64,000 nucleotides of DNA, taken from positions 217 to 64,216 of the forward strand of contig JAAYOM010000124.1 in NCBI GenBank assembly GCA_012520315.1, in the 5' to 3' direction. Below are positions 1 through 64,000 of the stretch, piece by piece. The notes beneath the pieces were generated by a model. The model was not told the DNA's origin, made no database searches, and saw only the letters and a list, made by a program, of their open reading frames with translations. The DNA comes from Bacillota bacterium. GTDB lineage: Bacteria; Bacillota; Limnochordia; Darwinibacteriales; Darwinibacteriaceae. Numbering within the stretch: the stretch's first letter is position 1; each line of letters begins with the position of its first letter. The translations under genes and the position numbers were made by a program.

Positions 1-1
1 C

Positions 2-259
2 AATGGTGCTGGACTTGCAGCATCACTGGCCAAAGGAGAAGGAAGGGAACGTATTTATATAGTAGAACCAACAGGTGAATTTGAAAACGATCCAAATGTT
101 ACTGACAAGAAATTCCCTGGTAACTTAACGCGTTCTTATCGCTCAAAAGACCCTTTAAGAATTATTGGCGAAGTAACAGAGTGGGTGAAACTGACGCCTA
201 AGGCGCGAAGTGAATGGCGCGAGAAGGTAGCCAAGAATAAAGGCGAAATTATTAACTAA
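2..259 (+). CDS. arr: rifampin ADP-ribosyltransferase (Arr), C-terminal fragment; the 5' end lies outside the window
   Basis: Frame-2 translation NGAGLAASLAKGEGRERIYIVEPTGEFENDPNVTDKKFPGNLTRSYRSKDPLRIIGEVTEW... ends at TAA 257-259. It closely matches the Arr core as I recall it (..YIYIVEPTGPFEDDPNLTNKRFPGNPTQSYR..PLRIVG..). Absent from the ORF track because there is no start codon in the window. Confidence 0.8.
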   Translation, partial: NGAGLAASLAKGEGRERIYIVEPTGEFENDPNVTDKKFPGNLTRSYRSKDPLRIIGEVTEWVKLTPKARSEWREKVAKNKGEIIN

Positions 260-365
260 GTGTACTTAGTTCACGAAGTGCTGATGACGTGTTTTGGCCA
301 CCACGCTCGTTGCATATCGAGTGTGTCTGCTAGTTAAGCCTAGATTTTCAAGGTTCGCTGAGAGG

Positions 366-686
366 ATGTTGAATTTGAAAAAGCAGTTCATTTACGTCTT
401 AAAGCTGATACCGGCTTTATTAGATGAAAAAAATTGGACCGGCGAGGAAGAAGCAATTGTCGAAAGACATTTCACTAAGTTAAAGGATCTGCTTGAGGAA
501 GGCAAGCTTATCCTGGCAGGTAAGACTGATGGACCGGATGGAAAAACATTCGGCATTGTTATTTTTGAGGCTAATTCAGAAGATGAAGCTAGACTTATTA
601 TGGAAAGCGATCCCGTGGTGGCGGAAGGAATAATGCAAGCAGAGTTATTCCCTTACAGGGCTGCCTTGCTGAGAGAGTCTGTTTAA
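366..686 (+). CDS. YciI-like family protein
   Basis: ORF track 294..686. I prefer ATG 366, which has GAGAGG immediately upstream. The pattern ...EGKLILAGKTDG...FEANSEDEARLIMESDPVVAEG... is typical of the YciI-like domain. Confidence 0.65.
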   Translation: MLNLKKQFIYVLKLIPALLDEKNWTGEEEAIVERHFTKLKDLLEEGKLILAGKTDGPDGKTFGIVIFEANSEDEARLIMESDPVVAEGIMQAELFPYRAALLRESV

Positions 687-717
687 GCAAATTAAACAGG
701 GCAAGGAGGGGTTTCCC

Positions 718-1089
718 ATGGATCCATGCAAGATTGAATGGTTGACTGTACCGGCGCCGGATCTTGGCGCAGCTAAAAAATTCTACGAAACCGTTTTTGG
801 GTTTTCTGTCTCCCCGTTCAGCGAACGATTTTGGGTGTTTCAGTCGGGTACGTTAAAGGGAGGTCTAGATGCTGATTTAACGCCAAATGGACAAGGTATC
901 GGTTTCTCAATCACCGTGCCAGCTATAAATAGAGCGCTTGAGGCCATCGAGCGGGGAGGGGGAAGTATTGTAGAGCCAGGTTACAGCCTCGGTTCTGGGG
1001 CAGGCTTTTGTGCTAAGTTCAAAGATCCAAACGGGAATGTTCTCGAGCTGTATTCCGACCGATTGAACTTAAGTGAACTGCCCGAATAA
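718..1089 (+). CDS. VOC (glyoxalase/bleomycin-resistance/dioxygenase) family protein
   Basis: AGGAGGGG SD upstream of the ATG. 123 aa with VOC-like segments WLTVPAPDLGAAKKFYETVFGF and KFKDPNGNVLELYS. Confidence 0.7.
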   Translation: MDPCKIEWLTVPAPDLGAAKKFYETVFGFSVSPFSERFWVFQSGTLKGGLDADLTPNGQGIGFSITVPAINRALEAIERGGGSIVEPGYSLGSGAGFCAKFKDPNGNVLELYSDRLNLSELPE

Positions 1090-1240
1090 CCTGTAGACTT
1101 AGTGAACATACTGTAAAAATGTGGTGAGGTGCCGGTTTTACTCTAGCAGACGAGAAGGCAGAATGATATAATCTAAGTAAATCAGTATAATATATGCAGC
1201 TAGATGAAAAGCAAACATTCTACAGGAGGAGGCATCTCTT

Positions 1241-1999
1241 ATGTTCGATTTACATGGCCGCGTCGCGGTAGTCACAGGAGCGTCATCCGGCTTAGGAAGG
1301 CAAATGGCATTGGGCTTTGCCAGACAGGGAGCAGACTTAGTTATCATGGCCCGCAGAGTCAATAAACTAGAAGAAGTAGCGGAAGAAATCAGATCCCTCG
1401 GCGTAAGGTGTCTGCCAATTCAATGTGATGTGACAGATACAGAGGCAGTGAATAGAGCAGCAGAACAGACCATCGAATATTATGGAAAAGTTGACATCCT
1501 AGTCAACAATGCAGGGGCATCGAGAAATGCCGGTGTACTGGATATGTCAGATGAGGACTGGAATTTTACCATGCAGGCCGACCTCACCAGCGTATTTAAA
1601 GTTACGAGGGCCTTTGCTAAGTACATGGTTAACCAGAGATATGGAAGAATTATCAACATTGCTTCTATCTACGGACAAGTAGGCAATACCGCCATGGATA
1701 CCGTGGCCTACCATTCTTCCAAAGGCGGGGTCGTCAATTTTACCAGAGCTGTTGCTGCCGAACTGGCTAAGTACAATATCACGTGCAACACAATCAGTCC
1801 CGGCTATTTTGAAACGGAGCTGACTGCAGATACGTTGAAAACTGACTCGTTCAAGAAATTTATGGAGGTTTCTGTTCCCCTTGGCCGCTACGGCAGGGAA
1901 GGAGAACTGAACCCAGCAGCGATTTTCCTCGCCAGCGATGAGGCATCGTATATTACTGGGCAGAACATCAAAGTAGATGGAGGTTACACGTCAGTGTAA
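1241..1999 (+). CDS. short-chain dehydrogenase/reductase (SDR) family oxidoreductase
   Basis: GGAGGAGG SD. TGASSGLG Rossmann motif, NNAG, catalytic YHSSK (YxxxK). Confidence 0.9.
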   Translation: MFDLHGRVAVVTGASSGLGRQMALGFARQGADLVIMARRVNKLEEVAEEIRSLGVRCLPIQCDVTDTEAVNRAAEQTIEYYGKVDILVNNAGASRNAGVLDMSDEDWNFTMQADLTSVFKVTRAFAKYMVNQRYGRIINIASIYGQVGNTAMDTVAYHSSKGGVVNFTRAVAAELAKYNITCNTISPGYFETELTADTLKTDSFKKFMEVSVPLGRYGREGELNPAAIFLASDEASYITGQNIKVDGGYTSV

Positions 2000-2109
2000 C
2001 AAGGGGCAGCCACGGTCGGTTGCCCTTAATATTTCCCCTTCTTTAGGCAGCTATCATTACTCGGAGGAGTTTGGCAAATTTAGGAGAAGAGGAGGTGTAG
2101 TTGTAGTCT

Positions 2110-3834
2110 GTGATGGAGGCAAGATTTATGAATTTAAGCAAGAAAATCAGTAAAGGAGTTGTGCTAATCATCTTGTTCTGTGCTTCTTTGGGCGCAGCGG
2201 TGAAGGTGGAGGCACAACCGGCTCTAACAAGGGAAGAGCAGGATTACGTCAAGGAGGGCAACATCATCCAGGCCGTGTCTTTAGACGGGGCAGCACCGCT
2301 GCAATATTCAGATGCCAATGGTGAAGTGAGGGGTATTTCTAAGGAAGTACTAGAAGAGATTTCCAAGCTGACCGGGCTGGTCTTTGAGTATCGACTGTAC
2401 GATACTCTGCAGGATGCTTTCAACTCTGGCGCTGATCTCTTCTTTGGCATACCCCATCATTATGCGCCCGAGGGGATGGTGTTGTCCCTTCCCTACCTGG
2501 AATCGGAGACAATACTGTACATGAACTCCTCCATCAATCCCACGGAACTGGCTGACAAGAAATTTGCGGCAGTTAGGGGCAGCGATTTGCCTCAAGGAAT
2601 AAGCGAAAAGAAAGCTGTTTATTTTGATACCCGGGAAGCAAGTATGGATGCGGTAGAAAGGGGTCTGGTTGATTATGGGTATGGCAATGCCTTTTCTGTA
2701 GCGTTTTATCAGCTGCAGAACAGCTATAATAACCTGATTACCGTTCCCGAGAAAAAAGAATCCAGAGCGTACGCCATTGGCTTCCTGAAAGAGAATGAAA
2801 TACTTGGCTCAATTATTAATAAATTCATTGCCTCACTGGATGAAAGCCGCATGAGTACCTTGGTTCTCAATGTGGCAACGCAAGTTGACAGGAAAATTAC
2901 CGTCCCCATGATCTTTGACTCTTACGGTGTGCAGATTTTTGGAGCGATCGCTGCAGTTATGGCGGTCATGCTGTTAAGTGTAATTCACAATATTCGGGCA
3001 AAAAACGAGCTTAAACTGCAGTATGATAGGTATCATATACTTTCCCAAACCTCCAATGAATACTTATATGAATACCATGTCAAGACGCAGCTCCTGGAGC
3101 TGTCCAAAAACTGCAGGCAGCTCTTTGGAGATGCTGATAGTTTAGAAAAACTGAAGGCAGTGTTTAAGCAGGTTCTAGGCAAATCCGAAACCGCAGCCCC
3201 CCTCCTAGAACTTCCCACCGCTGATGGTGAAACCGGTATTTTCAAGTGTATCAGCTCACCTATATTCGATAAAAAGGGCAGGGTTTACTCGATTATTGGC
3301 AAGCTAGTTGATGTCAGCCGGGAGGAAGCGGAGAAACAGGAGCTGATACGGAGATCGCAAATAGACGGGCTTTCCGGCCTTTACAATGCCAGCACAGCCA
3401 AGAGACTCATTTCTGAGCGAATGGCCAGCGTCCCACCGGGTGTAATCGATGCCCTGGTTGTGATTGATTGTGACAACTTTAAGGAAATCAACGATACCCA
3501 TGGTCATTTGGAGGGGGATATGAGCCTGCTCGAGATTAGCGAGAGCCTGCGCAGAAGTTTTAGAAAGACAGATATTATAGGCCGGATTGGTGGAGATGAG
3601 TTCTGCGTTTACATGCTGGACGTTCCATCACAGGAATTTGCCGCTGCAAAATGTAGGCAGCTGATGGACCTGGTCAAGGAATCAAGCATCGAGCACCAGC
3701 TCACTGTCAGCATTGGGATATCCCTGCTTGATGGGGAGGAAACCTATGACGAACTGTTTGCCAAGGCAGACCAGGCATTGTATGATGCTAAGAGAAGGGG
3801 AAGAAATCAGATCCAGTTTTACGAGGAGGAATAG
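2110..3834 (+). CDS. membrane sensor diguanylate cyclase (periplasmic solute-binding-like domain, TM, PAS-like region, GGDEF)
   Basis: N-terminal signal/TM, extracytoplasmic type-3 SBP-like region, TM segment [17 protein letters not shown], and a C-terminal GGDEF domain ([10 protein letters not shown]) with an RxxD I-site (RKTD) 5 residues upstream. The exact start (2110 GTG, 2113 or 2128 ATG) is uncertain. Confidence 0.85.
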
Positions 3835-3836
3835 CT

Positions 3837-4190
3837 GTGAAGAATGAAAAGGTATATAAAATGGCGTTTTCACGCGTTTATCCCTTGCTAGTGCAAAAAG
3901 CTGAAAGGAAAGGGAGAACCAAAGGCGAAGTCGACACCCTGATTTTCTGGTTGACAGGCTATGACGAAGCTGGCCTACAGGCCCAGCTTGACAAGGATGT
4001 TGATTATGAGACCTTTTTTGCTGAAGCTCCCCAGATGAACCCAAATGCAGAAAAGATCACTGGTGTGGTCTGCGGAGTTCGGGTCGAGAATATTGAAGAG
4101 CCCCTGATGCAAAAGATTAGGTGGCTGGACAAGCTCGTCGATGAACTGGCCAAGGGCAAGTCGTTGGAGAAGATCTTAAGAAAGGCATGA
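3837..4190 (+). CDS. DUF2200 family protein
   Basis: 117 aa. [34 protein letters not shown] matches my recollection of the DUF2200 N-terminus. GTG start follows GAGGAGGA embedded in the end of the upstream gene. Confidence 0.6.
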
Positions 4191-4246
4191 CACTATGGTA
4201 GGGAACTTCTACATGGTGAGGATAATATTACTGTGGAGGACTGTTC

Positions 4247-4957
4247 ATGGGGCAGGAACTTGTTCGGGGATTTAGCATAATTATCTTGTATTTTATTGTC
4301 CTGGCCGGTCTCGCTATTTTTTTGAAACAGTTTATCAAAGTGCCAAAAGAGGTATTTCGCAAGATTCTGCACCTGATTCTCCTAGGGTCTGTTTTTGGCT
4401 GGACGTACGCCTTTGAGACCTGGTGGATTGCCCTGGGAGCGGTCCTTACATTTTTACTCATCGTATTTACCCTGCTGCATTTTGCTGAACGCATTCCAGG
4501 TTATTCCGAACTTCTGGTGGAGAGAAACAAGGGAGAGATCAAGCGGAGTCTGATCGCTGTCTGCGCTATGCTTGCCGTTTTGATTACAATCTGCTGGGGA
4601 GTGCTCGGCCAAAGATATCTGGTGATTGCATCGGTTGCTGCCTGGGGGCTCGGTGATGCGGCCGCAGCCTTAGTGGGCAAACGATTTGGCAAGCGTCATA
4701 TCGAGGGAAAGTTTGTTGAAGGAAGAAAGAGCCTGGAGGGGACCCTAGCCATGTTTGTGGTCTCATTTCTTTCGGTGCTGGCGATCCTGCTTGCCTTCGG
4801 TTCCCTCAAGTGGCATGGCTATATCCCAATTTCGCTAGTTACTGCGGCAGTCAGCGCTGTTGTTGAGCTGTATACAAAAGGCGGCATGGATACCCTGACC
4901 TGCCCCCTTGCTGCTGCTTTAGTTCTGCTGCCTTTAGTTCGTCTGTGGGGGGCTTAG
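4247..4957 (+). CDS. polyprenol/diacylglycerol kinase family membrane protein (CTP-dependent, CTP_transf_1-like)
   Basis: Multi-TM protein with GLGDAAAALVGKRFGKRHI...GRKSLEGTLAMF, a signature of the dolichol/phytol/DAG kinase family. Confidence 0.55.
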   Translation: MGQELVRGFSIIILYFIVLAGLAIFLKQFIKVPKEVFRKILHLILLGSVFGWTYAFETWWIALGAVLTFLLIVFTLLHFAERIPGYSELLVERNKGEIKRSLIAVCAMLAVLITICWGVLGQRYLVIASVAAWGLGDAAAALVGKRFGKRHIEGKFVEGRKSLEGTLAMFVVSFLSVLAILLAFGSLKWHGYIPISLVTAAVSAVVELYTKGGMDTLTCPLAAALVLLPLVRLWGA

Positions 4958-4960
4958 GGC

Positions 4961-5578
4961 ATGAAAAGAAACTCTGGGGAGCGGACACTCCTCGCTTCTG
5001 TACTTCTCAGCTCACCGGGGCCGCTCGTGCTCGGTATCGCCCTTGTCTACGGCCGGTCATCTACCCAAATCGCTGACTTTATCAGGCGTACTGTAGAGCT
5101 TGGGGCAATCATTATATCCTGGATTGTTTTTCGGATGCTCCCCACAAGCAGCGAGCCTGACCCGTCCAGAAAAGCGAGGCTGGAAGCTCTCGCCAACACC
5201 TGTGTTGGTGCAGCTATGTTGCTTTCAGGGCTGGCGATGCTGTTTATAGCTGTCTTCTCGACGAGCCGAGATAAGGGAAATGTGATCCCAGGGCTGGCTA
5301 TTGCCTTCTTGGGAGTTATCGTGAATTTTTGGTTCTGGCTTCGCTACCGCAGGCTCAATCATGAACAGCCCAATGCCGTCCTCGAGGTGCAAAGCAGGCT
5401 TTACGGGGCGAAATTTGCCGTGGATACCTGTGTGGTCGTGGCACTATTGTTTGTAGCAGTTTTGCCCCACGCGCCCATTACCACTTATCTGGATGCGGGA
5501 GGTTCCATTGCTGTTGCACTCTACCTTGCCTGGAGCGGTATCAATACAATACGGAAGAGAGACATGGCCACCGAATAG
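4961..5578 (+). CDS. membrane protein resembling the transmembrane domain of cation-diffusion-facilitator transporters (no cytoplasmic C-terminal domain)
   Basis: 205 aa and about 6 TM. The layout ERTLLASVLL...STQIADFIRRTVE...LEVQSRLYGAKFAVDTC resembles the CDF TMD by eye. The assignment is weak. Confidence 0.35.
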   Translation: MKRNSGERTLLASVLLSSPGPLVLGIALVYGRSSTQIADFIRRTVELGAIIISWIVFRMLPTSSEPDPSRKARLEALANTCVGAAMLLSGLAMLFIAVFSTSRDKGNVIPGLAIAFLGVIVNFWFWLRYRRLNHEQPNAVLEVQSRLYGAKFAVDTCVVVALLFVAVLPHAPITTYLDAGGSIAVALYLAWSGINTIRKRDMATE

Positions 5579-5590
5579 GTGGTCTTTTTT
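5566..5590 (+). terminator. rho-independent terminator
   Basis: GGCCACC-gaata-GGTGGTC hairpin (one G-U pair) overlapping the stop codon, followed by TTTTTTA. Confidence 0.75.
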
Positions 5591-5617
5591 ATGCCCGGAA
5601 ACAAATCTGTTCGGAAA

Positions 5618-5659
5618 GTGATTTGGGTCACGGCAATTCTTTTGAGGTTAACCTATAAT
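5618..5659 (+). promoter_or_regulatory. pflB promoter: Crp/Fnr-type dyad GTGATttggGTCAC plus -10 TATAAT
   Basis: Perfect 5+5 inverted repeat with a 4-nt spacer at 5618-5631. TATAAT at 5654-5659. The dyad centre lies about 41.5 bp upstream of a start placed 7 nt after the -10. Confidence 0.6.
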
Positions 5660-5709
5660 GTAGTCGGAAAGCAATGGTGCAAGCCTTAAAGGATAGAAAG
5701 GTGATCAGT

Positions 5710-7989
5710 ATGAGGAAAGAGTTATTTGAACGGACAGAAATGGCAGCGGCCTGGAAAGGTTTTAAGCCAGGTAATTGGTCCTGTGGGATTGATGTACGGG
5801 ATTTCATCCAGCAGAACTATGAACCCTATGACGGTGATGCCAGCTTTCTTGAGGACGCCACCGAGAGGACCAAGGCTCTTTGGAATCAGGTGGATGATCT
5901 GATCCAGGAGGAAGTCCGCAGCCGTTCCATTTCTGTGGATCTGGAGCACTTTAGCGGAATTGACAACTTCCCTCCCGGTTACATCGATCGGGATCAGGAA
6001 CTAATTGTGGGACTGCAGACAGACGAACCGCTAAAACGCATGATCAATCCCTACGGCGGTGTCCGGATGGTTGAAAGTGCCCTTAAAGCCTATGGGCTCA
6101 GCATGGAGCCTGGCCTTATGGAAAAGTTTAATGAATACCGCAAGACTCACAACCAAGGGGTCTTTGACGCTTACACAAAGCAAATGAGGACTGTTCGTTC
6201 TGCAGGCCTGCTGACGGGCCTACCCGATGCGTACGGACGGGGCAGAATTATCGGCGACTATCGGCGAGTAGCCCTGTATGGAGTCGACTATCTCAAAGAG
6301 ATGAGACTCAAGGACAAGGAGAATTTTTCCGATGGCGCGACAGAAGAGGCAATTCGCCTGAGGGAAGAGTTTTCGGAACAGATCAGGGCTTTAGATCAGC
6401 TGAAGGCCATGGCCGCTCGCTACGGCGTTGATATAGGCAGACCGGCAAAAACGGCTCAAGAAGCGGTGCAATGGCTGTACTTCGGCTACTTGGCAGCAGT
6501 GAAGGAGAACAATGGGGCAGCAACAAGTTTTGGCAGAAATACCGCTTTCCTCGATATATACCTGCAGCGTGATCTTGAACTAGGGGTGATTGATGAAAAA
6601 ACAGCCCAGGAATTCATTGATCAGCTGGTGATCAAGCTGCGGATGGTGAGACATCTGCGCACTCCTGAGTACGATGAACTCTTCGCAGGCGACCCTACTT
6701 GGGTAACCGAGTCTATAGGAGGCGTAGGCGAAGATGGCAGGCATTTGGTAACTAAGACTGCCTATCGCTTCCTGCATACCCTGATAAACCTAGGAACCTC
6801 CCCAGAACCGAATATGACGGTGCTGTGGTCTAAACACCTGCCGCGGGAATTCAAAGAGTACTGCGCCGATATGAGCATTAAGACCGCTTCTATCCAATAC
6901 GAAAACGATGATCTAATGCGTCCGATTTATGGTGACGATTATGCTATTGCCTGTTGCGTCTCGGCAATGCGGGTTGGCAAAGAAATGCAGTTCTTCGGAG
7001 CCAGGGCAAATCTCGCTAAGGCGCTGCTGTATGCCATCAATGGCGGCAGAGATGAAATAGCTCGGGATAAGGAAACGGGAGAACCAATTACAGTCTTGCC
7101 CGGAATCGGGCAAAATGACCAGGAGATACTGGATTACGCTGCAGTCTGGGCGAGTTTTCAAGAGGTTATGGATCAGCTTGCCAAAATTTATGTAGAGACG
7201 ATGAATACCATCCACTACATGCATGACAAGTATGCCTACGAGGCGGGGCAGATGGCTTTGCACGATCCTAATGTGCATCGCTATATCGCCTTTGGCATTG
7301 CAGGCCTTTCCATAGTAGCAGACTCCCTCTCAGCGATTAAGTACGCCAAGGTTCGGCCCCTTAGAAATGAACATGGTTTGGCTGTCGGTTTTGAAACCGA
7401 AGGCACCTTCCCTCGCTATGGCAACGATGATGATCGGGTGGATCAAATAGCGATTGAAGTTAATCGCTACTTTATGGATGCACTGCGCAAAACCCCAGCT
7501 TATAGAGGGGCAGAGCACACTTTGTCCCTGCTTACGATCACAAGCAATGTGGCGTACGGCAAGAAAACGGGTGCTACCCCCGATGGCCGTAAGTATGGGG
7601 AGGCCTTTGCACCGGGTGCCAACCCCATGAACGGCGCCGACGAGTCTGGTGCCCTAGCATCCTTGAACTCGGTGGCCAAGCTTCCATTTCGAGACGTCAA
7701 CCAAGATGGGATTTCCAACACTTTTTCCATCATACCGGCTGCCCTAGGTAAAAACGACACAGAACGACTAATCAATCTCACCAATGTGCTTGACGGATAC
7801 TTTGGACAGGGAGCTTTTCACCTCAATGTCAATGTCATGGACAGGGAGCTGCTCCTAGATGCCATGGAACACCCAGAGCAGTATCCAAATCTGACGATTC
7901 GAGTTTCGGGCTATGCGGTACGATTTAACCAGCTGAGCAGGGAACATCAGCTTGATGTAATTAACCGCACATTCTTTGAGTTTGTCTAA
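5710..7989 (+). CDS. pflB: formate C-acetyltransferase (pyruvate formate-lyase)
   Basis: 759 aa from ATG 5710. C-terminal glycyl-radical motif RVSGYAVRF, active-site CC (IACCVSA), and overall PFL-like sequence. Confidence 0.95.
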
Positions 7990-8014
7990 GCAAAACGTGG
8001 AGGTGAATCACTCT

Positions 8015-9517
8015 ATGCGAGGCTATCTGCAGTCTATTGAGACGATGGGGCTGGTGGACGGACCGGGTACTAGAACAATTTTTTTCATGCAAGGCTGTCC
8101 TTTGCGCTGCGCCTACTGCCATAACCCAGATGCCATTAGGCTTCAGGGGGGAAGAGAAATCACCCCTGCGGAAGTTTTGGAAATCGCCAGGCGTTACAGA
8201 TCCTATTATGGTGAAGACGGGGGTGTGACCTTTTCTGGAGGCGAACCCTTGCTGCAGGGAGAGTTTCTTCACAAATCCTTGGAGCTTTTGAAGCAGGAAG
8301 GCTATAATACTTGTATAGACACCTCCGGGATCGGCAACCGTGCATTTTTTCCAGACATTTTTCCCCTGGTGGACACCTTGATTATTGATGTTAAGGCCTT
8401 TGATCAGGAGTCCTTTGCCAATCTTACGTTGACCAAGGGTTTTGGGGAGTACCTGGACTTTTTGGCCAGTCTGGAAAACTATGGTTTCCAGGGTCAAGTC
8501 TGGGCTCGTCATGTGATGGTTCCAGGTTGGACAGATAATGAGCAGTCTATGCGAGACTTCGTCCGGATCTTAAGGCCGATTTGTCACCGGATTGACCGCA
8601 TCGAAATTCTTCCGTACCATACGGCAGGTGTCGAGAAGTATCGCAAGCTAGGGATGTCCTATCGTTTGGAAGGAGTAGAGCCTATGGACAAAGATAGAGC
8701 TAAGGAACTGGAGATTTACGCGAACAAAGTCTTTGCCGAGGACTTGCAGCAGGAAAGGAAAAAGGCTCAGGCGCGAAGTGAAGAAAAGTACAAGATTCTC
8801 AGAGATCGCCAGGTGGTTTCCAAACAGGAACAAGCGGAAATGTTTGCCTCTTTGCGGGAGCTTCCTCTCTTGCGGGAAGTGGCAGAAGGAGATGTGGAAG
8901 CTGTACTTGACGAGATTATCCTGTCTAATATCAAAGCGGGGGATTATATCTTTCGGACTGGGGATGCGCCGGATCTGATGTACTTGATTTACCAAGGTGA
9001 AATGAAAATCTTCTATAACACCATTGACGGCGAAGAACAGATCTTTTATATCTACCGTGATGGAGACTTCGTGGGAGGGCTGAACCTCTTGGTAGAGACA
9101 CCCTACCGCTATGTTGGCCAAGCTCTGACGGATTGCAGGATCATTGCCATTCCTAAGGCTACTTTCGACAAGTACTTCTATGACTCTTCCGTCGTTTTGC
9201 GCAGCGTGTTGACTAAAAGCTTCGACCGAATCCGCTGGGCCGAAGAGCTGATTCAAAGGCTGGCAACCAGCAACGCTTCTATGAAGACGGCTGGTTTGCT
9301 CCTTAAGCTTGTGAAGAGAATTGGTGTGGAGACCGAAGAGGGCATAAGACTGGAACTTTCCATGAACAGGGAAGAACTGGGCAACTATTCAGGTCTTAGG
9401 CGGGAGACTATTACAAGAAAACTCGGGCAGTTTAAGGATCTAGGTTATATTGATTTGGTGGGCAATAAAGTTATCATCGTTAAAGATCTGGAAGCGTTAG
9501 AGGCATATGTCCTGTAA
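8015..9517 (+). CDS. pflA: pyruvate formate-lyase activating enzyme (radical SAM) fused to a Crp/Fnr-family cNMP-binding/HTH regulator domain
   Basis: GGAGGTG SD 9 nt before ATG 8015. N-terminal half has VDGPGTRTIFFMQGCPLRCAYCHNPD (CxxxCxxC), GGEPLL and PGWTD, and ends where E. coli PflA ends (about 8735). A charged linker follows, then IKAGDYIFRTGDAPDLMYLIYQGEMKIF (beta-roll) and REELGNYSGLRRETITRKLGQFKDLGYI (HTH). There is no stop codon or frame change between the two halves. Confidence 0.85.
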   Translation: MRGYLQSIETMGLVDGPGTRTIFFMQGCPLRCAYCHNPDAIRLQGGREITPAEVLEIARRYRSYYGEDGGVTFSGGEPLLQGEFLHKSLELLKQEGYNTCIDTSGIGNRAFFPDIFPLVDTLIIDVKAFDQESFANLTLTKGFGEYLDFLASLENYGFQGQVWARHVMVPGWTDNEQSMRDFVRILRPICHRIDRIEILPYHTAGVEKYRKLGMSYRLEGVEPMDKDRAKELEIYANKVFAEDLQQERKKAQARSEEKYKILRDRQVVSKQEQAEMFASLRELPLLREVAEGDVEAVLDEIILSNIKAGDYIFRTGDAPDLMYLIYQGEMKIFYNTIDGEEQIFYIYRDGDFVGGLNLLVETPYRYVGQALTDCRIIAIPKATFDKYFYDSSVVLRSVLTKSFDRIRWAEELIQRLATSNASMKTAGLLLKLVKRIGVETEEGIRLELSMNREELGNYSGLRRETITRKLGQFKDLGYIDLVGNKVIIVKDLEALEAYVL

Positions 9518-9538
9518 GATCATCTAACTTCGGGAAAA

Positions 9539-9587
9539 CTAAGGCACTCTCCGAAATCGGGGCGTGCCTTAGTCTTTTGTAGTTTTT
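9539..9587 (+). terminator. rho-independent terminator after the pflA fusion gene
   Basis: CTAAGGCAC-N16-GTGCCTTAG hairpin followed by TCTTTTGTAGTTTTT. Confidence 0.7.
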
Positions 9588-9595
9588 CGGGGAAC

Positions 9596-9637
9596 TTGAT
9601 CTAGATCATTTTTCCTGAACAGGACTGGTGCTACAAT
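9596..9637 (+). promoter_or_regulatory. FNR-type dyad TTGATctagATCAt plus extended -10 TGcTACAAT
   Basis: Dyad at 9596-9609. TG-n-TACAAT at 9629-9637. The dyad centre is about -41.5 relative to a start 7 nt after the -10. Confidence 0.6.
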
Positions 9638-9689
9638 ACACATAGAACATGAACAGCAGATTGAAAGTACAAAAAAAGGAGAATGCCTG

Positions 9690-9983
9690 ATGAAGAGATT
9701 TAATCAAGTAATGGAACTCCATGGAGATAAGCTCGAACTTTATGTACCGGTTGTAGCCCGTGTTCACGGTGGAAGCCATCCTGAGTTCCATTCTGTGAGG
9801 CAAGTATACGATCAGATGATCAGTAAGATAGAGGCGGCAGGGACCGAAAGAGTCCAGCTTGATGCTGAGTTTGCGGAGTTGCGGAAAATCACCGACAGTT
9901 ATTCTGTGCCGGATGATGTCTGTGAGAGCTATGCGGCCGTCTATGAGATGTTGGCTGAACTTGACAGGGCTTACTTTGGGTAA
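9690..9983 (+). CDS. small protein with partial similarity to RIC/YtfE-type hemerythrin-like di-iron proteins
   Basis: AAAGGAG SD. 97 aa. The segments VARVHGGSHPEF and SYSVPDDVCESYAAVYEMLAELD resemble YtfE segments (VERVHADKP.., [20 protein letters not shown]) by eye. The other His/Glu ligand motifs are missing. Confidence 0.35.
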   Translation: MKRFNQVMELHGDKLELYVPVVARVHGGSHPEFHSVRQVYDQMISKIEAAGTERVQLDAEFAELRKITDSYSVPDDVCESYAAVYEMLAELDRAYFG

Positions 9984-10015
9984 GGACGCAGGAAAATAAT
10001 CCTGTTGGAAGGGGG

Positions 10016-11875
10016 ATGCAAATGCAACGCTACATTCTCAGGAGCAAAAACAAAATCACATTGCTGAGCGCGTTCCTAATCGTTATGGGATTTCTCAGCC
10101 TCTGGATTTTCAAGCAAGAGGCAGTCTTCACCGGAGCATTAATTGCTGCCTCCATTATAGGTGCTGCACCCATCGCTATCCAGGCCTATCAGGCCCTCAG
10201 GGTCAAGGTCGTAAGCATTGACCTTTTGGTCACGATCGCAGTTCTCGGTGCCTTTTTTATTCGCAACTTTGAAGAGTCGGCCATCGTTACTTTTCTGTTT
10301 CTCTTTGGCGCTTACTTGGAGCAGCGTACGCTGAACAAAACCCGTTCAGCGATCAAGGAACTGACAGAAATGGCCCCAGAGAGTGCTCTAAAGCAGATGG
10401 GAGACGGAGAATTCGTTGAGGTTGACGTAGAAGAAGTTGATGTGGGAGATATTCTGCTGGTTAAGACCGGAGCTAAAGTCCCTGTGGACGGTACCGTTCT
10501 AAGCGGCGAGGGCAGCATCAACGAAGCGTCGATTACAGGTGAATCGATTCCGGTGAGCAAGGAAAAAAATTCTAACGTCTTTGCAGGAACCATTTTGGAT
10601 AATGGAACTTTGCAGGTGATCGCTGATCGGGTAGGGGAAGATACTACATTTGGCCGGATCATTGAACTTGTGGAAGAGGCACAGGATTCCAAATCAGAAG
10701 CAGAACGCTTTATTGACCGTTTTGCAAAATACTATACACCTGCAGTCCTTGTCTTAGCCTTTGTGGTTTGGCTGTTCTCGCGAGATGTGGAACTGGCAAT
10801 TACCATTCTGGTCTTAGGCTGCCCAGGTGCGCTGGTTATTGGCGTTCCAGTTTCTAATGTGGCCGGAATCGGCAACGGAGCCCGTCACGGTGTGCTGCTT
10901 AAAGGCAGTGAGGTTATAAGTGATTTTAGCAGGCTGGACACCATGGTGTTTGATAAGACAGGTACACTAACCGTGGGTAATCCGTCTGTTGCAGAGGTAG
11001 AGTATTATGGCGCCGGCATTGACGAGGCCCTAGGCTATCTGGCCAGCATTGAACGGGAATCTGATCATCCGCTGGCCAAAGCAGTCTTGGAGAAGATTGG
11101 TGAGACTGATTTTTCCCAAGTTACAGATACAGAGGTAATCAAAGGGGAAGGTATTGCAGCGACCGTCGACGGACATAGAGTAGCGGTAGGCAACGTGGCT
11201 TTAATGGAGCGCGAGCATGTCGAACTCGATGCCAAGTCCAGGGCAGATATTAAGCGGCTCGAGCAAAATGGAAACTCCCTTGTTTTGACCTCCGTTGACG
11301 GACAGCTGAAAATTGTGATGGGCGTTCGGGATCAAGTGCGCCCTGGAGTGAAGGAAGACCTGCTGCGGCTGAAGCGGATGGGTGTGCAGAACCTTGTTGT
11401 TCTGTCAGGCGATAACCAGGGAACAGTGGATGCAGTCAGCCGTGAACTTGGCTTGACTGAAGCCCATGGCAACATGCTGCCGGAGGATAAGTCAAAGTAT
11501 GTAGAGCAGTTGATTGATCAGGGGCAGATTGTCGCCTTTGTGGGAGACGGTGTGAATGACAGCCCATCCCTTGCATTGGCCAATATTGGCATTGCCATGG
11601 GCGGCGGTACAGACGTAGCCATCGAAACTTCAGATGTGGTACTCATGAACTCTGATTTTAGCCGGCTGCCCCACGCCCTTGGTCTGACCAAAGCAACCGC
11701 GTGGAATATGAAGCAAAATATTCTGATTGCTGTAGGTGTTGTGCTGCTCCTTCTATCGGCCTTATTGTTCAGTGATTGGATGAACATGTCTATCGGTATG
11801 TTGGTACATGAAGGAAGCATCCTGGTTGTTATCCTCAACGGAATGAGACTCCTCCGCTATAAGCAAAGAGTATAA
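10016..11875 (+). CDS. heavy-metal-translocating P1B-type ATPase without an N-terminal metal-binding domain
   Basis: DKTGTLT phosphorylation site, GDGVNDSP hinge and TGES actuator motif. The TM metal motif reads CPG (10820-10828). The last TM carries HEGS (11807-11818). The start may be ATG 10022. Confidence 0.9.
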   Translation: MQMQRYILRSKNKITLLSAFLIVMGFLSLWIFKQEAVFTGALIAASIIGAAPIAIQAYQALRVKVVSIDLLVTIAVLGAFFIRNFEESAIVTFLFLFGAYLEQRTLNKTRSAIKELTEMAPESALKQMGDGEFVEVDVEEVDVGDILLVKTGAKVPVDGTVLSGEGSINEASITGESIPVSKEKNSNVFAGTILDNGTLQVIADRVGEDTTFGRIIELVEEAQDSKSEAERFIDRFAKYYTPAVLVLAFVVWLFSRDVELAITILVLGCPGALVIGVPVSNVAGIGNGARHGVLLKGSEVISDFSRLDTMVFDKTGTLTVGNPSVAEVEYYGAGIDEALGYLASIERESDHPLAKAVLEKIGETDFSQVTDTEVIKGEGIAATVDGHRVAVGNVALMEREHVELDAKSRADIKRLEQNGNSLVLTSVDGQLKIVMGVRDQVRPGVKEDLLRLKRMGVQNLVVLSGDNQGTVDAVSRELGLTEAHGNMLPEDKSKYVEQLIDQGQIVAFVGDGVNDSPSLALANIGIAMGGGTDVAIETSDVVLMNSDFSRLPHALGLTKATAWNMKQNILIAVGVVLLLLSALLFSDWMNMSIGMLVHEGSILVVILNGMRLLRYKQRV

Positions 11876-11888
11876 AAAGAGAAAGAAT

Positions 11889-11931
11889 TTGATCTGGATC
11901 AATGTTTCTTGGGCCAAGCTGGGAGATAATA
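11889..11931 (+). promoter_or_regulatory. perfect FNR-consensus dyad TTGATctggATCAA plus -10 (GATAAT/TAATAT)
   Basis: Dyad at 11889-11902. -10 candidates at 11924-11929 and 11926-11931. The dyad centre falls at about -40.5 to -42.5. Confidence 0.6.
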
Positions 11932-11986
11932 TAGTTGAAAGATATCAGCTAGATAACTCTAGATACCATAGAAAGGGGAATGGAAG

Positions 11987-12214
11987 ATGAAAACGGCAAC
12001 AATCCAAGTGGAGACTTTAACCTGCCCATCCTGTGTACAGAAAATTGAGGCTGCAGTAAAGGGTGTGGAAGGTGTTGAGCCTGATACTGTCAAGGTTTTG
12101 TTTAACTCGAGCAAGGTAAAAGTTGACTTTGATGAGGAAAAAGTTCCGGTGAGCCAGATTGCAGAGGCCATCACCAAGGTAGGCTACGAAGTCCTCAAAT
12201 CATCGGCACGATAA
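11987..12214 (+). CDS. heavy-metal-associated (HMA) domain protein, CopZ-like metallochaperone
   Basis: 75 aa. LTCPSCVQKIEAAVKGVEGV contains the CxxC metal-binding loop of the HMA fold. Confidence 0.85.
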   Translation: MKTATIQVETLTCPSCVQKIEAAVKGVEGVEPDTVKVLFNSSKVKVDFDEEKVPVSQIAEAITKVGYEVLKSSAR

Positions 12215-12218
12215 AAAC

Positions 12219-12244
12219 AGGGTGCGTCCAGGCGGGCGCACCCT
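12219..12244. terminator. bidirectional terminator hairpin between convergent genes
   Basis: AGGGTGCG-N10-CGCACCCT. An A-run lies upstream (a T-run for the minus-strand gene). Confidence 0.55.
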
Positions 12245-12258
12245 TCACATTTCTAACT

Positions 12259-13233
12259 TCAGCGAATGATCCATTCCGGCCTTTTCAGGTCTTGTTTGTT
12301 TTTCCCAATGGGTTTGGCTGGGAATCCTTCTAGAATTTGGTGATCCTCAAACACGCTTCGCTGTTTTACCAAGCTGCCGGCTTTCACTAAAGTGTTTTTT
12401 CCAAGCCTGCTGTAATCGCAAACGACAGAACCTGATTCTATGACACTGCCTGCCCCTATGTGAGTGCCATGGATGATACACCCCGGTCCGATAGTCACAT
12501 TGTCTTCGATTATCAGCTTATTGTCTGGCAAAAGATGCAGCACTGTGTTCTCCAGGATTTGTACATTAGCACCAATCCGCACCGGACCATGGGAATTGCC
12601 GATGATCCTTACGCCAGATGCGATTACGGTGTTCTCTCCAATAATAACATCGCCTGTAATCTCCGCGGATTCGTAGACTAGAGCTGACTTGGGCACCACT
12701 GGATACTTGCCTTCGTACTCGTAAAGGTTACCCATCGTTTTCCCTCCCAGATCTTCCCGGTTGATGACATTCTCCACATGGGGGTCCAGGCCTAGACTCC
12801 CACCCCGCATTCTGCTGATTAAATCTCTATCCTCAGACGTTAGTTTCCGAATTACCCTTCCCGGTCTGCCCACAACGACAGAACCTGATGGAACAACATG
12901 ACCTGGGGGAATCAATGTACCCTCGCCAAAGATGCATAGATCGCCTACTTTTGACCCTGGCAGGAACATTGCACCATTGCCAATCTCACATAGATTACCA
13001 ATTGAAGCACCAATGGCAATACATTTATGGCCAAAAATTGTCTTGCTTCCAACTGCCAGCGGATGTTTCTCTGTGCCGATGAGAACCGAGTTCTCCAGTA
13101 TCCACGATGCATTTCCTACCATGAGCGAGTCAGAGTTGGAGCGGAGTACCGATCCCTGTGCAACATAGGCATCCGTTCCCAGTCTCACCCGGCCTACGAG
13201 CGTGGCAGAATGGTCAATTTTAACATTTGGCAT
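12259..13233 (-). CDS. tandem left-handed beta-helix (hexapeptide repeat) protein: two gamma-carbonic-anhydrase/acetyltransferase-like halves
   Basis: AGGGAGGG SD upstream of ATG 13233 (MPNVKIDHSATLVGRV...). Two consecutive LbH domains, each ending in the usual C-terminal helix region (..GRPGRVIRKLTSED.. and ..EGFPAKPIGK..). The ORF-track extension to 13683 is not credible. Confidence 0.75.
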   Translation of the reverse strand: MPNVKIDHSATLVGRVRLGTDAYVAQGSVLRSNSDSLMVGNASWILENSVLIGTEKHPLAVGSKTIFGHKCIAIGASIGNLCEIGNGAMFLPGSKVGDLCIFGEGTLIPPGHVVPSGSVVVGRPGRVIRKLTSEDRDLISRMRGGSLGLDPHVENVINREDLGGKTMGNLYEYEGKYPVVPKSALVYESAEITGDVIIGENTVIASGVRIIGNSHGPVRIGANVQILENTVLHLLPDNKLIIEDNVTIGPGCIIHGTHIGAGSVIESGSVVCDYSRLGKNTLVKAGSLVKQRSVFEDHQILEGFPAKPIGKNKQDLKRPEWIIR

Positions 13234-13323
13234 AGGCAGCCCTCCCTGCTTTGGGTTGATTATAACATAAATCGGCTGGGTCTGGGCGGTCTGGCAAGTT
13301 TGGGGCAGAACTCCCTCTTGCAT

Positions 13324-13363
13324 AGAAAACTTGGCAAAAAGTGTTGACAAGAAAACTTGGCAA
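13324..13363. repeat. perfect 14-nt direct repeat AGAAAACTTGGCAA x2 flanking a TTGACA hexamer
   Basis: Copies at 13324-13337 and 13350-13363, spaced 26 bp start to start. They lie in the divergent intergenic region between the LbH gene and the membrane-protein/XRE operon. Confidence 0.8.
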
Positions 13364-13378
13364 CAGGGAGGAATTGTG

Positions 13379-13708
13379 ATGACAAAGGAAGAAATTTTGG
13401 CACGCAGCCGTGGGGAAGGAAACAGGGAATACGAGGACAAGGTCAGTTTCGATGCGATGGGCAGGAGCGTATGGGTTCTAGCTGGTATATGCATATTCTT
13501 TGCTCTGGTGAAGATTGTCCTCTCCGACTTACGCGGACTTGAAAAGGTGATTCCTTTTTGGGAGTTTCCAGCCATATTGTTTGCCCATAGTTCTGTAACG
13601 AGACTGTATATGTATAATGCTCTCAAATCGAAGTCTGACCTGACTTTCGGCGCTTTGTCCGCTCTATTGTTCATTATCTGCACTTTTTTCTATGTGGTGA
13701 CGCTGTGA
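13379..13708 (+). CDS. small 3-TM membrane protein (DUF6442-like) paired with an XRE regulator
   Basis: GGAGG SD before ATG 13379. MTKEEILARSRGEGNREYEDKV... followed by TM segments. This gene type usually precedes YozG-like regulators. Confidence 0.5.
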   Translation: MTKEEILARSRGEGNREYEDKVSFDAMGRSVWVLAGICIFFALVKIVLSDLRGLEKVIPFWEFPAILFAHSSVTRLYMYNALKSKSDLTFGALSALLFIICTFFYVVTL

Positions 13709-13709
13709 T

Positions 13710-13919
13710 ATGGATAGGGACAAGCTTGTACTGAGGAACAGACTAAAGGAAGCTCGGACTGAAAAGGGTCTATCGCAGGCGGAATTAGCTGAAGTTGTTG
13801 GCGTATCTAGAAATACCATCAGCTCTATTGAGACTGGGCAGTTTAGTCCAACGGCTAAATTGGCCCTTCTGCTCTGTATTGCCTTGGATAGGAAGTTTGA
13901 GGATCTCTTTTTCTTTTGA
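13710..13919 (+). CDS. XRE-family helix-turn-helix transcriptional regulator (YozG-like)
   Basis: 69 aa. LSQAELAEVVGVSRNTISSIETGQFSPT is a classic Cro/C1 HTH. The start overlaps the upstream stop (TGATATG). Confidence 0.9.
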   Translation: MDRDKLVLRNRLKEARTEKGLSQAELAEVVGVSRNTISSIETGQFSPTAKLALLLCIALDRKFEDLFFF

Positions 13920-14027
13920 ACCTCGCTACCTTCAGAAGGGTTTTGGGGCCTAGTAACGAATCCAGGAGCAGGTAGAGCCGGGCAGATCTTCGCGGCTCCA
14001 AGATACGAAGAGTGGGGAAGATAGACA

Positions 14028-14933
14028 GTGGATTTCCGGAAACTTGAGTCATTTGTGTCCATCGTTAAGCATGGGAGTTTTACTAGGGCGGCTGAAGAGC
14101 TTTACTTGACCCAGCCTACTATTACAGGTCATATACAATCACTTGAAAATAGGTTGGGGACTGTGCTTTTGAACCGCAACGGCAAGACTGTTTCTTTGAC
14201 AGAAGCAGGCCAGATTCTCTACAACCATGCACTGAATATCTTAAGCACCAGAGAACATGCCCTCCTTTCGCTAGCCCAATATGAAGGCAGATTGGAGGGC
14301 AATTTGGCTATAGCCTCAAGCACAGTGCCCCAGAGATCCATACTGCCAAGCCTCCTCGCCGCCTTTCGGCAGAAGTATCCCCAGATCACCTTTGCGATCA
14401 AACAGTTTGACAGCAGGGGAGTTATCGATGCCATTGTTTCTGGCGCCATGGACTTTGGCTTTGTGGGCCGCGATCCTTCCATGCCAGATCTCGAGGTGAA
14501 CGAGCTCTGTCAGGCACGGCTTATGGTAATTGCGCCCTGCCGGGGAAATTTCCAGAGTACTGATGGAACGACAATAGCCTGGAATCAAGTGAAGAACGAA
14601 CCCTTTATCCTGCGGGAAGAAGGCTCCGCAAGCAGAACCCTCTTCTTGCATAGTTTGGAGGGCAAGGGCATAGATCCAGGCGAATTAAGGGTTGCGGCAA
14701 CTATAGAAAACCCTGATACCATCAAGCAATGTGTCATGGCAGGTCTTGGTGTGGCAGTCGTATCAGAACGCTCTGTTGAAGACGAGATCCGCCTAGGCCT
14801 GCTGAAGGGCTTTTATATCTCCGGTTTTGATCTCGTACAAAGTTTTTATTTCATCAATCATCGCAGAAGAGTTTTAAGTCCGATTGCAGCAGCATTTAAA
14901 GAATTTACCGCCGAGTATTTTCAAGTTCCCTAA
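14028..14933 (+). CDS. LysR-family transcriptional regulator
   Basis: N-terminal HTH FVSIVKHGSFTRAAEELYLTQPTITGHIQSLENRLG plus a LysR substrate-binding domain. Confidence 0.9.
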   Translation: MDFRKLESFVSIVKHGSFTRAAEELYLTQPTITGHIQSLENRLGTVLLNRNGKTVSLTEAGQILYNHALNILSTREHALLSLAQYEGRLEGNLAIASSTVPQRSILPSLLAAFRQKYPQITFAIKQFDSRGVIDAIVSGAMDFGFVGRDPSMPDLEVNELCQARLMVIAPCRGNFQSTDGTTIAWNQVKNEPFILREEGSASRTLFLHSLEGKGIDPGELRVAATIENPDTIKQCVMAGLGVAVVSERSVEDEIRLGLLKGFYISGFDLVQSFYFINHRRRVLSPIAAAFKEFTAEYFQVP

Positions 14934-16071
14934 GCACTGCGCGCACCGCAGAGACTGTTCTTTCGATATCCGTCTCCGTGTTAAAGTGTCCTGGCGAGAA
15001 CCTCACTGTACCCCTGGGAAAGGTGCCCAGGGTTTTGTGGGCAGAAGGGGCACAGTGCAGTCCGCAGCGGGTTCGGATCCCATGGTGTTTGTCCAGGCAG
15101 TAGGCTACCTGGGCGTTATCATATCCCGCGAAGTCTGCAGACACCACTGACATTCTGTTCTCAGTTCCTTTGGACCCGGCAATAGTTACTCTTTCCATAT
15201 TCCCCAGTTCTTCCAGAAGATAGCCTGCAAGCCTTAACTCCTTGTTTCTAATATGTTCCAATCCCACATCTGTCAGATACTTTAATGCCCGGTGCAGGCC
15301 ATAAATGCCAGGCAGGTTAGGAGTGCCTGCTTCAAACTTATCGGGGAGATAGGGGGGCACCTCTTCGTATTCCGATAAACTGCCTGTCCCGCCGCTGATA
15401 AGTGACTCCATTTCTTCAGCCATATCTTGACTGATCAGGAAACCGCCGATTCCCTGGGGGGCCAAGAGCCCCTTGTGCCCAGTAAAGGCCAGGGCATCAG
15501 CTTGGATTTTCTGAAAATCAAGATCCAAAATGCCCGCTGTCTGGGCAGTATCAACCACAAAGAAGATTTCTTCTTCTGCGCAGATCGCCCCAACCTCTTC
15601 AATTGGCAGAATTGTCCCCGACACATTGGAAGCATGGGTGAGCACAGCCATTTTTGTGTTGCGTCTTATGCTTCTCCTGAAATCATTCACATCCAGATGC
15701 CCGGTTTCGTCGCAGTCTGCTCGGGAAAATTCCACCCCTTCCTTTTCGAGCTGAATCAGGGGACGCATAACTGCATTATGTTCCATGGAAGATACGATCA
15801 CGTGGTCGCCGGGTTTTAAGATGCCTTTTAACAGGAAATTGAGTCCGTATGTAATGTTTAGAGTGAAAATTACAGTTTCCGGTGTGGGGAAATTAAAGAG
15901 CTGGGCCAACATTTCCCTGGTGTCAAACACCATTTCATCTGCCTGTAATGAATCATAACCGCTCCGGTTTACATTGTCGCCGACTGCGTCAATGAAATGC
16001 TTGACTGCATCGCCCACGCCAGGTGCCTTCGGGTATGATGTAGCTGCGTTGTCCAAGTAAATTCTCTCCAC
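14905..16071 (-). CDS. class-V aminotransferase-fold PLP enzyme, cysteine desulfurase/selenocysteine lyase family
   Basis: GGAGGTGGG SD 5 nt before GTG 16071 (VERIYLDNAATSYP...). PLP lysine in FTGHKGL. C-terminal catalytic-Cys context RCGLHCAPSAH. Confidence 0.8.
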   Translation of the reverse strand: MERIYLDNAATSYPKAPGVGDAVKHFIDAVGDNVNRSGYDSLQADEMVFDTREMLAQLFNFPTPETVIFTLNITYGLNFLLKGILKPGDHVIVSSMEHNAVMRPLIQLEKEGVEFSRADCDETGHLDVNDFRRSIRRNTKMAVLTHASNVSGTILPIEEVGAICAEEEIFFVVDTAQTAGILDLDFQKIQADALAFTGHKGLLAPQGIGGFLISQDMAEEMESLISGGTGSLSEYEEVPPYLPDKFEAGTPNLPGIYGLHRALKYLTDVGLEHIRNKELRLAGYLLEELGNMERVTIAGSKGTENRMSVVSADFAGYDNAQVAYCLDKHHGIRTRCGLHCAPSAHKTLGTFPRGTVRFSPGHFNTETDIERTVSAVRAVLRELENTRR

Positions 16072-16141
16072 TAAACCCACCTCCAACCTCATTTTACATC
16101 AGGGGTGATCTAACTGTTATAGGTTTTTTCAATAAGGATTG

Positions 16142-16164
16142 AATAGGTATAGGAAACACCTATT
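16142..16164. promoter_or_regulatory. dyad AATAGGT-N9-ACCTATT (LysR-box-like) in the divergent desulfurase/yedE promoter region
   Basis: 7-bp perfect arms. An extra ATAGGT half-site lies at 16119-16124. TATAAT at 16188-16193 lies upstream of yedE. Confidence 0.45.
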
Positions 16165-16249
16165 GTACAAGCCAACAGCCCCTTGGCTATAATGAAATCA
16201 GGGATTGCTAAAAATATGGCAAATTGAATTGCTGAGGAGGAGGATTTAT

Positions 16250-17335
16250 TTGGGTAACAAGAAAAATGTGATTTTAGCCGGTGGCCTAGTGGGACTCTTG
16301 GCAGTTCTCTTGGTGCACTTTGGCAATCCGGCCAACATGGGGTTCTGTATCGCCTGTTTTATTCGGGATATGGCAGGGGGACTAGGTCTCCATAGAGCTG
16401 GAATTGTTCAGTACATAAGGCCGGAGATTATCGGCATGGGCCTCGGCGCTTGGCTGATGGCCATGGGGGGCGGGGACTTTAGAGTGCGGGGCGGTTCATC
16501 GCCATTTACCCGTTTTATCCTTGGATTCTTTGTCATGATCGGAGCTTTAGTGTTCTTAGGCTGCCCCTTGCGGATGGTACTTAGGCTTGCCGGTGGGGAT
16601 TTGACAGCTATCCTGGGCTTGGTAGGTTTCGTAGCTGGCATTCTCCTGGGAATTGTGTTCTTAAACAAAGGTTTCACACTGAAGAGGACCTACTCCTTGA
16701 ACAAGGCGGAAGGCTATTTGTTCCCTGCCATGCAGATTGCGTTCTTTATTTTGCTGGTTGCAGCGCCGGCCTTCGTGTTCTTCAGTGAATCAGGACCAGG
16801 CGCGATGCGGGCACCTGTCGCCCTGGCATTAATTGCCGGACTCCTCGTGGGTGTTGCTGGACAGAGAACCAGAATGTGCACCGTTGGCGGCATCAGGGAT
16901 CTCATTATGTTTAAAGACGCCCATCTGATCAGCGGCTTTTTGGCAATTTTTGCAGTCGCGCTGCTTGGCAATCTCATAACCGGCAACTTCAACTTGGGAT
17001 TTGAAGGTCAGCCGGTGGCCCACAATGACGGACTGTGGAACTTCTTAGGTATGACCCTGGCAGGACTCGGTTCGGTACTTCTCGGCGGATGTCCGTTGCG
17101 TCAGGTGATCCTTAGTGCTGAAGGTAATATTGACTCGGTTATTACTTTCCTTGGACTGCTCGTTGGTGCAGCTTTTGCCCATAACTTCGGATTGGCATCC
17201 TCAACAGCAGGGGCAAGTGCCAATGGCAAAGCTGCAGTGATTATTGGTTTGATTGTGGTGGCAGCGATCGGGTTTATGAACATGGATCGCAGCGCAGATG
17301 TGACCATGAAAGGGGATGTAAAACTTGGCGCTTAA
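16250..17335 (+). CDS. yedE: YedE/YeeE family selenium/sulfur-compound transport membrane protein
   Basis: GAGGAGGAGG SD 6 nt before TTG 16250. Polytopic protein with conserved Cys-containing motifs (GFCIACF, RMCTVGG, GGCPLRQ) typical of YedE. Confidence 0.8.
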   Translation: MGNKKNVILAGGLVGLLAVLLVHFGNPANMGFCIACFIRDMAGGLGLHRAGIVQYIRPEIIGMGLGAWLMAMGGGDFRVRGGSSPFTRFILGFFVMIGALVFLGCPLRMVLRLAGGDLTAILGLVGFVAGILLGIVFLNKGFTLKRTYSLNKAEGYLFPAMQIAFFILLVAAPAFVFFSESGPGAMRAPVALALIAGLLVGVAGQRTRMCTVGGIRDLIMFKDAHLISGFLAIFAVALLGNLITGNFNLGFEGQPVAHNDGLWNFLGMTLAGLGSVLLGGCPLRQVILSAEGNIDSVITFLGLLVGAAFAHNFGLASSTAGASANGKAAVIIGLIVVAAIGFMNMDRSADVTMKGDVKLGA

Positions 17336-17537
17336 TACGGTTGATGCTCGGGGAAGAGCATGTCCTGAACCGGTAGTGTTAACACGCAAAGGGCTTGAGC
17401 AGTATCCTGGGGGAGTACAAGTACTGGTGGACAATACGACTTCAAGAGACAATGTCAGACGCTTTGCTGAGAGCAGGAACTATAAGGTTGCGGTTTCCGA
17501 TCAGGGAGAGGATTTCGTATTAACCATAACCAAGTAG
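17325..17537 (+). CDS. yedF: TusA/SirA-like sulfurtransferase-fold protein (YedF N-terminal-domain-like)
   Basis: 70 aa. VDARGRACPEPVVLTRKGL carries the CPxP motif. Overlaps the yedE stop by 11 nt. Confidence 0.75.
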   Translation: MALNTVDARGRACPEPVVLTRKGLEQYPGGVQVLVDNTTSRDNVRRFAESRNYKVAVSDQGEDFVLTITK

Positions 17538-17539
17538 AG

Positions 17540-17782
17540 ATGGAGCTGATAGCAACTTTCTTCACCCATTCGGGTGCAGTGAAGTATAAGAGGTTTATGA
17601 AAAAGCTGGGAATCGAGGTAGAGCTGCTTCCAGTACCCCGCAGACTTAGTTCTGACTGCGGAATTGGTGCTAAGTTCACAACCTCGGCTGATGTAAAGAC
17701 ATTGATAAGCGAAGACATTGACAAGCTCTTCCTCATAGGTGAAGATGGAGAAAAACTCGTCTACAGCTCCGAGGAAAAGTAA
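17540..17782 (+). CDS. DUF3343 domain protein (putative Se/S carrier, YedF C-terminal-domain-like)
   Basis: 80 aa. ...AVKYKRFMKKLGIEVELLPVPRRLSSDCGIG... is the DUF3343 pattern. Starts 2 nt after the upstream stop. Confidence 0.7.
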   Translation: MELIATFFTHSGAVKYKRFMKKLGIEVELLPVPRRLSSDCGIGAKFTTSADVKTLISEDIDKLFLIGEDGEKLVYSSEEK

Positions 17783-17788
17783 GCCTTG

Positions 17789-17825
17789 CCCCTGCAGCCC
17801 TGGCTGCAGGGGTTATTACTTATTT
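17789..17825 (+). terminator. rho-independent terminator
   Basis: CCCCTGCAGCC-ct-GGCTGCAGGGG hairpin followed by TTATTACTTATTT. Confidence 0.75.
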
Positions 17826-18083
17826 GTGCAGGAATAGGATACCAAACTTAGAATTAGATACACAGGCTAGATAATACTGATGGTCGCCCGTGTGAGAGAT
17901 GTCAAGGAGGACCAGGCTTGCGTACCGCATTGAAATCCAAAGCTTGCCGGCCAAGGGAAAGAAATATGATCAACAGGGTGCAAAAACGGGGGTAGAACTT
18001 AAAAGCAGAATTTCGCAGACTACTTGACAACTTCGTTTCTGAATGAAATCATTAGGTAGGATATTGGGAAATGGGGGAGGCTC

Positions 18084-19229
18084 ATGCATCGCACCTTGTA
18101 CAAGAGGTTACTGGTTCGCTTTATCCTTTATGCAGCATTTATCTTTGTCTTTGCAGTGGTCGTCCCTAGGCTGGCCAGGATGCTTTGGCCATTTCTTCTG
18201 GCCCTCATTGTAGCTTCTGTAGTGGTGGGCATAGCTAACAGGATCAATGAACTCTTGGGCAGGATTAATAAGAGGATTAAGCTGCCAAGTAAGCTGACCA
18301 CCTCTGTCTTGAACATCTTGGTTCTTTTTGTGGTCTCGCTTGCCCTTTACTGGGTGTCTTATACGATAATTAAGGAAGTCATTTCCGTAGCTTCTGGCAT
18401 CCAGCAAAACTGGTCAAATATCGTAGCTACCTATGATCAGCTAGTAGAGGCGTTGACAGTGCGTGTGCAGGGACTTTCGCCTCAGTTGGAGTCCATCTTG
18501 GAGGATATGAAGGACAGTGTTCTGGTTTTTATTCAGAACCTCAGCAAAAACATCGTAACCTTTACCGTATCAACCACAGCCTCTGGGATTACAAGTACAG
18601 GCACTTTCCTGATCAATGTCATAACCTTCGCCCTGGCGCTGTTTTTCATTAGTCTAGACTTTAACCGCCTAGCCGAGGTGGCGCAAAGAATAACGAATCA
18701 GCGCACTAAAGAGACCCTGAGGTCATTGAGGGTTTCTGTAATCATGGCCGCGGGCGGCTATCTGAAAGCCCAGTTCATCCTGGCTTCTTTTGCCTTTATT
18801 TTTATGTTAGTAGCGCTCACAATCTATGGTCAACCCTATGCACTGACCATCGCCTTATTTCTCGGCTTAATCGATCTGCTGCCGGTTATTGGCACTATTG
18901 CCGTCCTCATTCCCTGGGGAGGGGTAGAGCTGTTCCTTGGTGATATCAACAAGGGGATTTTCTTGATCATCCTGGGAGTGGTCTTTTTCTTAGTCAGAAA
19001 GGTTGTAGAACCAAAGGTAATGGGCGACCAGACTGGCTTGCCTCCCTTGTTGGTTCTGCTTAGCACCTATGTTGGCCTGCAGCTTTTCGGAGGATGGGGG
19101 GTACTTTTGGGACCGCTGGTCTTGATGCTCATCATCGCCTTAGTGAAGTCAGGTGTATTTGCCGGTACAGTTGCGGATGTAAAAGAGGCTTATCGTGAAC
19201 TGGCGCAATGGATGAACAAGGATGATTAA
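18084..19229 (+). CDS. AI-2E family transporter (YtvI-like sporulation membrane protein)
   Basis: 381 aa, polytopic. LIDLLPVIGTIAVLIPWG and VVEPKVMGDQTGLPPLLVLLS are typical of the AI-2E/PerM family. Confidence 0.75.
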   Translation: MHRTLYKRLLVRFILYAAFIFVFAVVVPRLARMLWPFLLALIVASVVVGIANRINELLGRINKRIKLPSKLTTSVLNILVLFVVSLALYWVSYTIIKEVISVASGIQQNWSNIVATYDQLVEALTVRVQGLSPQLESILEDMKDSVLVFIQNLSKNIVTFTVSTTASGITSTGTFLINVITFALALFFISLDFNRLAEVAQRITNQRTKETLRSLRVSVIMAAGGYLKAQFILASFAFIFMLVALTIYGQPYALTIALFLGLIDLLPVIGTIAVLIPWGGVELFLGDINKGIFLIILGVVFFLVRKVVEPKVMGDQTGLPPLLVLLSTYVGLQLFGGWGVLLGPLVLMLIIALVKSGVFAGTVADVKEAYRELAQWMNKDD

Positions 19230-19274
19230 AAAAGCTGCCGCAATTTAAGCCGATTCTCTGCCACCGGGTAGAGA

Positions 19275-20687
19275 ATGCAGGTGTTCGGAAGCATTCCGTT
19301 AGGTCTTAGCAGGAATGTTTCAGAACATCTTTTTATTTTGAAGGGAGTGTTTACTCTGAGTGTTTCTTTGTTGAGAAACTTTGCTAAATATGCCAGTTTG
19401 AACATCTTGGGCATGGTCAGCGTTTCTTGTTATATATTGGCCGACACCTACTTTGTAGCCCACAATTTGGGAGCAACCGGATTGGCAGCCTTGAACTTGT
19501 CCATACCCTTGTACAGTGTGATTCATGGCATCGGCCTAATGATCGGCATTGGAGGTGCTACTCGGTACAGCATCCTGCAATCTCAGGCTGAACAGAAGCG
19601 GGCCAACAAAGTGTTTGCCACGGCCTTGCAGGTAGGGATTGTGATAGGACTCCTCTTGGCACTCCTTGGGCTTCTAGGCTCAAATCGTCTGGCCGGATGG
19701 CTCGGTGCTGACACAAGTACATTGGCCATGACGAGGACATACTTGGCCACGATCCTGTTATTCGCGCCGCTGTTCATCACCAACAATATCGTACAGGCCT
19801 TTGTTCGCAACGACCACAATCCCAGACTGGCGATGCTGGCGATGGTGGCCGGCAGCCTTTCAAATATACTTTTGGACTACGTGTTCATGTACATTTTTGA
19901 CTTGGGCATGTTTGGCGCCGCCTTTGCCACCAGTCTCGCACCCTTGATCGGTCTTTGTGTCTTGCTGTTTCATTTTAGGTCGCCACACAGAAAGCTTGCC
20001 ATAACATGGGAAAAGCTGAAATGGAAACTGATTCCGGATCTCTTCAGCCTTGGAACATCTGCCCTGATCCTTGAACTGTCATCTGCTGCAGTGTTGATCA
20101 CTTTCAATTTGGTAATCCTGGGCTTGGAGGGGAATTTTGGCGTGGCAGCCTATGGAATTGTCGCCAATCTGGGACTGGTTGCCATGGCTGTCTTTACAGG
20201 GCTGGCCCAGGGTTCGCAGCCTCTCATCAGCCGGGCTCACGGCATCAAGAGTTCCAGACTGACCCGGAAAGTCAGGGGATATGCCCTAAAAACTGCTCTA
20301 ATCATGGCTGTCCTTATCTATCTTACTGTGCTTTTCTATTCGGAACAGATAGTCGCAGCCTTTAACACGGAGCAGCATATGGAAATCTCTCGCCTGGCAA
20401 AACAGGGACTGAGCCTCTATTTCTTAGGTTTTCTCTTTTTGGGGATAAATATAGTGGTTACCACTTATTTGAGCGCTACTGAACAGGTCCGAGACGCATT
20501 TTTCATAGCAATGGCCAGGGGTTTTGTCATTATCATTCCACTTGTCTTAGTTTTGAGTCAAGTTTGGGGAATGGCTGGTGTTTGGTTGGCGTTCGTGTTT
20601 ACTGAGTGCGCTGTAACTGTGTTTACCGCAGGGGCAAGCAGGCTTGGCACGCGGAACCACCTTAAGTCCCAGGAGATTTCCATCTAG
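19275..20687 (+). CDS. MATE family efflux transporter
   Basis: 12-TM protein. LLRNFAKYASLNILGMVSVSCYILADTYFVAHNLGATGLAALNLSIP is a typical MATE N-terminus. The true start is probably downstream (19347-19371) after AAGGGAG. Confidence 0.85.
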   Translation: MQVFGSIPLGLSRNVSEHLFILKGVFTLSVSLLRNFAKYASLNILGMVSVSCYILADTYFVAHNLGATGLAALNLSIPLYSVIHGIGLMIGIGGATRYSILQSQAEQKRANKVFATALQVGIVIGLLLALLGLLGSNRLAGWLGADTSTLAMTRTYLATILLFAPLFITNNIVQAFVRNDHNPRLAMLAMVAGSLSNILLDYVFMYIFDLGMFGAAFATSLAPLIGLCVLLFHFRSPHRKLAITWEKLKWKLIPDLFSLGTSALILELSSAAVLITFNLVILGLEGNFGVAAYGIVANLGLVAMAVFTGLAQGSQPLISRAHGIKSSRLTRKVRGYALKTALIMAVLIYLTVLFYSEQIVAAFNTEQHMEISRLAKQGLSLYFLGFLFLGINIVVTTYLSATEQVRDAFFIAMARGFVIIIPLVLVLSQVWGMAGVWLAFVFTECAVTVFTAGASRLGTRNHLKSQEISI

Positions 20688-20812
20688 CACTTAAGCAAGG
20701 TTATACCTGCTCCGCGAGGAAGAACAGCAGGAAATCTAAACACATTGTTTAATCAGTAAGTAGCATGACGTACACAGCCGGTAAGGGCTCTTGTCATAGG
20801 GGTGGTTTTTTT

Positions 20813-22249
20813 GTGAAGCAGATTTTGTCACTACTTTATCTGGGATATCTACTTTTTGTTATGCTGCTCATTTTCCTCGGCAATAAGAAGCCGAATCAGC
20901 GGTTCAGCTGGCTTTTGGCCCTTACTTTCCTGCCTGTGGTGGGATTGGCCATTTACCTCTTGTTTGGGAGTGAGACCTATTGGGCTTACAAAAGGAGAAA
21001 AATCCGTCAACGCCACAAGGGGCTTTTCTTAGAACTGGATGAAATCATCCAAAAGAGCGACAATCCCTCTAATCGGATCCTTTCCCCAATCCAGCGTTTT
21101 CATCGGCAGTGGTGCGGGAGTATGTTTACCGATGACAATGCTGTAGAGATATTCACTAACGGCGGACCAAAAATAAAGCGTCTCTTTGAGGATATAAAGG
21201 AAGCGCAGGATCATATTCATGTCCAATACTTCACCATTCACAATGATCCTGTCGGGCAGGAACTAATCGAAATTCTGAAGGAAAAAGTGAAACAGGGGGT
21301 AGAGGTAAAGCTGCTTTATGACAGTTTTGGCTGTTTTATGACCTTTGTGAGACCCCTTTTCCGAGAACTTAAGCAAGCCGGGGGACAAGTGCGAAGCATC
21401 AGGCCCTATGCCCGGGCACTGAACTACCGTAACCATCGCAAACTGGTCATTGTTGACGGGAAGATCGGCTACCTAGGCGGAATGAACTTAGGAGAGCACT
21501 ACGCCAAAGGCGTTCGGGACCAGGAGTGGCGAGACACGCACATTCGGCTGGCCGGGGGAGGCGTCCACGACTTGCAGCAGATTTTTGTTTCTGACTGGAT
21601 TGCCTCAACGCGCAAACATCCCATAGGTTTCAGAAACCGGCTGCGGCACTACTTCCCGAAACGAGACGGGGAGTCTCCTGCCCCAGGCAATTTGCCGACA
21701 CAGACGATAGCCAATGGTCTTTACAACAAGTTTATTCACCAAGACGTTATCAACTTAAGTTACTTCAACCTTATTACAGGGGCTAAGGAGAGGCTTTGGA
21801 TTCAGACACCTTATTTTTCCCCATCAGAACCTATTTTGCAGAGTCTGAAAACCTTGGCGCTGCGGGGGGTTGATGTGCGAATTATGACATCAAGCTACTA
21901 CACCTTCGGGGGACTGTTTCACCACAACATCAAGAACTACTATTTCAGGCAGCTTGTAGACAGCGGAGTCAGGGTCTTTAAGTACAAGGGTATTATGCAC
22001 GCAAAAACTATGCTGATCGACGCAGACGTACTCTGTATAGGCACTGTGAACCTGAATTTTCGCAGCCTCGAACGTGACGACGAGCTTTTTGTCTATTTTG
22101 AATCCCCAGAGCTCAACAGCAAATATGCTGAGATCCTCAGGGTTGATGCAGCTAAGAGCGTTGAATTGGACTATGTGAAGTTCAAAAAGCAGACATTGCG
22201 CTCTCGGGCTTTGGAAGCGGTAGTCAGCCTGTTTTCACCTTTATCGTAA
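20813..22249 (+). CDS. cls: cardiolipin synthase
   Basis: Two HKD motifs (NHRKLVIVDGKIGYLGGMN and MHAKTMLIDADVLCIGTVN) and N-terminal TM helices. GTG 20813 follows AGGGGTGG. Confidence 0.9.
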   Translation: MKQILSLLYLGYLLFVMLLIFLGNKKPNQRFSWLLALTFLPVVGLAIYLLFGSETYWAYKRRKIRQRHKGLFLELDEIIQKSDNPSNRILSPIQRFHRQWCGSMFTDDNAVEIFTNGGPKIKRLFEDIKEAQDHIHVQYFTIHNDPVGQELIEILKEKVKQGVEVKLLYDSFGCFMTFVRPLFRELKQAGGQVRSIRPYARALNYRNHRKLVIVDGKIGYLGGMNLGEHYAKGVRDQEWRDTHIRLAGGGVHDLQQIFVSDWIASTRKHPIGFRNRLRHYFPKRDGESPAPGNLPTQTIANGLYNKFIHQDVINLSYFNLITGAKERLWIQTPYFSPSEPILQSLKTLALRGVDVRIMTSSYYTFGGLFHHNIKNYYFRQLVDSGVRVFKYKGIMHAKTMLIDADVLCIGTVNLNFRSLERDDELFVYFESPELNSKYAEILRVDAAKSVELDYVKFKKQTLRSRALEAVVSLFSPLS

Positions 22250-22265
22250 GGACAGATGGAGGAGA

Positions 22266-23105
22266 ATGATGAGCAAACGCTTAACGAAAAAGGAACTGGC
22301 TAAGGAGCGGTTTGCGGCAAACATTGGTGCATTTTGCTGCCCCCTTTGCGGCGGGGAATTTGTGACGACAGACACCGGAGTACGCTGCCGGCGGAATCAC
22401 AACTTTGATCTTGCCCGTCAAGGATATTTGAGTCTATTTACAGGCAGACAAACCAGCCACTACGATCAAACCCTTTTCTTGGCACGCCGGGAGGTATTTT
22501 CTGCCGGAGTTTATGCTCCGCTAATTGACGAGATCTCCAGTCTGATTAATGCCCTCGGCATCCATGAGCCGCTTGTTCTGGATGCGGGATGTGGTGAAGG
22601 GTCATTTCTGGCCGGGATTTGCAGCAGAGTCCAGCCAGGAGGCATGATTGGCGTAGACATATCACGCGCCGGCATAAGGCTCGCAACTTCCCATTCTGAA
22701 TCCATCATGTGGTGTGTGGCTGATCTGGCTGAGCTGCCCTTTGGCAGCGAAAGCGTTGATGTCATCCTGAATGTTCTCTCGCCGGCTAATTACGGTGAAT
22801 TTAAGAGGGTATTGAAGCCCGGAGGAGTGATTATCAAGGTGCTGCCCCGTGAAGGATACTTGCGGGAGATCCGGCAGCGCCTGGAGGGGGTAGCCCCTTA
22901 CTCTAATGAAGATGTCTTGGCCAAGTTTGAAGAGAACCTTCAGGTAGTCCAGAGCACGAACCTTAAGTATCAAGTTAACGTTAACAGCCTGCTCTGGCAA
23001 TCTATGACGAAAATGACGCCCTTAAGCCGGCGACACCAGATCTCTGGACCGCACCCTAAGCAAATTACTATCGATTTAGAGATCATACAAGGATCTCGTG
23101 CATAA
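22266..23105 (+). CDS. rlmA: 23S rRNA (guanine-N1)-methyltransferase, RlmA family
   Basis: N-terminal zinc ribbon FCCPLCGG...CRRNHNFDLARQGYLSL plus a class-I SAM fold (VLDAGCGEG). Confidence 0.8.
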   Translation: MMSKRLTKKELAKERFAANIGAFCCPLCGGEFVTTDTGVRCRRNHNFDLARQGYLSLFTGRQTSHYDQTLFLARREVFSAGVYAPLIDEISSLINALGIHEPLVLDAGCGEGSFLAGICSRVQPGGMIGVDISRAGIRLATSHSESIMWCVADLAELPFGSESVDVILNVLSPANYGEFKRVLKPGGVIIKVLPREGYLREIRQRLEGVAPYSNEDVLAKFEENLQVVQSTNLKYQVNVNSLLWQSMTKMTPLSRRHQISGPHPKQITIDLEIIQGSRA

Positions 23106-23204
23106 TGGGGAATTACTCTGTTCGTGCAAGGGTTTTCACCAGAACTGTCGAATTACACAAAGTGGGAATCAACTAGTTGGTTAGGTCGGGGGTTTAGGTG
23201 GAAC

Positions 23205-24128
23205 ATGCTAGATGATTTGGATTTGGGGAGAAGACAAAACGTCCTGATCGTAGAGGATGTCAAGCTGAATGCTCAAATCTTAGTGAATGCCCTTCAGGAT
23301 GAATATGATCTCAGGGTGGCCAGCAATGGTGTGGAAGCACGTGCCATGGTCAGGGAGCAATTGCCAGACTTAATATTGCTCGACATTGTGATGCCCGAAA
23401 TGGATGGCTATGCGGTATGTGCTGCGCTGCAGGCGGATCATAATACCCGTGATATTCCTATTCTGTTCTTGACAGCACTTGAAGGCGACAAAAACGAAGC
23501 TTACGGTATAGAGCTTGGTGCTATGGACTATATTAGAAAGCCCTTTAATGTTCCCATTGTGAAGGCCAAAATTCGCAATCATCTAGAGTTGAAACGGTAC
23601 AAGGACATATTAAAAAGAGACAGCCGGATTGACGGTTTGACCAGGATTCCCAACCGCAGGCGTTTTGATGAAGCTTATTCAGAAGAAGTCAGCCGGGCAC
23701 TGCGCAATAAGACACCGCTTGCGGTCTTGATGATAGACCTAGACCTCTTCAAGGCATACAACGACACCTACGGACACTTGCAGGGTGACGATGTCTTGAA
23801 GCTGGTAGCCCGAACTTTATATAACACCTTACAGCGTCCAGGTGACCTGATCGCACGCTGGGGCGGGGAAGAGTTTGTGGCGCTGCTGCCTCAGACCGCA
23901 CTTAATGGCGCTTGGCAAGTGGCCGAAAGGCTGCGCTTGGCCATCTATGACTTGCAGATTCCCCATGAAGCCTCGCCGATAGATCGATACTTAACGATAT
24001 CAGTTGGTGTTGCGTCCGCGGATGGAAGTGATCGCAGCGCCTGTGAAGAGCTCTTGCAGAGGGCTGATGAAGCAGTCTATTGTGCGAAAAAGCGTGGCCG
24101 CAATACAACAGTTGTTTATGAGTCATAA
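23205..24128 (+). CDS. response regulator receiver-GGDEF diguanylate cyclase
   Basis: REC domain (VLIVEDV...DLILLDIVMPEMDG...KPF), then a GGDEF domain with GGEEF and an RxxD I-site (RPGD). Confidence 0.9.
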   Translation: MLDDLDLGRRQNVLIVEDVKLNAQILVNALQDEYDLRVASNGVEARAMVREQLPDLILLDIVMPEMDGYAVCAALQADHNTRDIPILFLTALEGDKNEAYGIELGAMDYIRKPFNVPIVKAKIRNHLELKRYKDILKRDSRIDGLTRIPNRRRFDEAYSEEVSRALRNKTPLAVLMIDLDLFKAYNDTYGHLQGDDVLKLVARTLYNTLQRPGDLIARWGGEEFVALLPQTALNGAWQVAERLRLAIYDLQIPHEASPIDRYLTISVGVASADGSDRSACEELLQRADEAVYCAKKRGRNTTVVYES

Positions 24129-24149
24129 TAGTTGAAAGGAGCTGATCGG

Positions 24150-24635
24150 GTGACGGCAATTGACTTTGCGATTAAAATGGAGCTGGACGGAGAGAAGTAT
24201 TACTTGGAGCAGGGCGAAAAAGCAGGTCACGCAGGCTTAAAGGCAGTTTTTGCCTTGCTGGCTGCAGAAGAAAGGGCACATGCCGAACTGTTGGAAAAAT
24301 ACAAGGCAAAGAAGGACTATGAACTGAAGGACAGCCAGGTTCCCGCCCACTTTAAAGGCATTTTCGAGAATGAAAAGGATCTGCAGATTGAATATAAGGC
24401 AAGGCCGGATCAACTGGATGCCTATCAGTTAGCGCTGGAGAAGGAGCAGGAGAGCATTGTCCTCTACGAAAAAATGGGTGCCGAGGCCGGCAGCGAAGAA
24501 GAAAAGCGCTTGTTTAACTTTTTGGTTGAGCAGGAGAAGATTCATTACAACATGTTTCAAGACCTTATCGAACATGTGATTAAAGCCAGACAGTGGGTAG
24601 AATCGGCAGAGTTTGGCTTGAGAGAAGACTATTAA
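24150..24635 (+). CDS. ferritin-like/rubrerythrin-family di-iron protein
   Basis: AAAGGAG SD 9 nt before GTG 24150. ExxH-type pairs (AAEERAHAELL and VEQEKIHYNMF) on a four-helix pattern. Confidence 0.65.
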   Translation: MTAIDFAIKMELDGEKYYLEQGEKAGHAGLKAVFALLAAEERAHAELLEKYKAKKDYELKDSQVPAHFKGIFENEKDLQIEYKARPDQLDAYQLALEKEQESIVLYEKMGAEAGSEEEKRLFNFLVEQEKIHYNMFQDLIEHVIKARQWVESAEFGLREDY

Positions 24636-24653
24636 GACAAGGTTTAAGGTAAG

Positions 24654-24682
24654 AAAAGACGCCTCAGGGGCGTCTTTTTTGC
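24654..24682. terminator. bidirectional rho-independent terminator
   Basis: AAAAGACGCC-tcagg-GGCGTCTTTTTT, with an A-run on one side and a T-run on the other. Confidence 0.85.
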
Positions 24683-24699
24683 ATGCGCGGGGAGCCTGG

Positions 24700-25554
24700 C
24701 TAACCTTTGATGGCACCCGCCGAAACACCTTTTGTGAGTTGTTTTCTAAAGAACAGGTAAAATACAACCATTGGCACTAGCCCTATGGTCAGGGCGGCAA
24801 ACTGGCGACCGTGGTCGCTGGCCAATGCGCCAGAGAACTTATGGATTCCGACCGGCAGCGTTCGCAGTGCATCCCGGGAAACGAGGATGTTGATCAGCAT
24901 AAACTCATTCCAGACACCCGATACATTGAGAATGGCCAAGGTTACTGCCACAGGGGTCGCCATTGGCGCAACAATCGAAGCGAAGATGCGGAAATAAGAT
25001 GCACCATCAATCCGCGCCGATTCAACTACCGAGTCAGGAATGGACTTGATAAACTCCGTACACAGATAAACCCCGATCGGAAGCCCCATACCAACATAAG
25101 GTATTAGCACTCCAAGGCGGGTATCATACAGCCCAGTGGCAACTGACATCAAAAAGAGCGGCACCATTATTGACTGGAGTGTCAGCAAAATCCCCATGAT
25201 AAAGCTGCCGTGCAAGAACGGGGTCGCTTTGCTGCGGAGCTTAGCGAAGGCAAAGCCTGCCATCAGGGACAGGGCAATGACGAGCAAAGTAGAGGCTGTG
25301 GTAAAGAAAAGACTGTTCAGAAACAACGTGTCAAACTGGGCTAAGCGCCAAGCAGTTGGGTAGTTGCTCAGTGTTGGGTTCTGGGGCAATCCCAAAAGGT
25401 TCAGCTGGAACTCAGTATTGGTCTTAAGGGAGCTGATAACAAGCCAAAGCAGTGGGTACAGCGTTAGAACCGTGAAGACAATTGCCACTAGGTAGACAAA
25501 GACTTTAAGTACGGGATGGAAATCACTTTTTCGAATTTTGACTTGCTTCATCAT
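24700..25554 (-). CDS. carbohydrate ABC transporter permease (MalG-like)
   Basis: 6-TM BPD-transport permease with EAA loop ESARIDGASYFRIFASIVAP. Confidence 0.9.
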   Translation of the reverse strand: MMKQVKIRKSDFHPVLKVFVYLVAIVFTVLTLYPLLWLVISSLKTNTEFQLNLLGLPQNPTLSNYPTAWRLAQFDTLFLNSLFFTTASTLLVIALSLMAGFAFAKLRSKATPFLHGSFIMGILLTLQSIMVPLFLMSVATGLYDTRLGVLIPYVGMGLPIGVYLCTEFIKSIPDSVVESARIDGASYFRIFASIVAPMATPVAVTLAILNVSGVWNEFMLINILVSRDALRTLPVGIHKFSGALASDHGRQFAALTIGLVPMVVFYLFFRKQLTKGVSAGAIKG

Positions 25555-26459
25555 TCTCTACCCCCAAACTTTGCCTCAGTAAGTTTCACAAGCACGATCA
25601 AGAGCAAACTGAGCATGACCATGAAAACTGAGATGGCGTTGGCCAGTGGATATTTGGGCGAGTGTTTAAAGGCGGTATCATACATATAAAGGGCTAAAAC
25701 CGAAGTCCTTCGGGCCGGATTGCCGGCGGTCATGGCAAAGAGCAGGTCAAAACTCTTGAGAGAACCTGATATCGCCAAAATTGATGCGGTGACAATCACA
25801 CCGGAAAGGGAAGGAAGCATGATCCGGGTGAGCACTTGCCATTCGGTGGCACCGTCGATCCTGGCAGCCTCGATCAGTGCAGGATCGATCTTTTGCAGAT
25901 TGGCCAGGAAGATGATCATGTAGGTGCCTGTATACATCCACAAAATAACAAAAAGTACTGGTACAATAGCCAATTTCGGATCAAAGAAAAGTTCGTTCTC
26001 CCATCCGGGCTGGAACTTCTGCATGAACTCAGTAAAAGGTCCGTAGGGAGAGAAAAAGGATCGCCACAGTCTGCCCACAATAATCGTTGAGATCACACAG
26101 GGCAGATAGATAATCGTCTGAAAAAAGCCCGTGAACTTGACTAGTTTGCGATGGATAACATAGGCAAACAGAAATCCTAGGGGGATTTGTCCAAACACGG
26201 AGATGAGAATAATCAAAGTGTTGTTCTTAAGAGAAATCCAAAAGTATTGATCGCGAAACATTCGCAGATAATGTGTGAAACCCACGAATTGAATGTTCGG
26301 ATTGTTGAATACTGGTCCTCCGTTGTAGTTTGTCAGGCTGAGGATAAAAGAAAAGACGGTGGGAAATGCCATTACAGCCCAATATACTGCTACCGCTGGC
26401 AGAGCGAGCAAGAGGTAGGCGCGGCGTTCCTCGGTCCACCAATGGATAACCCTTTTCAT
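25551..26459 (-). CDS. carbohydrate ABC transporter permease (MalF-like)
   Basis: EAA loop EAARIDGATEWQVLTRIMLP. ATGA overlap with the downstream permease. Confidence 0.9.
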   Translation of the reverse strand: MKRVIHWWTEERRAYLLLALPAVAVYWAVMAFPTVFSFILSLTNYNGGPVFNNPNIQFVGFTHYLRMFRDQYFWISLKNNTLIILISVFGQIPLGFLFAYVIHRKLVKFTGFFQTIIYLPCVISTIIVGRLWRSFFSPYGPFTEFMQKFQPGWENELFFDPKLAIVPVLFVILWMYTGTYMIIFLANLQKIDPALIEAARIDGATEWQVLTRIMLPSLSGVIVTASILAISGSLKSFDLLFAMTAGNPARRTSVLALYMYDTAFKHSPKYPLANAISVFMVMLSLLLIVLVKLTEAKFGGRE

Positions 26460-26527
26460 GGAAACGCTCCTCCTTGGCAGGAAGGGGTGGGTCCAAAAGG
26501 AACCCGACCCCTTGCTAGTATTTACTG

Positions 26528-27838
26528 TTATTGACGGGCAAACCAGTCATCGAACGCTTCTTGAATTCTCTCGGCTACTTCCATGGGAGTTGCGAAGCCT
26601 AGGCCGATTTCTTGCAGACCGATGTTGATCGGAGTGTAGACTTCTCCTTGGAAGATGTTGTCCAGAACTTCAGTTGTTATGGCGATGTCTTCGTAGTAGC
26701 GAATTCGCTCAACAACCAGTGGTTCGATGTTGTCAGATGTTACGTCAACACGGCTGGGGATGGTGCCCGCAGTCTCCAGACGCATTTTTTGCACTTCTGG
26801 ACCTTGCAGCCATTTGATTAACTCCCAGGCTGCTGCTTCTTTAGCTGAACCGGCGGGAATTTTAGCGTTCATGCCAAATCCTACGCCTACCACACCTGAG
26901 GATGAGGCTTTGTTAATTTCTCCGGGGATGGCAGGGAAGATTGTCATTTTGAACTCATGCTGTCTGTCCACTGGGATCAAAGCTTCACCTGTGGTTTGGT
27001 CTGTTAGGAAGTTGCTGACTTTCCAGTCCCCGTCAACCATGAAGGGGGCGCGACCGGTAGCAAAGAGACCGTTAACTTCAGCATAGTCCGTCTGCATGAT
27101 TCTGCGATGGAGCACGCCGTCCTCATACATCTGGGCATAAAATTCCAAGGCAGATAAAAACTCTGGATCTGTAAACTTTGCTTCGCCAGCCAGGATCTCA
27201 TTGAGTTTCTCGTCACCCACGAGGCGGCCGACGATCATGGAGAAGAGGCAGGATTGGATGACCCAGTCATCTTGAGCACCCATCAAGATGGTATCAAGCC
27301 CGTTTTCTTTCAGCACTGGAACCATAGCCACCAGTTCTTCGTAGGTCTCGGGCATGGACAGGCCCAGACTGTCGAGTAAAGCCACATTGACATACAGCGC
27401 ATGGCTGGAGGTCATGGTTTGCGGCAGCTCTGCCAGGAAACCGCCTGCCTGCGGCGCAAGGACTGCTTCTTGGTAGTACTTAGCATCTTCTCCCAAGAGA
27501 GGTCTCAGGTCTTTGACCAGCCCTAGTGTATGCAGGGAGGTGGAGCGTCCGCCAGGCCACATGTAGATTACGTCCGGCAGCATATCAGCTGCGGCATAAG
27601 CCTCTGTCTTTTGATGGAAAGCATCCAGGAATAGGTCTTCCCGCTCTACGATGATGTGGGGGTTGCGAACAGAAAACTCGTACCAAACTTCGTTGATTTC
27701 CCTTTCTGCACCGGGGGAGGTGAGGTCAAAATAGTTCAGGACAGTGATTTTAATCGGCTCTTCAGCAAAACTTGCAGGGACAAACACGCCGGCAACCAAT
27801 AGCAAAGCCAAGACAAAGAACGTACACTTTTTAAGCAT
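26528..27838 (-). CDS. sugar ABC transporter extracellular solute-binding protein
   Basis: GGAGG SD before ATG 27838 (MLKKCTFFVLALLLVAGVFVPASFA signal peptide). Family-1 SBP-like sequence. Confidence 0.85.
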   Translation of the reverse strand: MLKKCTFFVLALLLVAGVFVPASFAEEPIKITVLNYFDLTSPGAEREINEVWYEFSVRNPHIIVEREDLFLDAFHQKTEAYAAADMLPDVIYMWPGGRSTSLHTLGLVKDLRPLLGEDAKYYQEAVLAPQAGGFLAELPQTMTSSHALYVNVALLDSLGLSMPETYEELVAMVPVLKENGLDTILMGAQDDWVIQSCLFSMIVGRLVGDEKLNEILAGEAKFTDPEFLSALEFYAQMYEDGVLHRRIMQTDYAEVNGLFATGRAPFMVDGDWKVSNFLTDQTTGEALIPVDRQHEFKMTIFPAIPGEINKASSSGVVGVGFGMNAKIPAGSAKEAAAWELIKWLQGPEVQKMRLETAGTIPSRVDVTSDNIEPLVVERIRYYEDIAITTEVLDNIFQGEVYTPINIGLQEIGLGFATPMEVAERIQEAFDDWFARQ

Positions 27839-27853
27839 CACTTTACCTCCTAA

Positions 27854-27867
27854 TTGATTTTGATCAT
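27854..27867 (-). promoter_or_regulatory. FNR-like dyad (minus strand ATGATcaaaATCAA) in the SBP gene leader
   Basis: One mismatch to TTGAT-N4-ATCAA. Lies 16-29 nt upstream of the SBP start codon, adjacent to the SD. Confidence 0.3.
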
Positions 27868-27926
27868 GACCCAACGCAACTGACGAACTCTCTACAAACA
27901 TCACCTCCTGAACTCAATCGTGCTTC

Positions 27927-29108
27927 TTATTTAGTGAATGGAACTGCAGCAGGGGTAAACCAGTGGGAAACTACAAGGCCTGCTGCTCCCAAAAGATCGG
28001 CAACATCATCAAAGCTCGAACCGGTTACTCTGACGTTTGAGGGAATTGCGGACTGTTCGAGAATAGAGTCGTAGTACTTCTGGCAATAATCCAAAACTTC
28101 GTGTCCGAGTTTCCCCCAAATGCCGCCAATAGAAATGACTTCGACATCAAGAATAATCCCCCAATGGGCACAGGCGAGGGCAAGAGCCTCCGCTGTTTCC
28201 TGGACAATTTCTGTGGCAAAGGGATCCCCGGTCCGTACAAGTTCGATGAACTTTGCGTGTGTGAGATTCTGTCCTGTAATCTTTTGGTAGTGCTCCTGGA
28301 TGGGCTTGAAGTAAACATAACTCTCCAGGCAGCCTCGCTGTCCGCAGCGGCACAGTTTTCCGTCTGGTATTACAGGCACGTGGCCGATCTCTCCTGTTAC
28401 AAAGCGTGATCCCGTAAGTAACTTCTGATCGGATATGATTCCTACACCCACCCCTGTTTCGGTTTTAATGAACATTGAGTTAGCGGTCTCTTTTGCATTG
28501 CCCAGCCATAGTTCTGACAGGGCGCAGGCGTTCGCATCGTTCTCCAGCAAGACTGGCAGACCCAATTCCTGACCTAGAGAATCTGCAACAGGAATGTCCT
28601 TCCATCCCAGGTTAAGGGAGCGGAGAACTGTTCCCTCCACAGGATGGCACATGCCCGAGGCAGCCACCCCAACGCCAATGATATGTTCTTGTTTAATGGA
28701 AAGGGAGTTGAACATTTCCCTCAAGGAATCTGCCACGGCAGGCAGCAAGATCTCTGGCGACAGGGACGTGGGCTGCAGCTGTTCTATTACAAGAATACGG
28801 CCCTTCAGATCAAGCAGCGCCGCCAGGCAGTCATCACGCAACAGTTTCACCGCTGCAACATAGAGTTTGCTGTGGTCTATGTGGAGATAGATCGGACGCC
28901 GGCCTCCTGTAGATTTGCCATGGCTTCCTTCTAAGACTAGGCCTTGCTCCAGGAGTTGATTAATAATCCGCGTGATTGTTGCATGACTCATGCCAGTGAG
29001 CTCGGCCAGTTGTGAACGCGAGCAGCTTCCATGTTCGTAGAGGGTCCTCAGCACCGTAGATGCGTTGTAGGTTCGTACCAGTTTCGTACTGCTTATGTGC
29101 CGACTCAT
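27927..29108 (-). CDS. ROK family transcriptional regulator
   Basis: N-terminal wHTH (SRSQLAELTGMSHATITRIINQL), a ROK sugar-kinase-like domain and a Cys motif (CRCGQRGCLE). The start (29108 ATG or 29120 TTG) is uncertain. Confidence 0.85.
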   Translation of the reverse strand: MSRHISSTKLVRTYNASTVLRTLYEHGSCSRSQLAELTGMSHATITRIINQLLEQGLVLEGSHGKSTGGRRPIYLHIDHSKLYVAAVKLLRDDCLAALLDLKGRILVIEQLQPTSLSPEILLPAVADSLREMFNSLSIKQEHIIGVGVAASGMCHPVEGTVLRSLNLGWKDIPVADSLGQELGLPVLLENDANACALSELWLGNAKETANSMFIKTETGVGVGIISDQKLLTGSRFVTGEIGHVPVIPDGKLCRCGQRGCLESYVYFKPIQEHYQKITGQNLTHAKFIELVRTGDPFATEIVQETAEALALACAHWGIILDVEVISIGGIWGKLGHEVLDYCQKYYDSILEQSAIPSNVRVTGSSFDDVADLLGAAGLVVSHWFTPAAVPFTK

Positions 29109-29276
29109 CAACCTCACCAACTTTTTTCCACTGTGAAAACATCTAATGTTATTTTAACGCATAAATCTGTTTTCGGCAACACTTATTTTCATATAACAAA
29201 AAACTATTAGTAAAAAGCGTAGGCGATGTTGTTCAAATGAGAAAAAGATGAGGAAAGTTTGCAAGGACTCTCCTGG

Positions 29277-29304
29277 GCGAATGTGGAATAGGAAAGACAT
29301 TCGC
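29277..29304 (+). promoter_or_regulatory. perfect 8-bp inverted repeat GCGAATGT-N12-ACATTCGC upstream of hutH
   Basis: Arms at 29277-29284 and 29297-29304, 30 nt upstream of the hutH ATG. No T-run follows, so it is an operator or leader hairpin rather than a terminator. Confidence 0.4.
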
Positions 29305-29333
29305 AATATTAGGAATGCTGAAGGGGTAGATGT

Positions 29334-30869
29334 ATGCTGATTCTAAATGGATCCGACTTGAGTGGTCATGAAGTTGTCGAGTGCATTAGACAGGGAAAAC
29401 CTGTGGCTTTAGACGCGAAGCAGCTGGAAAAGGTAGGCCAGGCTCGCAAGCTCGTTGTGGAACTGATCCGTCGCGGTCAGCCGATTTATGGTATCAACAC
29501 TGGATTTGGCCTATTGGCCAATACATCTATATCGGACGAAAACGTAGCAGATCTGCAGCGCAACTTGATTTTAAGCCATAGCTGCGGCGTGGGAACGCCC
29601 TTTTCGGAAGAAGTCGTCAGAGCCATGATGATTCTAAGGGCTAATGCTTTGATGAAGGGCCACTCGGGAATTCGCCCAGAGGTTATTGAACTCATGGTGG
29701 ATCTTGTGAACCGTGGTGTTACGCCCCTGATTCCAAGCCAGGGCTCTGTAGGCGCGAGCGGTGACTTGGTTCCCCTGGCACACATGTCAGCTGTGCTCCT
29801 AGGCGAGGGACAGGCGTATTACCAGGGACAGCTGTATTCAGGGGCCGAAGCTCTGAAACGGGCCGGGTTAACGCCTGTAGCTTTGGAGGCTAAAGAGGGA
29901 TTGGCACTGATTAACGGCACACAGGCCATGACTGCCCAGGGAGTGTTAGCCCTTTATGACGGTTCGATACTGCTCAAGACAGCTGATATCTCAGGCAGTA
30001 TGACCCTGGAGGCCCTTTGTGGAATTCCAGACGCTTTTGATGAGCGAGTTCATGCAGTGCGTGCTCACCCAGGCCAAATTGCCACAGCAGCCAACTTAAG
30101 AAGAATTTTGGCAGGCAGCAGGCTGGTTTATAGTAAAGAACATGAGAGGATTCAAGATGCATATTCCTTGCGCTGCATTCCTCAAGTTCACGGCGCGTCA
30201 AAGGACGCCTATGCATATGTGGCAAGCGTGCTTAACAGGGAAATTAACTCGGTTACAGACAATCCGGTTATCTTCTCCGAGGACGGTGAAGTCATCTCTG
30301 CCGGCAACTTCCATGGACAGCCGGTAGCTCTTGCCTTGGACTTTCTAGGCATAGCCCTGGCCGAGATTGGCAGCATAGCGGAGCGGCGCATTGAACGTCT
30401 AGTCAATCCCGCCCTGAGCGGGCTGCCGCCCTTCTTAACAGAGCGGAGCGGGCTTAACTCCGGCTACATGATCGTTCAATATACAGCTGCAGCTTTGGTC
30501 TCGGAAAACAAAGTGCTGTCTCATCCTGCGTCGGTTGATTCTATTCCCACTTCTGCCAACCAGGAGGATCATGTGAGCATGGGATCTATTTCTGCCAGCA
30601 AGGTTCTTCGGATCCTGGCCAATCTGCAGAACATTCTAGCCATAGAGCTCCTATGTGCATGTCAGGCGTTGGAGTTTAGGGAGCCAAGCAAAATGTCTCC
30701 CGCGGCCAAGGCCGTATATGACCTGGTAAGGGAGCAGGTACCGCCCCTGAAGGAAGATCGTTTTCTGGAGCCCGAAATTAAACTGGCCAGGGATTTAGTT
30801 GCCGCCGGCCAAGTATTGAAGGCAGTGGAAGATATCATTGGAAGTGTAAATATAGAGGAGGTTATCTAA
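29334..30869 (+). CDS. hutH: histidine ammonia-lyase
   Basis: MIO-forming [14 protein letters not shown] motif. 511 aa, HAL-like throughout. Confidence 0.95.
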
Positions 30870-32512
30870 TGATTAGAGCACCACGGGGAGCAAAACTGAA
30901 CTGTAAAGGTTGGCATCAGGAGGCCGCCATGCGCATGCTGATGAACAACCTCGATCCGGAGGTGGCAGAACGCCCTGACGATCTGATTGTTTATGGAGGA
31001 AGCGGAAAAGCAGCCCGCAGCTGGGAAGCCTACGAAGCTATCATACGGACATTGATGACTTTAGAAGATGATGAGACATTATTAGTGCAGTCAGGCAAAC
31101 CGGTAGGGGTGTTTCGCACCACACCCCAATCGCCTAGGGTGTTGATTGCTAACTCAAACTTAGTGCCCGCCTGGGGTAACTGGGAGCATTTTCGGGAGCT
31201 GGAGAAAAAGGGCCTTATCATGTTTGGTCAAATGACGGCGGGCAGTTGGATTTATATAGGAACTCAAGGTATTCTCCAGGGAACCTACGAGACCTTGGCA
31301 GAACTTGCGCACCAACATTTTGGCGGTTCACTCAAGGGCCGTCTGGTCCTGACTGCAGGACTCGGCGGCATGGGCGGCGCCCAACCCTTAGCTGTAACTA
31401 TGAACGGCGGTGTTGCCATTGTAGTTGAAGTCGATCCTGAACGTATTGAGAAGCGGATTGCCACTAGGTACTGCCAGATTTCAACTGACAGTATCGATGA
31501 AGCCCTGCGCCTGGCTGAAGAAGCTAGAGGCAAAGGAGAGGCACTGTCTATAGCCCTATTAGGTAATGCTGCTGAGGTGCTGCCTGAGTTTGTTAAACGC
31601 GGCATTACCCCCGATGTGGTAACAGATCAGACATCTGCCCATGATCCCTTGAACGGCTACATCCCCCTCGGGTACAGCTTAGAAGCTGCCGCTAGACTGC
31701 GCCAGGAAAACCCGGATCGTTATGTACAGCTGGCCAAAGAATCGATGGGAGCCCATGTGCAGGCTATGCTCGATTTGCAGAAACGGGGTGCTGTCACCTT
31801 TGACTATGGCAACAACATTAGGCAGCAGGCGAAAGAGGTCGGCGTTGACAATGCCTTTGATTTTCCCGGTTTTGTACCCGCTTATATCAGGCCCCTTTTC
31901 TGTGAAGGTAAAGGGCCGTTCCGCTGGGTAGCCCTCTCTGGCGACCCTGCTGATATTCACAAAATTGATGATCGCCTTTGTGAAGAGTTTGCAGATAATG
32001 AGCGTCTTGTGCGCTGGATTAAAATGGCAAAGGAGCAGGTTGCCTTTCAGGGATTACCTTCCCGCATTTGCTGGCTGGGTTATGGCGAGCGTGCCCGCTT
32101 TGGACTTTTGATCAATGAAATGGTTAAGTCTGGCGAACTCTCCGCGCCAATTGTTATTGGACGGGATCACCTGGATGCCGGTTCGGTAGCCTCCCCCCAT
32201 CGGGAGACGGAAGGTATGAAAGACGGCAGTGATGCTGTGGCAGACTGGCCTATCCTAAATGCCCTCGTTAATGCCTGTGCTGGTGCGAGCTGGGTCTCAC
32301 TGCACCACGGAGGCGGGGTAGGCATTGGTTATTCCATCCACGCCGGCATGGTTGTTGTTGCCGACGGTACCGATGAGGGTGCCAAGCGGTTGGAGAGAGT
32401 GTTAACCTCTGATCCTGGCATGGGAGTTGTACGCCATGTTGATGCAGGCTATGATTTGGCCATTAAGACAGCTAAGGAGAAAGGTATTCGCGTACCCATG
32501 CTGGAGAAATAG
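30869..32512 (+). CDS. hutU: urocanate hydratase
   Basis: 547 aa. [15 protein letters not shown]-binding motif and urocanase-like sequence. Start overlaps the hutH stop (TAATG). Confidence 0.95.
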
Positions 32513-32522
32513 AAAGGGAGAT

Positions 32523-33425
32523 ATGATGATACAGAAGCAAATCGTACAATGCGTTCCTAATGTCAGCGAAGGGCGCCGCTTGGATGTGGTGGAAAAGATC
32601 GTGGAACAAGTTCGGCAAACGGAAGGTGTACAGCTGCTGGATTACTCCTCCGATTACGATCACAATCGCACAGTTGTTACCTACGTAGGCGATTTATCAG
32701 GCGTTCAGGAGGCAAGTTTTCGTTTGACGCAGGAAGCTGTACGTTTGATAGACATGGAAGCGCACCAGGGTGCTCACCCCAGAATTGGTGCAGTTGACGT
32801 GATTCCATTTATCCCGATCGAGGGTATTACCATGGAGGAATGTGTAAAAGGAGCTGCCAAGCTGGCAGAGCGTATCTACAAAGAACTAGGTGTTCCTACC
32901 TATCTGTATGGGGAAGCGGCCAGGAAGCCTGCACGGAAGAATCTAAGCAATATTCGGAGAGGCAATTATGAAGGACTGAAGGCGTCTATTCAAGACGAGG
33001 CCCGACATCCCGACTTTGGTGAACCTAAAATGCATGAAACTGCCGGGGCAACAGTGGTTGGTGCCCGTATGCCGCTGGTGGCTTTCAATGTCAACCTGGG
33101 CACAAACAAGAAAGAGATCGCAGATGCCATAGCTAGAAGTGTCAGAGAGCGAAATGGCGGTTTCAAGAACGTAAAGGGGATGGGCGTTGTCCTGGAAGAA
33201 CGGGGCGAGGTACAGGTTTCCATGAACTTAGAGAACTATAAGAACACTCCGATTTACAGGGTACTGGAGACCATTCGCCGGGAGGCCGCCCGTTACGGTG
33301 TTCCGGTAGTGGGGACCGAACTGATTGGCCTTGTACCTCAACAGGCTCTGATTGATGTTGCCGCTTGGTATTTGCAGCTGGAGGACTTTAATTCTGACCA
33401 GGTGTTGGAAAATCGCCTGCGCTAG
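32523..33425 (+). CDS. glutamate formimidoyltransferase (FtcD N-terminal-domain type)
   Basis: AAGGGAG SD. MMIQKQIVQCVPNVSEGRR... is the typical N-terminus of this family. About 300 aa. Confidence 0.9.
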   Translation: MMIQKQIVQCVPNVSEGRRLDVVEKIVEQVRQTEGVQLLDYSSDYDHNRTVVTYVGDLSGVQEASFRLTQEAVRLIDMEAHQGAHPRIGAVDVIPFIPIEGITMEECVKGAAKLAERIYKELGVPTYLYGEAARKPARKNLSNIRRGNYEGLKASIQDEARHPDFGEPKMHETAGATVVGARMPLVAFNVNLGTNKKEIADAIARSVRERNGGFKNVKGMGVVLEERGEVQVSMNLENYKNTPIYRVLETIRREAARYGVPVVGTELIGLVPQQALIDVAAWYLQLEDFNSDQVLENRLR

Positions 33426-33436
33426 GAGGAAATAAA

Positions 33437-34681
33437 GTGCAAATTGACCTTCTGATAAAGAATGGACAGGTGGTAACTGCCGCTCAGGCAGAGTATCCTG
33501 TGCGCGGCAAGAAGATGCAGGAGTTGGAGGTAATTGAAAACGGCTGGGTTGCCTGTGCCGGTGATCAGATTGTGGGGGCCGGGGCCGGCGAGATATTGCC
33601 GCGGGGGCTGGACATTACTGAAAGCACCCAGGTTATTGACGCCGCCGGCAAGGTGGTGACTCCGGGCTTGGTAGATCCCCATACCCATCTGATTTTTGGT
33701 GGAAGTCGGGAAGATGAGTTTTATCTCAGGGCGCAAGGTGCTGACTACATGGAGATCATGGAGGCTGGCGGAGGAATTGCCAGCTCTGTTCGGGCAACAA
33801 GGGAGGCTTCTTTGGATGAACTTGTTGCTTCAGGCCGCCGATATCTGAAGTGGATGCTCAGTTTAGGGGTAACAACCGTTGAATGTAAAAGCGGCTACGG
33901 CTTAGATCTAAAAACCGAACTAAAGCAGCTCGAGGCAGTCAGAATTCTCCAGGCAGAACAGCCCGTGGAGCTGGTTTCTACCTTCTTAGGTGCCCACGCT
34001 TGGCCTGAAGAGTTTAAGGATGACCAAGAGGGATACATCGAATTTCTGCTCAACACGGTGCTGCCTAGGATCAAAACAGAAGATCTGGCAGAGTATGTCG
34101 ATGTTTTCACTGAAAAGGGAGTCTTTTCCGTGGAACAAAGCCGGCGCATTTTCCACAGGGCTAAAGAACTAGGCTTCAAGCTGCGGATCCACGCCGATGA
34201 AATGAACACACTAGGCGGTGCGGAGCTCGCTGCAGAAATGGAGATGGCCAGCGCCGACCATTTGCTGATGGTGTCTGATAGAGGCATCGAGGCATTAGGG
34301 AAGGGGAATGTTGTTCCCATTCTCTTGCCAGCGACAGCCTTTGTTTTGCGCAAACCATACGCCCCTGCCCGGAAAATGCTGGATGCAGGTTTACCGGTTG
34401 CCTTGGCTACCGATTTCAATCCCGGGTCATGTCCAACGGCAAACTTAGGGCTGGTGATGTCCCTCGCTTGCCTGTACATGGCCATGACTCCTGAGGAAGT
34501 GTTCCATGCGGTTACAATCAATGCAGCCCATTCCCTAGGGCGCAGTGACCGAATTGGCAGTATTGAAGTTGGCAAGCAAGCTGATCTTGTGATTTTTGAT
34601 GTGGACAGTTACAGGAAGATTCCCTATTTTGTTGGGGTAAACCTGGTATCATCCGTGGTTAAAGCCGGCCAAGTTATCTAA
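33437..34681 (+). CDS. hutI: imidazolonepropionase
   Basis: TAGGAGG SD before the GTG. Amidohydrolase motifs PGLVDPHTHLIFGG and HADE. 414 aa. Confidence 0.95.
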   Translation: MQIDLLIKNGQVVTAAQAEYPVRGKKMQELEVIENGWVACAGDQIVGAGAGEILPRGLDITESTQVIDAAGKVVTPGLVDPHTHLIFGGSREDEFYLRAQGADYMEIMEAGGGIASSVRATREASLDELVASGRRYLKWMLSLGVTTVECKSGYGLDLKTELKQLEAVRILQAEQPVELVSTFLGAHAWPEEFKDDQEGYIEFLLNTVLPRIKTEDLAEYVDVFTEKGVFSVEQSRRIFHRAKELGFKLRIHADEMNTLGGAELAAEMEMASADHLLMVSDRGIEALGKGNVVPILLPATAFVLRKPYAPARKMLDAGLPVALATDFNPGSCPTANLGLVMSLACLYMAMTPEEVFHAVTINAAHSLGRSDRIGSIEVGKQADLVIFDVDSYRKIPYFVGVNLVSSVVKAGQVI

Positions 34682-34696
34682 AAATCTAGAAACGAT

Positions 34697-35314
34697 GTGG
34701 AAAGTGGTGGTGTTTTGTTAACTGATTTGACCTTGCGAGAATTTGCACAGGATTTGGGTTCAGAAAAGCCGGCTCCGGGAGGAGGGAGTGCTTCGGGTTT
34801 AGTTGGTTCTCTTGCAGCTTCTCTGGTTAAAATGGTGGCCCACCTAAGCGGCGAAGGCCAAGACGAGCTAATAGATCGATCGCAGAGTCTTGCAGACGAA
34901 CTTCTGGATCTTGTCAATAGCGATACGGAGGCCTTTAACCAAGTGATGGCTGCCTTTAGGCTTCCAAAATCAACTGATGAGGAAAAGCAATCACGCCGTA
35001 AAGAGATTCAGGCTGCAACCCGCTTGGCGACAGAGGTACCTCTTAAGATTGCCGAACGCTCTCTGGAGGTGCTGGCTTTAGCCAAAGAAATGGCCTTTCA
35101 CGGCAATAAGAATGCGTTGAGTGATGCCGGGGTGGCTGGTCTGCTCGGTGTTGCCGCCTGTAGAGGAGCAGCATATAATGTGCTGATTAATCTGCCGGGC
35201 TTAAAGGACGAGGAGTTTGTTGCGGCCTGCAGAAAGCGCCTCACAGAGCTGCTGCAGGAGGCAGAGCGGTTCGAAGAGACAATTGGCTCCCATGTCTATG
35301 GGGCTTTGTCTTAG
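34697..35314 (+). CDS. formiminotetrahydrofolate cyclodeaminase-like (cyclodeaminase/cyclohydrolase family) protein
   Basis: LREFAQDLGSEKPAPGGGSASGLVGSLAASL is the hallmark N-terminus of the FtcD C-terminal domain family. Confidence 0.85.
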   Translation: MESGGVLLTDLTLREFAQDLGSEKPAPGGGSASGLVGSLAASLVKMVAHLSGEGQDELIDRSQSLADELLDLVNSDTEAFNQVMAAFRLPKSTDEEKQSRRKEIQAATRLATEVPLKIAERSLEVLALAKEMAFHGNKNALSDAGVAGLLGVAACRGAAYNVLINLPGLKDEEFVAACRKRLTELLQEAERFEETIGSHVYGALS

Positions 35315-35336
35315 GACAAGAAAGAACTGACGCGAG

Positions 35337-35358
35337 AGGGGCGGGGCGATGCGCCCCT
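35337..35358 (+). terminator. terminator-like hairpin after the hut operon
   Basis: AGGGGCG-N8-CGCCCCT followed by TCCCTTTGTT (weak U-tract). Confidence 0.5.
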
Positions 35359-35389
35359 TCCCTTTGTTCGGTGGAGGCAGCTTCTGACC

Positions 35390-35419
35390 TTGACAACGGA
35401 GAGCAGGTTATGGTAAACT
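35390..35419 (+). promoter_or_regulatory. sigma-A type promoter of the tyrS leader
   Basis: TTGACA (35390-35395), 18-nt spacer, TGgTAAACT extended -10 (35411-35419). Confidence 0.7.
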
Positions 35420-35424
35420 TTTGT

Positions 35425-35697
35425 TCAATTAAAGCAGAAATAGGGGCTATGAAGGATTCAGTAGCGGGCCATGGGTACTCAGAGAGCAGGCTGGTTGGTG
35501 CAAAGCCTGCAGAACATGGTCTTGAAGGTCTAAAGACCTTCCTTAGCGAATTACACTCTGGAGCCTAAGCAGAAGTTAAGATGCTTCGGGCACCATCCGT
35601 TATAGTGGTTGAGGTGGGCTTTTGCGCTGCAAAAGCTCTCGAAAAAAGGTGGTACCACGGGTTCTCTCGTCCTTTAAGGATAGAGGGAATTTTTTAA
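35425..35697 (+). ncRNA. T-box riboswitch leader (tyrosine-specific by context)
   Basis: AGAGAG and GGTGCAA stem-I elements. Conserved T-box sequence AAAGGTGGTACCACGG at 35645-35660. Terminator hairpin 35662-35689 plus TTTTTT. TAC triplets are present in the stem-I region. Sits directly upstream of tyrS. Confidence 0.9.
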
Positions 35698-35714
35698 TTT
35701 AAGGGGGAGTTCAT

Positions 35715-36941
35715 GTGACTAACGCATTTGATGTCTTGGAGGAACGGGGTTTTATTGAACAGGCCACTCACCCCGAGGAGATTCGGGAGGTTTTGGGCAA
35801 GGAGCAAGTTACCTTTTACGTCGGTTTCGATGCTACTGCTCCTAGCCTGACTATGGGCCATCTCATTCCGCTCATGAGTATGCTGCATCTTTACAGAGCC
35901 GGTCATCGTCCCATATTCTTGCTTGGTGGAGGGACGACGTTGATCGGTGATCCGTCGGGCAAGTCTGATATGCGTCAAATGCTGACGAAAGAGATTATCG
36001 ATGCCAATGTGGAGAGCTTCAGGCGACAGTTTTCTAAGTTCGTCAACTTTTCTGACGGTTCTGCCATCTTGGAAAACAATGCCAATTGGCTGCTGGATCT
36101 GAACTTGATGGAGTTTTTGCGTGAGGTGGGCAGGCATTTTTCTGTAAACCGCATGCTTACCATGGAAACCTATAAAGCCCGCCTGGATTCGGGCTTGACC
36201 TTCTTAGAGTTCAGCTACCTATTGACCCAGTCCTACGACTTTCTAGAGTTGTTTCGCCGATACAATTGCCGCCTCCAGATAGGCGGAAACGATCAATGGT
36301 CAAACATTATCGGCGGTTATGAGCTGGTTCGTAAAGTAGAGGGCGCGTCTGCCTATGGTCTGACTTTGAAGCTTTTGACGACCAGTGCTGGAACGAAAAT
36401 GGGTAAAACCGAAGCAGGGACAGTCTGGCTTGATCCCGAGCGGACGAGTGCCTACGATTTCTACCAGTATCTGCGCAATGTGGATGACGCATACGTTGAA
36501 CGTATGCTGGCTCTGTTAACCTTCCTGCCCATGGACGAGGTGCGCAGACTAGGTGCGTTAAGAGACTCCGAAGTAAATCGCGCCAAAGAAGTGCTTGCCT
36601 TCGAAGTCACCAAGTTTGTCCATGGTGAGGAAGAGGCCAGGAAAGCTGAGGCGACAGCCAAAGCACTTTTTAGCGGTGCAGGTGTCGACGAAAATATGCC
36701 GTCCACTGCCTTGGCGAGAGCAGACTTTGCAGAAGGGCTAGATATCTTGACTGTGCTCACTGAGACCGGATTGGCGTCGAGCCGCAGTGAAGGACGTCGC
36801 TTGGTGCAGCAGGGGGGTATCACCTTAGGGGATGAGCGGGTGACCGAAATCGACCATTTGGTGACGGAAGCGGATTTTTCCGGCGGTGAGCTGGTAATCC
36901 GCAAGGGAAAAAAGGTCTACCATCGAGTAGTACTGCAATAA
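35715..36941 (+). CDS. tyrS: tyrosine--tRNA ligase
   Basis: AAGGGGGA SD before the GTG. Class-I motifs (..PSLTMGHLIPL.. HIGH-like; KMGKT as KMSKS) and a C-terminal S4-like domain. Confidence 0.95.
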   Translation: MTNAFDVLEERGFIEQATHPEEIREVLGKEQVTFYVGFDATAPSLTMGHLIPLMSMLHLYRAGHRPIFLLGGGTTLIGDPSGKSDMRQMLTKEIIDANVESFRRQFSKFVNFSDGSAILENNANWLLDLNLMEFLREVGRHFSVNRMLTMETYKARLDSGLTFLEFSYLLTQSYDFLELFRRYNCRLQIGGNDQWSNIIGGYELVRKVEGASAYGLTLKLLTTSAGTKMGKTEAGTVWLDPERTSAYDFYQYLRNVDDAYVERMLALLTFLPMDEVRRLGALRDSEVNRAKEVLAFEVTKFVHGEEEARKAEATAKALFSGAGVDENMPSTALARADFAEGLDILTVLTETGLASSRSEGRRLVQQGGITLGDERVTEIDHLVTEADFSGGELVIRKGKKVYHRVVLQ

Positions 36942-36951
36942 CGACTTTGCC

Positions 36952-36983
36952 AAAAAAGAGCTGGGGCAACCCGGCTCTTTTTT
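36952..36983 (+). terminator. rho-independent terminator after tyrS
   Basis: AAAAGAGCTGGG-gcaa-CCCGGCTCTTTTTT. Confidence 0.85.
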
Positions 36984-36984
36984 C

Positions 36985-37013
36985 TTGACCCCAGGATAGT
37001 TTTTGGTTAGAAT
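36985..37013 (+). promoter_or_regulatory. sigma-A type promoter for the marR/ABC exporter operon
   Basis: TTGACC (36985-36990), 17-nt spacer, TAGAAT (37008-37013). Confidence 0.6.
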
Positions 37014-37052
37014 GGTTTCATGTTGTAACTATTTTTATCGTAAACAATAGGG

Positions 37053-37529
37053 GTGAATATATTGGCTGACGCAGATTTGGTTATAGAATTTGTCGCGACA
37101 TTGCATGAACTGAGACGGTATAAAGGCTGGTACCGCGGGTGTCCCTTCCCGGTTCGGAAAAATGCTGTGACTCTACTTATGTATCTCCATCATCATCTAC
37201 CCCAGGGCAGCCCTGGCATGCAGCCTTCTGAGCTTGGGGAACGCCTGAAGCTGACGCGCCCGACTGTAACTACTTTAGTTAACTCCCTGGAAGAGCACGA
37301 TCTCGTGGAGCGGGTCAACGATGAGGACGACCGGCGGGTTATATATGTGAGACCGACAAGCAGGGGATTGGCTGCCGTGCAGCAAGCGAAGGAAGAGTTT
37401 GCCAAGAATATTGCAGAGATTATGGATCATTTAGGACCGGAGGATGGAAAAGAGTTGGTGCGTATTTCCCGCAAAGTCCGGGAGTTTCTGGCCAGTCGGC
37501 GGCAAGAGCGGGAAGGGGGGAATTCCTAA
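37053..37529 (+). CDS. MarR family transcriptional regulator
   Basis: wHTH pattern ...MQPSELGERLKLTRPTVTTLVNSLEEHDLVERVNDEDDRRVIYVRPTSRG... Confidence 0.9.
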   Translation: MNILADADLVIEFVATLHELRRYKGWYRGCPFPVRKNAVTLLMYLHHHLPQGSPGMQPSELGERLKLTRPTVTTLVNSLEEHDLVERVNDEDDRRVIYVRPTSRGLAAVQQAKEEFAKNIAEIMDHLGPEDGKELVRISRKVREFLASRRQEREGGNS

Positions 37530-39256
37530 TGTGGAAACTGCGTTCCTACTTCAAACCATATCTTGGCACAATTATCACTGTAATGATCTTGGTTTTTCTG
37601 GAAGTAATGGCTACCTTGAAACTCCCTGACTTAATGAGTGGAATTGTTGATCGGGGTATCGCCAGGGGCAACATCCCTCTCATCTGGGGAACAGGCGGGA
37701 TAATGCTCGCAGTTGCCTTGGGAGGGGTTTTATGTGCAGTTGTAGGCAATTTCTTGGCATCCAGGGCGTCAACGCGTTTTGGGCGCGACCTGCGCTTTGA
37801 CATCTTCAAAAGGGTTGGCGAGTTTGCTCCCCGGGAGTTCAACACCTTCGGAACAGCCTCATTAATCACCCGTACAACTAATGATGTTCAACAGGTGCAG
37901 CAGATGTTTCATATGAGTATGCGGATGGCCATGCGCGCCCCTTTAATGGCAGTTGGCGGCGTGTTGATGGTTGTGCGCAAAGATTCTGGATTGGCACTTA
38001 TTCTCCTAGGTCTGATTCCCATCATCGGTCTTATCATCTCCTATGTCATTATCAAGGGTGTACCGCTTTTTAAGGGTCTGCAGAAGATGCTTGATCGAAT
38101 TAATTTGGTATTGCGGGAGCAGCTGGCCGGAGTCAGGGTGATTAGGGCCTTTGACAGGGGAACCTATGAACAGGAGCGTTTCGATAAAGCGAATCGTGAT
38201 CTGACCGGGATAGCCCTTAAGGTTAATCGCATGATGGTGACTTTGATGCCTCTGCTCGGTTTACTCATTAACGTTACCAATATAATAATCATTTGGTTTG
38301 CAGCCAAACGGATTGATCTAGGCGTTATGCAGGTTGGCGACTTGATGGCTTTTTTGCAGTATACGATGCAAATCTTCATGTCGGTGATGATGCTCTCGTT
38401 CATTTTCGTGATGCTGCCCAGGGCCTCCGCGTCTGCCGAGCGGATCGTTGCGGTTATGGAGACTGAAACATCCGTCAAAGATCCGAAAGAGCCAGCGCAG
38501 ATCGGAAGGGATCGTGGCGTTATCAGTTTTGAGGATGTCACTTTTATGTATCCAGGCGCGGCCGAGCCGGTTTTGAGCAACATCTCCTTCACTGCTAACC
38601 CCGGTGAAACAACCGCCATCATTGGCGGAACAGGGTCAGGAAAATCCACAATCCTGGATTTGATTCCCCGCTTTCACGATCCCCAAGAAGGCAGGATCAC
38701 ATTAGACGGCGTCGACATTAGACAGCTGGCCTTGGAGGATTTGCGTTTGCGCTTAGGTTATGTGCCGCAGCAGGCTATGCTTTTCTCCGGCACAATAGCA
38801 TCAAATATTCGTGGAGGTAAGGCAGATGCTACCGATGAAGAGGTCATGGAGGCCGCTCGGATAGCGCAGGCTAGTGAGTTTGTTAACGAAAGGGAAGATG
38901 GCTATGGGAGCTATGTTGCCCAGGGGGGAACTAACCTTTCAGGCGGCCAGAAGCAAAGGCTTTCCATTGCACGGGCTGTGGTTCGGGAGCCCAAAGTCTA
39001 CTTGCTCGATGATACCTTCTCTGCCTTGGACTACAGGACGGATGCCCGTTTACGCTCAGAACTGAATAAACGCGCCCAAGACGCGACAGTAATTGTGGTG
39101 GCACAGCGGGTCAGTACGATTTTACATGCGGATCAGATTATTGTGCTTGATGAAGGCAGGATTGTGGGCAAAGGAACCCACAAGGCTCTATTGGAAAACT
39201 GTGCTGTGTACAGAGAAATAGTGGCATCCCAATTTGGAGAGGAGGCGGTCTCATGA
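37529..39256 (+). CDS. ABC exporter, fused permease/ATPase subunit (degenerate-site half of a heterodimer)
   Basis: 6-TM domain plus NBD. Walker A GGTGSGKST and signature LSGGQKQR. Walker B region VYLLDDTFSALD has Asp in place of the catalytic Glu. Confidence 0.9.
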   Translation: MWKLRSYFKPYLGTIITVMILVFLEVMATLKLPDLMSGIVDRGIARGNIPLIWGTGGIMLAVALGGVLCAVVGNFLASRASTRFGRDLRFDIFKRVGEFAPREFNTFGTASLITRTTNDVQQVQQMFHMSMRMAMRAPLMAVGGVLMVVRKDSGLALILLGLIPIIGLIISYVIIKGVPLFKGLQKMLDRINLVLREQLAGVRVIRAFDRGTYEQERFDKANRDLTGIALKVNRMMVTLMPLLGLLINVTNIIIIWFAAKRIDLGVMQVGDLMAFLQYTMQIFMSVMMLSFIFVMLPRASASAERIVAVMETETSVKDPKEPAQIGRDRGVISFEDVTFMYPGAAEPVLSNISFTANPGETTAIIGGTGSGKSTILDLIPRFHDPQEGRITLDGVDIRQLALEDLRLRLGYVPQQAMLFSGTIASNIRGGKADATDEEVMEAARIAQASEFVNEREDGYGSYVAQGGTNLSGGQKQRLSIARAVVREPKVYLLDDTFSALDYRTDARLRSELNKRAQDATVIVVAQRVSTILHADQIIVLDEGRIVGKGTHKALLENCAVYREIVASQFGEEAVS

Positions 39257-41115
39257 GGGGGCATTCAGCTAACAGGGGGCATGGCGGCCGTGGCGGCGGA
39301 TACGGACCGCGGGGCATAGGTCGTCCTGTGGAAAAGGCAAAGGATTTCAGGGGGACCACAAGGCGTTTGGTTCGCTACATGGGACCGCACAAGTGGAGCC
39401 TACTTTTGGTATTTCTGGCAACAATTGCCAGCACCCTATTTTCCATTCTGGGCCCGAAGATTTTGGGTCAGGCAACAACTGTCCTATTTGCAGGGGTCCT
39501 GGCTAGGCTACAAGGGCTGCCAGGAGCAGGTGTTGACTTCACTGCCATCCTGCGCATCCTTGGCATGCTGGGGGTTGTCTATCTGGCCAGCACTTTGTTC
39601 GGATTCATCCAGCAAATTGTCATGGTAAATGTATCTCAAAAGACTGTGTATAAAATGAGAAAAGACATTAACCACAAACTGGCGAGACTGCCTTTACACT
39701 ACTACGACAGTGCGTCACACGGTGACACACTGAGCAGGTTCACCAACGATGTAGATGTGATCAGCCAGAGTCTTCAACAGAGCGTGATCCAGATGATGTC
39801 CTCGCTAATTACGATCATTGGTGTTACAATAATGATGCTGACTATCAGTCCCACTCTCACCTTGCTAACAGCAGGAATGCTGCCCCTAAGTGCAGGTATC
39901 AGCGCTTTTGTTGCTTCCCGGTCCCAGAAGTTCTTTGTGAGGCAGCAGAACATTCTTGGCGAGCTCAACGGACATATTGAAGAGACTTTTTCAGGCCACA
40001 CCATTGTCAAAGCCTATGGCTTGGAGGCTGAGGCTGAGTCGGCTTTCAGGACGATCAACGACGAGCTCTATGAAAATGGGTGGAAAGCACAGTTTGTGTC
40101 AGGGACAATTATGCCTCTGATTCGCTTTGTAGGCAATCTGGGTTATGTAGTGATTGCGGTAGTAGGCGGTGTTTTTGTTACTCGAGGGAGCATGACAATC
40201 GGCAACGTTCAGGCATTCATGCAGTACTCGCGGCAGTTCGGCATGCCGATTACCCAAGTCGCCAGCATCGTCAATGTTCTCCAGTCCACTGTTGCAGCTG
40301 CAGAGCGTGTTTTTGAGCTCCTGGATGAAAAGGAGGAAGCCGCCGACAGCCCTGATGCAAAAGATATAATGCAACCGGCAGGACGAATTAGACTTACAGA
40401 TGTCAGCTTTGGTTACAATGCGGACGAGTATGTGATTAAGAATCTCAATCTGGCCGTAGAACCTGGACAACTGATTGCAATTGTGGGTCCTACCGGCGCA
40501 GGAAAGACTACCCTGGTGAACTTGCTGATGCGGTTTTACGATGTCGGGCAGGGTGTTATTACCTTTGACGGCCATGACATTCGTGAGCTTAAACGAAGCA
40601 GCCTGCGTACCATGTTTGGCATGGTTTTGCAGGATACCTGGTTATTTGAAGGAACAATCAGAGACAACATTGCTTACGGTCGGGAAGGTGTTTCTGATGA
40701 GGAAGTTGTTGCGGCTGCCCAGGCAGCCCATGTAGATCATTTTATCCGCACCTTGCCCAATGGATATGATACTGTCCTAACCGATGATGCCTCCAGCATC
40801 TCCCAGGGTCAAAGGCAGCTTCTGACCATTGCCAGGGCGATTTTGGCTGACCCTGCCGTGCTGATTCTTGATGAAGCCACCAGTTCAGTCGATACTAGAA
40901 CAGAGCGCTTGATTCAAGAGGCTATGGCCCGACTGATGGAAGGACGCACCAGCTTTGTGATAGCTCATCGTTTGTCCACGATTCTAGATGCAGATCGAAT
41001 CCTGGTGATCAATGAAGGTGAGATTATTGAACAGGGAACCCACCAGGAGTTGATGGAGAAGAATGGTTTTTACGCAGAATTGTATAACAGTCAGTTTGTG
41101 TCAGCAACGGTTTAG
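39253..41115 (+). CDS. ABC exporter, fused permease/ATPase subunit (consensus-site half of a heterodimer)
   Basis: Gly/Arg-rich N-terminus, 6-TM domain, Walker A GPTGAGKTT, Walker B LILDEATSSVD, divergent signature ISQGQRQ. ATGA overlap with the upstream gene. Confidence 0.9.
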   Translation: MRGHSANRGHGGRGGGYGPRGIGRPVEKAKDFRGTTRRLVRYMGPHKWSLLLVFLATIASTLFSILGPKILGQATTVLFAGVLARLQGLPGAGVDFTAILRILGMLGVVYLASTLFGFIQQIVMVNVSQKTVYKMRKDINHKLARLPLHYYDSASHGDTLSRFTNDVDVISQSLQQSVIQMMSSLITIIGVTIMMLTISPTLTLLTAGMLPLSAGISAFVASRSQKFFVRQQNILGELNGHIEETFSGHTIVKAYGLEAEAESAFRTINDELYENGWKAQFVSGTIMPLIRFVGNLGYVVIAVVGGVFVTRGSMTIGNVQAFMQYSRQFGMPITQVASIVNVLQSTVAAAERVFELLDEKEEAADSPDAKDIMQPAGRIRLTDVSFGYNADEYVIKNLNLAVEPGQLIAIVGPTGAGKTTLVNLLMRFYDVGQGVITFDGHDIRELKRSSLRTMFGMVLQDTWLFEGTIRDNIAYGREGVSDEEVVAAAQAAHVDHFIRTLPNGYDTVLTDDASSISQGQRQLLTIARAILADPAVLILDEATSSVDTRTERLIQEAMARLMEGRTSFVIAHRLSTILDADRILVINEGEIIEQGTHQELMEKNGFYAELYNSQFVSATV

Positions 41116-41121
41116 AGATGA

Positions 41122-42198
<1,077 letters not shown>

Positions 42199-42200
42199 CT

Positions 42201-42485
42201 ATGATGCTGGTGGGCACATTGTACGTGCAAGTCTACATTCCGGGAGCGTCATCTTTGAAGGAAAAACGGCGGATAGTCAAGAGCATGATAACCAAGGTCC
42301 AAAATCGGTTTAATGTCTCCATAGCGGAGTTGGAAAGTGAAAATGTGTGGCAGAGAGCTGCCATAGGCATAGCCATGGTTGGGGACAGCCGTGACCACGT
42401 GGAGCGGCAGCTTCAGTTTGTAATGAATTTTTTAGATTCGGAGCCGCGTTGGGAAGTAATTAAGATAGTGCAGGAATGGAATTAA
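42201..42485 (+). CDS. DUF503 family protein (YlxP-like)
   Basis: MMLVGTLYVQVYIPGASSLKEKRRIVKSMITKVQNRFNVSIAE is the typical DUF503 pattern. Confidence 0.75.
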   Translation: MMLVGTLYVQVYIPGASSLKEKRRIVKSMITKVQNRFNVSIAELESENVWQRAAIGIAMVGDSRDHVERQLQFVMNFLDSEPRWEVIKIVQEWN

Positions 42486-42535
42486 AGGATTTAGCATGCT
42501 TGTGAGGAAATTGGTATATGACAGGGGGGGCGAAG

Positions 42536-43384
42536 ATGAACGAGAAAATTGCGATCATGACAGACAGCACCAGCGATATTCCAAAGGATGTCGTAGAGAA
42601 ATATGGTATTCAGGTTGTTCCGCTGAGAATTCTGTATCAAGATAAGGAATACAGAGATCAGGTGGACATTAGTTCGGAGGAAGTGTATGACCGGTTGTCT
42701 ACGGAGGTGCCGAGCACATCGCTGCCATCACCAGGCGATGTGTTGGAACTGTGGGAACGTCTCAAGCAGGAGGGTTTTACCCATGTGCTGGCTATCCATA
42801 TTTCCTCGGGGTTAAGCGGAACAATGCAGTTGATTGAGAATCTGTCACATCAGGTTGATGATTTGGTTATCAAGGTTATAGACTCAAAGAACATCTCGAT
42901 GGGTTTAGGCTACACAGTGATTGAGGCTGCACGCCAAGCGGCCCAGAATGCCAGTTTTGAGTCGCTATGCGCCTATGTTCAGGATTCCTTGGCGAAGATG
43001 AAAGTCTATTTCGTACTGGAGACCTTAGAGTACCTGACCAAAGGGGGGAGAATCGGGAAAGTTGCAGGTACTTTGGGCCAAATGCTTAACCTCAAGCCGA
43101 TTATTACAGTTAATCAAGACGGCGTCTATACTACCCATGCCAAGGTGCGGGGACGAAAAAAATCTATTGAACGCCTCTTTGAGATAGTAAAATCGCATTT
43201 AGCCAAACCCATGCATAATGTGGCTGTCTGTCACGGTGCCGCTCTGGAAGAAGCCCAAGAACTGATCGAACGAATCAAACAACATGGCAGTGTTGGCGAA
43301 GTGCTGATGAGTCATGTTAGTCCTGTGATTGGTGTGCACACAGGTCCCGGAACACTAGGATTCGTGGTCTACCAGACAGACTAG
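42536..43384 (+). CDS. DegV family fatty-acid-binding protein
   Basis: [14 protein letters not shown]...TSLPSPGD...HISSGLSGT...GGRIGKV motifs. Confidence 0.9.
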
Positions 43385-43410
43385 GACAACTAAAGGAGGT
43401 ACATTGGTTA

Positions 43411-44997
43411 ATGGCAGAGAAAGCATCGTTGAGATTGGAGGCAGTACTTAAGCGACCTAGTACTCGTTTTAATTTAGCTGCAGCCCAATTAGCAGAAGCG
43501 GCAGTAAAGAGAGGAGAAGGCAGGTTTTCTTCTACGGGCGCACTTTCCACAACAACGGGAAAATATACTGGCCGGTCACCAAAGGATAAGTTCATTGTCA
43601 AAGATGATCTCACCCGAGATACGGTGGCATGGGGTTCTGTTAACGTTCCCATCAGTGAGGAACGGTTTCATAACATCTTGCGGATGACAGTGGATTATCT
43701 GGAAGAGCTGGACGAGCTGTTCGTGTTTGATGGTTATGTGGGGGCAGATCCCGACTATCAGATGCCTTTGCGAGTGATCAACCAGTTTGCCTGGCAAAAC
43801 CTGTTTGCGCGCCAGCTGTTTATTCGCCCTTCACGCGATGCACTTAAATCACATCAGCCTCAGTTCACGGTAATTGCTGTCCCCGGATTGACAGCAAATC
43901 CAGAGCGGGATGGCACCAATTCAGAGGCCTTCGTTATTGTTTCTTTCAAGGAAAGGGTCGTGCTGATCGGGGGCACAGCCTACGCGGGGGAGATTAAAAA
44001 GTCAATCTTTTCGGTAATGAACTACTTGCTGCCTGCCAAGGGTGTCCTTCCCATGCACTGTTCAGCCAATGTGGGCGAGGACGGCAGAACCGCACTATTT
44101 TTTGGTCTTTCGGGAACAGGCAAGACCACCCTTTCGGCTGATCCTAAGCGACGCTTGGTTGGCGACGACGAACATGGCTGGACGACGAAAGGCATTTTCA
44201 ACCTTGAAGGCGGCTGTTATGCAAAGTGCATTAATTTGTCCCGTGAACACGAGCCGCAGATTTGGGACGCCATTCAGTTCGGGTCTGTGTTAGAAAATGT
44301 AGTTCTCGATCCACTGGAGCACATTGCGGACTATAGTGATGGCTCTCTAACCGAAAACACAAGGTGTGCTTACCCGCTGGATTATATTCCCGGTCGAGTT
44401 GATCCTAGCCTGGCAGGCCATCCTAAGGCCGTTGTCTTCTTGACGGCAGATGCCTTTGGGGTTTTGCCGCCCATCAGCATCTTGGAAGATGAGCAAATCA
44501 TGTATCATTTCATTTCCGGCTACACCAGCAAGCTGGCAGGCACCGAACGGGGCATCCAGCAGCCGGAAGCGACTTTTTCCGCCTGTTTTGGCGAACCCTT
44601 TCTGCCGCTCAGCCCCCTAGCTTATGCGGAGATGCTCAAAGACCGCGTTAATCAGTATGGATCTAAGGTATTTCTGATTAATACTGGCTGGTCAGGGGGA
44701 CCCTACGGCATCGGCGAGAGGATTGCGCTTAGATATACCAGACAAATGGTGACTATGGCTCTCTCTGGAGAGTTGGATGAGGTAGAGACAAGGGTTGATC
44801 CTGTCTTTGGTCTTAAGGTGCCCGAAAGCTGTCCGGGAGTACCAGAGGAGATCTTAGATCCGAAAAAAACCTGGGCTGATCCAGAGGGCTATGATGCCAA
44901 GGCCCGGGAACTGGCAGTCTCTTTTGCTGACAACTTTAAGAAAAAATATGCCGATTTGGCCCCTGAGGTGCGCAAAGCCGGCCCAACTATTGATTAA
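43411..44997 (+). CDS. pckA: phosphoenolpyruvate carboxykinase (ATP)
   Basis: AAAGGAGG SD. Kinase-1a motif [17 protein letters not shown] and CYAKCI motifs. 528 aa. Confidence 0.95.
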
Positions 44998-45004
44998 AGC
45001 AGGT

Positions 45005-45032
45005 GCAGAGCAGCTTATTAATGCTGCTCTGC
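45005..45032 (+). terminator. strong hairpin after pckA (probable terminator)
   Basis: GCAGAGCAGC-ttattaat-GCTGCTCTGC, a perfect 10-bp stem. The downstream tract is only moderately T-rich. Confidence 0.55.
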
Positions 45033-45050
45033 CCTTCGTTGAGGTGGAGT

Positions 45051-45524
45051 ATGTTTAAGGTAATCGTAGATGCAGATGCATGCCCCCGTGCCTGTCTGCA
45101 AGTGCTGCAGAGGCAGAAAAAGACTTGGAAATACAGGCTGCTTACCGTTGCTTCTGTTGACCATCGCATTGATCACGCTGATCATATTGTGGTAGGCAAG
45201 GGGCAAGATGCGGCGGACTTGGCAGTGGTTAACAACACCAGCCGAGGTGACATTGTGGTGACCCAGGACTGGGGATTAGCTGCGCTGGTTTTGGGGAAGG
45301 GTGCCTTTGCTATTTCACCTTCCGGCCGCATTTTTTCCGAGGATAATATCGACTTTTTACTGGAAGAACGCTCTCTTAAAGCAAAATTCCGCAGAGCGGG
45401 CGGTCGTACAAAGGGTCCTTCTGCACGTACCAGAGAGGATGACCGCAGATTCCAGGAGAGTTTCTTGCTGCTGGTGAAACGAGCTCGCACCGATACGCCA
45501 AATGAGAGTGAATTGACAGAATAA
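45051..45524 (+). CDS. YaiI/YqxD family protein (DUF188, PIN-like fold)
   Basis: GAGGTGGAG SD before ATG 45051. MFKVIVDADACPRACLQVL... and VVTQDWGLAALVLGKGA are typical of DUF188. Confidence 0.8.
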   Translation: MFKVIVDADACPRACLQVLQRQKKTWKYRLLTVASVDHRIDHADHIVVGKGQDAADLAVVNNTSRGDIVVTQDWGLAALVLGKGAFAISPSGRIFSEDNIDFLLEERSLKAKFRRAGGRTKGPSARTREDDRRFQESFLLLVKRARTDTPNESELTE

Positions 45525-45538
45525 TGAGGAGGATTTTT

Positions 45539-46501
45539 ATGGCAGAACACCATTTTGCCGTCTTGGTAGATGGTGAGAACATTTCACCGCGGTTTTTAGG
45601 GCCAATTTTGGCTGAAATAAATCGTTCGGGTGAAATTATATTAACAAGAGTTTACGGAGATTGGACCCAACCGCATATGACAGGTTGGAAAGATCTTTTA
45701 CAGGCTTATCCAGTTAGACCTATTCAACAGTTCCGTTATGGGGAAAACGCCAGTGATGGAGCACTAATTATGGACGCGATTGAAATTGTGTCTACGAACC
45801 GCAATCCAGTCAATGCGTTTTGCATTGTGTCCAGTGACAGTGATTTTTACAGTCTGGCTTTGCGCCTGCGGGAACACGGCATGTATGTAACTGGAATTGG
45901 CCGCCAAGGTACAAAGAGCATTCTAGTTCGCTCCTGCAACCGCTTTATTTATCTGGAAAACCTCGGTTTTTCCACGAGTTCTAAGGCGAAGGAAGAAGAG
46001 GAGGAGCAAACCCCCTCCCTAGGCAAGGTTCCGGTGGAGGATATCGTGCGTAGGGCCTATGAAGCCAGTGAAGAAGATAGTGATGGATGGCTGCTCCTAG
46101 CCCATCTCGGGCAGGCAATCCGCCGAGAACGCTCTGATTTTGACCCCCGGAGCTACAATTACACTAATTTGCTAGACATTTTGCGTTCCTATCCAGATTT
46201 GTTTGAAGTGCGGAGCAATGGAAAAACTCCGCCGATATACTGGATGCGGTTAATACCCGAGCAGGAAGGGCCTGTTACGCTCAAGGGTGTTATTAAGCGC
46301 TTTATGTCTAATTACGGTTTCATCCGGGCTGACAAAGGAGATTACTTTTTCACCAAAGCTAATTTACCTGCGGAGCAAAGGAACATGCATTTGAGACCAG
46401 GTACGAAGGTGGAGTTTGTGGAAATCAAGGCCCCAGATCCAACTGGGGAAACATCTGCTGAGAAAAATGGGCGGGCCCGCAGCGTTACAGTGCTCAGCTA
46501 A
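45539..46501 (+). CDS. NYN-domain ribonuclease-like protein with OST-HTH/LOTUS and C-terminal cold-shock-like domains
   Basis: GAGGAGG SD. NYN/LabA pattern FAVLVDGENIS...RVYGDW...ASDGALIMDAIE...FCIVSSDSDFYSLALRLREHG. LOTUS-like GWLLLAHLGQAIRR..DPRSYNYTNLLDILRSYPDLFEV. CSD-like LKGVIKRFMSNYGFIRADKGDYFF. Confidence 0.75.
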   Translation: MAEHHFAVLVDGENISPRFLGPILAEINRSGEIILTRVYGDWTQPHMTGWKDLLQAYPVRPIQQFRYGENASDGALIMDAIEIVSTNRNPVNAFCIVSSDSDFYSLALRLREHGMYVTGIGRQGTKSILVRSCNRFIYLENLGFSTSSKAKEEEEEQTPSLGKVPVEDIVRRAYEASEEDSDGWLLLAHLGQAIRRERSDFDPRSYNYTNLLDILRSYPDLFEVRSNGKTPPIYWMRLIPEQEGPVTLKGVIKRFMSNYGFIRADKGDYFFTKANLPAEQRNMHLRPGTKVEFVEIKAPDPTGETSAEKNGRARSVTVLS

Positions 46502-46514
46502 CGGGGGAATGAAT

Positions 46515-47273
46515 ATGCGCCTGATTTTGCTGTGTGACGCCTCCCAGCCCGAAAAGGCAGCTCCGATTTGCCGCAGAACCGGGTTAGGGGTGGAAATCCA
46601 GTCTTTTTCCAATCCAGAATATCCCCAGCAAAATCCAGATGGGCCCCAGCTGCATCAGGCACTGTATGAGTCTGTCTACCCCCGGGCTTTGCATGGACCA
46701 TTTGGTGATCTTAGTCCAGGCAGTTGTGATGCTTTGATTCGCCAAGTGACACGGGAGCGCTTTGAGTTTGCCTACACCTGGGCCCGTACGCTAGGGGCAG
46801 AGCACGTGGTTTTCCATCACGGCTACGTCCCTAACACCAACACCTACCAAGGTTGGCTGCGGCGGAGCGTTCAGTTCTGGGAGGAATTTCTATCATCAAA
46901 AGGCTCAGAGATAACGTTTTATGTTGAAAACCTTTTGGAAACTGACTCCAAGCTGATCGGCGATGTTTTAAGGGCGGTAGGTCACCCTAATCTGAAAGCC
47001 TGCTTAGATGTGGGCCATGCCTTTTGCCACGGGAAGGTGCAGGTATCAGAGTGGATAGAAGATCTCGGTGATCTAATTGGCTATGTTCATTTCCACGACA
47101 ACCTCGGAGACAGGGATGCCCACTTATCTTTAGGGGAAGGGCGGCTACCATTGGATCAAATCTGCTACAGCCTGGAACAAAGGGCACCCGATGCTGTTTG
47201 GGCCCTCGAAGTAGGTCCGGAGAACCTGGAGGACTCCTTGTTCTGGCTGGAAACACACGGTTACAGGTCCTAA
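46515..47273 (+). CDS. xylose isomerase-like TIM-barrel protein (sugar phosphate isomerase/epimerase; AP_endonuc_2 superfamily)
   Basis: MRLILLCD... with HVVFHHGY, FYVENL, CLDVGHA and YVHFHDNLGDRDAHLSLGEGRLPLD metal-ligand pattern. The ORF-track 5' extension overlaps the NYN gene. Confidence 0.7.
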   Translation: MRLILLCDASQPEKAAPICRRTGLGVEIQSFSNPEYPQQNPDGPQLHQALYESVYPRALHGPFGDLSPGSCDALIRQVTRERFEFAYTWARTLGAEHVVFHHGYVPNTNTYQGWLRRSVQFWEEFLSSKGSEITFYVENLLETDSKLIGDVLRAVGHPNLKACLDVGHAFCHGKVQVSEWIEDLGDLIGYVHFHDNLGDRDAHLSLGEGRLPLDQICYSLEQRAPDAVWALEVGPENLEDSLFWLETHGYRS

Positions 47274-47285
47274 TGGAGTTGAAAG

Positions 47286-47801
47286 ATGATTTATCAAGTT
47301 CAGAAAGCAGACTTTGCAGCTGCGCTTAAAATTGTGGACTGGAATTATCCAGTCCCGTATCACGTCTATAATCTTCATGGTTCGGCCGCGGCCCTCCATC
47401 GCTTAGTACAAGGTCCATACTATTCTGTTTTTTTAGGCGGCCAGCTGATCGGTTTCTTCTGTTACGGGGAAGCAGCTCAGCTTAAAGGCAAGAAGGATCA
47501 TGATCTATATCAGGACGAGGAGTATTTAGATGTGGGTCTGGGCATGCATCCTTCCTGGTGCGGAAAGGGTCATGGACAGGCTTTCGTTTGCGCCTGCCTG
47601 CTTTTTGCCAGGCAACAGGCCTGGGGTAAAGGTTTCAGACTCACGGTGGCATCGAATAATCACAGAGCGCGCAAAGTCTATACCCGCCTCGGCTTTCAGC
47701 CGGTGGGCTGCATCCCCTGGGATTTAGAGTCTAATTCTCATTTTGAGGTAATGTCTCTCGATACTTTCGTGCCAGTTCCAGAAGTTGCTCTGGCTGATTA
47801 A
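47286..47801 (+). CDS. GNAT family N-acetyltransferase
   Basis: Acetyl-CoA motif region WCGKGHGQAFV...NHRARKVYTRLGFQPVG. Confidence 0.8.
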   Translation: MIYQVQKADFAAALKIVDWNYPVPYHVYNLHGSAAALHRLVQGPYYSVFLGGQLIGFFCYGEAAQLKGKKDHDLYQDEEYLDVGLGMHPSWCGKGHGQAFVCACLLFARQQAWGKGFRLTVASNNHRARKVYTRLGFQPVGCIPWDLESNSHFEVMSLDTFVPVPEVALAD

Positions 47802-49065
47802 GGGCGGGCTCATCCAACACCCTGTCCAACAGGTGCTGGAGTATTGCCCCTACTAGCGGCCCAGGTTCGAGCCTGAGAAACTCCATAAGATCATTGCCAT
47901 CAACACATAAGTCTTTGATTGACAAGGCCTGCTCCTGCCCTAGGATATCATTAAATCTAGCCTCCAGGGATTGCCCAAGGGCAATAATCCGGCGCGGACC
48001 CACATCCATGCCGGCCATATCTGCCTGGCGAAGTTTGACCAGCTCAAAGGCGGTTTCATAGCCTACCTGCGCCAGAAAACGGCGTATCTCCTTGTCGGAG
48101 GAGTGGGGATGGATCCCAAACATGTGGTGGGTGATGAGGGTTGAGACTTTCTGTACCAATTGATTGTCGGCCCGGAGGCGCTTGAGGATCCTTTCGGCCC
48201 ATTGAGCGCTGATTTGGGCGTGTTCCCGCCCTAGAGTCTTGATTTTGCCCACATCATGCAGCAAAGCGGCCCAGCGCAGCTGTAGGACAGGCGGGGCAAA
48301 ATGGGCTGCGGTCATAGCATGACCGAGCAGATCGTATGGATGGCTGGAACCTGGCGATACTTGGTGACCTGCAGACAGTTCGGGCAGAATCTGTTCCATT
48401 AACCCGCCGGTATAGAGGGTTTGCAGTCCCTGGAAAAGTTCCCTTCCTAAGAGTGTTTTGTTCAGCTCAGTGAATATTCTCTCTGGGCTGACGTTTGTAA
48501 TCAACCGGGCTAATCCTGGCAGGGTCAGCCTGGTTTTCTTTTCGATTCTAAATCCTAAGGTTGACTGGAAGCGAACTAGACGAAGCATGCGCAGAGGATC
48601 TTCCTGGAAACGTGAGGCAGGATCACCTACAGTGACCAGAATTTTCCTCCTGAGGTGTTTACGTCCAAAGTAGGGGTCGATGATCCGCTTGGTTTGAGGT
48701 TCATAAGCCAGGGCATTGATGGTAAAATCGCGTCTGCCCAGATCATCTTGGAGTTGGTCGGTAAGGGTAACATAATCAGGGTGTCGCCCATCGCTATATG
48801 GTCCGTCCCTGCGCATAGTGGTAATCTCGATGGCAGCACCTTCCAGCAGTACAGTTATAGTGCCGAATTCTTTGCCTGTCGGGATGGTGCGATCGAAGAT
48901 GTTTTGGATTTGTTCAGGCGCGGCGTCCGTTGTAATGTCCCAGTCGGTTGGTTTGAGGCCCAAAAGACTGTCTCGGACCGCTCCGCCTACCAAGTAGGCC
49001 TGGAAGCCGGAGCTTGACAAAATCTCACACGCTCTTTTTATTAACGGGGGAACGATAATCTGCAT
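47731..49065 (-). CDS. cca: CCA-adding tRNA nucleotidyltransferase
   Basis: AAGGAGG SD 7 nt before ATG 49065. LVGGAVRDSLLGLKPTDWDITT head domain, RRDFTINA, and a C-terminal HD-like region (LLHDVGK). Confidence 0.9.
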   Translation of the reverse strand: MQIIVPPLIKRACEILSSSGFQAYLVGGAVRDSLLGLKPTDWDITTDAAPEQIQNIFDRTIPTGKEFGTITVLLEGAAIEITTMRRDGPYSDGRHPDYVTLTDQLQDDLGRRDFTINALAYEPQTKRIIDPYFGRKHLRRKILVTVGDPASRFQEDPLRMLRLVRFQSTLGFRIEKKTRLTLPGLARLITNVSPERIFTELNKTLLGRELFQGLQTLYTGGLMEQILPELSAGHQVSPGSSHPYDLLGHAMTAAHFAPPVLQLRWAALLHDVGKIKTLGREHAQISAQWAERILKRLRADNQLVQKVSTLITHHMFGIHPHSSDKEIRRFLAQVGYETAFELVKLRQADMAGMDVGPRRIIALGQSLEARFNDILGQEQALSIKDLCVDGNDLMEFLRLEPGPLVGAILQHLLDRVLDEPALNQPEQLLELARKYRETLPQNEN

Positions 49066-49157
49066 TGCCAATCCTCCTTAGGGTACAGTGCTAATTTCGC
49101 CATATCCCTGTCCTTTTCCTATAATGCGAAGGAATGTAACCATTTGTGGGGAATTGT

Positions 49158-49940
49158 ATGCAGAGAGGGGGTGTTTGGGTGCAAGAACCGATTTCTGTCG
49201 AGTTTGGGAACTTAGTTGAAGCCACATTTCTCGAGCGCCCCAATCGATTTATTGTTCTCTGTCGCATTAATCACAGCGGCGAAAAAGCAGAAGCCCACCT
49301 TGCAGATCCCGGACGCTTGAAAGAGCTCTTGCTGCCGGGTGCCCAAATCTACTTGCGCTACGCCTTTAGGCCGGGACGCAAGACGAAGTGGTCTGTCATG
49401 TTGGTGTTGGCTCCCGACGGTGTAACTCTAGTATCCCTGCAAGCAACGATGGCAAATCGTTTAGCCGGCAGGGCGCTGGCAGCGAAAGTCATACCCGAAC
49501 TGGCAGATTGGAAAGTCATTCGGGCTGAATATACCTTGGGCAGCTCCCGCTGGGATTTTTACCTAAAAGACGGCGACAGGCAGCTGCTATTAGAGGTGAA
49601 GAGCTGCACTTTGGTTGCAGAGGGTATTGCCATGTTTCCCGACGCGGTTACTGAACGGGGCAGGCGGCATGTCCAGGAACTGACAAGGCTGAAGGAAGCA
49701 GGAGAGTTCGAAACCGCAGTGCTCTTTGTAGTCCAACGGGCCGACAGCGAAAGGTTCAGACCGGCCGCCCACATCGATCCTGCCTTTGCCGAGGCTTTGC
49801 AGAACGCATATGACCGGGGGGTCAAAGTAATGGTGTACAATGCCTGCGTTGACTTGAACGGCATACGTTGGGGAAAAAGACTTCTGATCGATTTTTCCAA
49901 GGAGGTTGGCTATGGTTTCCACCATCTTTACGCAGACTAA
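49158..49940 (+). CDS. sfsA: sugar fermentation stimulation protein SfsA (nuclease-fold DNA-binding protein)
   Basis: ...ATFLERPNRFIV...AHLADPGRLKELL...LLEVKSCTL...FPDAVTERGRRHV..L matches the SfsA pattern. The start could be GTG 49179. Confidence 0.85.
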   Translation: MQRGGVWVQEPISVEFGNLVEATFLERPNRFIVLCRINHSGEKAEAHLADPGRLKELLLPGAQIYLRYAFRPGRKTKWSVMLVLAPDGVTLVSLQATMANRLAGRALAAKVIPELADWKVIRAEYTLGSSRWDFYLKDGDRQLLLEVKSCTLVAEGIAMFPDAVTERGRRHVQELTRLKEAGEFETAVLFVVQRADSERFRPAAHIDPAFAEALQNAYDRGVKVMVYNACVDLNGIRWGKRLLIDFSKEVGYGFHHLYAD

Positions 49941-50889
49941 TATTGCTGTAATCTGGGATTTTGACAAAACCTTGATTCCAAGTTACATGCAAGAGCCCTT
50001 GTTTAAACATTATAATGTTGACGGACGCACTTTCTGGCGCGAGGTAAACTCACTGCCCAAACATCTGACGCGCAATGGACAAGAAATGGTAGCCGAGGAC
50101 AGCATTTATTTGAACCACATCTTAACCTATGTTCGGGCTGGAATCTTCAAGGGACTGAATAACAAACTGTTACGTGAACTAGGTAGTCAGCTGGATTTTT
50201 ATCCGGGACTGCCGGAATTTTTCCAGGCTGTAAAAGACCATGTAGCAAGAAATCCTGTATTCAGCAAGTACGATATCAAAGTCGAGCACTATATAGTCAG
50301 CACAGGGCTCAGGCAGATGATTCTGGGAAGCAAGATCGCTGAATACACAGATGGAATCTGGGCCTGTGAGTTTGTAGAAAAAAGGCTGCCGCCGGGATAT
50401 TTAAAACACGGCATACCGGAACAAGAAGAGGACGAAGTCACAATTCAGGATATCAGCTATATAATCGACAACACAACTAAGACCCGGGCCCTGTTTGAGA
50501 TTAACAAAGGTGTAAACAAGATTAGGGAAATAGATGTCAACACAAATATTCCGCGCGAGGATCGCAGAATTCCATTCCAAAACATGATTTATATAGCTGA
50601 TGGTCCGAGCGACATTCCTGTTTTTTCTCTTGTGAATCAAAACGGGGGAAGAACTTTTGGAGTCTATGCCAAAGGATCGAAGGAAGAATTCGCCCAAGTT
50701 AACGAGCTTCAGAAACAAGGCCGGGTTCATTCCTTTGGCGAAGCCAACTACGAGCCTAATACACAGACCTATATGTGGATTATGAATGCGGTGGACGAGA
50801 TTGCAGGTTCTATTGTAAAAAACCGAGAGTGGCTGCTGAAAAATAGAACCGGCGAGTCTCCGCGACACCTAAACGAACAGGGGGAATAG
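49912..50889 (+). CDS. HAD-superfamily hydrolase-like protein (large cap)
   Basis: GGAGG SD 6 nt before ATG 49912. Motif I WDFDKTL (DxDxT), motif II IVSTG, motif IV IYIADGPSDIP. Overlaps the sfsA end by 29 nt. Confidence 0.65.
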   Translation: MVSTIFTQTNIAVIWDFDKTLIPSYMQEPLFKHYNVDGRTFWREVNSLPKHLTRNGQEMVAEDSIYLNHILTYVRAGIFKGLNNKLLRELGSQLDFYPGLPEFFQAVKDHVARNPVFSKYDIKVEHYIVSTGLRQMILGSKIAEYTDGIWACEFVEKRLPPGYLKHGIPEQEEDEVTIQDISYIIDNTTKTRALFEINKGVNKIREIDVNTNIPREDRRIPFQNMIYIADGPSDIPVFSLVNQNGGRTFGVYAKGSKEEFAQVNELQKQGRVHSFGEANYEPNTQTYMWIMNAVDEIAGSIVKNREWLLKNRTGESPRHLNEQGE

Positions 50890-50891
50890 GG

Positions 50892-51842
50892 GTGAAAAAC
50901 CTTCTAGAACAGTGGGGTCCCCAGTTTGCCTCAGCTGTGCCTCAGCCTTTAAGGGACGGGGTGTGGCAGCTGAAACTGGATACTCAATCCTATATTCTCA
51001 AGCGCAGGTCAAATCGTACACGAGTTGGGGAAGAGTATAGGTTACTGCAGTGGCTGGCCGAACATGGACAGCCCATTTCGCAACTGATCTGTACCAGGGC
51101 AGGAGTCCCCTGGGCAGAACAGCAAGGATCATTTTATGTGCTCTATCCATACTTGACTGGAACGCCAGGCGATGAGCTTGATTTGTTTGGACAGTCACTG
51201 GCTGGGGAGATGGGTTCTGCCTTGGCCAGGCTGCATCAGGCTTTGGCCGCTTATGGGGCGAGTCACGAGTTTCCAGACTTCAATCTGTTCAACAAAGTGT
51301 CGAGCTATGCATGGCCAGCGGTGCAAGGCTATTCCTCAGTGAAGTTTTCTGATCGCCTGCAGGGAATCCAACATGCCATCAGTGCCCATCTTGTAAATCC
51401 CTACGAGGCTCTGCCCCGTCAACTGATTCACAGAGATTTTCACCCTGGCAATCTCCTCTTCACACAGGGAGAGCTTGCGGGAATCCTGGACTTTGATCGT
51501 GTGCGAATTGGCATTCGCCTTTTTGATCTGTGCTATCTGGCTACGGCTGTGTTGAGCAGCAGTTTCGGAGATCCCAAGAAACGAGAAGAGTGGCCTGGCT
51601 TTGTTAGGGAAATGATTAGTGGTTATGGCAGCGTGGAAAAACTGGAGAGAACTGAAAGCTACGTATTTCTGTACGTCATTTACTTGATTCAGCTTCTTTT
51701 CACCGCTTATTATCTAGACGAAGGAAACACGAAGTTGGCCGATTCTAATCTGGCAGTGCTCTTTTGGATTCATGATCAGCATGACTATTTGGAGCCCCTG
51801 ATTGAAAAAGCAGTAGGGGAAAGCAGGGGCGTTGACAGGTGA
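50892..51842 (+). CDS. APH/choline-kinase-fold phosphotransferase
   Basis: Brenner motif LIHRDFHPGNLLF and Mg-binding ILDFD. Starts 2 nt after the HAD gene stop. Confidence 0.8.
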   Translation: MKNLLEQWGPQFASAVPQPLRDGVWQLKLDTQSYILKRRSNRTRVGEEYRLLQWLAEHGQPISQLICTRAGVPWAEQQGSFYVLYPYLTGTPGDELDLFGQSLAGEMGSALARLHQALAAYGASHEFPDFNLFNKVSSYAWPAVQGYSSVKFSDRLQGIQHAISAHLVNPYEALPRQLIHRDFHPGNLLFTQGELAGILDFDRVRIGIRLFDLCYLATAVLSSSFGDPKKREEWPGFVREMISGYGSVEKLERTESYVFLYVIYLIQLLFTAYYLDEGNTKLADSNLAVLFWIHDQHDYLEPLIEKAVGESRGVDR

Positions 51843-53011
51843 AGAGGGGAGAAGAGTTGGAAGTTTTACTAAGTGAAATCGTGCAGGGGCAGCTCATTGC
51901 CGGTACTCTAAGCAAACCTCGCAGCAAGGACACCCCTTACCACAAGGTCTCAGTGCGCCCGTTGAAGCTCGGGGAGCGTGTGGTCTGTCAACTAACCTAT
52001 CATTACCCCCATAAGGTAATCCATGAAAATCTGCCCTTTCAGGAGACAAGTCGGCGGATTGACGAGCTTCTGAAGGGAGTTTTTCGGCAAGGCCACTTCT
52101 TTACTGTACTGGCCGACTGGCAGGTCTTGGTGAGTAAAAGAGGTGTCTTGAAAGTGCTGCGGCGCACACCTTCCCGCACCGAACAAGACCTAGACTTGAA
52201 GCATAACAGATCTAAACAGCATATTTTGCAGGAAGGGACTCCCTATCCCTTCCTGGTTGAGCTGGGAGTTATGAACTCTGTCGGCAAAGTCTTGGCCAAG
52301 CGTTATCATAAGTTCCGGCAGCTGAACAGGTACTTAGAAGTCATCGAAGATTGTCTACCCCATCTGCAGCATAACCAGGGGCGCCCTTTGCAGATCGTTG
52401 ATTTTGGCAGCGGCAAAGCCTATCTTACCTTCGCGCTGTACCACTACTTGGTGGAGCATCTGAAGCTGAATGTGCGAATTATAGGTTTGGATCTCAAAGA
52501 AGATGTAGTGGATTTTTGCAATAAAACGGCTGCCAGACTCAACTTTGAACACCTGCAGTTCCACCACCAGGACATTAAGGACTTTCATGCCCAGGGTCAG
52601 ATCGATGTTGTGGTGTCGCTGCACGCTTGCGATGTGGCAACTGACTATGCGTTGGCCCAGGCGGTAAAATGGGGTGCCAAAGTGATCCTTGCCGTCCCCT
52701 GCTGCCAGCATGAAGTGCTGAGGCAGTTAGACCAAAGACCCAACCCCGTGCTCTTGGAGCATGGGATACTAAAAGAGAGGGTGGCGGCCTTGATAACAGA
52801 TGCTGCCAGGGCCAAACTGTTAGAGACGGAAGGTTATACGGTGCAGGTTATGGAGTTCATTGATCTGGAGCATACCCCGAAGAACTTACTGATTCGTGCC
52901 TTTCTGGAAGCTCAGAACCGGGGGGTCAATGCCCGCAAGGAATACTTTCAGTTCAAGGAGTTTTGGGGCATTGCACCAACCCTAGAGCGTCTTTTGGCCG
53001 AGGACAGTTGA
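51839..53011 (+). CDS. class-I SAM-dependent methyltransferase with an N-terminal extension domain
   Basis: Motif I IVDFGSGKAYLTFALY, acidic loop IGLDLK, post-II VVSLHACD. GTGA overlap with the kinase gene. Confidence 0.75.
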   Translation: MKRGEELEVLLSEIVQGQLIAGTLSKPRSKDTPYHKVSVRPLKLGERVVCQLTYHYPHKVIHENLPFQETSRRIDELLKGVFRQGHFFTVLADWQVLVSKRGVLKVLRRTPSRTEQDLDLKHNRSKQHILQEGTPYPFLVELGVMNSVGKVLAKRYHKFRQLNRYLEVIEDCLPHLQHNQGRPLQIVDFGSGKAYLTFALYHYLVEHLKLNVRIIGLDLKEDVVDFCNKTAARLNFEHLQFHHQDIKDFHAQGQIDVVVSLHACDVATDYALAQAVKWGAKVILAVPCCQHEVLRQLDQRPNPVLLEHGILKERVAALITDAARAKLLETEGYTVQVMEFIDLEHTPKNLLIRAFLEAQNRGVNARKEYFQFKEFWGIAPTLERLLAEDS

Positions 53012-53063
53012 CAGTGGCTGTGGTTGTGCTAAAGTGGATTAGAAGGAAACAATAGGAGAGGAT

Positions 53064-54737
53064 ATGCTGATGGATACGAACACGAACGTCCCATCTAACT
53101 TTATAAGAGATATCATCGATGAGGACTTGGCAAGCGGCAAACACAAGGCCGTTGTTACACGCTTTCCGCCTGAACCCAATGGCTATCTGCATATTGGACA
53201 TGCCAAATCGATTTGCTTGAATTTTGGCATTGCTAAGGACTATAATGGCACTTGTCATCTGCGCTTTGATGACACAAACCCGGAGAAAGAAGAGACAGAG
53301 TATATCGAGAGCATTATGGAGGATGTGCACTGGCTCGGTTTCGACTGGGGCGACCATCTGTACTTCGCTTCAGACTACTTCGAGCAACTCTACAACTTCG
53401 CGGTGGAGTTGATTAAACAGGGCAAAGCTTATGTCTGTGATTTGAGTCCCGAAGAGATTCGCGCCTATCGCGGCACTTTGACTGAACCTGGAAAAGACAG
53501 CCCCTATCGCGATCGTTCTGTGGAAGAAAACTTGGATCTCTTTGAGAGAATGAAGGCAGGGGAGTTTGAAGAAGGAAGCCGGGTCTTGAGGGCTAAAATC
53601 GATATGACCTCACCCAACATTGTGATGCGGGATCCTACATTATATAGAATCCGCAAGGTTGCTCATCACCGTACCGGCGACGAGTGGTGCATCTACCCCA
53701 TGTACGATTTCACCCATTGTCTTTCCGACGCCATTGAGAACATTACCCACTCCATTTGCACTTTGGAATTTGAGAATAACCGGGCCCTTTATGACTGGAT
53801 TTTAGAGCAGGTCTATCCTGAGCCCCATCCCCAGCAGATTGAGTTTGCACGCTTGAGTTTGACTTATACGATGATGAGCAAGCGAAAACTTCTGCAGCTG
53901 GTGGAACAGGGAGTTGTAACGGGTTGGGATGATCCGCGCATGCCGACACTTTCAGGGTTGCGCAGACGCGGTTATACCCCTGCCGCCATCAGAGATTTTG
54001 CAGAACGGATCGGTGTATCCAAGGCGAACAGCACTGTTGATCATGCGTTTTTAGAGCATTGCCTGCGGGAAGACTTGAATAAGACCTCCCCGCGCACTAT
54101 GGGCGTTTTACGTCCCTTAAAGGTAGTAATTGAAAACTATCCAGAAGGTCAAGTAGAGTATCTTGAGGCTTTGAACAATCCTCAGGATCCGGATTCTGGC
54201 ACTCGCCTAATCCCCTTTGGCCGTGAGATCTACATTGAACAAGAAGACTTTATGATCGATCCTCCGAAAAAGTTCTTCCGTCTTGCTCCAGGGCGCGAGG
54301 TGCGCTTGCGTTTTGCGTACTTTATAACCTGCACTGAAGTGATCAAGGACGATGAGGGCAACATCATAGAACTGCGGGCGACCTATGATCCTGAGACCAA
54401 GGGCGGATCTGCACCTGATGGACGCAAGGTTAAGGCCACATTGCATTGGGTTGCGGCTGAACATTCCCTCCCCGCTGAAGTGCGCCTCTACGACCACCTC
54501 TTTAAGGTAGAAGACCCCAGTGTCGGGGATCTGGAGGACAACTTGAATCCAGATTCTTTAGTGGTGCTGACCGATTCCAGAGTTGAGCTGAATCTCAAGG
54601 ATGTTAAACCGGGAGATAAGTTTCAGTTCGAACGCCAAGGCTATTTCTGTGTTGATCTTGATTCAAAACCAGATCGATTGGTCTTCAATCGAACAGTACC
54701 CTTGCGGGACACCTGGTCAAAGGTGAAAGGCAAGTAA
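53064..54737 (+). CDS. glnS: glutamine--tRNA ligase
   Basis: [17 protein letters not shown] (HIGH) and TMMSKRKL (KMSKS). 557 aa, GlnRS-like C-terminal beta-barrels. Confidence 0.95.
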
Positions 54738-54750
54738 TGGCAGAGAGAAG

Positions 54751-54786
54751 GCCCACGGTTCAACCGAACTGTGGGCACTTTTTTAG
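54751..54786. terminator. rho-independent terminator between glnS and luxS
   Basis: GCCCACGGTT-caaccg-AACTGTGGGC followed by ACTTTTTTA. Confidence 0.85.
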
Positions 54787-55235
54787 GCGTATTTTTCCTG
54801 TAAGCCTCGTTGTACTTCTAATGCATATTCTTGTGCGCCAAAGAGCGAAAGGTCACGATAGTTGCCGCATTGGACGGCACTGCGGGCGGGAACACTGTCA
54901 GCTTGCAGCACTTTGGTTAAAGCGCTAATCAAGGCTTCGGCCACTTCAGCCTCCGGGGCTTCGCCCAGGCGGATTAAGTAAAACCCTGTACGACAGCCCA
55001 TGGGCGAAAGATCAATAATGTCTGTCAGCTCTTCCCGCAGATACCCCGCCAAGAGGTGTTCTAAGGCGTGGACTGCCCCCGTGGGCATAATGTTTTCATT
55101 CGGCTGGGTAAAGCGAAGATCATACTTCGTAATCACATCGCCTCCCGGCGTTGTAAACACTTCTGCCTGGCGTATATAGGGCGCCTGAACTTTGGTATGA
55201 TCGAGGGAGAAACTCTCGACTTTAATCGTGGTCAT
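54783..55235 (-). CDS. luxS: S-ribosylhomocysteine lyase
   Basis: GGAGGTGG SD. HALEHLLAGY (HxxEH) and PMGCRTGFY metal-ligand motifs. Confidence 0.95.
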   Translation of the reverse strand: MTTIKVESFSLDHTKVQAPYIRQAEVFTTPGGDVITKYDLRFTQPNENIMPTGAVHALEHLLAGYLREELTDIIDLSPMGCRTGFYLIRLGEAPEAEVAEALISALTKVLQADSVPARSAVQCGNYRDLSLFGAQEYALEVQRGLQEKYA

Positions 55236-55302
55236 AAAGCCACCTCCATTGTTTTAGTCCAACCCTTTCCTGAATATACATGGGAGGAAAGGGGGGCGAA
55301 CT

Positions 55303-56040
55303 GTGTCTCGATGCTGGTTTTTAGTGTTACACAAGCGCCAGATCTGCTATGTGCTGTTGGCTCTGGGCTTGGTGGTGCTGCTGTCTATCTACAGCTCATA
55401 TCCTCTTGGCATGCATACCCTCAGCCTAATCGACCAAGACGTCATTTTTGATGTAATGCTTGACCCAGGACATGGGGGAATTGACCCTGGTGCCATTGGG
55501 GCAGGCGACATCTATGAGAAGCATTATGTCCTTGACATAGTGCTGCAAATGGCCGAAATTCTGCGTTCCCAGGGCCTAAGCGTCGGACTTACCAGGGACA
55601 GTGACCGTGATGTAAGTCACCTGGTCAGTGAAGGAACTCGCCATCGCAGAGATCTGCTCGGGCGTTTCAAGCTGATGAATCAAGCCCGTTTAGGAATGAG
55701 CGTTCATGCTAATGCCACCAAGAACAAAGAGGAATCAGGGGCCCTCGTATTTTACATGAAAGACAAGTACTTGGACGAAATCTATGCTACACTGGTCATA
55801 GAAGAGTTGGCTAAAGTGCAGGTGCTTAACGAATCTCGTCCCCTGCCCCGTACCACGCTCTTGCTGCCTAAGGCTAAACCGCCGGTGGTGCTGGTAGAGG
55901 TAGGATTTATGTCTAATCCTGCAGACCTCGAAAAACTCGGCGACCCTCGGTTTCGAACCAGTGTGGCTCATGCTCTCTGCGCAGGAATCATGCGCTTTCT
56001 AGAGTGGCGTGAAGGCGAGCAAAGTGAGTCTAGTCCTTAA
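55303..56040 (+). CDS. cwlD: N-acetylmuramoyl-L-alanine amidase, CwlD-type (spore cortex)
   Basis: N-terminal TM then LDPGHGGIDPGA, SVHANA and VEVGFMSNPADLEKL (amidase_3). Confidence 0.8.
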   Translation: MSRCWFLVLHKRQICYVLLALGLVVLLSIYSSYPLGMHTLSLIDQDVIFDVMLDPGHGGIDPGAIGAGDIYEKHYVLDIVLQMAEILRSQGLSVGLTRDSDRDVSHLVSEGTRHRRDLLGRFKLMNQARLGMSVHANATKNKEESGALVFYMKDKYLDEIYATLVIEELAKVQVLNESRPLPRTTLLLPKAKPPVVLVEVGFMSNPADLEKLGDPRFRTSVAHALCAGIMRFLEWREGEQSESSP

Positions 56041-56746
56041 GTAGGCTCAGGAGCTTGTGAATAACCTTGTTCAAGACGGGTATAACATCGAGAAGATACT
56101 GGTCGAAGTCATGGGGGGCAGTGTTATCTGCCTGATCAGAGATGGCCCGCATGATCAGGTGGGGGATCCTATTAATGCTTGCCACATGTGCGATGGCTGC
56201 ACCCTCCATTTCGACACACATTGCGTCAGGAAAGTAAGTCAGAATCTCCTGTTTTTGTTCCAGGGAGCTGACGAACTGATCTCCTGAAACGATCAGCCCG
56301 CGGTGAATCCGTTCAGATGACAGTTCATCCCGTGCTGCCTGAGCAGCTGCCTCGAGCAAGTCATAATCCGCCTTGAAACTGCTCGTCTCCAGCCTGGGGA
56401 TTACCCCCTTGGCATAGCCGAAATTGCGCACATCAAAGTCATGCTGAATCGACGTGGAGCCAAGGACTAAGTCGCCGATGCGAACTTGAGGGCTGAGTCC
56501 GCCGGCGACACCGCTGTTCAAAATGAAAGACGGCTGATAATGGTCAATCACAAATTGTGTTGCCAGCGCCGCATGTACTTTGCCAATTCCGCACCGGACA
56601 ACAACGACCTTTTTGTTGCCGAACAGGCCGGTGTAAACAGGCATATCTTGAAGCAGGGAGCCTTCCTGGGATGCCGCAGTTAAGGATTGACTCAAACTTG
56701 CTACTTCTTCATCCATTGCTCCAATGATCGCAATGTGTCTATCCAT
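56030..56746 (-). CDS. mtnN: 5'-methylthioadenosine/S-adenosylhomocysteine nucleosidase
   Basis: GGGAGGTG SD before ATG 56746. [22 protein letters not shown] and VEMEGAAIA motifs. Confidence 0.9.
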
Positions 56747-56859
56747 ACAGATCACCTCCCATCCAGTCTATCATAAAGGCTTTGCAGAGGGAAGGTAACC
56801 AAAGCTCCCTGTCGTATTCTTATATGATCGAAGTTTTATATCGAGGAGATGACCCAATC

Positions 56860-58209
56860 ATGAAGCCATTAAATCTCAATTCTCATTACGCTGCATCTTT
56901 TGTAGACCAGAAAGAAGTGGATCAGTTAGCGCCCGCAATTAGACTGGCACATCAGCAGCTCCATGACGGTTCAGGTCCGGGAAGTGACTTTCTCGGCTGG
57001 TTAGACCTGCCTGTTAACTACAACCGGGGGGAGTTCAAGCGGGTTCAAGAGGCGGCTAAGCGCATTCAGGACAGCTCGGATGTTCTCATTGTGATAGGAA
57101 TCGGCGGTTCTTACCTAGGTGCCCGCGCTGCTCTTGAGATGTTGACCCATTCCTTTTACAACATGTTGGATCCCCAGATTCGCAAGACTCCCAGGGTTTT
57201 CTTTGTGGGACATGCCATTAGCGACATTTACCTGCAAGATCTTTTGGAGTTAGTGAGAGATACTGATTTTTCCATCAATGTAATCTCAAAATCCGGGACG
57301 ACCACCGAACCTGCCATAGCCTTCCGGGCATTTAAAACTGTTCTGGAAGAAAAGTACGGCACCGATGGTGCACGGGAGAGGATCTATGTAACAACAGATG
57401 CTAAGGAAGGAGCCCTGAGATCCATGGCTGAGGCACAGGGTTATACTTCCTTTGTCCTTCGCCATGATATTGGGGGGCGCTATTCCGTCTTGACTCCAGT
57501 TGGGATTTTGCCCATGGCGGTGGCGGGAATAGATGTTGATGCGGTAATGGCGGGGGCAGGTGCGGCCTTTGAATGGTTCCAGTCACCTGAAGTAGCAGAA
57601 AATCATGCCTATCAGTATGCCGCACTTAGGAACATTCTCTATCGCAAGGGAAAGACCACGGAAATTCTAGCGAACTATGAGCCTTCGTTACAATATTTTA
57701 GTGAGTGGTGGAAACAGCTGTTTGGCGAGAGCGAAGGGAAGGATCAGAAGGGGATCTTTCCAGCTAGCGTAAACTTTACCACGGACTTGCATTCCATGGG
57801 ACAGTTTATTCAAGACGGAACCCGCAATATCTTCGCCACCACCCTCTGGATAAACGAGATAGAGAAGCAATATGAAATTCCCACCAGTGCGGACGATGGG
57901 GACGGTTTGAACTATCTAGCCGGGAAAACACTGGGCTATGTAAATCGCCGAGCTTTCCAAGGGACTATTTTGGCCCATACAGATGGAGGAGTGCCCAATC
58001 TTGTGCTGGAGGTTCCAGCGATCAATCCTTTCTACTTTGGATCACTGGTCTACTTTTTTGAAAAGGCCTGTGCCATCAGTGGCTATCTCTTGGGGGTAAA
58101 CCCCTTTGATCAGCCCGGTGTAGAGGATTACAAGGCAAACATGTTCGCTCTTCTGGGCAAGCCTGGTTTTGAATCCCGGCAAAAAGAGCTGCAACAAAGG
58201 CTAAAGTAG
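56860..58209 (+). CDS. pgi: glucose-6-phosphate isomerase
   Basis: About 450 aa, Firmicutes-type [25 protein letters not shown] and GGRYSVL motifs. The ORF-track 5' extension is unlikely. Confidence 0.95.
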
Positions 58210-58219
58210 GAGGGTTGGC

Positions 58220-59161
58220 ATGAAACAAAGGCTTTATCCCTTGACATTTCATCCTATTTACAAAGAGAAACTATGGGGTGGCAGGAGATTTCAGGAAATT
58301 TTAGGCCGAGAGCTGCCTGACGGCCTGATCGGAGAGAGCTGGGATGTGGCTGCCCATCCCAATGGAACCAGCGTAGTTGATCAAGGCCCTTTGGCCGGAG
58401 CAGATCTCTCGCGTTTGATGTTGGACTACGGACACGATTTGGCAGATGGGGACAGATTTCCCCTACTACTGAAACTCATCGACGCCCAGCAGGATCTTTC
58501 TGTTCAGGTTCACCCGGATGATGCTTATGTCAAGCAATTCACCAATGAACGCTGGGGCAAGACGGAGTTGTGGTACATCATTCACAGTGAGCCTGGCGCC
58601 TGGATCATTTGGGGTCTGCGGCCGGGTGTGACCAGGCGCGAGTTTGCCCAGGCAGTGGAGTCGGGAGGAGAGGCAATCTTGGCTTGCCTCAATAAAGTGC
58701 CTGTGAGGCCAGGTGAGATCTATCCCATCTCTGCGGGATTAGTCCATGCCCTAGGGGCAGGAGTTGTTGTGGCGGAAATCCAGCAGAATTCCGATACCAC
58801 CTTTCGTGTCTACGACTGGGATCGGGTAGATGACCAGGGCAGGGCCAGGGAACTCCATGTTGAACAGGCCTTGGCGACAATAGATTTTTCCGAGCAAGCC
58901 CTTGATCGGGAGTATCAGTTTGCCCGCTGTGCCGAGCACTTTAGTATGGAGGTACTGGAAAAACCCGAGAGACATGCGCTAGACCCGCAAAAAGGATTCC
59001 AGATCCTCACAAGCGTAAGAGGCGCAGCGGAGATCGCCTGGAGCGGGGGAGTTACCAATCTAACTGCAGGACAGTCCTGCTTAGTGCCTGCCTCGTTGGA
59101 TGCTTGCCATGTGAGCGCTGAAGGTGCAGTGCTGTGCTGTACCAGTGCCAAAGCGGATTAA
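58220..59161 (+). CDS. manA: mannose-6-phosphate isomerase, class I (Bacillus ManA-type cupin)
   Basis: LYPLTFHPIYKEKLWGG, SVQVHPDD and ELWYI motifs. Confidence 0.85.
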   Translation: MKQRLYPLTFHPIYKEKLWGGRRFQEILGRELPDGLIGESWDVAAHPNGTSVVDQGPLAGADLSRLMLDYGHDLADGDRFPLLLKLIDAQQDLSVQVHPDDAYVKQFTNERWGKTELWYIIHSEPGAWIIWGLRPGVTRREFAQAVESGGEAILACLNKVPVRPGEIYPISAGLVHALGAGVVVAEIQQNSDTTFRVYDWDRVDDQGRARELHVEQALATIDFSEQALDREYQFARCAEHFSMEVLEKPERHALDPQKGFQILTSVRGAAEIAWSGGVTNLTAGQSCLVPASLDACHVSAEGAVLCCTSAKAD

Positions 59162-59165
59162 GGCC

Positions 59166-59669
59166 ATGTTATGCCAGCATGTCTTGATTCTTCTGCCGCT
59201 GATTGTGGCCGCAGTAGAACTCATCAGCCCTTTCTTCCCTTTGGCAGGTCACAGGATCTGCCTGGTTTTGCTGGGTGCAGTCTTCCTGATCGTGCCCAAA
59301 AAATGTGGATTGGGAAACTGGCGAAACGTGCTGGCCTCTGCGCTGCTAAGTGGGGGCGGCGCAGTTGCCACCTACCTTTTGGCAAATAGCTTGAGCCTAG
59401 GACCCCTTATAGCTTCAGCAGCTGTGGGGCTGGCTGCCGCGGTATTTCTCGCAGAACAGCAGCAACTCGTAGTATATTTAGGAACATTTGTGGGAATGAC
59501 CTCCACACTTCATTTTCCTTCCATCATCCTTGTTGCCGCAGCAGGATTGATCGGGGGCGTCCTCTGGGAAGTACTTAATGAAGCCTGGAATGGAGTTGGG
59601 GGCCGGCTCGGCACACTGGCTGCCACAGCAGTCCTGGCAATACTCCTGACGTTTGGAGGTGGGCTGTAG
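59166..59669 (+). CDS. small polytopic membrane protein, unknown family (paralogue A)
   Basis: 167 aa, hydrophobic. The C-terminal motif NGVGGRLGTLAATAVLAILL is shared with the next gene. Confidence 0.5.
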   Translation: MLCQHVLILLPLIVAAVELISPFFPLAGHRICLVLLGAVFLIVPKKCGLGNWRNVLASALLSGGGAVATYLLANSLSLGPLIASAAVGLAAAVFLAEQQQLVVYLGTFVGMTSTLHFPSIILVAAAGLIGGVLWEVLNEAWNGVGGRLGTLAATAVLAILLTFGGGL

Positions 59670-60052
59670 TGCAACTTTTGACAGGAATTATCCTGGGCCT
59701 TTCTTGGGGATTTGCAGGGCACACTTTCCGGCAAAAGACCAAATTGTCTGCGGTGGCAGTGTCATCGCTGCTGACTTTGGCGGCTGCCCTGATTTTGCCC
59801 GGGATGTTTGTTGATGGTCCTTTGTTTGCTCTGATTTGCACCGCAGTTTCTTATGTCACAATGTCAAGTACTGAGCGGCTGAACAGGCTATGGGAGACTC
59901 TAATGGTGAGTGCAATCTGCGCATTGGTTGTTTTCTTCGGACAAAACCTGCTCGTTGGCATAGGAGGACGTCTCGGCACCTTTGCGGCTTTGTCTGTCTT
60001 GATCTTTACCGTCCCTAAAGCTCACAAACACCTGATAACCGGAAGGAGATAG
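59669..60052 (+). CDS. small polytopic membrane protein, unknown family (paralogue B)
   Basis: 127 aa. GTG start overlaps the upstream stop (TAGTG). Motif VGIGGRLGTFAALSVLIF. Confidence 0.5.
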   Translation: MQLLTGIILGLSWGFAGHTFRQKTKLSAVAVSSLLTLAAALILPGMFVDGPLFALICTAVSYVTMSSTERLNRLWETLMVSAICALVVFFGQNLLVGIGGRLGTFAALSVLIFTVPKAHKHLITGRR

Positions 60053-60056
60053 GACG

Positions 60057-60944
60057 ATGAAGAGAATTTTGCCATGCCTGGTACTAGTTCTGCTGCTGGG
60101 AGCAGCTGCAAGTCCTGTATCAGCACACAAGCTGCAGGTGGTTACAACCTTTTCTATCCTGCAGGACTTGGTGCAACAAGTTGGGGGAGAGCGCCTGGAA
60201 GTAAGTTCGTTGATTCCCAGCGGTATGGATCCCCACAGCTGGGAGCCGACTCCCCGAGACGCAAGGGCGGTGGCCAACGCGGATCTGATTATAGCCAACG
60301 GCGGCGGTTTTGATGACTGGCTGTTTGGCCTTGTGGGAGGTGCCGCCCAGGCAGACGCCTTAGTAATAGTTGTTTCGGAAGGACTGGACGTAATTGAACA
60401 CGAGGACAGTCATGGCCATGGTCACCAGGGGGATCCGCATTTTTGGTTAAATGTAACGAATGCGATTTACTATGTCGAGCAGATTGCCCAAGGCCTGACC
60501 ACGATCTCCCCAGAGGATGCATCCTATTTTAGGGAGCGTGCCGACAGCTATAGGCAGGAGCTGGCTGATCTGGACCGGTGGATGATCGAGGAGTTGGCAC
60601 GAATTCCTGAGGAAAACAGGGTGATAGTTGCCTACCATAATGCCTTTAGCTACCTGGCTGAGCGTTATGGTTTTGCAGTGGCAGATTTTTTAGTAGCTAA
60701 TCCCGAAGCTGAGCCAACACCTAGGGATTTGGCCCGTTTGGTTGAACTGCTCAGGGGTATGAGCAGGCGAGCAATCTTTACAGAACCGCAGATTGGTACC
60801 GGCACCCGTTATATGCAGTCACTGGCCAAGGAAGTACAGGGCGAGATTTATACTCTTTACAGTGACAGCTTCGGCCCGGAGGCTGGAAGCTATGTGGAAA
60901 TGATGAAGTATAACACCCAAACCTTGATGGAGGCTTTAGAATAA
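60057..60944 (+). CDS. metal ABC transporter substrate-binding protein (ZnuA/AdcA-like, His-rich loop)
   Basis: GGAAGGAG SD and a signal peptide. Ligand contexts DPHSWEP, DPHFWL and AYHNAF. His-rich loop EHEDSHGHGHQGD suggests zinc. Confidence 0.85.
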   Translation: MKRILPCLVLVLLLGAAASPVSAHKLQVVTTFSILQDLVQQVGGERLEVSSLIPSGMDPHSWEPTPRDARAVANADLIIANGGGFDDWLFGLVGGAAQADALVIVVSEGLDVIEHEDSHGHGHQGDPHFWLNVTNAIYYVEQIAQGLTTISPEDASYFRERADSYRQELADLDRWMIEELARIPEENRVIVAYHNAFSYLAERYGFAVADFLVANPEAEPTPRDLARLVELLRGMSRRAIFTEPQIGTGTRYMQSLAKEVQGEIYTLYSDSFGPEAGSYVEMMKYNTQTLMEALE

Positions 60945-61717
60945 TGGCTAAAGGGCGTGGGGCTGATCTAGCCTTGAACATCCAGAACCTAACTGCAGGC
61001 TATCCAGGCAATGTTGTATTGCACGAGGTGTCCTGGCAAGTCAAAAGGGGAAGCCTGGCCGCGATCATTGGCCCTAATGGCGGCGGCAAGTCCACCTTGC
61101 TGAAAACCGCAGTCGGTCTGCTTTCCCCCTTCGAGTACACTGCCATGGAGCTTTTGGGACGCAGCCCCAAGGCAGGGCGTAAGCAGGTCGCTTACTTGCC
61201 TCAGCAGGAGGAAGTCGATTGGACTTTCCCCATTAGTGTTTTAGATGTGGTGTTGCAGGGGCGCTTGGTTAGGCAAGGAATTTGGGGACGCTATTCTAAA
61301 GCAGACTATACTTTAGGCCGAGAAGTCCTTGATTTTTTTGGCCTCGGCAAATACGTCAACACACAGGTTGGCTCTTTAAGCGGCGGACAAAGGCAAAGGG
61401 TCTTTCTTGCCCGAGCAATGCTGCAGGAGGCGGATTTGATTCTCCTTGACGAGCCGTCTACGGGTCTGGATGCCAAAGCCCAGCATGAACTGGCTGATTT
61501 ATTTGTCACATTGCGCAAACGGGGCAAGACTATTGTTGCTGCCACACATGATCTGAACTGCCTTACTGAATGTTTTGATCATGTGCTGGCCTTAGATGGG
61601 CAGGTTTTGGTGGAGGGAAAACCGGAAGAGGTTCTAACTGAGGCTAATATGGTGAAATTGTTTGCCCGGCACTTTCCCAAGGTGGGAGCTTCTGGGGAGG
61701 TGACAGTACATGATTGA
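60944..61717 (+). CDS. metal ABC transporter ATP-binding protein
   Basis: Walker A GPNGGGKST, signature LSGGQRQR, Walker B LILLDEPSTGLD. Confidence 0.9.
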   Translation: MAKGRGADLALNIQNLTAGYPGNVVLHEVSWQVKRGSLAAIIGPNGGGKSTLLKTAVGLLSPFEYTAMELLGRSPKAGRKQVAYLPQQEEVDWTFPISVLDVVLQGRLVRQGIWGRYSKADYTLGREVLDFFGLGKYVNTQVGSLSGGQRQRVFLARAMLQEADLILLDEPSTGLDAKAQHELADLFVTLRKRGKTIVAATHDLNCLTECFDHVLALDGQVLVEGKPEEVLTEANMVKLFARHFPKVGASGEVTVHD

Positions 61718-62528
61718 TTTGTTGCTTGAGCCGTTTCAATATGGATTTATGGTGAGAGCTTTCCTGGGTACGGGTTTGGTAGCTGTTGTGGCGGCGGCGG
61801 TCGGCACTTTTGTAGTCTTGAAACGGTTGGCATTTCTCGGAGATGCCATTTCCCATACTGCCTTTACAGGCATCGCCATAGCCTTGCTCCTCGGTGTCAG
61901 CATTTACATGGGGGCCATGGCTTTGGCTGTGTTAACAGCACTTGGAGTTGTTTTCCTGACCCGAACTTCCCGAATAAATGATGATACTGCCCTCGCCATT
62001 TTGTTCACAGGAGTCTTTGCCTTGGGCATTGTTCTCCTCTCGGGAACTCCTGGTTTTAGCGGAGATCTAAACAGTTTGCTCCTAGGTTCGGTCATGGCCA
62101 TCCAGACTCGGGAGATCATTCTGATTGGGATTGCAGCTGTGGTTCTTGGTTTAATCATGGCTTTCTTTTATCATCATTTCGTTCTGGTCTCCTTTGATCC
62201 TGTAGGGGCGGAGGCGGCTGGTTTTCCGGTTGCTTTTTTTCAAAGTCTGCTGCTTGTGGTTATTTCTGCGGCGATTGTGATCTCTATTCAAGCGGTGGGA
62301 GTGGTGCTGGTTGTAGCACTGCTGATTACCCCTGCGGCTGCAGCGAGCTTGATCACACATCGCCTAGAGAAGTTGATTCTGCTGTCTTCTGCCTTTGGGC
62401 TGCTGGCTTCTTTTTTCGGACTCTACATCTCCTATTTTTTCGGAGCACCTCCTGGTGCTACAGTAGTACTTGTTGCCACAGTGTTCTTTGGGCTGGTGTT
62501 GGGAGTCCAGAAGCTGCGCAGAGTTTAG
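61710..62528 (+). CDS. metal ABC transporter permease (ZnuB/TroCD family)
   Basis: 8-TM ABC-3 family pattern (LAFLGDAISHTAFTGIA). Overlaps the ATPase gene by 8 nt. Confidence 0.9.
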   Translation: MIDLLLEPFQYGFMVRAFLGTGLVAVVAAAVGTFVVLKRLAFLGDAISHTAFTGIAIALLLGVSIYMGAMALAVLTALGVVFLTRTSRINDDTALAILFTGVFALGIVLLSGTPGFSGDLNSLLLGSVMAIQTREIILIGIAAVVLGLIMAFFYHHFVLVSFDPVGAEAAGFPVAFFQSLLLVVISAAIVISIQAVGVVLVVALLITPAAAASLITHRLEKLILLSSAFGLLASFFGLYISYFFGAPPGATVVLVATVFFGLVLGVQKLRRV

Positions 62529-62538
62529 GAGTGATTCT

Positions 62539-63456
62539 ATGTTAAACCACCCTTATGTCCTTTCTACAACTGTGAAGGACGAAGAAGAGGGTGTCATGGT
62601 TAAAGATATCGTTTATGGCAGGCTGAATCTCAGCCGAGGTCTGCTGCGCCGCATGAAAAGGGGCGGGGGAGTTTATCTTAACGGACAGAAGGATTACCTG
62701 ACCCGGCGGGTCAAAGCAGGCGACAGCATCCAGATTGTTTTTTATGATGAAAAAACCGCGATGGAGCCCCAGAACATTCCGATTACTATTGTGTACGAGG
62801 ACGATTACCTGTTAATTGTCAACAAGGCTGCCGGGATGCCTGTTCATCCTGCCGGGGCCTACCAGGATCGAACCCTGGCAAATGCCTTAGCCTACTACTG
62901 GGAAAAGACAGGACTCGACACCAAAGTCAGACTGGTTCACCGCCTTGATAAGGATACCTCAGGCCTGATTCTAGTCGCCAAGGAGCCGTATACCTTGCAG
63001 CGGCTCTTGCGGCAGCTGGCCCGCCAAGACTTGGTCCGGGAGTATCTGGCGGTTGTCAAGGGGCAATTGTTACCGCCCGAGGGTGTACTCACAGGGTCAA
63101 TAGGGCGTTCCTGGGATCATGGGGTTAAAAGGGCGGTTACTCAGGAAGGCAAAGAAGCTAGGACTGTTTACAAGGTTCTCGCTACAGGCTCTAAAGCGAC
63201 CCTGGTCAGGGCGCGCCTGGAGAGCGGACGTACACATCAGATTCGTGTCCATTTTTCCGACCTGGGACATCCAATTTTGGGCGACCCCCTTTACAGTACT
63301 GCTTTGCCTGGAATCTTAGGTCAGGCGCTCCATGCCTGGCGCTTGGAGTTTGTTCATCCGAGAACGGAGCAAAAGCATGTGGTCACTGCTCCTCTGCCTA
63401 GGGAAATGCTGGATTTATGGAAAGAATACGGAGGGAGCAGTAGATGCTGGAAGTAA
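62539..63456 (+). CDS. RluA-family pseudouridine synthase (RluD-like, with S4 domain)
   Basis: Catalytic HRLDKDTSGL and RTHQIRVH motifs, N-terminal S4-like region. ATG 62539 follows GGAG. Confidence 0.9.
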   Translation: MLNHPYVLSTTVKDEEEGVMVKDIVYGRLNLSRGLLRRMKRGGGVYLNGQKDYLTRRVKAGDSIQIVFYDEKTAMEPQNIPITIVYEDDYLLIVNKAAGMPVHPAGAYQDRTLANALAYYWEKTGLDTKVRLVHRLDKDTSGLILVAKEPYTLQRLLRQLARQDLVREYLAVVKGQLLPPEGVLTGSIGRSWDHGVKRAVTQEGKEARTVYKVLATGSKATLVRARLESGRTHQIRVHFSDLGHPILGDPLYSTALPGILGQALHAWRLEFVHPRTEQKHVVTAPLPREMLDLWKEYGGSSRCWK

Positions 63457-63872
63457 ATAAGAAGATGCTCTGGCGAGGAACCAAGACAGGCTTGCAGACA
63501 ACCTGGGAACTTGCCAAAGTAGTGGTGCCCACAGCCGTGGTTGTGGCAGTATTTCGGGCCAGTGGGCTCTTAGATGTGATTACAGCCTTTTTCGCCCCAT
63601 ACATGGGGTTCTTTGGCCTTTCAGGCGAAGCCGCCATCGTGCTTTTTAGTGGCTATTTTATCAATCTTTATGCTGCAGCAGGCAGTATCATGGCCTTAAA
63701 TTTATCAATAAGTGAAATCACTATTTGCGCTGTGATGTTGGGTTTCTGCCACTCTCTCCTTGTGGAGCTGCCGATCAGCCAGAAAGCGGGCAGTCCTATG
63801 GGTTATATCTTTATTATCCGCCTGGCCTGTTCTTTAGCCGTGGGCTGGCTCTTGGGGGTCGTGCTGCCATGA
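63444..63872 (+). CDS. nucleoside-recognition (Gate) domain membrane protein
   Basis: GGAGGGAG SD. TWELAKVVVPTAVVVAVFRASGLLDVITAFFAPYMGFFGLSGEAAIVL is typical of the Gate domain. Confidence 0.7.
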   Translation: MLEVNKKMLWRGTKTGLQTTWELAKVVVPTAVVVAVFRASGLLDVITAFFAPYMGFFGLSGEAAIVLFSGYFINLYAAAGSIMALNLSISEITICAVMLGFCHSLLVELPISQKAGSPMGYIFIIRLACSLAVGWLLGVVLP

Positions 63873-64000
63873 GTGTACTTTGGGATGGACTTTTACAGGG
63901 TGTCAAAGGTGTTTGGACGATAGCTTTAATTGTCATTCCCCTTATGGTTGTCTTGGAAATAGCCCAAAGCAACGGCTGGCTGCACAAGCTGAATCACTTC
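63869..64000 (+). CDS. nucleoside-recognition domain membrane protein, N-terminal fragment (runs off the window)
   Basis: ATGA overlap with the upstream gene. MSVLWDGLLQGVKGVWTIALIVIPLMVVLEIAQSNGWLHKLN... Typical partner of the preceding gene. Confidence 0.6.
   Translation, partial: MSVLWDGLLQGVKGVWTIALIVIPLMVVLEIAQSNGWLHKLNHF

Follow-up and report, generated by a model that had tools for sequence, protein, structure and literature searches.

A conserved CRP-type dyad in the pflB promoter of a Bacillota bacterium is most probably the operator of a PflA-fused Crp/Fnr regulator

The window, by which we mean the whole stretch of 64,000 nucleotides analyzed here from contig JAAYOM010000124.1 of a Bacillota bacterium (assembly GCA_012520315.1), carries a pflB gene on the plus strand (5710 to 7989). 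It encodes a formate C-acetyltransferase of 759 amino acids with PFL-like and Gly_radical domains, which scores 1159 bits against TIGR01255 (cut-off, 994). Its orthologues align from residue 1, in agreement with a start at 5710, and a Shine-Dalgarno sequence, AAAGGTGA, lies at 5697 to 5704 on the same strand. The stop codon of pflB is followed after 25 nt, with no terminator between the two genes, by a pflA-crp fusion (8015 to 9517, plus strand; 500 amino acids from the ATG at 8015). In the fusion protein, a radical-SAM PFL activase is joined to a cNMP-binding-like domain and a Crp-type helix-turn-helix (HTH), recognized as cNMP_binding and HTH_Crp_2 domains. A terminator-like hairpin with a T-rich tail follows at 9530 to 9590 on the plus strand (−28.3 kcal/mol, z = −4.7). 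Given the gene order, the 25-nt gap lacking a terminator, and the closing hairpin, the transcription unit therefore consists of the promoter, pflB, pflA::crp, and this terminator. On the upstream side lies a cation-efflux gene (4961 to 5578, Cation_efflux domain), whose intrinsic terminator is located at 5566 to 5592 on the plus strand. This terminator is a stem-loop at 5566 to 5584, with a 7-pair stem that includes 5 G-C pairs, followed by a T-run with the tail TTTTTTAT (−12.7 kcal/mol, z = −3.3). An earlier note on this DNA, made from the sequence alone, had placed a terminator hairpin at 5566 to 5590, and our analysis confirmed it.

Upstream of pflB is an inverted repeat, GTGATTTGGGTCAC (5618 to 5631, plus strand), which the earlier note had described as a Crp/Fnr-type dyad in front of a TATAAT hexamer at 5654 to 5659. 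We found both elements at these positions. However, the repeat had been called a perfect 5+5 palindrome, and it is perfect only as a 4+4 repeat, GTGA-N6-TCAC, of the CRP type. Written out, the site is GTGAT-N4-GTCAC: its fifth, inner pair is T/G, where GTGAT would pair with ATCAC. The promoter-proximal half-site is GTCAC in the clade of the window, and the perfect form, GTGAT-N4-ATCAC, occurs in distant relatives (Finegoldia and loci L019, L020, and L054). The geometry of GTGA-N6-TCAC fits the CRP-type arrangement (TGTGA-N6-TCACA) as well as the FNR-type arrangement (5-N4-5). On its 5′ side, the dyad is flanked by an A-rich stretch (5614 to 5617, plus strand), which is GAAA in the window and has the consensus aaAaA. 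On its 3′ side, a spacer of exactly 22 nt (5632 to 5653, plus strand) separates TCAC from the plus-strand −10 hexamer. The length of this spacer is conserved and its sequence is not, except for an invariant G at 5633, and the spacer has no −35 hexamer.

The pattern GTGA-N6-TCAC is found twice in the window, where 0.67 occurrences are expected, and at least two were found in 14 of 100 shuffles. In the 2.33-Mb genome there are 29 occurrences, with about 36 expected. Thus, the dyad alone, judged from one window, is not significant, and the signal lies in its conservation and its position. The second occurrence in the window (55607) falls inside an amidase-like ORF, and we rejected it as a chance match.

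The fusion is encoded in 25 loci, which belong to Bacillota MAGs from biogas reactors, Finegoldia magna, an Oscillospiraceae MAG, and a Tissierellaceae MAG. Of the related fusion loci, 22 include the 5′ end of pflB, and all of these have GTGA-N6-TCAC in front of the gene; five further fusion loci of the same class likewise had it. In total, the dyad and its promoter geometry were found in more than 30 species from at least four Bacillota lineages, including Finegoldia magna; because the loci are phylogenetically related, such counts overstate independence, and the independent units are about four to five lineages rather than 60. When the promoters were aligned on the dyad, the only conserved elements were aaAaA-GTGAT-nnnr-(G/A)TCAC-r-G-C-a and a −10-like hexamer at 22 nt. 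GTGAT and TCAC were invariant in all 28 unique promoters, with G as the first and C as the last base of the 14-mer. The flank, numbered relative to the dyad, had A at position −2 in 24 and at position 0 in 25 of the 28. Variable among the fusion loci were the sequence of the spacer, the genes upstream, the length of the 5′ untranslated region, and the distance from the dyad to the ATG, which ranges from 42 to 177 nt.

The 22-nt gap between TCAC and the −10 hexamer was found in 33 loci, which correspond to 26 to 28 unique promoters, and only one or two loci depart from it. The sole fusion locus with 21 nt between TCAC and TATAAT is L022 (genome G058), which has a run of eight T's in the spacer; the shorter length may be genuine or may stem from an assembly error. 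Another genome from the genus of the window (G065) has two copies of pflB, on contigs C72 and C121, with 80% identity to the PflB of the window. Each copy has its own dyad, a 22-nt spacer, and TATACT, and the pair could have arisen by duplication, or the MAG could combine more than one strain. The Finegoldia loci (L015 to L018, L024, and L025) have a second inverted repeat, TGATAAAAATTATCA, with a 5-N5-5 arrangement, about 19 nt upstream of the dyad.

The −10 hexamer is near consensus in the orthologous promoters: it is TATAAT in 15 of 26 unique promoters and TATACT, TACAAT, TAGAAT, or TATGCT in the others. None of the 26 has an extended −10 TG. In 25 of them, the best match to TTGACA at spacers of 16 to 18 nt was only 1 to 3 of 6 positions, which equals the random expectation. 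The sixth nucleotide after the hexamer is a pyrimidine and the seventh is a purine in all 28 unique promoters. A pyrimidine followed by a purine is the usual −1/+1 pair, and its location here is precisely the one that puts the dyad at −41.5. In the window, the predicted transcription start lies at 5665 to 5667 on the plus strand, with C5665 and G5666 as −1 and +1. If +1 is G5666, the seventh nucleotide after the hexamer, then the center of the dyad at 5624.5 is at −41.5, and the earlier calculation of about −41.5 for a start some 7 nt past the −10 element holds. A good −10 element, no −35 element, and a rigid distance to the dyad are together the signature of an activator-dependent class II promoter, by reasoning that is established for CRP and FNR. 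The invariant G at 5633, two bases past TCAC and at about −33, breaks the symmetry of the dyad in the 28 promoters. It coincides with the G of a TTGACA −35 element set at a 17-nt spacer and may be a residual sigma contact.

We also looked at RNA data around the predicted start. Metatranscriptome contigs barely cover the window, and none lies over 5560 to 5950. For Finegoldia, the pflB contig of one probable RNA run begins 19 nt downstream of the predicted +1 and leaves a gap over the promoter; contigs from other runs, the kind of which could only be guessed, span the promoter region. Metatranscriptome contigs of L007, a locus from a related digester organism, extend across the entire intergenic region and give no local depth values. 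The pflB region of this locus (L007:3300-4000, runs X58 to X61) reaches a contig depth of 22 to 265 in several independent anaerobic-digester metatranscriptomes. This depth is high, and the operon is strongly expressed in situ.

We next consider how specific the site is within genomes. With a position weight matrix (PWM) built from the orthologous sites, the window left out, the window dyad ranked first in the 2.33-Mb genome at 21.0 bits. The next matches, at 18.4 and 17.7 bits, lie in or beside coding sequence and have no −10 element at the right distance. The second-best match, AATAGTGATTTCACTCACTCTT (C92:10904-10925, 18.4 bits), has an FAD-dependent oxidoreductase-like gene on one side and a small basic ORF on the other. 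We rejected a larger regulon in this genome, with C92:10904, C52:7055, and C126:8998 as candidate members, as these sites are inside ORFs or lack a −10 element at the class II distance. We also looked for the composite pattern GTGAT-N4-RTCAC-N22-TANNNT in every one of the 95 genomes of the class, with the reversed pattern as a control. There were 37 matches, compared with 3 for the reversed control. Twenty-five of the 37 were directly 5′ of pflB in 24 genomes, one per copy of pflB, with no other match there. The other 12 were scattered, and their number is about that predicted by chance. Finegoldia magna DSM 20470, the Oscillospiraceae MAG, and the Tissierellaceae MAG each had exactly one match genome-wide, at pflB. 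A shared regulon among the matches outside pflB (L060 to L064) was rejected, since they have no downstream gene in common. One of them, L061 (G068:C314, minus strand), consists of GTGATCCGGATCAC, 22 nt, and TAGAGT; after another 70 nt comes a gene for a RIC/ScdA-like di-iron protein that begins MEALDKTQTLGDVVLSVPGADRVFRSYGVDFCCGG. The genome (G068) has no pflB, and a different Crp/Fnr regulator that reads GTGA may use L061 as a class II site.

The occurrence of the dyad follows the presence of the regulator gene. We found the dyad in 38 of 38 loci that have a pfl-linked regulator, and it was absent from 23 of 25 loci that have none. Among pflB loci of the same class without a linked regulator (about nine to ten, plus L023), the best upstream PWM score was ≤5.2 bits; in nine of these control loci the PflB proteins are 58 to 63% identical, the PflA is an ordinary unfused one, and there is no Crp gene. 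L023, the one locus with an unfused PflA among the related set, has no dyad. In the order of Finegoldia we examined 20 pflB loci. Thirteen of these have no linked regulator and scored ≤6.1 bits, and one fused locus scored 24.7 bits. Four loci in which a stand-alone Crp/Fnr gene directly follows pflA scored 12.2 to 24.2 bits, and in each a TATAAT-type hexamer follows the site after 22 (or 23) nt. Two loci, L072 (G142, AAATGTGAGTGAAATCACATTT) and L073 (G154, AATTGTGAGTGAAATCACAATT), keep the dyad (15.9 to 18.8 bits) with TATAAT 22 nt downstream, and in both the linked regulator gene is missing and a gap of 330 to 420 nt precedes the next gene. Their genomes contain only a 30 to 32% identical paralogue elsewhere, with the helix R-E-T-V-T-R. 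Thus, other Crp/Fnr proteins can in principle use such sites.

The stand-alone pfl-linked regulators (L068, L069, L071, and L078, from genomes G112, G165, G128, and G137) are proteins of 225 to 243 amino acids, whose genes directly follow an unfused pflA. In three of them, the N terminus carries an FNR-like Cys motif (e.g., C-x4-C-x2-C-x4-C), which the fusion does not have. In a maximum-likelihood tree, these regulators and the Crp halves of the fusions formed one clade (support, 100/99), with the other paralogues outside it and the stand-alone forms basal to the fused ones. The basal placement and the Cys motif in three of four stand-alone forms suggest that the fusion arose from a gene pair of pflA and a stand-alone regulator and lost the Cys cluster.

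The HTH of the fusion reads GLRRETITRKL, with RRETITR as the recognition helix. R-E-T/S-x-T-R is invariant in 34 orthologues of the fusion that are 45 to 96% identical, and this invariance parallels that of GTGA/TCAC in the promoters. The best match of the Crp half to a solved structure is Aliivibrio FNR (E = 1e−18), and in the phmmer alignment R-E-T-I-T-R lies over V-E-T-I-S-R of FNR (V208, E209, and R213). In an equal-length alignment to E. coli CRP (query 41 to 218, chain 28 to 205), the R, E, and R fall on R180, E181, and R185. In CRP, the GTGA core is read by these three residues, the first of which, an Arg, separates CRP-type from FNR-type specificity. The outer GTGA/TCAC bases had been proposed to fit the R-E-x-x-x-R helix of the fused regulator, and the alignment with CRP and the invariance among orthologues support this.

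We searched the genome of the window for other proteins that could bind the dyad. Only one other Crp/Fnr protein was found (contig C125), and it has an N-terminal Cys motif, MKCHCEHDRDSNC, and an FNR-type helix, TSETLSR; the genome is 88% complete, and a further paralogue could be missed. A third match to HTH_Crp_2 was set aside because it belongs to the GntR type. The 2.33-Mb genome has 10 perfect TTGAT-N4-ATCAA sites, where about 2 are expected; the positions in the window are 11889 to 11902 and 9596 to 9609. These sites make up a motif class of their own, which fits the C125 paralogue. This paralogue probably has an FNR-type regulon of its own, separate from the pflB dyad. The genome also encodes two Rex proteins.

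The pflB site can be compared with several known systems. E. coli class II CRP promoters, such as galP1 with TGTGA-N6-TCACA at −41.5, share with it the GTGA-N6-TCAC core, the A-rich 5′ flank, the 22 nt between TCAC and the −10 element that give the −41.5 geometry, and the lack of a usable −35 element. The R-E-x-x-x-R triad is likewise common to CRP and the helix of the fusion. Compared with the CRP box, however, the pflB sites keep the core but not the outer T/A, and A precedes GTGA in 25 of 28. Moreover, E. coli CRP is a global cAMP receptor, whereas the pfl regulator appears to have a single target per genome, is encoded in its own operon, and is fused to a radical-SAM enzyme.

The pfl promoters of E. 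coli have FNR class II sites (TTGAT-N4-ATCAA). FNR class II promoters share with the present site the target pflB, an anaerobic physiology, the regulator family, and the position predicted for the site. However, the half-site at pflB starts with G and not with T in 28 of 28 unique promoters, and the dyad is not an FNR box. In addition, the fusion has Arg at the position of Val208 and no N-terminal Cys cluster of the FNR type, and the genome of the window has a separate FNR-type paralogue with TTGAT-N4-ATCAA sites of its own. The dyad had been assigned to the FNR/CRP type of site; the CRP-type GTGA half-sites agree with this, but the FNR-type TTGA does not apply.

The Fnr site of Bacillus and Paenibacillus is TGTGA-N6-TCACA (bioRxiv 10.1101/2020.01.03.894683). 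That protein is also a Bacillota Crp/Fnr regulator that reads a CRP-type GTGA core and controls anaerobic genes. However, Bacillus Fnr stands alone, has its cluster at the C terminus, and controls many genes, whereas the pfl regulator appears dedicated to pflB and is either fused to PflA or, in relatives, a stand-alone protein with an N-terminal Cys motif. A further comparison is with Rex, which acts at pflB of Staphylococcus aureus and has the operator consensus TTGTGAA-W4-TTCACAA (PMC2883068). The Rex operator there and the pflB dyad share the GTGA/TCAC core, a 4-nt center, and the location in a pflB promoter. However, the consensus of the dyad has neither the outer TT/AA, nor the A/T at position 7, nor the A/T-rich center of a Rex operator. 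The dyad also tracks the Crp/Fnr gene and not Rex, and Rex is a repressor at promoters with normal −35 and −10 elements. Two control loci with an unfused pflA, L041 and L042, have Rex-like boxes, TTGTGAAcgcgTTCACAG and TTGTGAActctTTCACAG, about 240 to 260 nt upstream of pflB, followed by GTTAACAAAAnnGTTAC. These canonical Rex-like boxes scored ≤3.7 bits on the PWM of the site, and same-class pflB genes without a linked regulator may be under Rex control.

Taken together, the dyad is a genuine, strongly conserved cis-element. We propose that its most probable role is that of the sole operator of the pfl-linked, PflA-fused Crp/Fnr regulator, in class II activation of pflB-pflA::crp. The dyad has the features of a class II Crp/Fnr site, namely, two-fold symmetry, the absence of a −35 element beneath it, and a cognate protein with a matching helix. 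A class II operator tied to the fused regulator was also the reading of the earlier note, and the conservation, the 22-nt spacing, the control loci, and the helix all favor it. A dimer of the fusion would bind the two GTGA/TCAC half-sites through its R-E-T-I-T-R helix. With transcription starting near G5666, the bound site would be centered at about −41.5, over the place of the absent −35 element, and the regulator would recruit RNA polymerase to the −10-only promoter and switch on pflB-pflA::crp. The outcome would be a positive autoregulatory loop with a single target. In this proposal, the binding by the protein, the position of the start, and the nature of the sensed signal are inferred from sequence, and activation rather than repression is the direction to which the promoter architecture points.

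The same protein at the same site could instead act as an autorepressor that blocks RNA polymerase at the −35 region until a signal releases it. The site does overlap that region, and many local regulators encoded in their own operons are repressors. However, a promoter that has neither a −35 nor an extended −10 element in 25 of 26 unique orthologues would be weak unaided. The distance of 22 nt is also fixed in more than 30 species despite a variable spacer, which is typical of activators that touch RNA polymerase and would be needless for a steric repressor. It is established, moreover, that Crp/Fnr sites at −41.5 activate. We therefore regard autorepression as unlikely.

It is also conceivable that the dyad belongs to a different protein, either one of the two Rex redox repressors or another Crp/Fnr paralogue. 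Rex is encoded twice in the genome, its boxes share the GTGA/TCAC core, and it binds the pflB promoter in S. aureus (PMC2883068). However, the consensus aaAGTGAT-N4-GTCACrGC differs from the Rex operator in each half-site (positions 1, 2, and 7), the 4 nt at its center are not rich in A/T, and the canonical Rex-like boxes of L041 and L042 match the PWM poorly, as given above. These differences make Rex an unlikely binder. Another paralogue would find some support in L072 and L073, which retain the dyad without a linked regulator and encode a different R-E-x-x-x-R protein, and in the incompleteness of the genome at 88%. Against this, no Crp/Fnr protein other than the fusion and the C125 paralogue was found, and the latter has a helix of the FNR type and TTGAT-N4-ATCAA sites of its own. 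Either version must also account for the fact that the dyad goes with the linked regulator in every one of the 38 loci that have it and is missing from 23 of the 25 that do not. Overall, we consider a different binder distinctly unlikely. Finally, a functionless chance palindrome, which would fit the lack of over-representation of the 4+4 repeat in the window and the genome, is already refuted in practice by the conservation data, as 10 specified bases and the 22-nt spacing are invariant in 28 unique promoters with fully diverged flanks and the composite of dyad, 22 nt, and −10 element is the only match in each fusion genome.

If the fused regulator does act at the dyad, its PflA half may have a role in sensing. 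The FNR-like N-terminal Cys motif is found in stand-alone relatives and is absent from the fusion, and this led us to the idea that the PflA domain may have replaced the sensor of the regulator. We tentatively suggest, as a possibility and not as our expectation, that the fusion is a "trigger enzyme," that is, an FNR-like pfl regulator that exchanged its Cys-cluster sensor for the [4Fe-4S]/SAM radical-SAM domain of PflA, so that the state of the activase would control binding to the dyad. The controlling state could lie in an intact cluster, in the binding of SAM, or in engagement with PflB that is not yet activated. If this were true, oxygen or the need for PFL activation would directly tune the transcription of pflB-pflA, and the dyad at 5618 to 5631 would be the read-out of a sensor of enzyme state.

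As a CRP-type class II site, the dyad is of a familiar kind. The new part is apparently the partner and the logic: a dedicated, self-encoded, enzyme-fused regulator with one target. We found no relevant paper on the fusion or its site, and NCBIfam has no model that describes the fusion. In databases the protein is called only "PflA," and the dyad provides a defined, conserved, and apparently unique DNA target for it. The site thereby makes the C-terminal Crp half a testable regulator, with one operator, one operon, and positive feedback. Since the system is present in the culturable Finegoldia magna and in abundant anaerobic-digester fermenters with a strongly transcribed pflB, it is directly testable. 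At one end of the comparative series are stand-alone regulators that have an FNR-like Cys motif, next comes the PflA-fused form, and at the other end are loci in which the regulator is lost and the site is kept. This series suggests that an enzyme domain may have taken the place of the sensor in an oxygen-sensing regulator.

Follow-up and report, generated by a model that had tools for sequence, protein, structure and literature searches.

Several described regulators and enzyme-regulator fusions form the background to this work. In Escherichia coli, FNR, a class II activator that works from about -41.5, activates the pfl promoter. CRP uses R180, E181, and R185 of an R-E-x3-R recognition helix to recognize GTGA half-sites, and Rex, with the operator TTGTGAA-N4-TTCACAA, controls pfl genes in Firmicutes. 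Trigger enzymes and enzyme-repressor fusions such as PutA, BirA, and NadR combine an enzyme and a DNA-binding domain in one polypeptide. We know of no radical-SAM example of a trigger enzyme, and none was found in our literature searches.

Here, we describe a gene located directly after pflB in a 64,000-nucleotide stretch of DNA from a Bacillota bacterium (the window) that joins a pyruvate formate-lyase (PFL) activase, PflA, to a Crp/Fnr-type regulator. Both parts are textbook proteins, and we found no description of the joined form. Its predicted target, like those of PutA, BirA, and NadR, is the operon that serves the pathway of its enzyme part; the fusion differs from these proteins in its enzyme class (radical SAM), in its DNA-binding fold, and in its predicted action, which is activation rather than repression.

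Results

A single reading frame encodes PflA and a Crp/Fnr regulator

The open frame read from the sequence is free of stop codons from 7976 to 9517, and the ATG at 8015, which is separated by 25 nt from the pflB stop codon, is the likely start of the fusion gene (Table 1). Pfam profiles matched both parts of the product: Radical_SAM (residues 23-182, 1e-23) and Fer4_12 (14-127) in the N half, and cNMP_binding (305-387, 2.5e-19), HTH_Crp_2 (426-498, 1e-15), and Crp (448-477) in the C half. With both domains full, these results bear out the claim of an earlier note on this DNA that two complete modules reside within a single polypeptide, and the motifs named there (CPLRCAYCHNPD, GGEPLL, PGWTD, and RRETITR) were all found in the protein.

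Table 1. Features of the pfl locus (positions in the window; residues in the fusion protein)
Feature	Position	Strand	Remarks
Intrinsic-terminator-like hairpin and T-run, upstream boundary of the pfl unit	5566..5594	+	Stem 5566-5584, 7 pairs, then TTTTTTAT
Operator dyad GTGATTTGGGTCAC, CRP-type GTGA-N6-TCAC, predicted site of the Crp half	5618..5631	.	One such dyad in 64/65 pflB upstream regions
-10 hexamer TATAAT	5654..5659	+	Begins 29.5 bp past the dyad center, placing the dyad at about -41.5
pflB, formate C-acetyltransferase, 759 aa from ATG 5710	5710..7989	+	PFL-like and Gly_radical (Pfam)
Shine-Dalgarno sequence GGAGG of the fusion gene	7999..8003	+	11 nt 5' of ATG 8015, read directly from the sequence
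Fusion gene, PflA-linker-Crp/Fnr regulator	8015..9517	+	500 codons plus stop
PflA (PFL activase) half, residues 1-240	8015..8734	+	TIGR02493, 3C8F alignment, 3CB8 superposition
Radical-SAM cluster motif C28-x3-C32-x2-C35, then H36, N37, P38	8096..8119	+	Invariant in alignments
Linker, residues 241-283	8735..8863	+	Glu/Lys/Arg-rich, predicted helical, weakly conserved
Beta-roll (cNMP_binding-like) effector domain, residues 305-387	8927..9175	+	cAMP contacts not conserved
Long C-helix (dimerization helix of Crp/Fnr proteins), residues 392-436	9188..9322	+	Signature (E/D)RIRWAE
Helix-turn-helix (HTH), residues 452-476	9368..9442	+	Recognition helix from R463 (nt 9401)
Terminator-like hairpin (CTAAGGCAC...GTGCCTTAG) and T-rich run, end of the pflB-pflA::crp unit	9539..9587	+	

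The window seems to derive from a metagenome-assembled genome, and in one relative (L025) the linker is interrupted by an in-frame TGA; both points would fit an artifact in which two ordinary adjacent genes had been merged through an overlooked stop codon or a frameshift error. The identical 500-residue protein is, however, present on contigs from NCBI, JGI, and ENA and was recovered in two independent assemblies of different sources (ENA ERZ2648292 and Logan SRR24100336). The same uninterrupted frame was also found in 52 of the 80 related species-level loci that made up our comparison set. The junction, singled out for checking in the earlier note, is thus not artifactual, and we rule out a sequencing error or frameshift, leaving that explanation a practically negligible probability. 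We also rejected an internal start at ATG 8840, which would produce a separate regulator, as a feature of the family: the methionine is kept only in relatives with at least about 70% identity and is replaced by I or L in most others of a 24-sequence alignment.

The N half retains the features of a PFL activase

Judged by its sequence, the N half constitutes a full PFL activase, its catalytic motifs all intact. Residues 3-231 align with residues 4-231 of the 245-residue E. coli PflA chain (PDB 3C8F, E = 2e-47), in agreement with the end of this half near 8735 that had been proposed. TIGR02493 scored 227.9 bits with the full-length protein and 230.7 bits with the N half alone (over residues 5-232, covering 227 of 235 profile positions), a shortfall of 1 to 4 bits from the NCBIfam equivalog trusted cutoff of 231.75; NCBI names close homologs of the fusion PflA. 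An alignment of 100 homologs, reaching down to 47% identity, revealed invariance of the CX3CX2C motif (C28, C32, and C35), H36, N37, and P38, the N-terminal loop D15-G16-P17-G18-x-R20 (DGPGxR), and likewise GGE, D125 and K127, R165-H166, and Y201-H202. The residues that we take to be the SAM ligands in the E. coli PflA structure are kept. AlphaFold2 modeled residues 1-240 with a pLDDT of ∼93, and Foldseek superposed this half on 3CB8_A with a TM score of 0.90 and an rmsd of 1.9 Å over 242 columns (TM range for E. coli PflA, 0.88-0.90). The N half is thus like E. coli PflA (3C8F, 3CB8) in fold, cluster motif, DGPGxR loop, and GGE, and shares its gene position directly after pflB; a C-terminal extension of 260 residues, consisting of the linker and the full regulator, is extra in the fusion.

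The TIGR02493 scores just below the cutoff could be taken to mean that the PflA half no longer works as an activase, being only a structural or sensory appendage, and that a separate PflA elsewhere in the genome activates PflB. We regard this as very improbable given the invariant catalytic motifs and the predicted fold. Moreover, the N half is the sole activase homolog within the 64-kb window, and the corresponding PflA is the only pflA homolog adjoining pflB in all loci but one (Wansuia L075, with a weak second match). In lineages where activase and regulator are split, an ordinary stand-alone pflA occupies the same position.

The C half has the organization of a Crp/Fnr regulator with a CRP-type recognition helix

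On the evidence of its profile matches and conserved residues, the C half forms an entire Crp/Fnr regulator, whose recognition helix is invariant and of the CRP type (R-E-x3-R). Its Pfam scores were 69.5 bits for cNMP_binding (gathering threshold 27.5) and 57.7 bits for HTH_Crp_2 (27), 99 PDB matches were of Crp/Fnr type, and the secondary structure of the model agrees with the Crp/Fnr plan. The recognition helix reads R463-E464-T-I-T-R468-K469-L470; R463, R468, K469, and L470 are invariant in the 100 homologs and E464 is present in at least 90%, which upholds the assignment made in the earlier note. This R-E-x3-R helix is held in common with E. coli CRP/CAP, Mycobacterium tuberculosis Crp, and GlxR, and the latter two (MtbCRP and GlxR) are among the structural matches of the C half.

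FNR of Aliivibrio fischeri (structures 5CVR/5E44) is the best-scoring solved relative (E = 1e-18, residues 50-248), and the beta-roll, C-helix, and HTH plan is common to both proteins. In contrast to FNR, the fusion is missing the N-terminal Cys peptide and an equivalent of C122, and its recognition helix has R-E-T-I-T-R in place of V-E-T-I-S-R. Whereas the O2-labile [4Fe-4S] cluster of FNR shares the polypeptide with the regulator, the Fe-S site of the fusion is the catalytic radical-SAM cluster in a separate domain. The operators also differ, with GTGAT half-sites for the fusion family and TTGAT (TTGAT-N4-ATCAA) for FNR. PRK11161 scored 77 bits, below the cutoff of 228 for FNR membership, and the CRP profile NF008732 scored 55 bits against a cutoff of 266. 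There is no Cys between residue 194 and C373, and C373, the lone Cys of the Crp half, does not align with C122; it is not conserved, which rules it out as a cluster ligand. This survey of cysteines agrees with the earlier view that the regulator half lacks the FNR Cys cluster and that the radical-SAM cluster is the sole Fe-S site of the polypeptide.

The cAMP-contact residues (E72, R82, S83, T127, and S128 in E. coli numbering) are not kept as a set in the C half. In what we take to be the E. coli CRP sequence, E72 corresponds to G355, S83 to the invariant Y364, and R82 to a variable position (R/L/W/I/K). By default, the strongly conserved beta-roll is the candidate for where an input signal would act. 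No second Crp/Fnr gene was found in the 64-kb window by tblastn or with the family HMM. Unlike CRP, which is a global regulator, the C half resembles a local regulator of a single operon.

A predicted CRP-type operator precedes pflB across the family

Terminator-like elements flank the pflB-pflA::crp unit on both sides. The preceding ORF (4961-5578) is a transporter gene with a CDF-family match, and the downstream region (9530-9592) folds with -28.3 kcal/mol (z = -4.7; 0 of 200 shuffles as good). The ATG of pflB at 5710 has the RBS AAAGGTGA, although the longest ORF begins at 5674, and the product scored 1159 bits with TIGR01255 (cutoff 994), which marks it as a true PFL. A -35 element is absent at the pflB promoter, and a sigma-70 scan requiring one gave no promoter there, as expected of a class II promoter.

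The GTGAT-N4-ATCAC dyad was present as a single copy in 64 of 65 pflB upstream regions, including those of loci with fused and split regulators and with regulators carrying a four-cysteine (4-Cys) motif (see below). Within 811 kb of related loci, 67 perfect dyads were detected, 63 of them at the pflB promoter, compared with ∼12 expected anywhere by base-frequency arithmetic. The -10 box begins exactly 29.5 bp past the dyad center in 48 of the 64 loci, placing the dyad at -41.5, and the family consensus is wwGTGAT-N4-ATCACwG at that position. The core is identical to what we take to be the CRP consensus core, and the GTGAT half-site fits the invariant R-E-x3-R recognition helix. Four regulators lacking pfl context (L048, L063, L070, and L080) had no perfect dyad within about 6 kb. 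In the relatives, the survey covered ∼6 kb to either side of the regulator gene, and the regulon may extend beyond this range.

The dyad could instead belong to Rex or to a cAMP-CRP encoded elsewhere, with the Crp half having other targets or none. Its GTGA-N6-TCAC form shares the spacing of Rex operators, all loci examined were selected for holding the regulator, and the binding of the Crp half to the dyad is deduced from sequence. Against Rex, however, GTGA is followed by T in 56 of the 64 sites and in none by A, so the half-site fits CRP-type rather than Rex-type operators; TCAC is preceded by A or G but in no case by T; and the Rex core GTGAA..TTCAC is never present in the 64 sites. These bases rule out a Rex operator, taking the Rex consensus to be as given above. 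A site at -41.5 in place of the -35 element has the geometry of an activator, an R-E-x3-R helix predicts GTGA half-sites, and regulator and site occur together in fused, split, and 4-Cys loci alike. We thus consider control of the dyad by another regulator quite improbable.

The earlier note had placed FNR-type dyads at activator positions before pflB and two neighboring units. The activator position before pflB stands; the site there, however, is of the GTGA (CRP) type and not TTGA, which excludes an FNR-type operator. The dyads at 9596 and 11889 are of the TTGAT type and occur only in the two nearest relatives (L001 and L002), so we rejected them as targets of the family, and their proposed role as matching sites of the regulator does not hold as a family property. 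Dyads with one mismatch were not generally enriched in the window (24 observed vs 21.6 in shuffles). A wider regulon in the window was also rejected; the only other perfect GTGA dyad, at 55607, sits inside an ORF.

Fused, split, and cysteine-bearing regulators occupy the same gene position

The order pflB-pflA-regulator is kept in 72 of the 80 loci, and contig ends cut four more; by gene order, this three-gene module is conserved in Clostridia, Tissierellia, and Limnochordia. Besides the fused loci, there are 19 in which a free-standing regulator gene directly follows pflA. The earlier note knew of no characterized protein with the fused architecture. Full-text literature searches, with subscription-only papers outside their scope, revealed no description or characterization of a PflA-Crp fusion, but the fusion itself is common and widespread in anaerobic Firmicutes; clustering of proteins at 90% identity gave at least 120 clusters that carry it. 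Cultured species with the fusion include Finegoldia magna, Neofamilia, and Gallicola, and the fused proteins are always named only "pyruvate formate-lyase-activating protein." When 1.84 billion proteins were clustered at 50% identity, no more than two of the representatives were full-length fusions. The fusion family is tight and probably had a single origin with later fissions.

The split regulators (Tissierella, Tissierellaceae, Wansuia, Mageeibacillus, and some Oscillospiraceae) are 43 to 53% identical to the C half and have in common with it the DFVGGxN, Y-x-Y, RIRWAE, and R-E-x3-R-K-L signatures, the position after pflB-pflA, and the dyad at -41.5 of pflB, differing in that they are separate genes. 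An FNR-like N-terminal motif, C-x2-C-x2..8-C-x4..6-C-(I/L)-x-N-(I/V)-P-L-(L/F), is found in 12 of the 19 (Tissierella, Tissierellaceae, and Wansuia) and aligns with what is presumably the cluster peptide of E. coli FNR. The linker of the fusion joins where this motif lies (LRELPLL vs C-INN-IPLL). Some of the 4-Cys regulators seem to be served by a terminator and a promoter of their own. The remaining seven (L045, L047, L049, L051, L054, L066, and L068) have no Cys motif, are nested among the fused regulators, and keep the same dyad. Split and fused forms interleave in a neighbor-joining (NJ) tree; because this tree was midpoint-rooted, without an outgroup, we can only infer which came first, fusion or fission.

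The linker is variable and the domains have no confident fixed arrangement

Between the conserved N237 and P284, the linker comprises 46 residues in 54 of 100 homologs (range, 39-71), somewhat longer than the roughly 35 residues first estimated. Its mean column identity is 0.35 to 0.39, compared with 0.7 to 0.9 for the domains. Two AlphaFold2 monomer models, which are blind to interfaces formed only in a dimer or with PFL, had domain pLDDT values of ∼90, linker values of 54 to 70, and a pTM of only 0.57 and 0.54. The helix at residues 226-264 reached a pLDDT of ∼70, and a divergent homolog scored below 50 at 260-266. A fixed PflA-Crp interface was rejected on the pTM values of these models, which give no confident interdomain arrangement, and rigid allosteric coupling between the radical-SAM cluster and the HTH is not likely.

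Discussion

Our best reading, to which we assign a probability of about 0.6, is that the fusion would be a bifunctional protein, at once an activase and a class II activator dedicated to the pfl operon that encodes it. The N half would install the glycyl radical on PflB. The C half would dimerize via its long C-helix, bind the GTGAT-N4-ATCAC dyad at about -41.5, and, as a class II activator, switch on transcription of pflB-pflA::crp; where the two halves are fused, such an activator would also promote its own synthesis (positive autoregulation). We suggest that the fusion arose from adjacent pflA and regulator genes, and that an ancestral FNR-like N-terminal Cys peptide was lost, with a helical Glu/Lys/Arg-rich tether of ∼45 residues in its place. 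In the likeliest arrangement, each half works as an autonomous module, joined to the other by a flexible tether; the interleaving of split and fused forms, the variable linker, and the low pTM values with confident domains were counted for this autonomy. The tether would fix activase and activator at 1:1 and couple both to the output of the operon. A self-activating regulator lacking a sensor would be an odd circuit, which we counted against the bifunctional reading.

The earlier hypothesis that the activase serves as a sensory module has evidence on both sides. According to it, the integrity of the [4Fe-4S] cluster, SAM occupancy, or docking to PFL would gate dimerization or DNA binding by the Crp half; in a bolder form, the activase domain would have taken over the role of the N-terminal Fe-S peptide of FNR. 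The split sister regulators with an FNR-like 4-Cys motif bear it exactly at the position of the fusion linker, so PflA would occupy the place of a lost Fe-S sensor, and the radical-SAM cluster is the only remaining Fe-S site. The separate terminator and promoter of 4-Cys regulators would mean that the circuit changed together with the sensor. The fusion has also been retained over deep divergence, in 52 of the 80 species loci and at identities as low as 47%, and its linker has a modal length of 46 residues; these observations hint at selection for linkage, as opposed to neutrality, and would be in keeping with a degree of functional coupling between the halves. On the other hand, the seven split regulators that have neither Cys motif nor PflA are nested among fused ones and retain the same dyad, the linker is variable in sequence and length, and the two monomer models lack a confident interdomain arrangement. 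The beta-roll and C-helix signatures are, furthermore, alike in fused, split, and 4-Cys forms, so that this comparison yielded no interface signature specific to the fusion. We hold gating by the activase to be unlikely, though with more weight than the alternatives considered above, and a takeover of the FNR peptide's role by PflA to be correspondingly doubtful. If it were true, the protein would be an O2/redox- or substrate-responsive regulator, a radical-SAM trigger enzyme, and the first radical-SAM enzyme doubling as a transcription factor; the family would then present a natural sensor-swap series, from a 4-Cys peptide to no sensor to a whole enzyme.

These results bear on annotation and physiology. 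The name PflA hides the regulator half in hundreds of genomes, including that of the human opportunist F. magna, in which a central role in pyruvate use has been proposed for PFL (bioRxiv 10.64898/2026.09.07.749807). Our comparison supplies a specific operator and three natural forms of the regulator, namely with a 4-Cys sensor, with no sensor, and fused to an activase. These make testable both the exchange of sensory modules in Crp/Fnr proteins and the use of a radical-SAM cluster as a regulatory O2/redox sensor. Even if the halves are independent, the results point to a dedicated family of pfl regulators in Gram-positive anaerobes and predict positive autoregulation of fermentative formate production. 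More speculatively, an activase tethered at the pflB promoter would sit beside nascent PflB.

Occurrence and annotation of the activase-regulator fusion

The pflB gene of the window is followed by a single gene encoding an activase (PflA) half, a linker and a Crp/Fnr regulator half. The N half aligned to residues 4-231 of the 245 of Escherichia coli PflA (E 2e-47) and scored 227.9 bits over residues 5-232 with the NCBIfam model TIGR02493 (PflA), narrowly missing the cutoff of 231.75, whereas residues 297-499 gave weak NCBIfam matches to Fnr, FixK and CRP. The closest solved structure to the C half is Aliivibrio fischeri FNR, aligned over residues 50-248, i.e., the portion beyond FNR's cluster peptide. 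The earlier claim of two proteins in one ORF holds, since an identical protein occurs on NCBI, JGI and ENA contigs and in two independent fetched assemblies; we thus reject the junction as an artefact, an explanation of negligible probability.

Features of the pfl unit and of the 500-aa fusion product
Feature	Position	Strand	Remarks
Upstream terminator-like hairpin	5566-5594		brackets the pfl unit
pflB -10 hexamer TATAAT	5654-5659		29.5 bp from dyad centre
pflB	5710-7989		ORF upstream of the fusion; TIGR01255 1159 bits (cutoff 994), true pyruvate formate-lyase
Fusion gene frame	7976 to stop 9515-9517	+	single uninterrupted frame
Likely fusion start, ATG	8015	+	GGAGG ahead at 7999-8003; pflB stop 25 nt upstream
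Downstream terminator-like hairpin	9539-9587		brackets the pfl unit; -28.3 kcal/mol, z = -4.7
Fer4_12 (Pfam)	residues 14-127
Radical_SAM (Pfam)	residues 23-182
cNMP_binding (Pfam)	residues 305-387
HTH_Crp_2 (Pfam)	residues 426-498
Crp (Pfam)	residues 448-477

Among 5.8 billion proteins searched, 556 matched. The best 120 clusters of these, down to 47% identity, were all ~500 aa long and shared one four-domain layout, and the names, where given, were solely "pyruvate formate-lyase-activating protein". The architecture is as the earlier note described it, and it is not rare. Clustering of 1.84 billion proteins at 50% left just two full-length fused representatives, so the fusion forms one tight family. 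When one genome per species was scanned, 131 species had a relative of the C half, and 80 loci were fetched (handles with the prefix L). Cultured members among them are Finegoldia magna DSM 20470, Neofamilia massiliensis and Gallicola, and many others are digester and gut MAGs (Limnochordia, Peptoniphilaceae, Christensenellaceae, Oscillospiraceae and Mageeibacillus); the nearest, a Bacillota MAG, is 96% identical across the C half, which makes the window's organism an uncultured member of the Bacillota. We conclude that the fusion is real, widespread and mis-annotated. No description of it was found in the full-text literature available without subscription, and a recent Finegoldia magna preprint that treats PFL leaves it unmentioned (bioRxiv 10.64898/2026.09.07.749807). 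One fetched locus labelled as a Chloroflexota MAG (L015, JAKOUW010000021.1) has a pflB-fusion locus ~80% identical to the Bacillota ones; the label is likely a binning error and not a true Chloroflexota occurrence.

Properties of the two halves

The cluster cysteines, H36/N37/P38, the DGPGxR loop, GGE, D125/K127, R165/H166 and Y201/H202 were invariant in 100 homologues, and the N-half AlphaFold2 model superposed on E. coli PflA with a TM score of 0.88-0.90. In every feature compared this half agrees with PflA, except that it falls 1-4 bits short of the equivalog cutoff. Judged from these residues and the model, the activase half looks fully functional, and a catalytically dead PflA half is highly improbable. 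It is the sole pflA homologue in the 64-kb window and the sole one beside pflB in nearly all related loci, a Wansuia locus (L075) giving a weak second match.

The C half has the features of the Crp/Fnr superfamily. It differs from CRP proper in lacking the cAMP contacts (E72 is replaced by Gly and S83 by an invariant Tyr) and from FNR proper in lacking the cysteine ligands (its single Cys, C373, is not conserved), the E-SR helix and the TTGAT box; it also lies below the model cutoffs for both.

A conserved CRP-type operator precedes pflB

The earlier note had listed three FNR-type dyads in the window. Those at 9596 and 11889 are of this type, but the one upstream of pflB (GTGATTTGGGTCAC, 5618-5631) is CRP-type, GTGA-N6-TCAC. 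Among 65 pflB upstream regions (64 loci and the window), 64 carry a GTGA dyad 40-180 nt ahead of the start codon, and the sole exception is shortened by a contig end. Across 811 kb of fetched loci, 63 of the 67 perfect matches fall at the pflB promoter; base-frequency arithmetic predicts ~12 anywhere in this length. The pattern was not enriched window-wide (24 one-mismatch matches vs 21.6 in shuffles). Elsewhere in the window, GTGA-N6-TCAC has just one perfect match (GTGATGTAAGTCAC, 55607-55620), which lies inside the ORF 55303-56040 and is probably due to chance.

The dyads share the consensus a-A-A-w-a-GTGAT-N4-(A/G)TCAC-w-G-C. In 48/64 loci, a TATAAT-like hexamer begins exactly 29.5 bp past the dyad centre, and in five more the distance is 28.5 bp; no -35 element was found at the pflB promoter with the dyad. 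Class II CRP/FNR-dependent promoters have their site centred near -41.5, and the spacing without a -35 element corresponds to this geometry. The Rex operator has the same spacing with the core GTGAA…TTCAC; the base following GTGA is T in 56/64 sites and A in none, and the base preceding TCAC is never T, so a Rex site was rejected. In CRP, the R180/E181/R185 pattern reads GTGA; the invariant R463-E464-x3-R468 helix of the fusion reproduces it, in agreement with the half-site. That the dyad serves another regulator is improbable. A second Crp/Fnr gene was not found within the 64-kb window.

Fused, split and cysteine-containing regulators

In tblastn comparisons with PflB and the two fusion halves (PflA and Crp) of the window as queries, 72/80 loci had the order pflB-pflA-regulator, and four further loci end at contig edges. 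The gene is clearly fused in 52 loci (one frame of ~500-590 codons with CX3CX2C) and probably fused, though damaged, in three (L017, L025, L030). Nineteen loci are split, with a separate regulator ORF that starts ~0-90 nt from the pflA stop and often has its own RBS, and in two the state is cut off by the contig end. In the remaining four, L048, L063 (Lancefieldella sp.), L070 (Amygdalobacter indicium) and L080, the regulator belongs to this subfamily too (44-53% identity); pflBA is missing within 6 kb, and so is a perfect GTGA dyad in the vicinity. Lancefieldella is an actinobacterium, and the subfamily therefore extends beyond Bacillota.

Twelve of the 19 split regulators, from Tissierella, Tissierellaceae and Wansuia (L052, L055, L056, L057, L061, L069, L073-L078), begin with a four-Cys N-terminus, e.g., MERCINCKLCGSNRCINNVPLL, of the form C-x2-C-x2..8-C-x4..6-C-(I/L)-x-N-(I/V)-P-L-(L/F), which is absent from the other seven. 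The motif aligns with the E. coli FNR cluster peptide, C16/C20/C23/C29-IPF, and the linker of the fusion joins precisely at its end point (…LRELPLL…). Fused, split and four-Cys forms share the beta-roll DFVGGxN…Y-x-Y, the C-helix RIRWAE and the helix R-E-x3-R-K-L. The four-Cys proteins pair an FNR-like Cys motif with an R-E-x3-R helix of CRP type, have GTGA operators and, by sequence, look like an uncharacterised FNR-like sensor group dedicated to pfl. They form a single clade in a midpoint-rooted NJ tree, where Cys-less split forms are dispersed among fused ones (Mageeibacillus L045 and L047 are split, and L058, L062 and L079 are fused), so fusion or fission occurred more than once; the direction of change is only inferred because the tree has no outgroup.

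Several four-Cys loci have a hairpin and T-run terminator 3' of pflA (L052 ~4186-4215, L074 ~5875-5960, and L076/L077), and in L074 the regulator gene has a promoter-like TTGCAA…TATAAT ahead of it. The regulator in these loci seems to be transcribed separately from its own promoter, unlike the fused form, and the circuit would therefore differ between forms. In the otherwise fused gene of L025, an in-frame TGA within the linker (~1736-1738) could mark a true split of the gene, its decay to a pseudogene or an error in sequencing. In assembly L081, two ORFs (413 + 357 aa) stand for pflB (7661-9975) beside an intact fusion gene, probably because of an assembly frameshift.

The linker and the proposed mode of action

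The linker (~residues 241-283; 36% Glu, Lys and Arg) has a column identity of 0.35-0.39 vs 0.7-0.9 in the domains, and its length is 46 aa in 54/100 homologues (range 39-71). AlphaFold2 modelled it as a long helix extending the last helix of PflA (226-264, pLDDT ~70) and then a short helix (270-280). The window fusion gave pTM 0.57 and mean pLDDT 86.7; a 47%-identical homologue gave pTM 0.54, with pLDDT <50 at residues 260-266. These monomer models, whose reach stops short of dimer- or PFL-dependent interfaces, predicted no fixed PflA-Crp interface.

The earlier proposal that DNA binding is gated by the activase half, via its cluster, SAM or an engagement with PFL, draws on the position of the fusion in place of the four-Cys peptide and on its long retention. 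Against it stand the split relatives that lack the Cys motif, the variability of the linker and the low pTM, and we consider it possible but doubtful. Best supported (probability roughly 0.6, core claims included) is a flexible tether between autonomous modules, in which the conserved beta-roll would do any sensing. The C half would dimerise, bind the predicted dyad and activate pflB-pflA::crp; the fused regulator, co-translated with the activase, would drive its own synthesis. The fusion would work like both a class II CRP/FNR activator and PflA, and by analogy it is conceptually like the trigger enzymes PutA, BirA and NadR, with a hypothetical switch by enzyme state. Its loci join this architecture with conserved catalytic and DNA-reading residues, a conserved module and a conserved operator of activator geometry. 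New from the comparison are the module, the four-Cys sisters of the regulator and, at -41.5, the conserved CRP-type operator; combined, they make a self-activating pfl operon under an activase-regulator fusion a concrete proposition that can be tested.

Neighbouring dyads and ORFs

The two FNR-type dyads, TTGATCTAGATCAT (9596-9609) and TTGATCTGGATCAA (11889-11902), have -10-like hexamers (TACAAT, 9632-9637, and GATAAT, 11925-11930) exactly 29.5 bp past their centres. The first precedes a 97-aa ORF and a heavy-metal P-type ATPase, the second an HMA protein. These dyads are kept only in the two nearest relatives (L001, at 6735 and 9029; L002, at 6671). The 97-aa ORF (9690-9983), the first gene beyond the 9596 dyad, has no Pfam match and matches weakly (44 bits, far under the cutoff) the C-terminal part of RIC/ScdA (TIGR03652), an Fe-S cluster repair di-iron protein; it adjoins an operon with an Fe-S enzyme. 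On the minus strand, the 474-aa ORF listed at 12259-13683 begins at GTG. Identical regions of L081 (218 + 94 aa) and L082 (324 aa) have much shorter hexapeptide-repeat gene calls, and the ORF is therefore probably over-extended at its 5' end.
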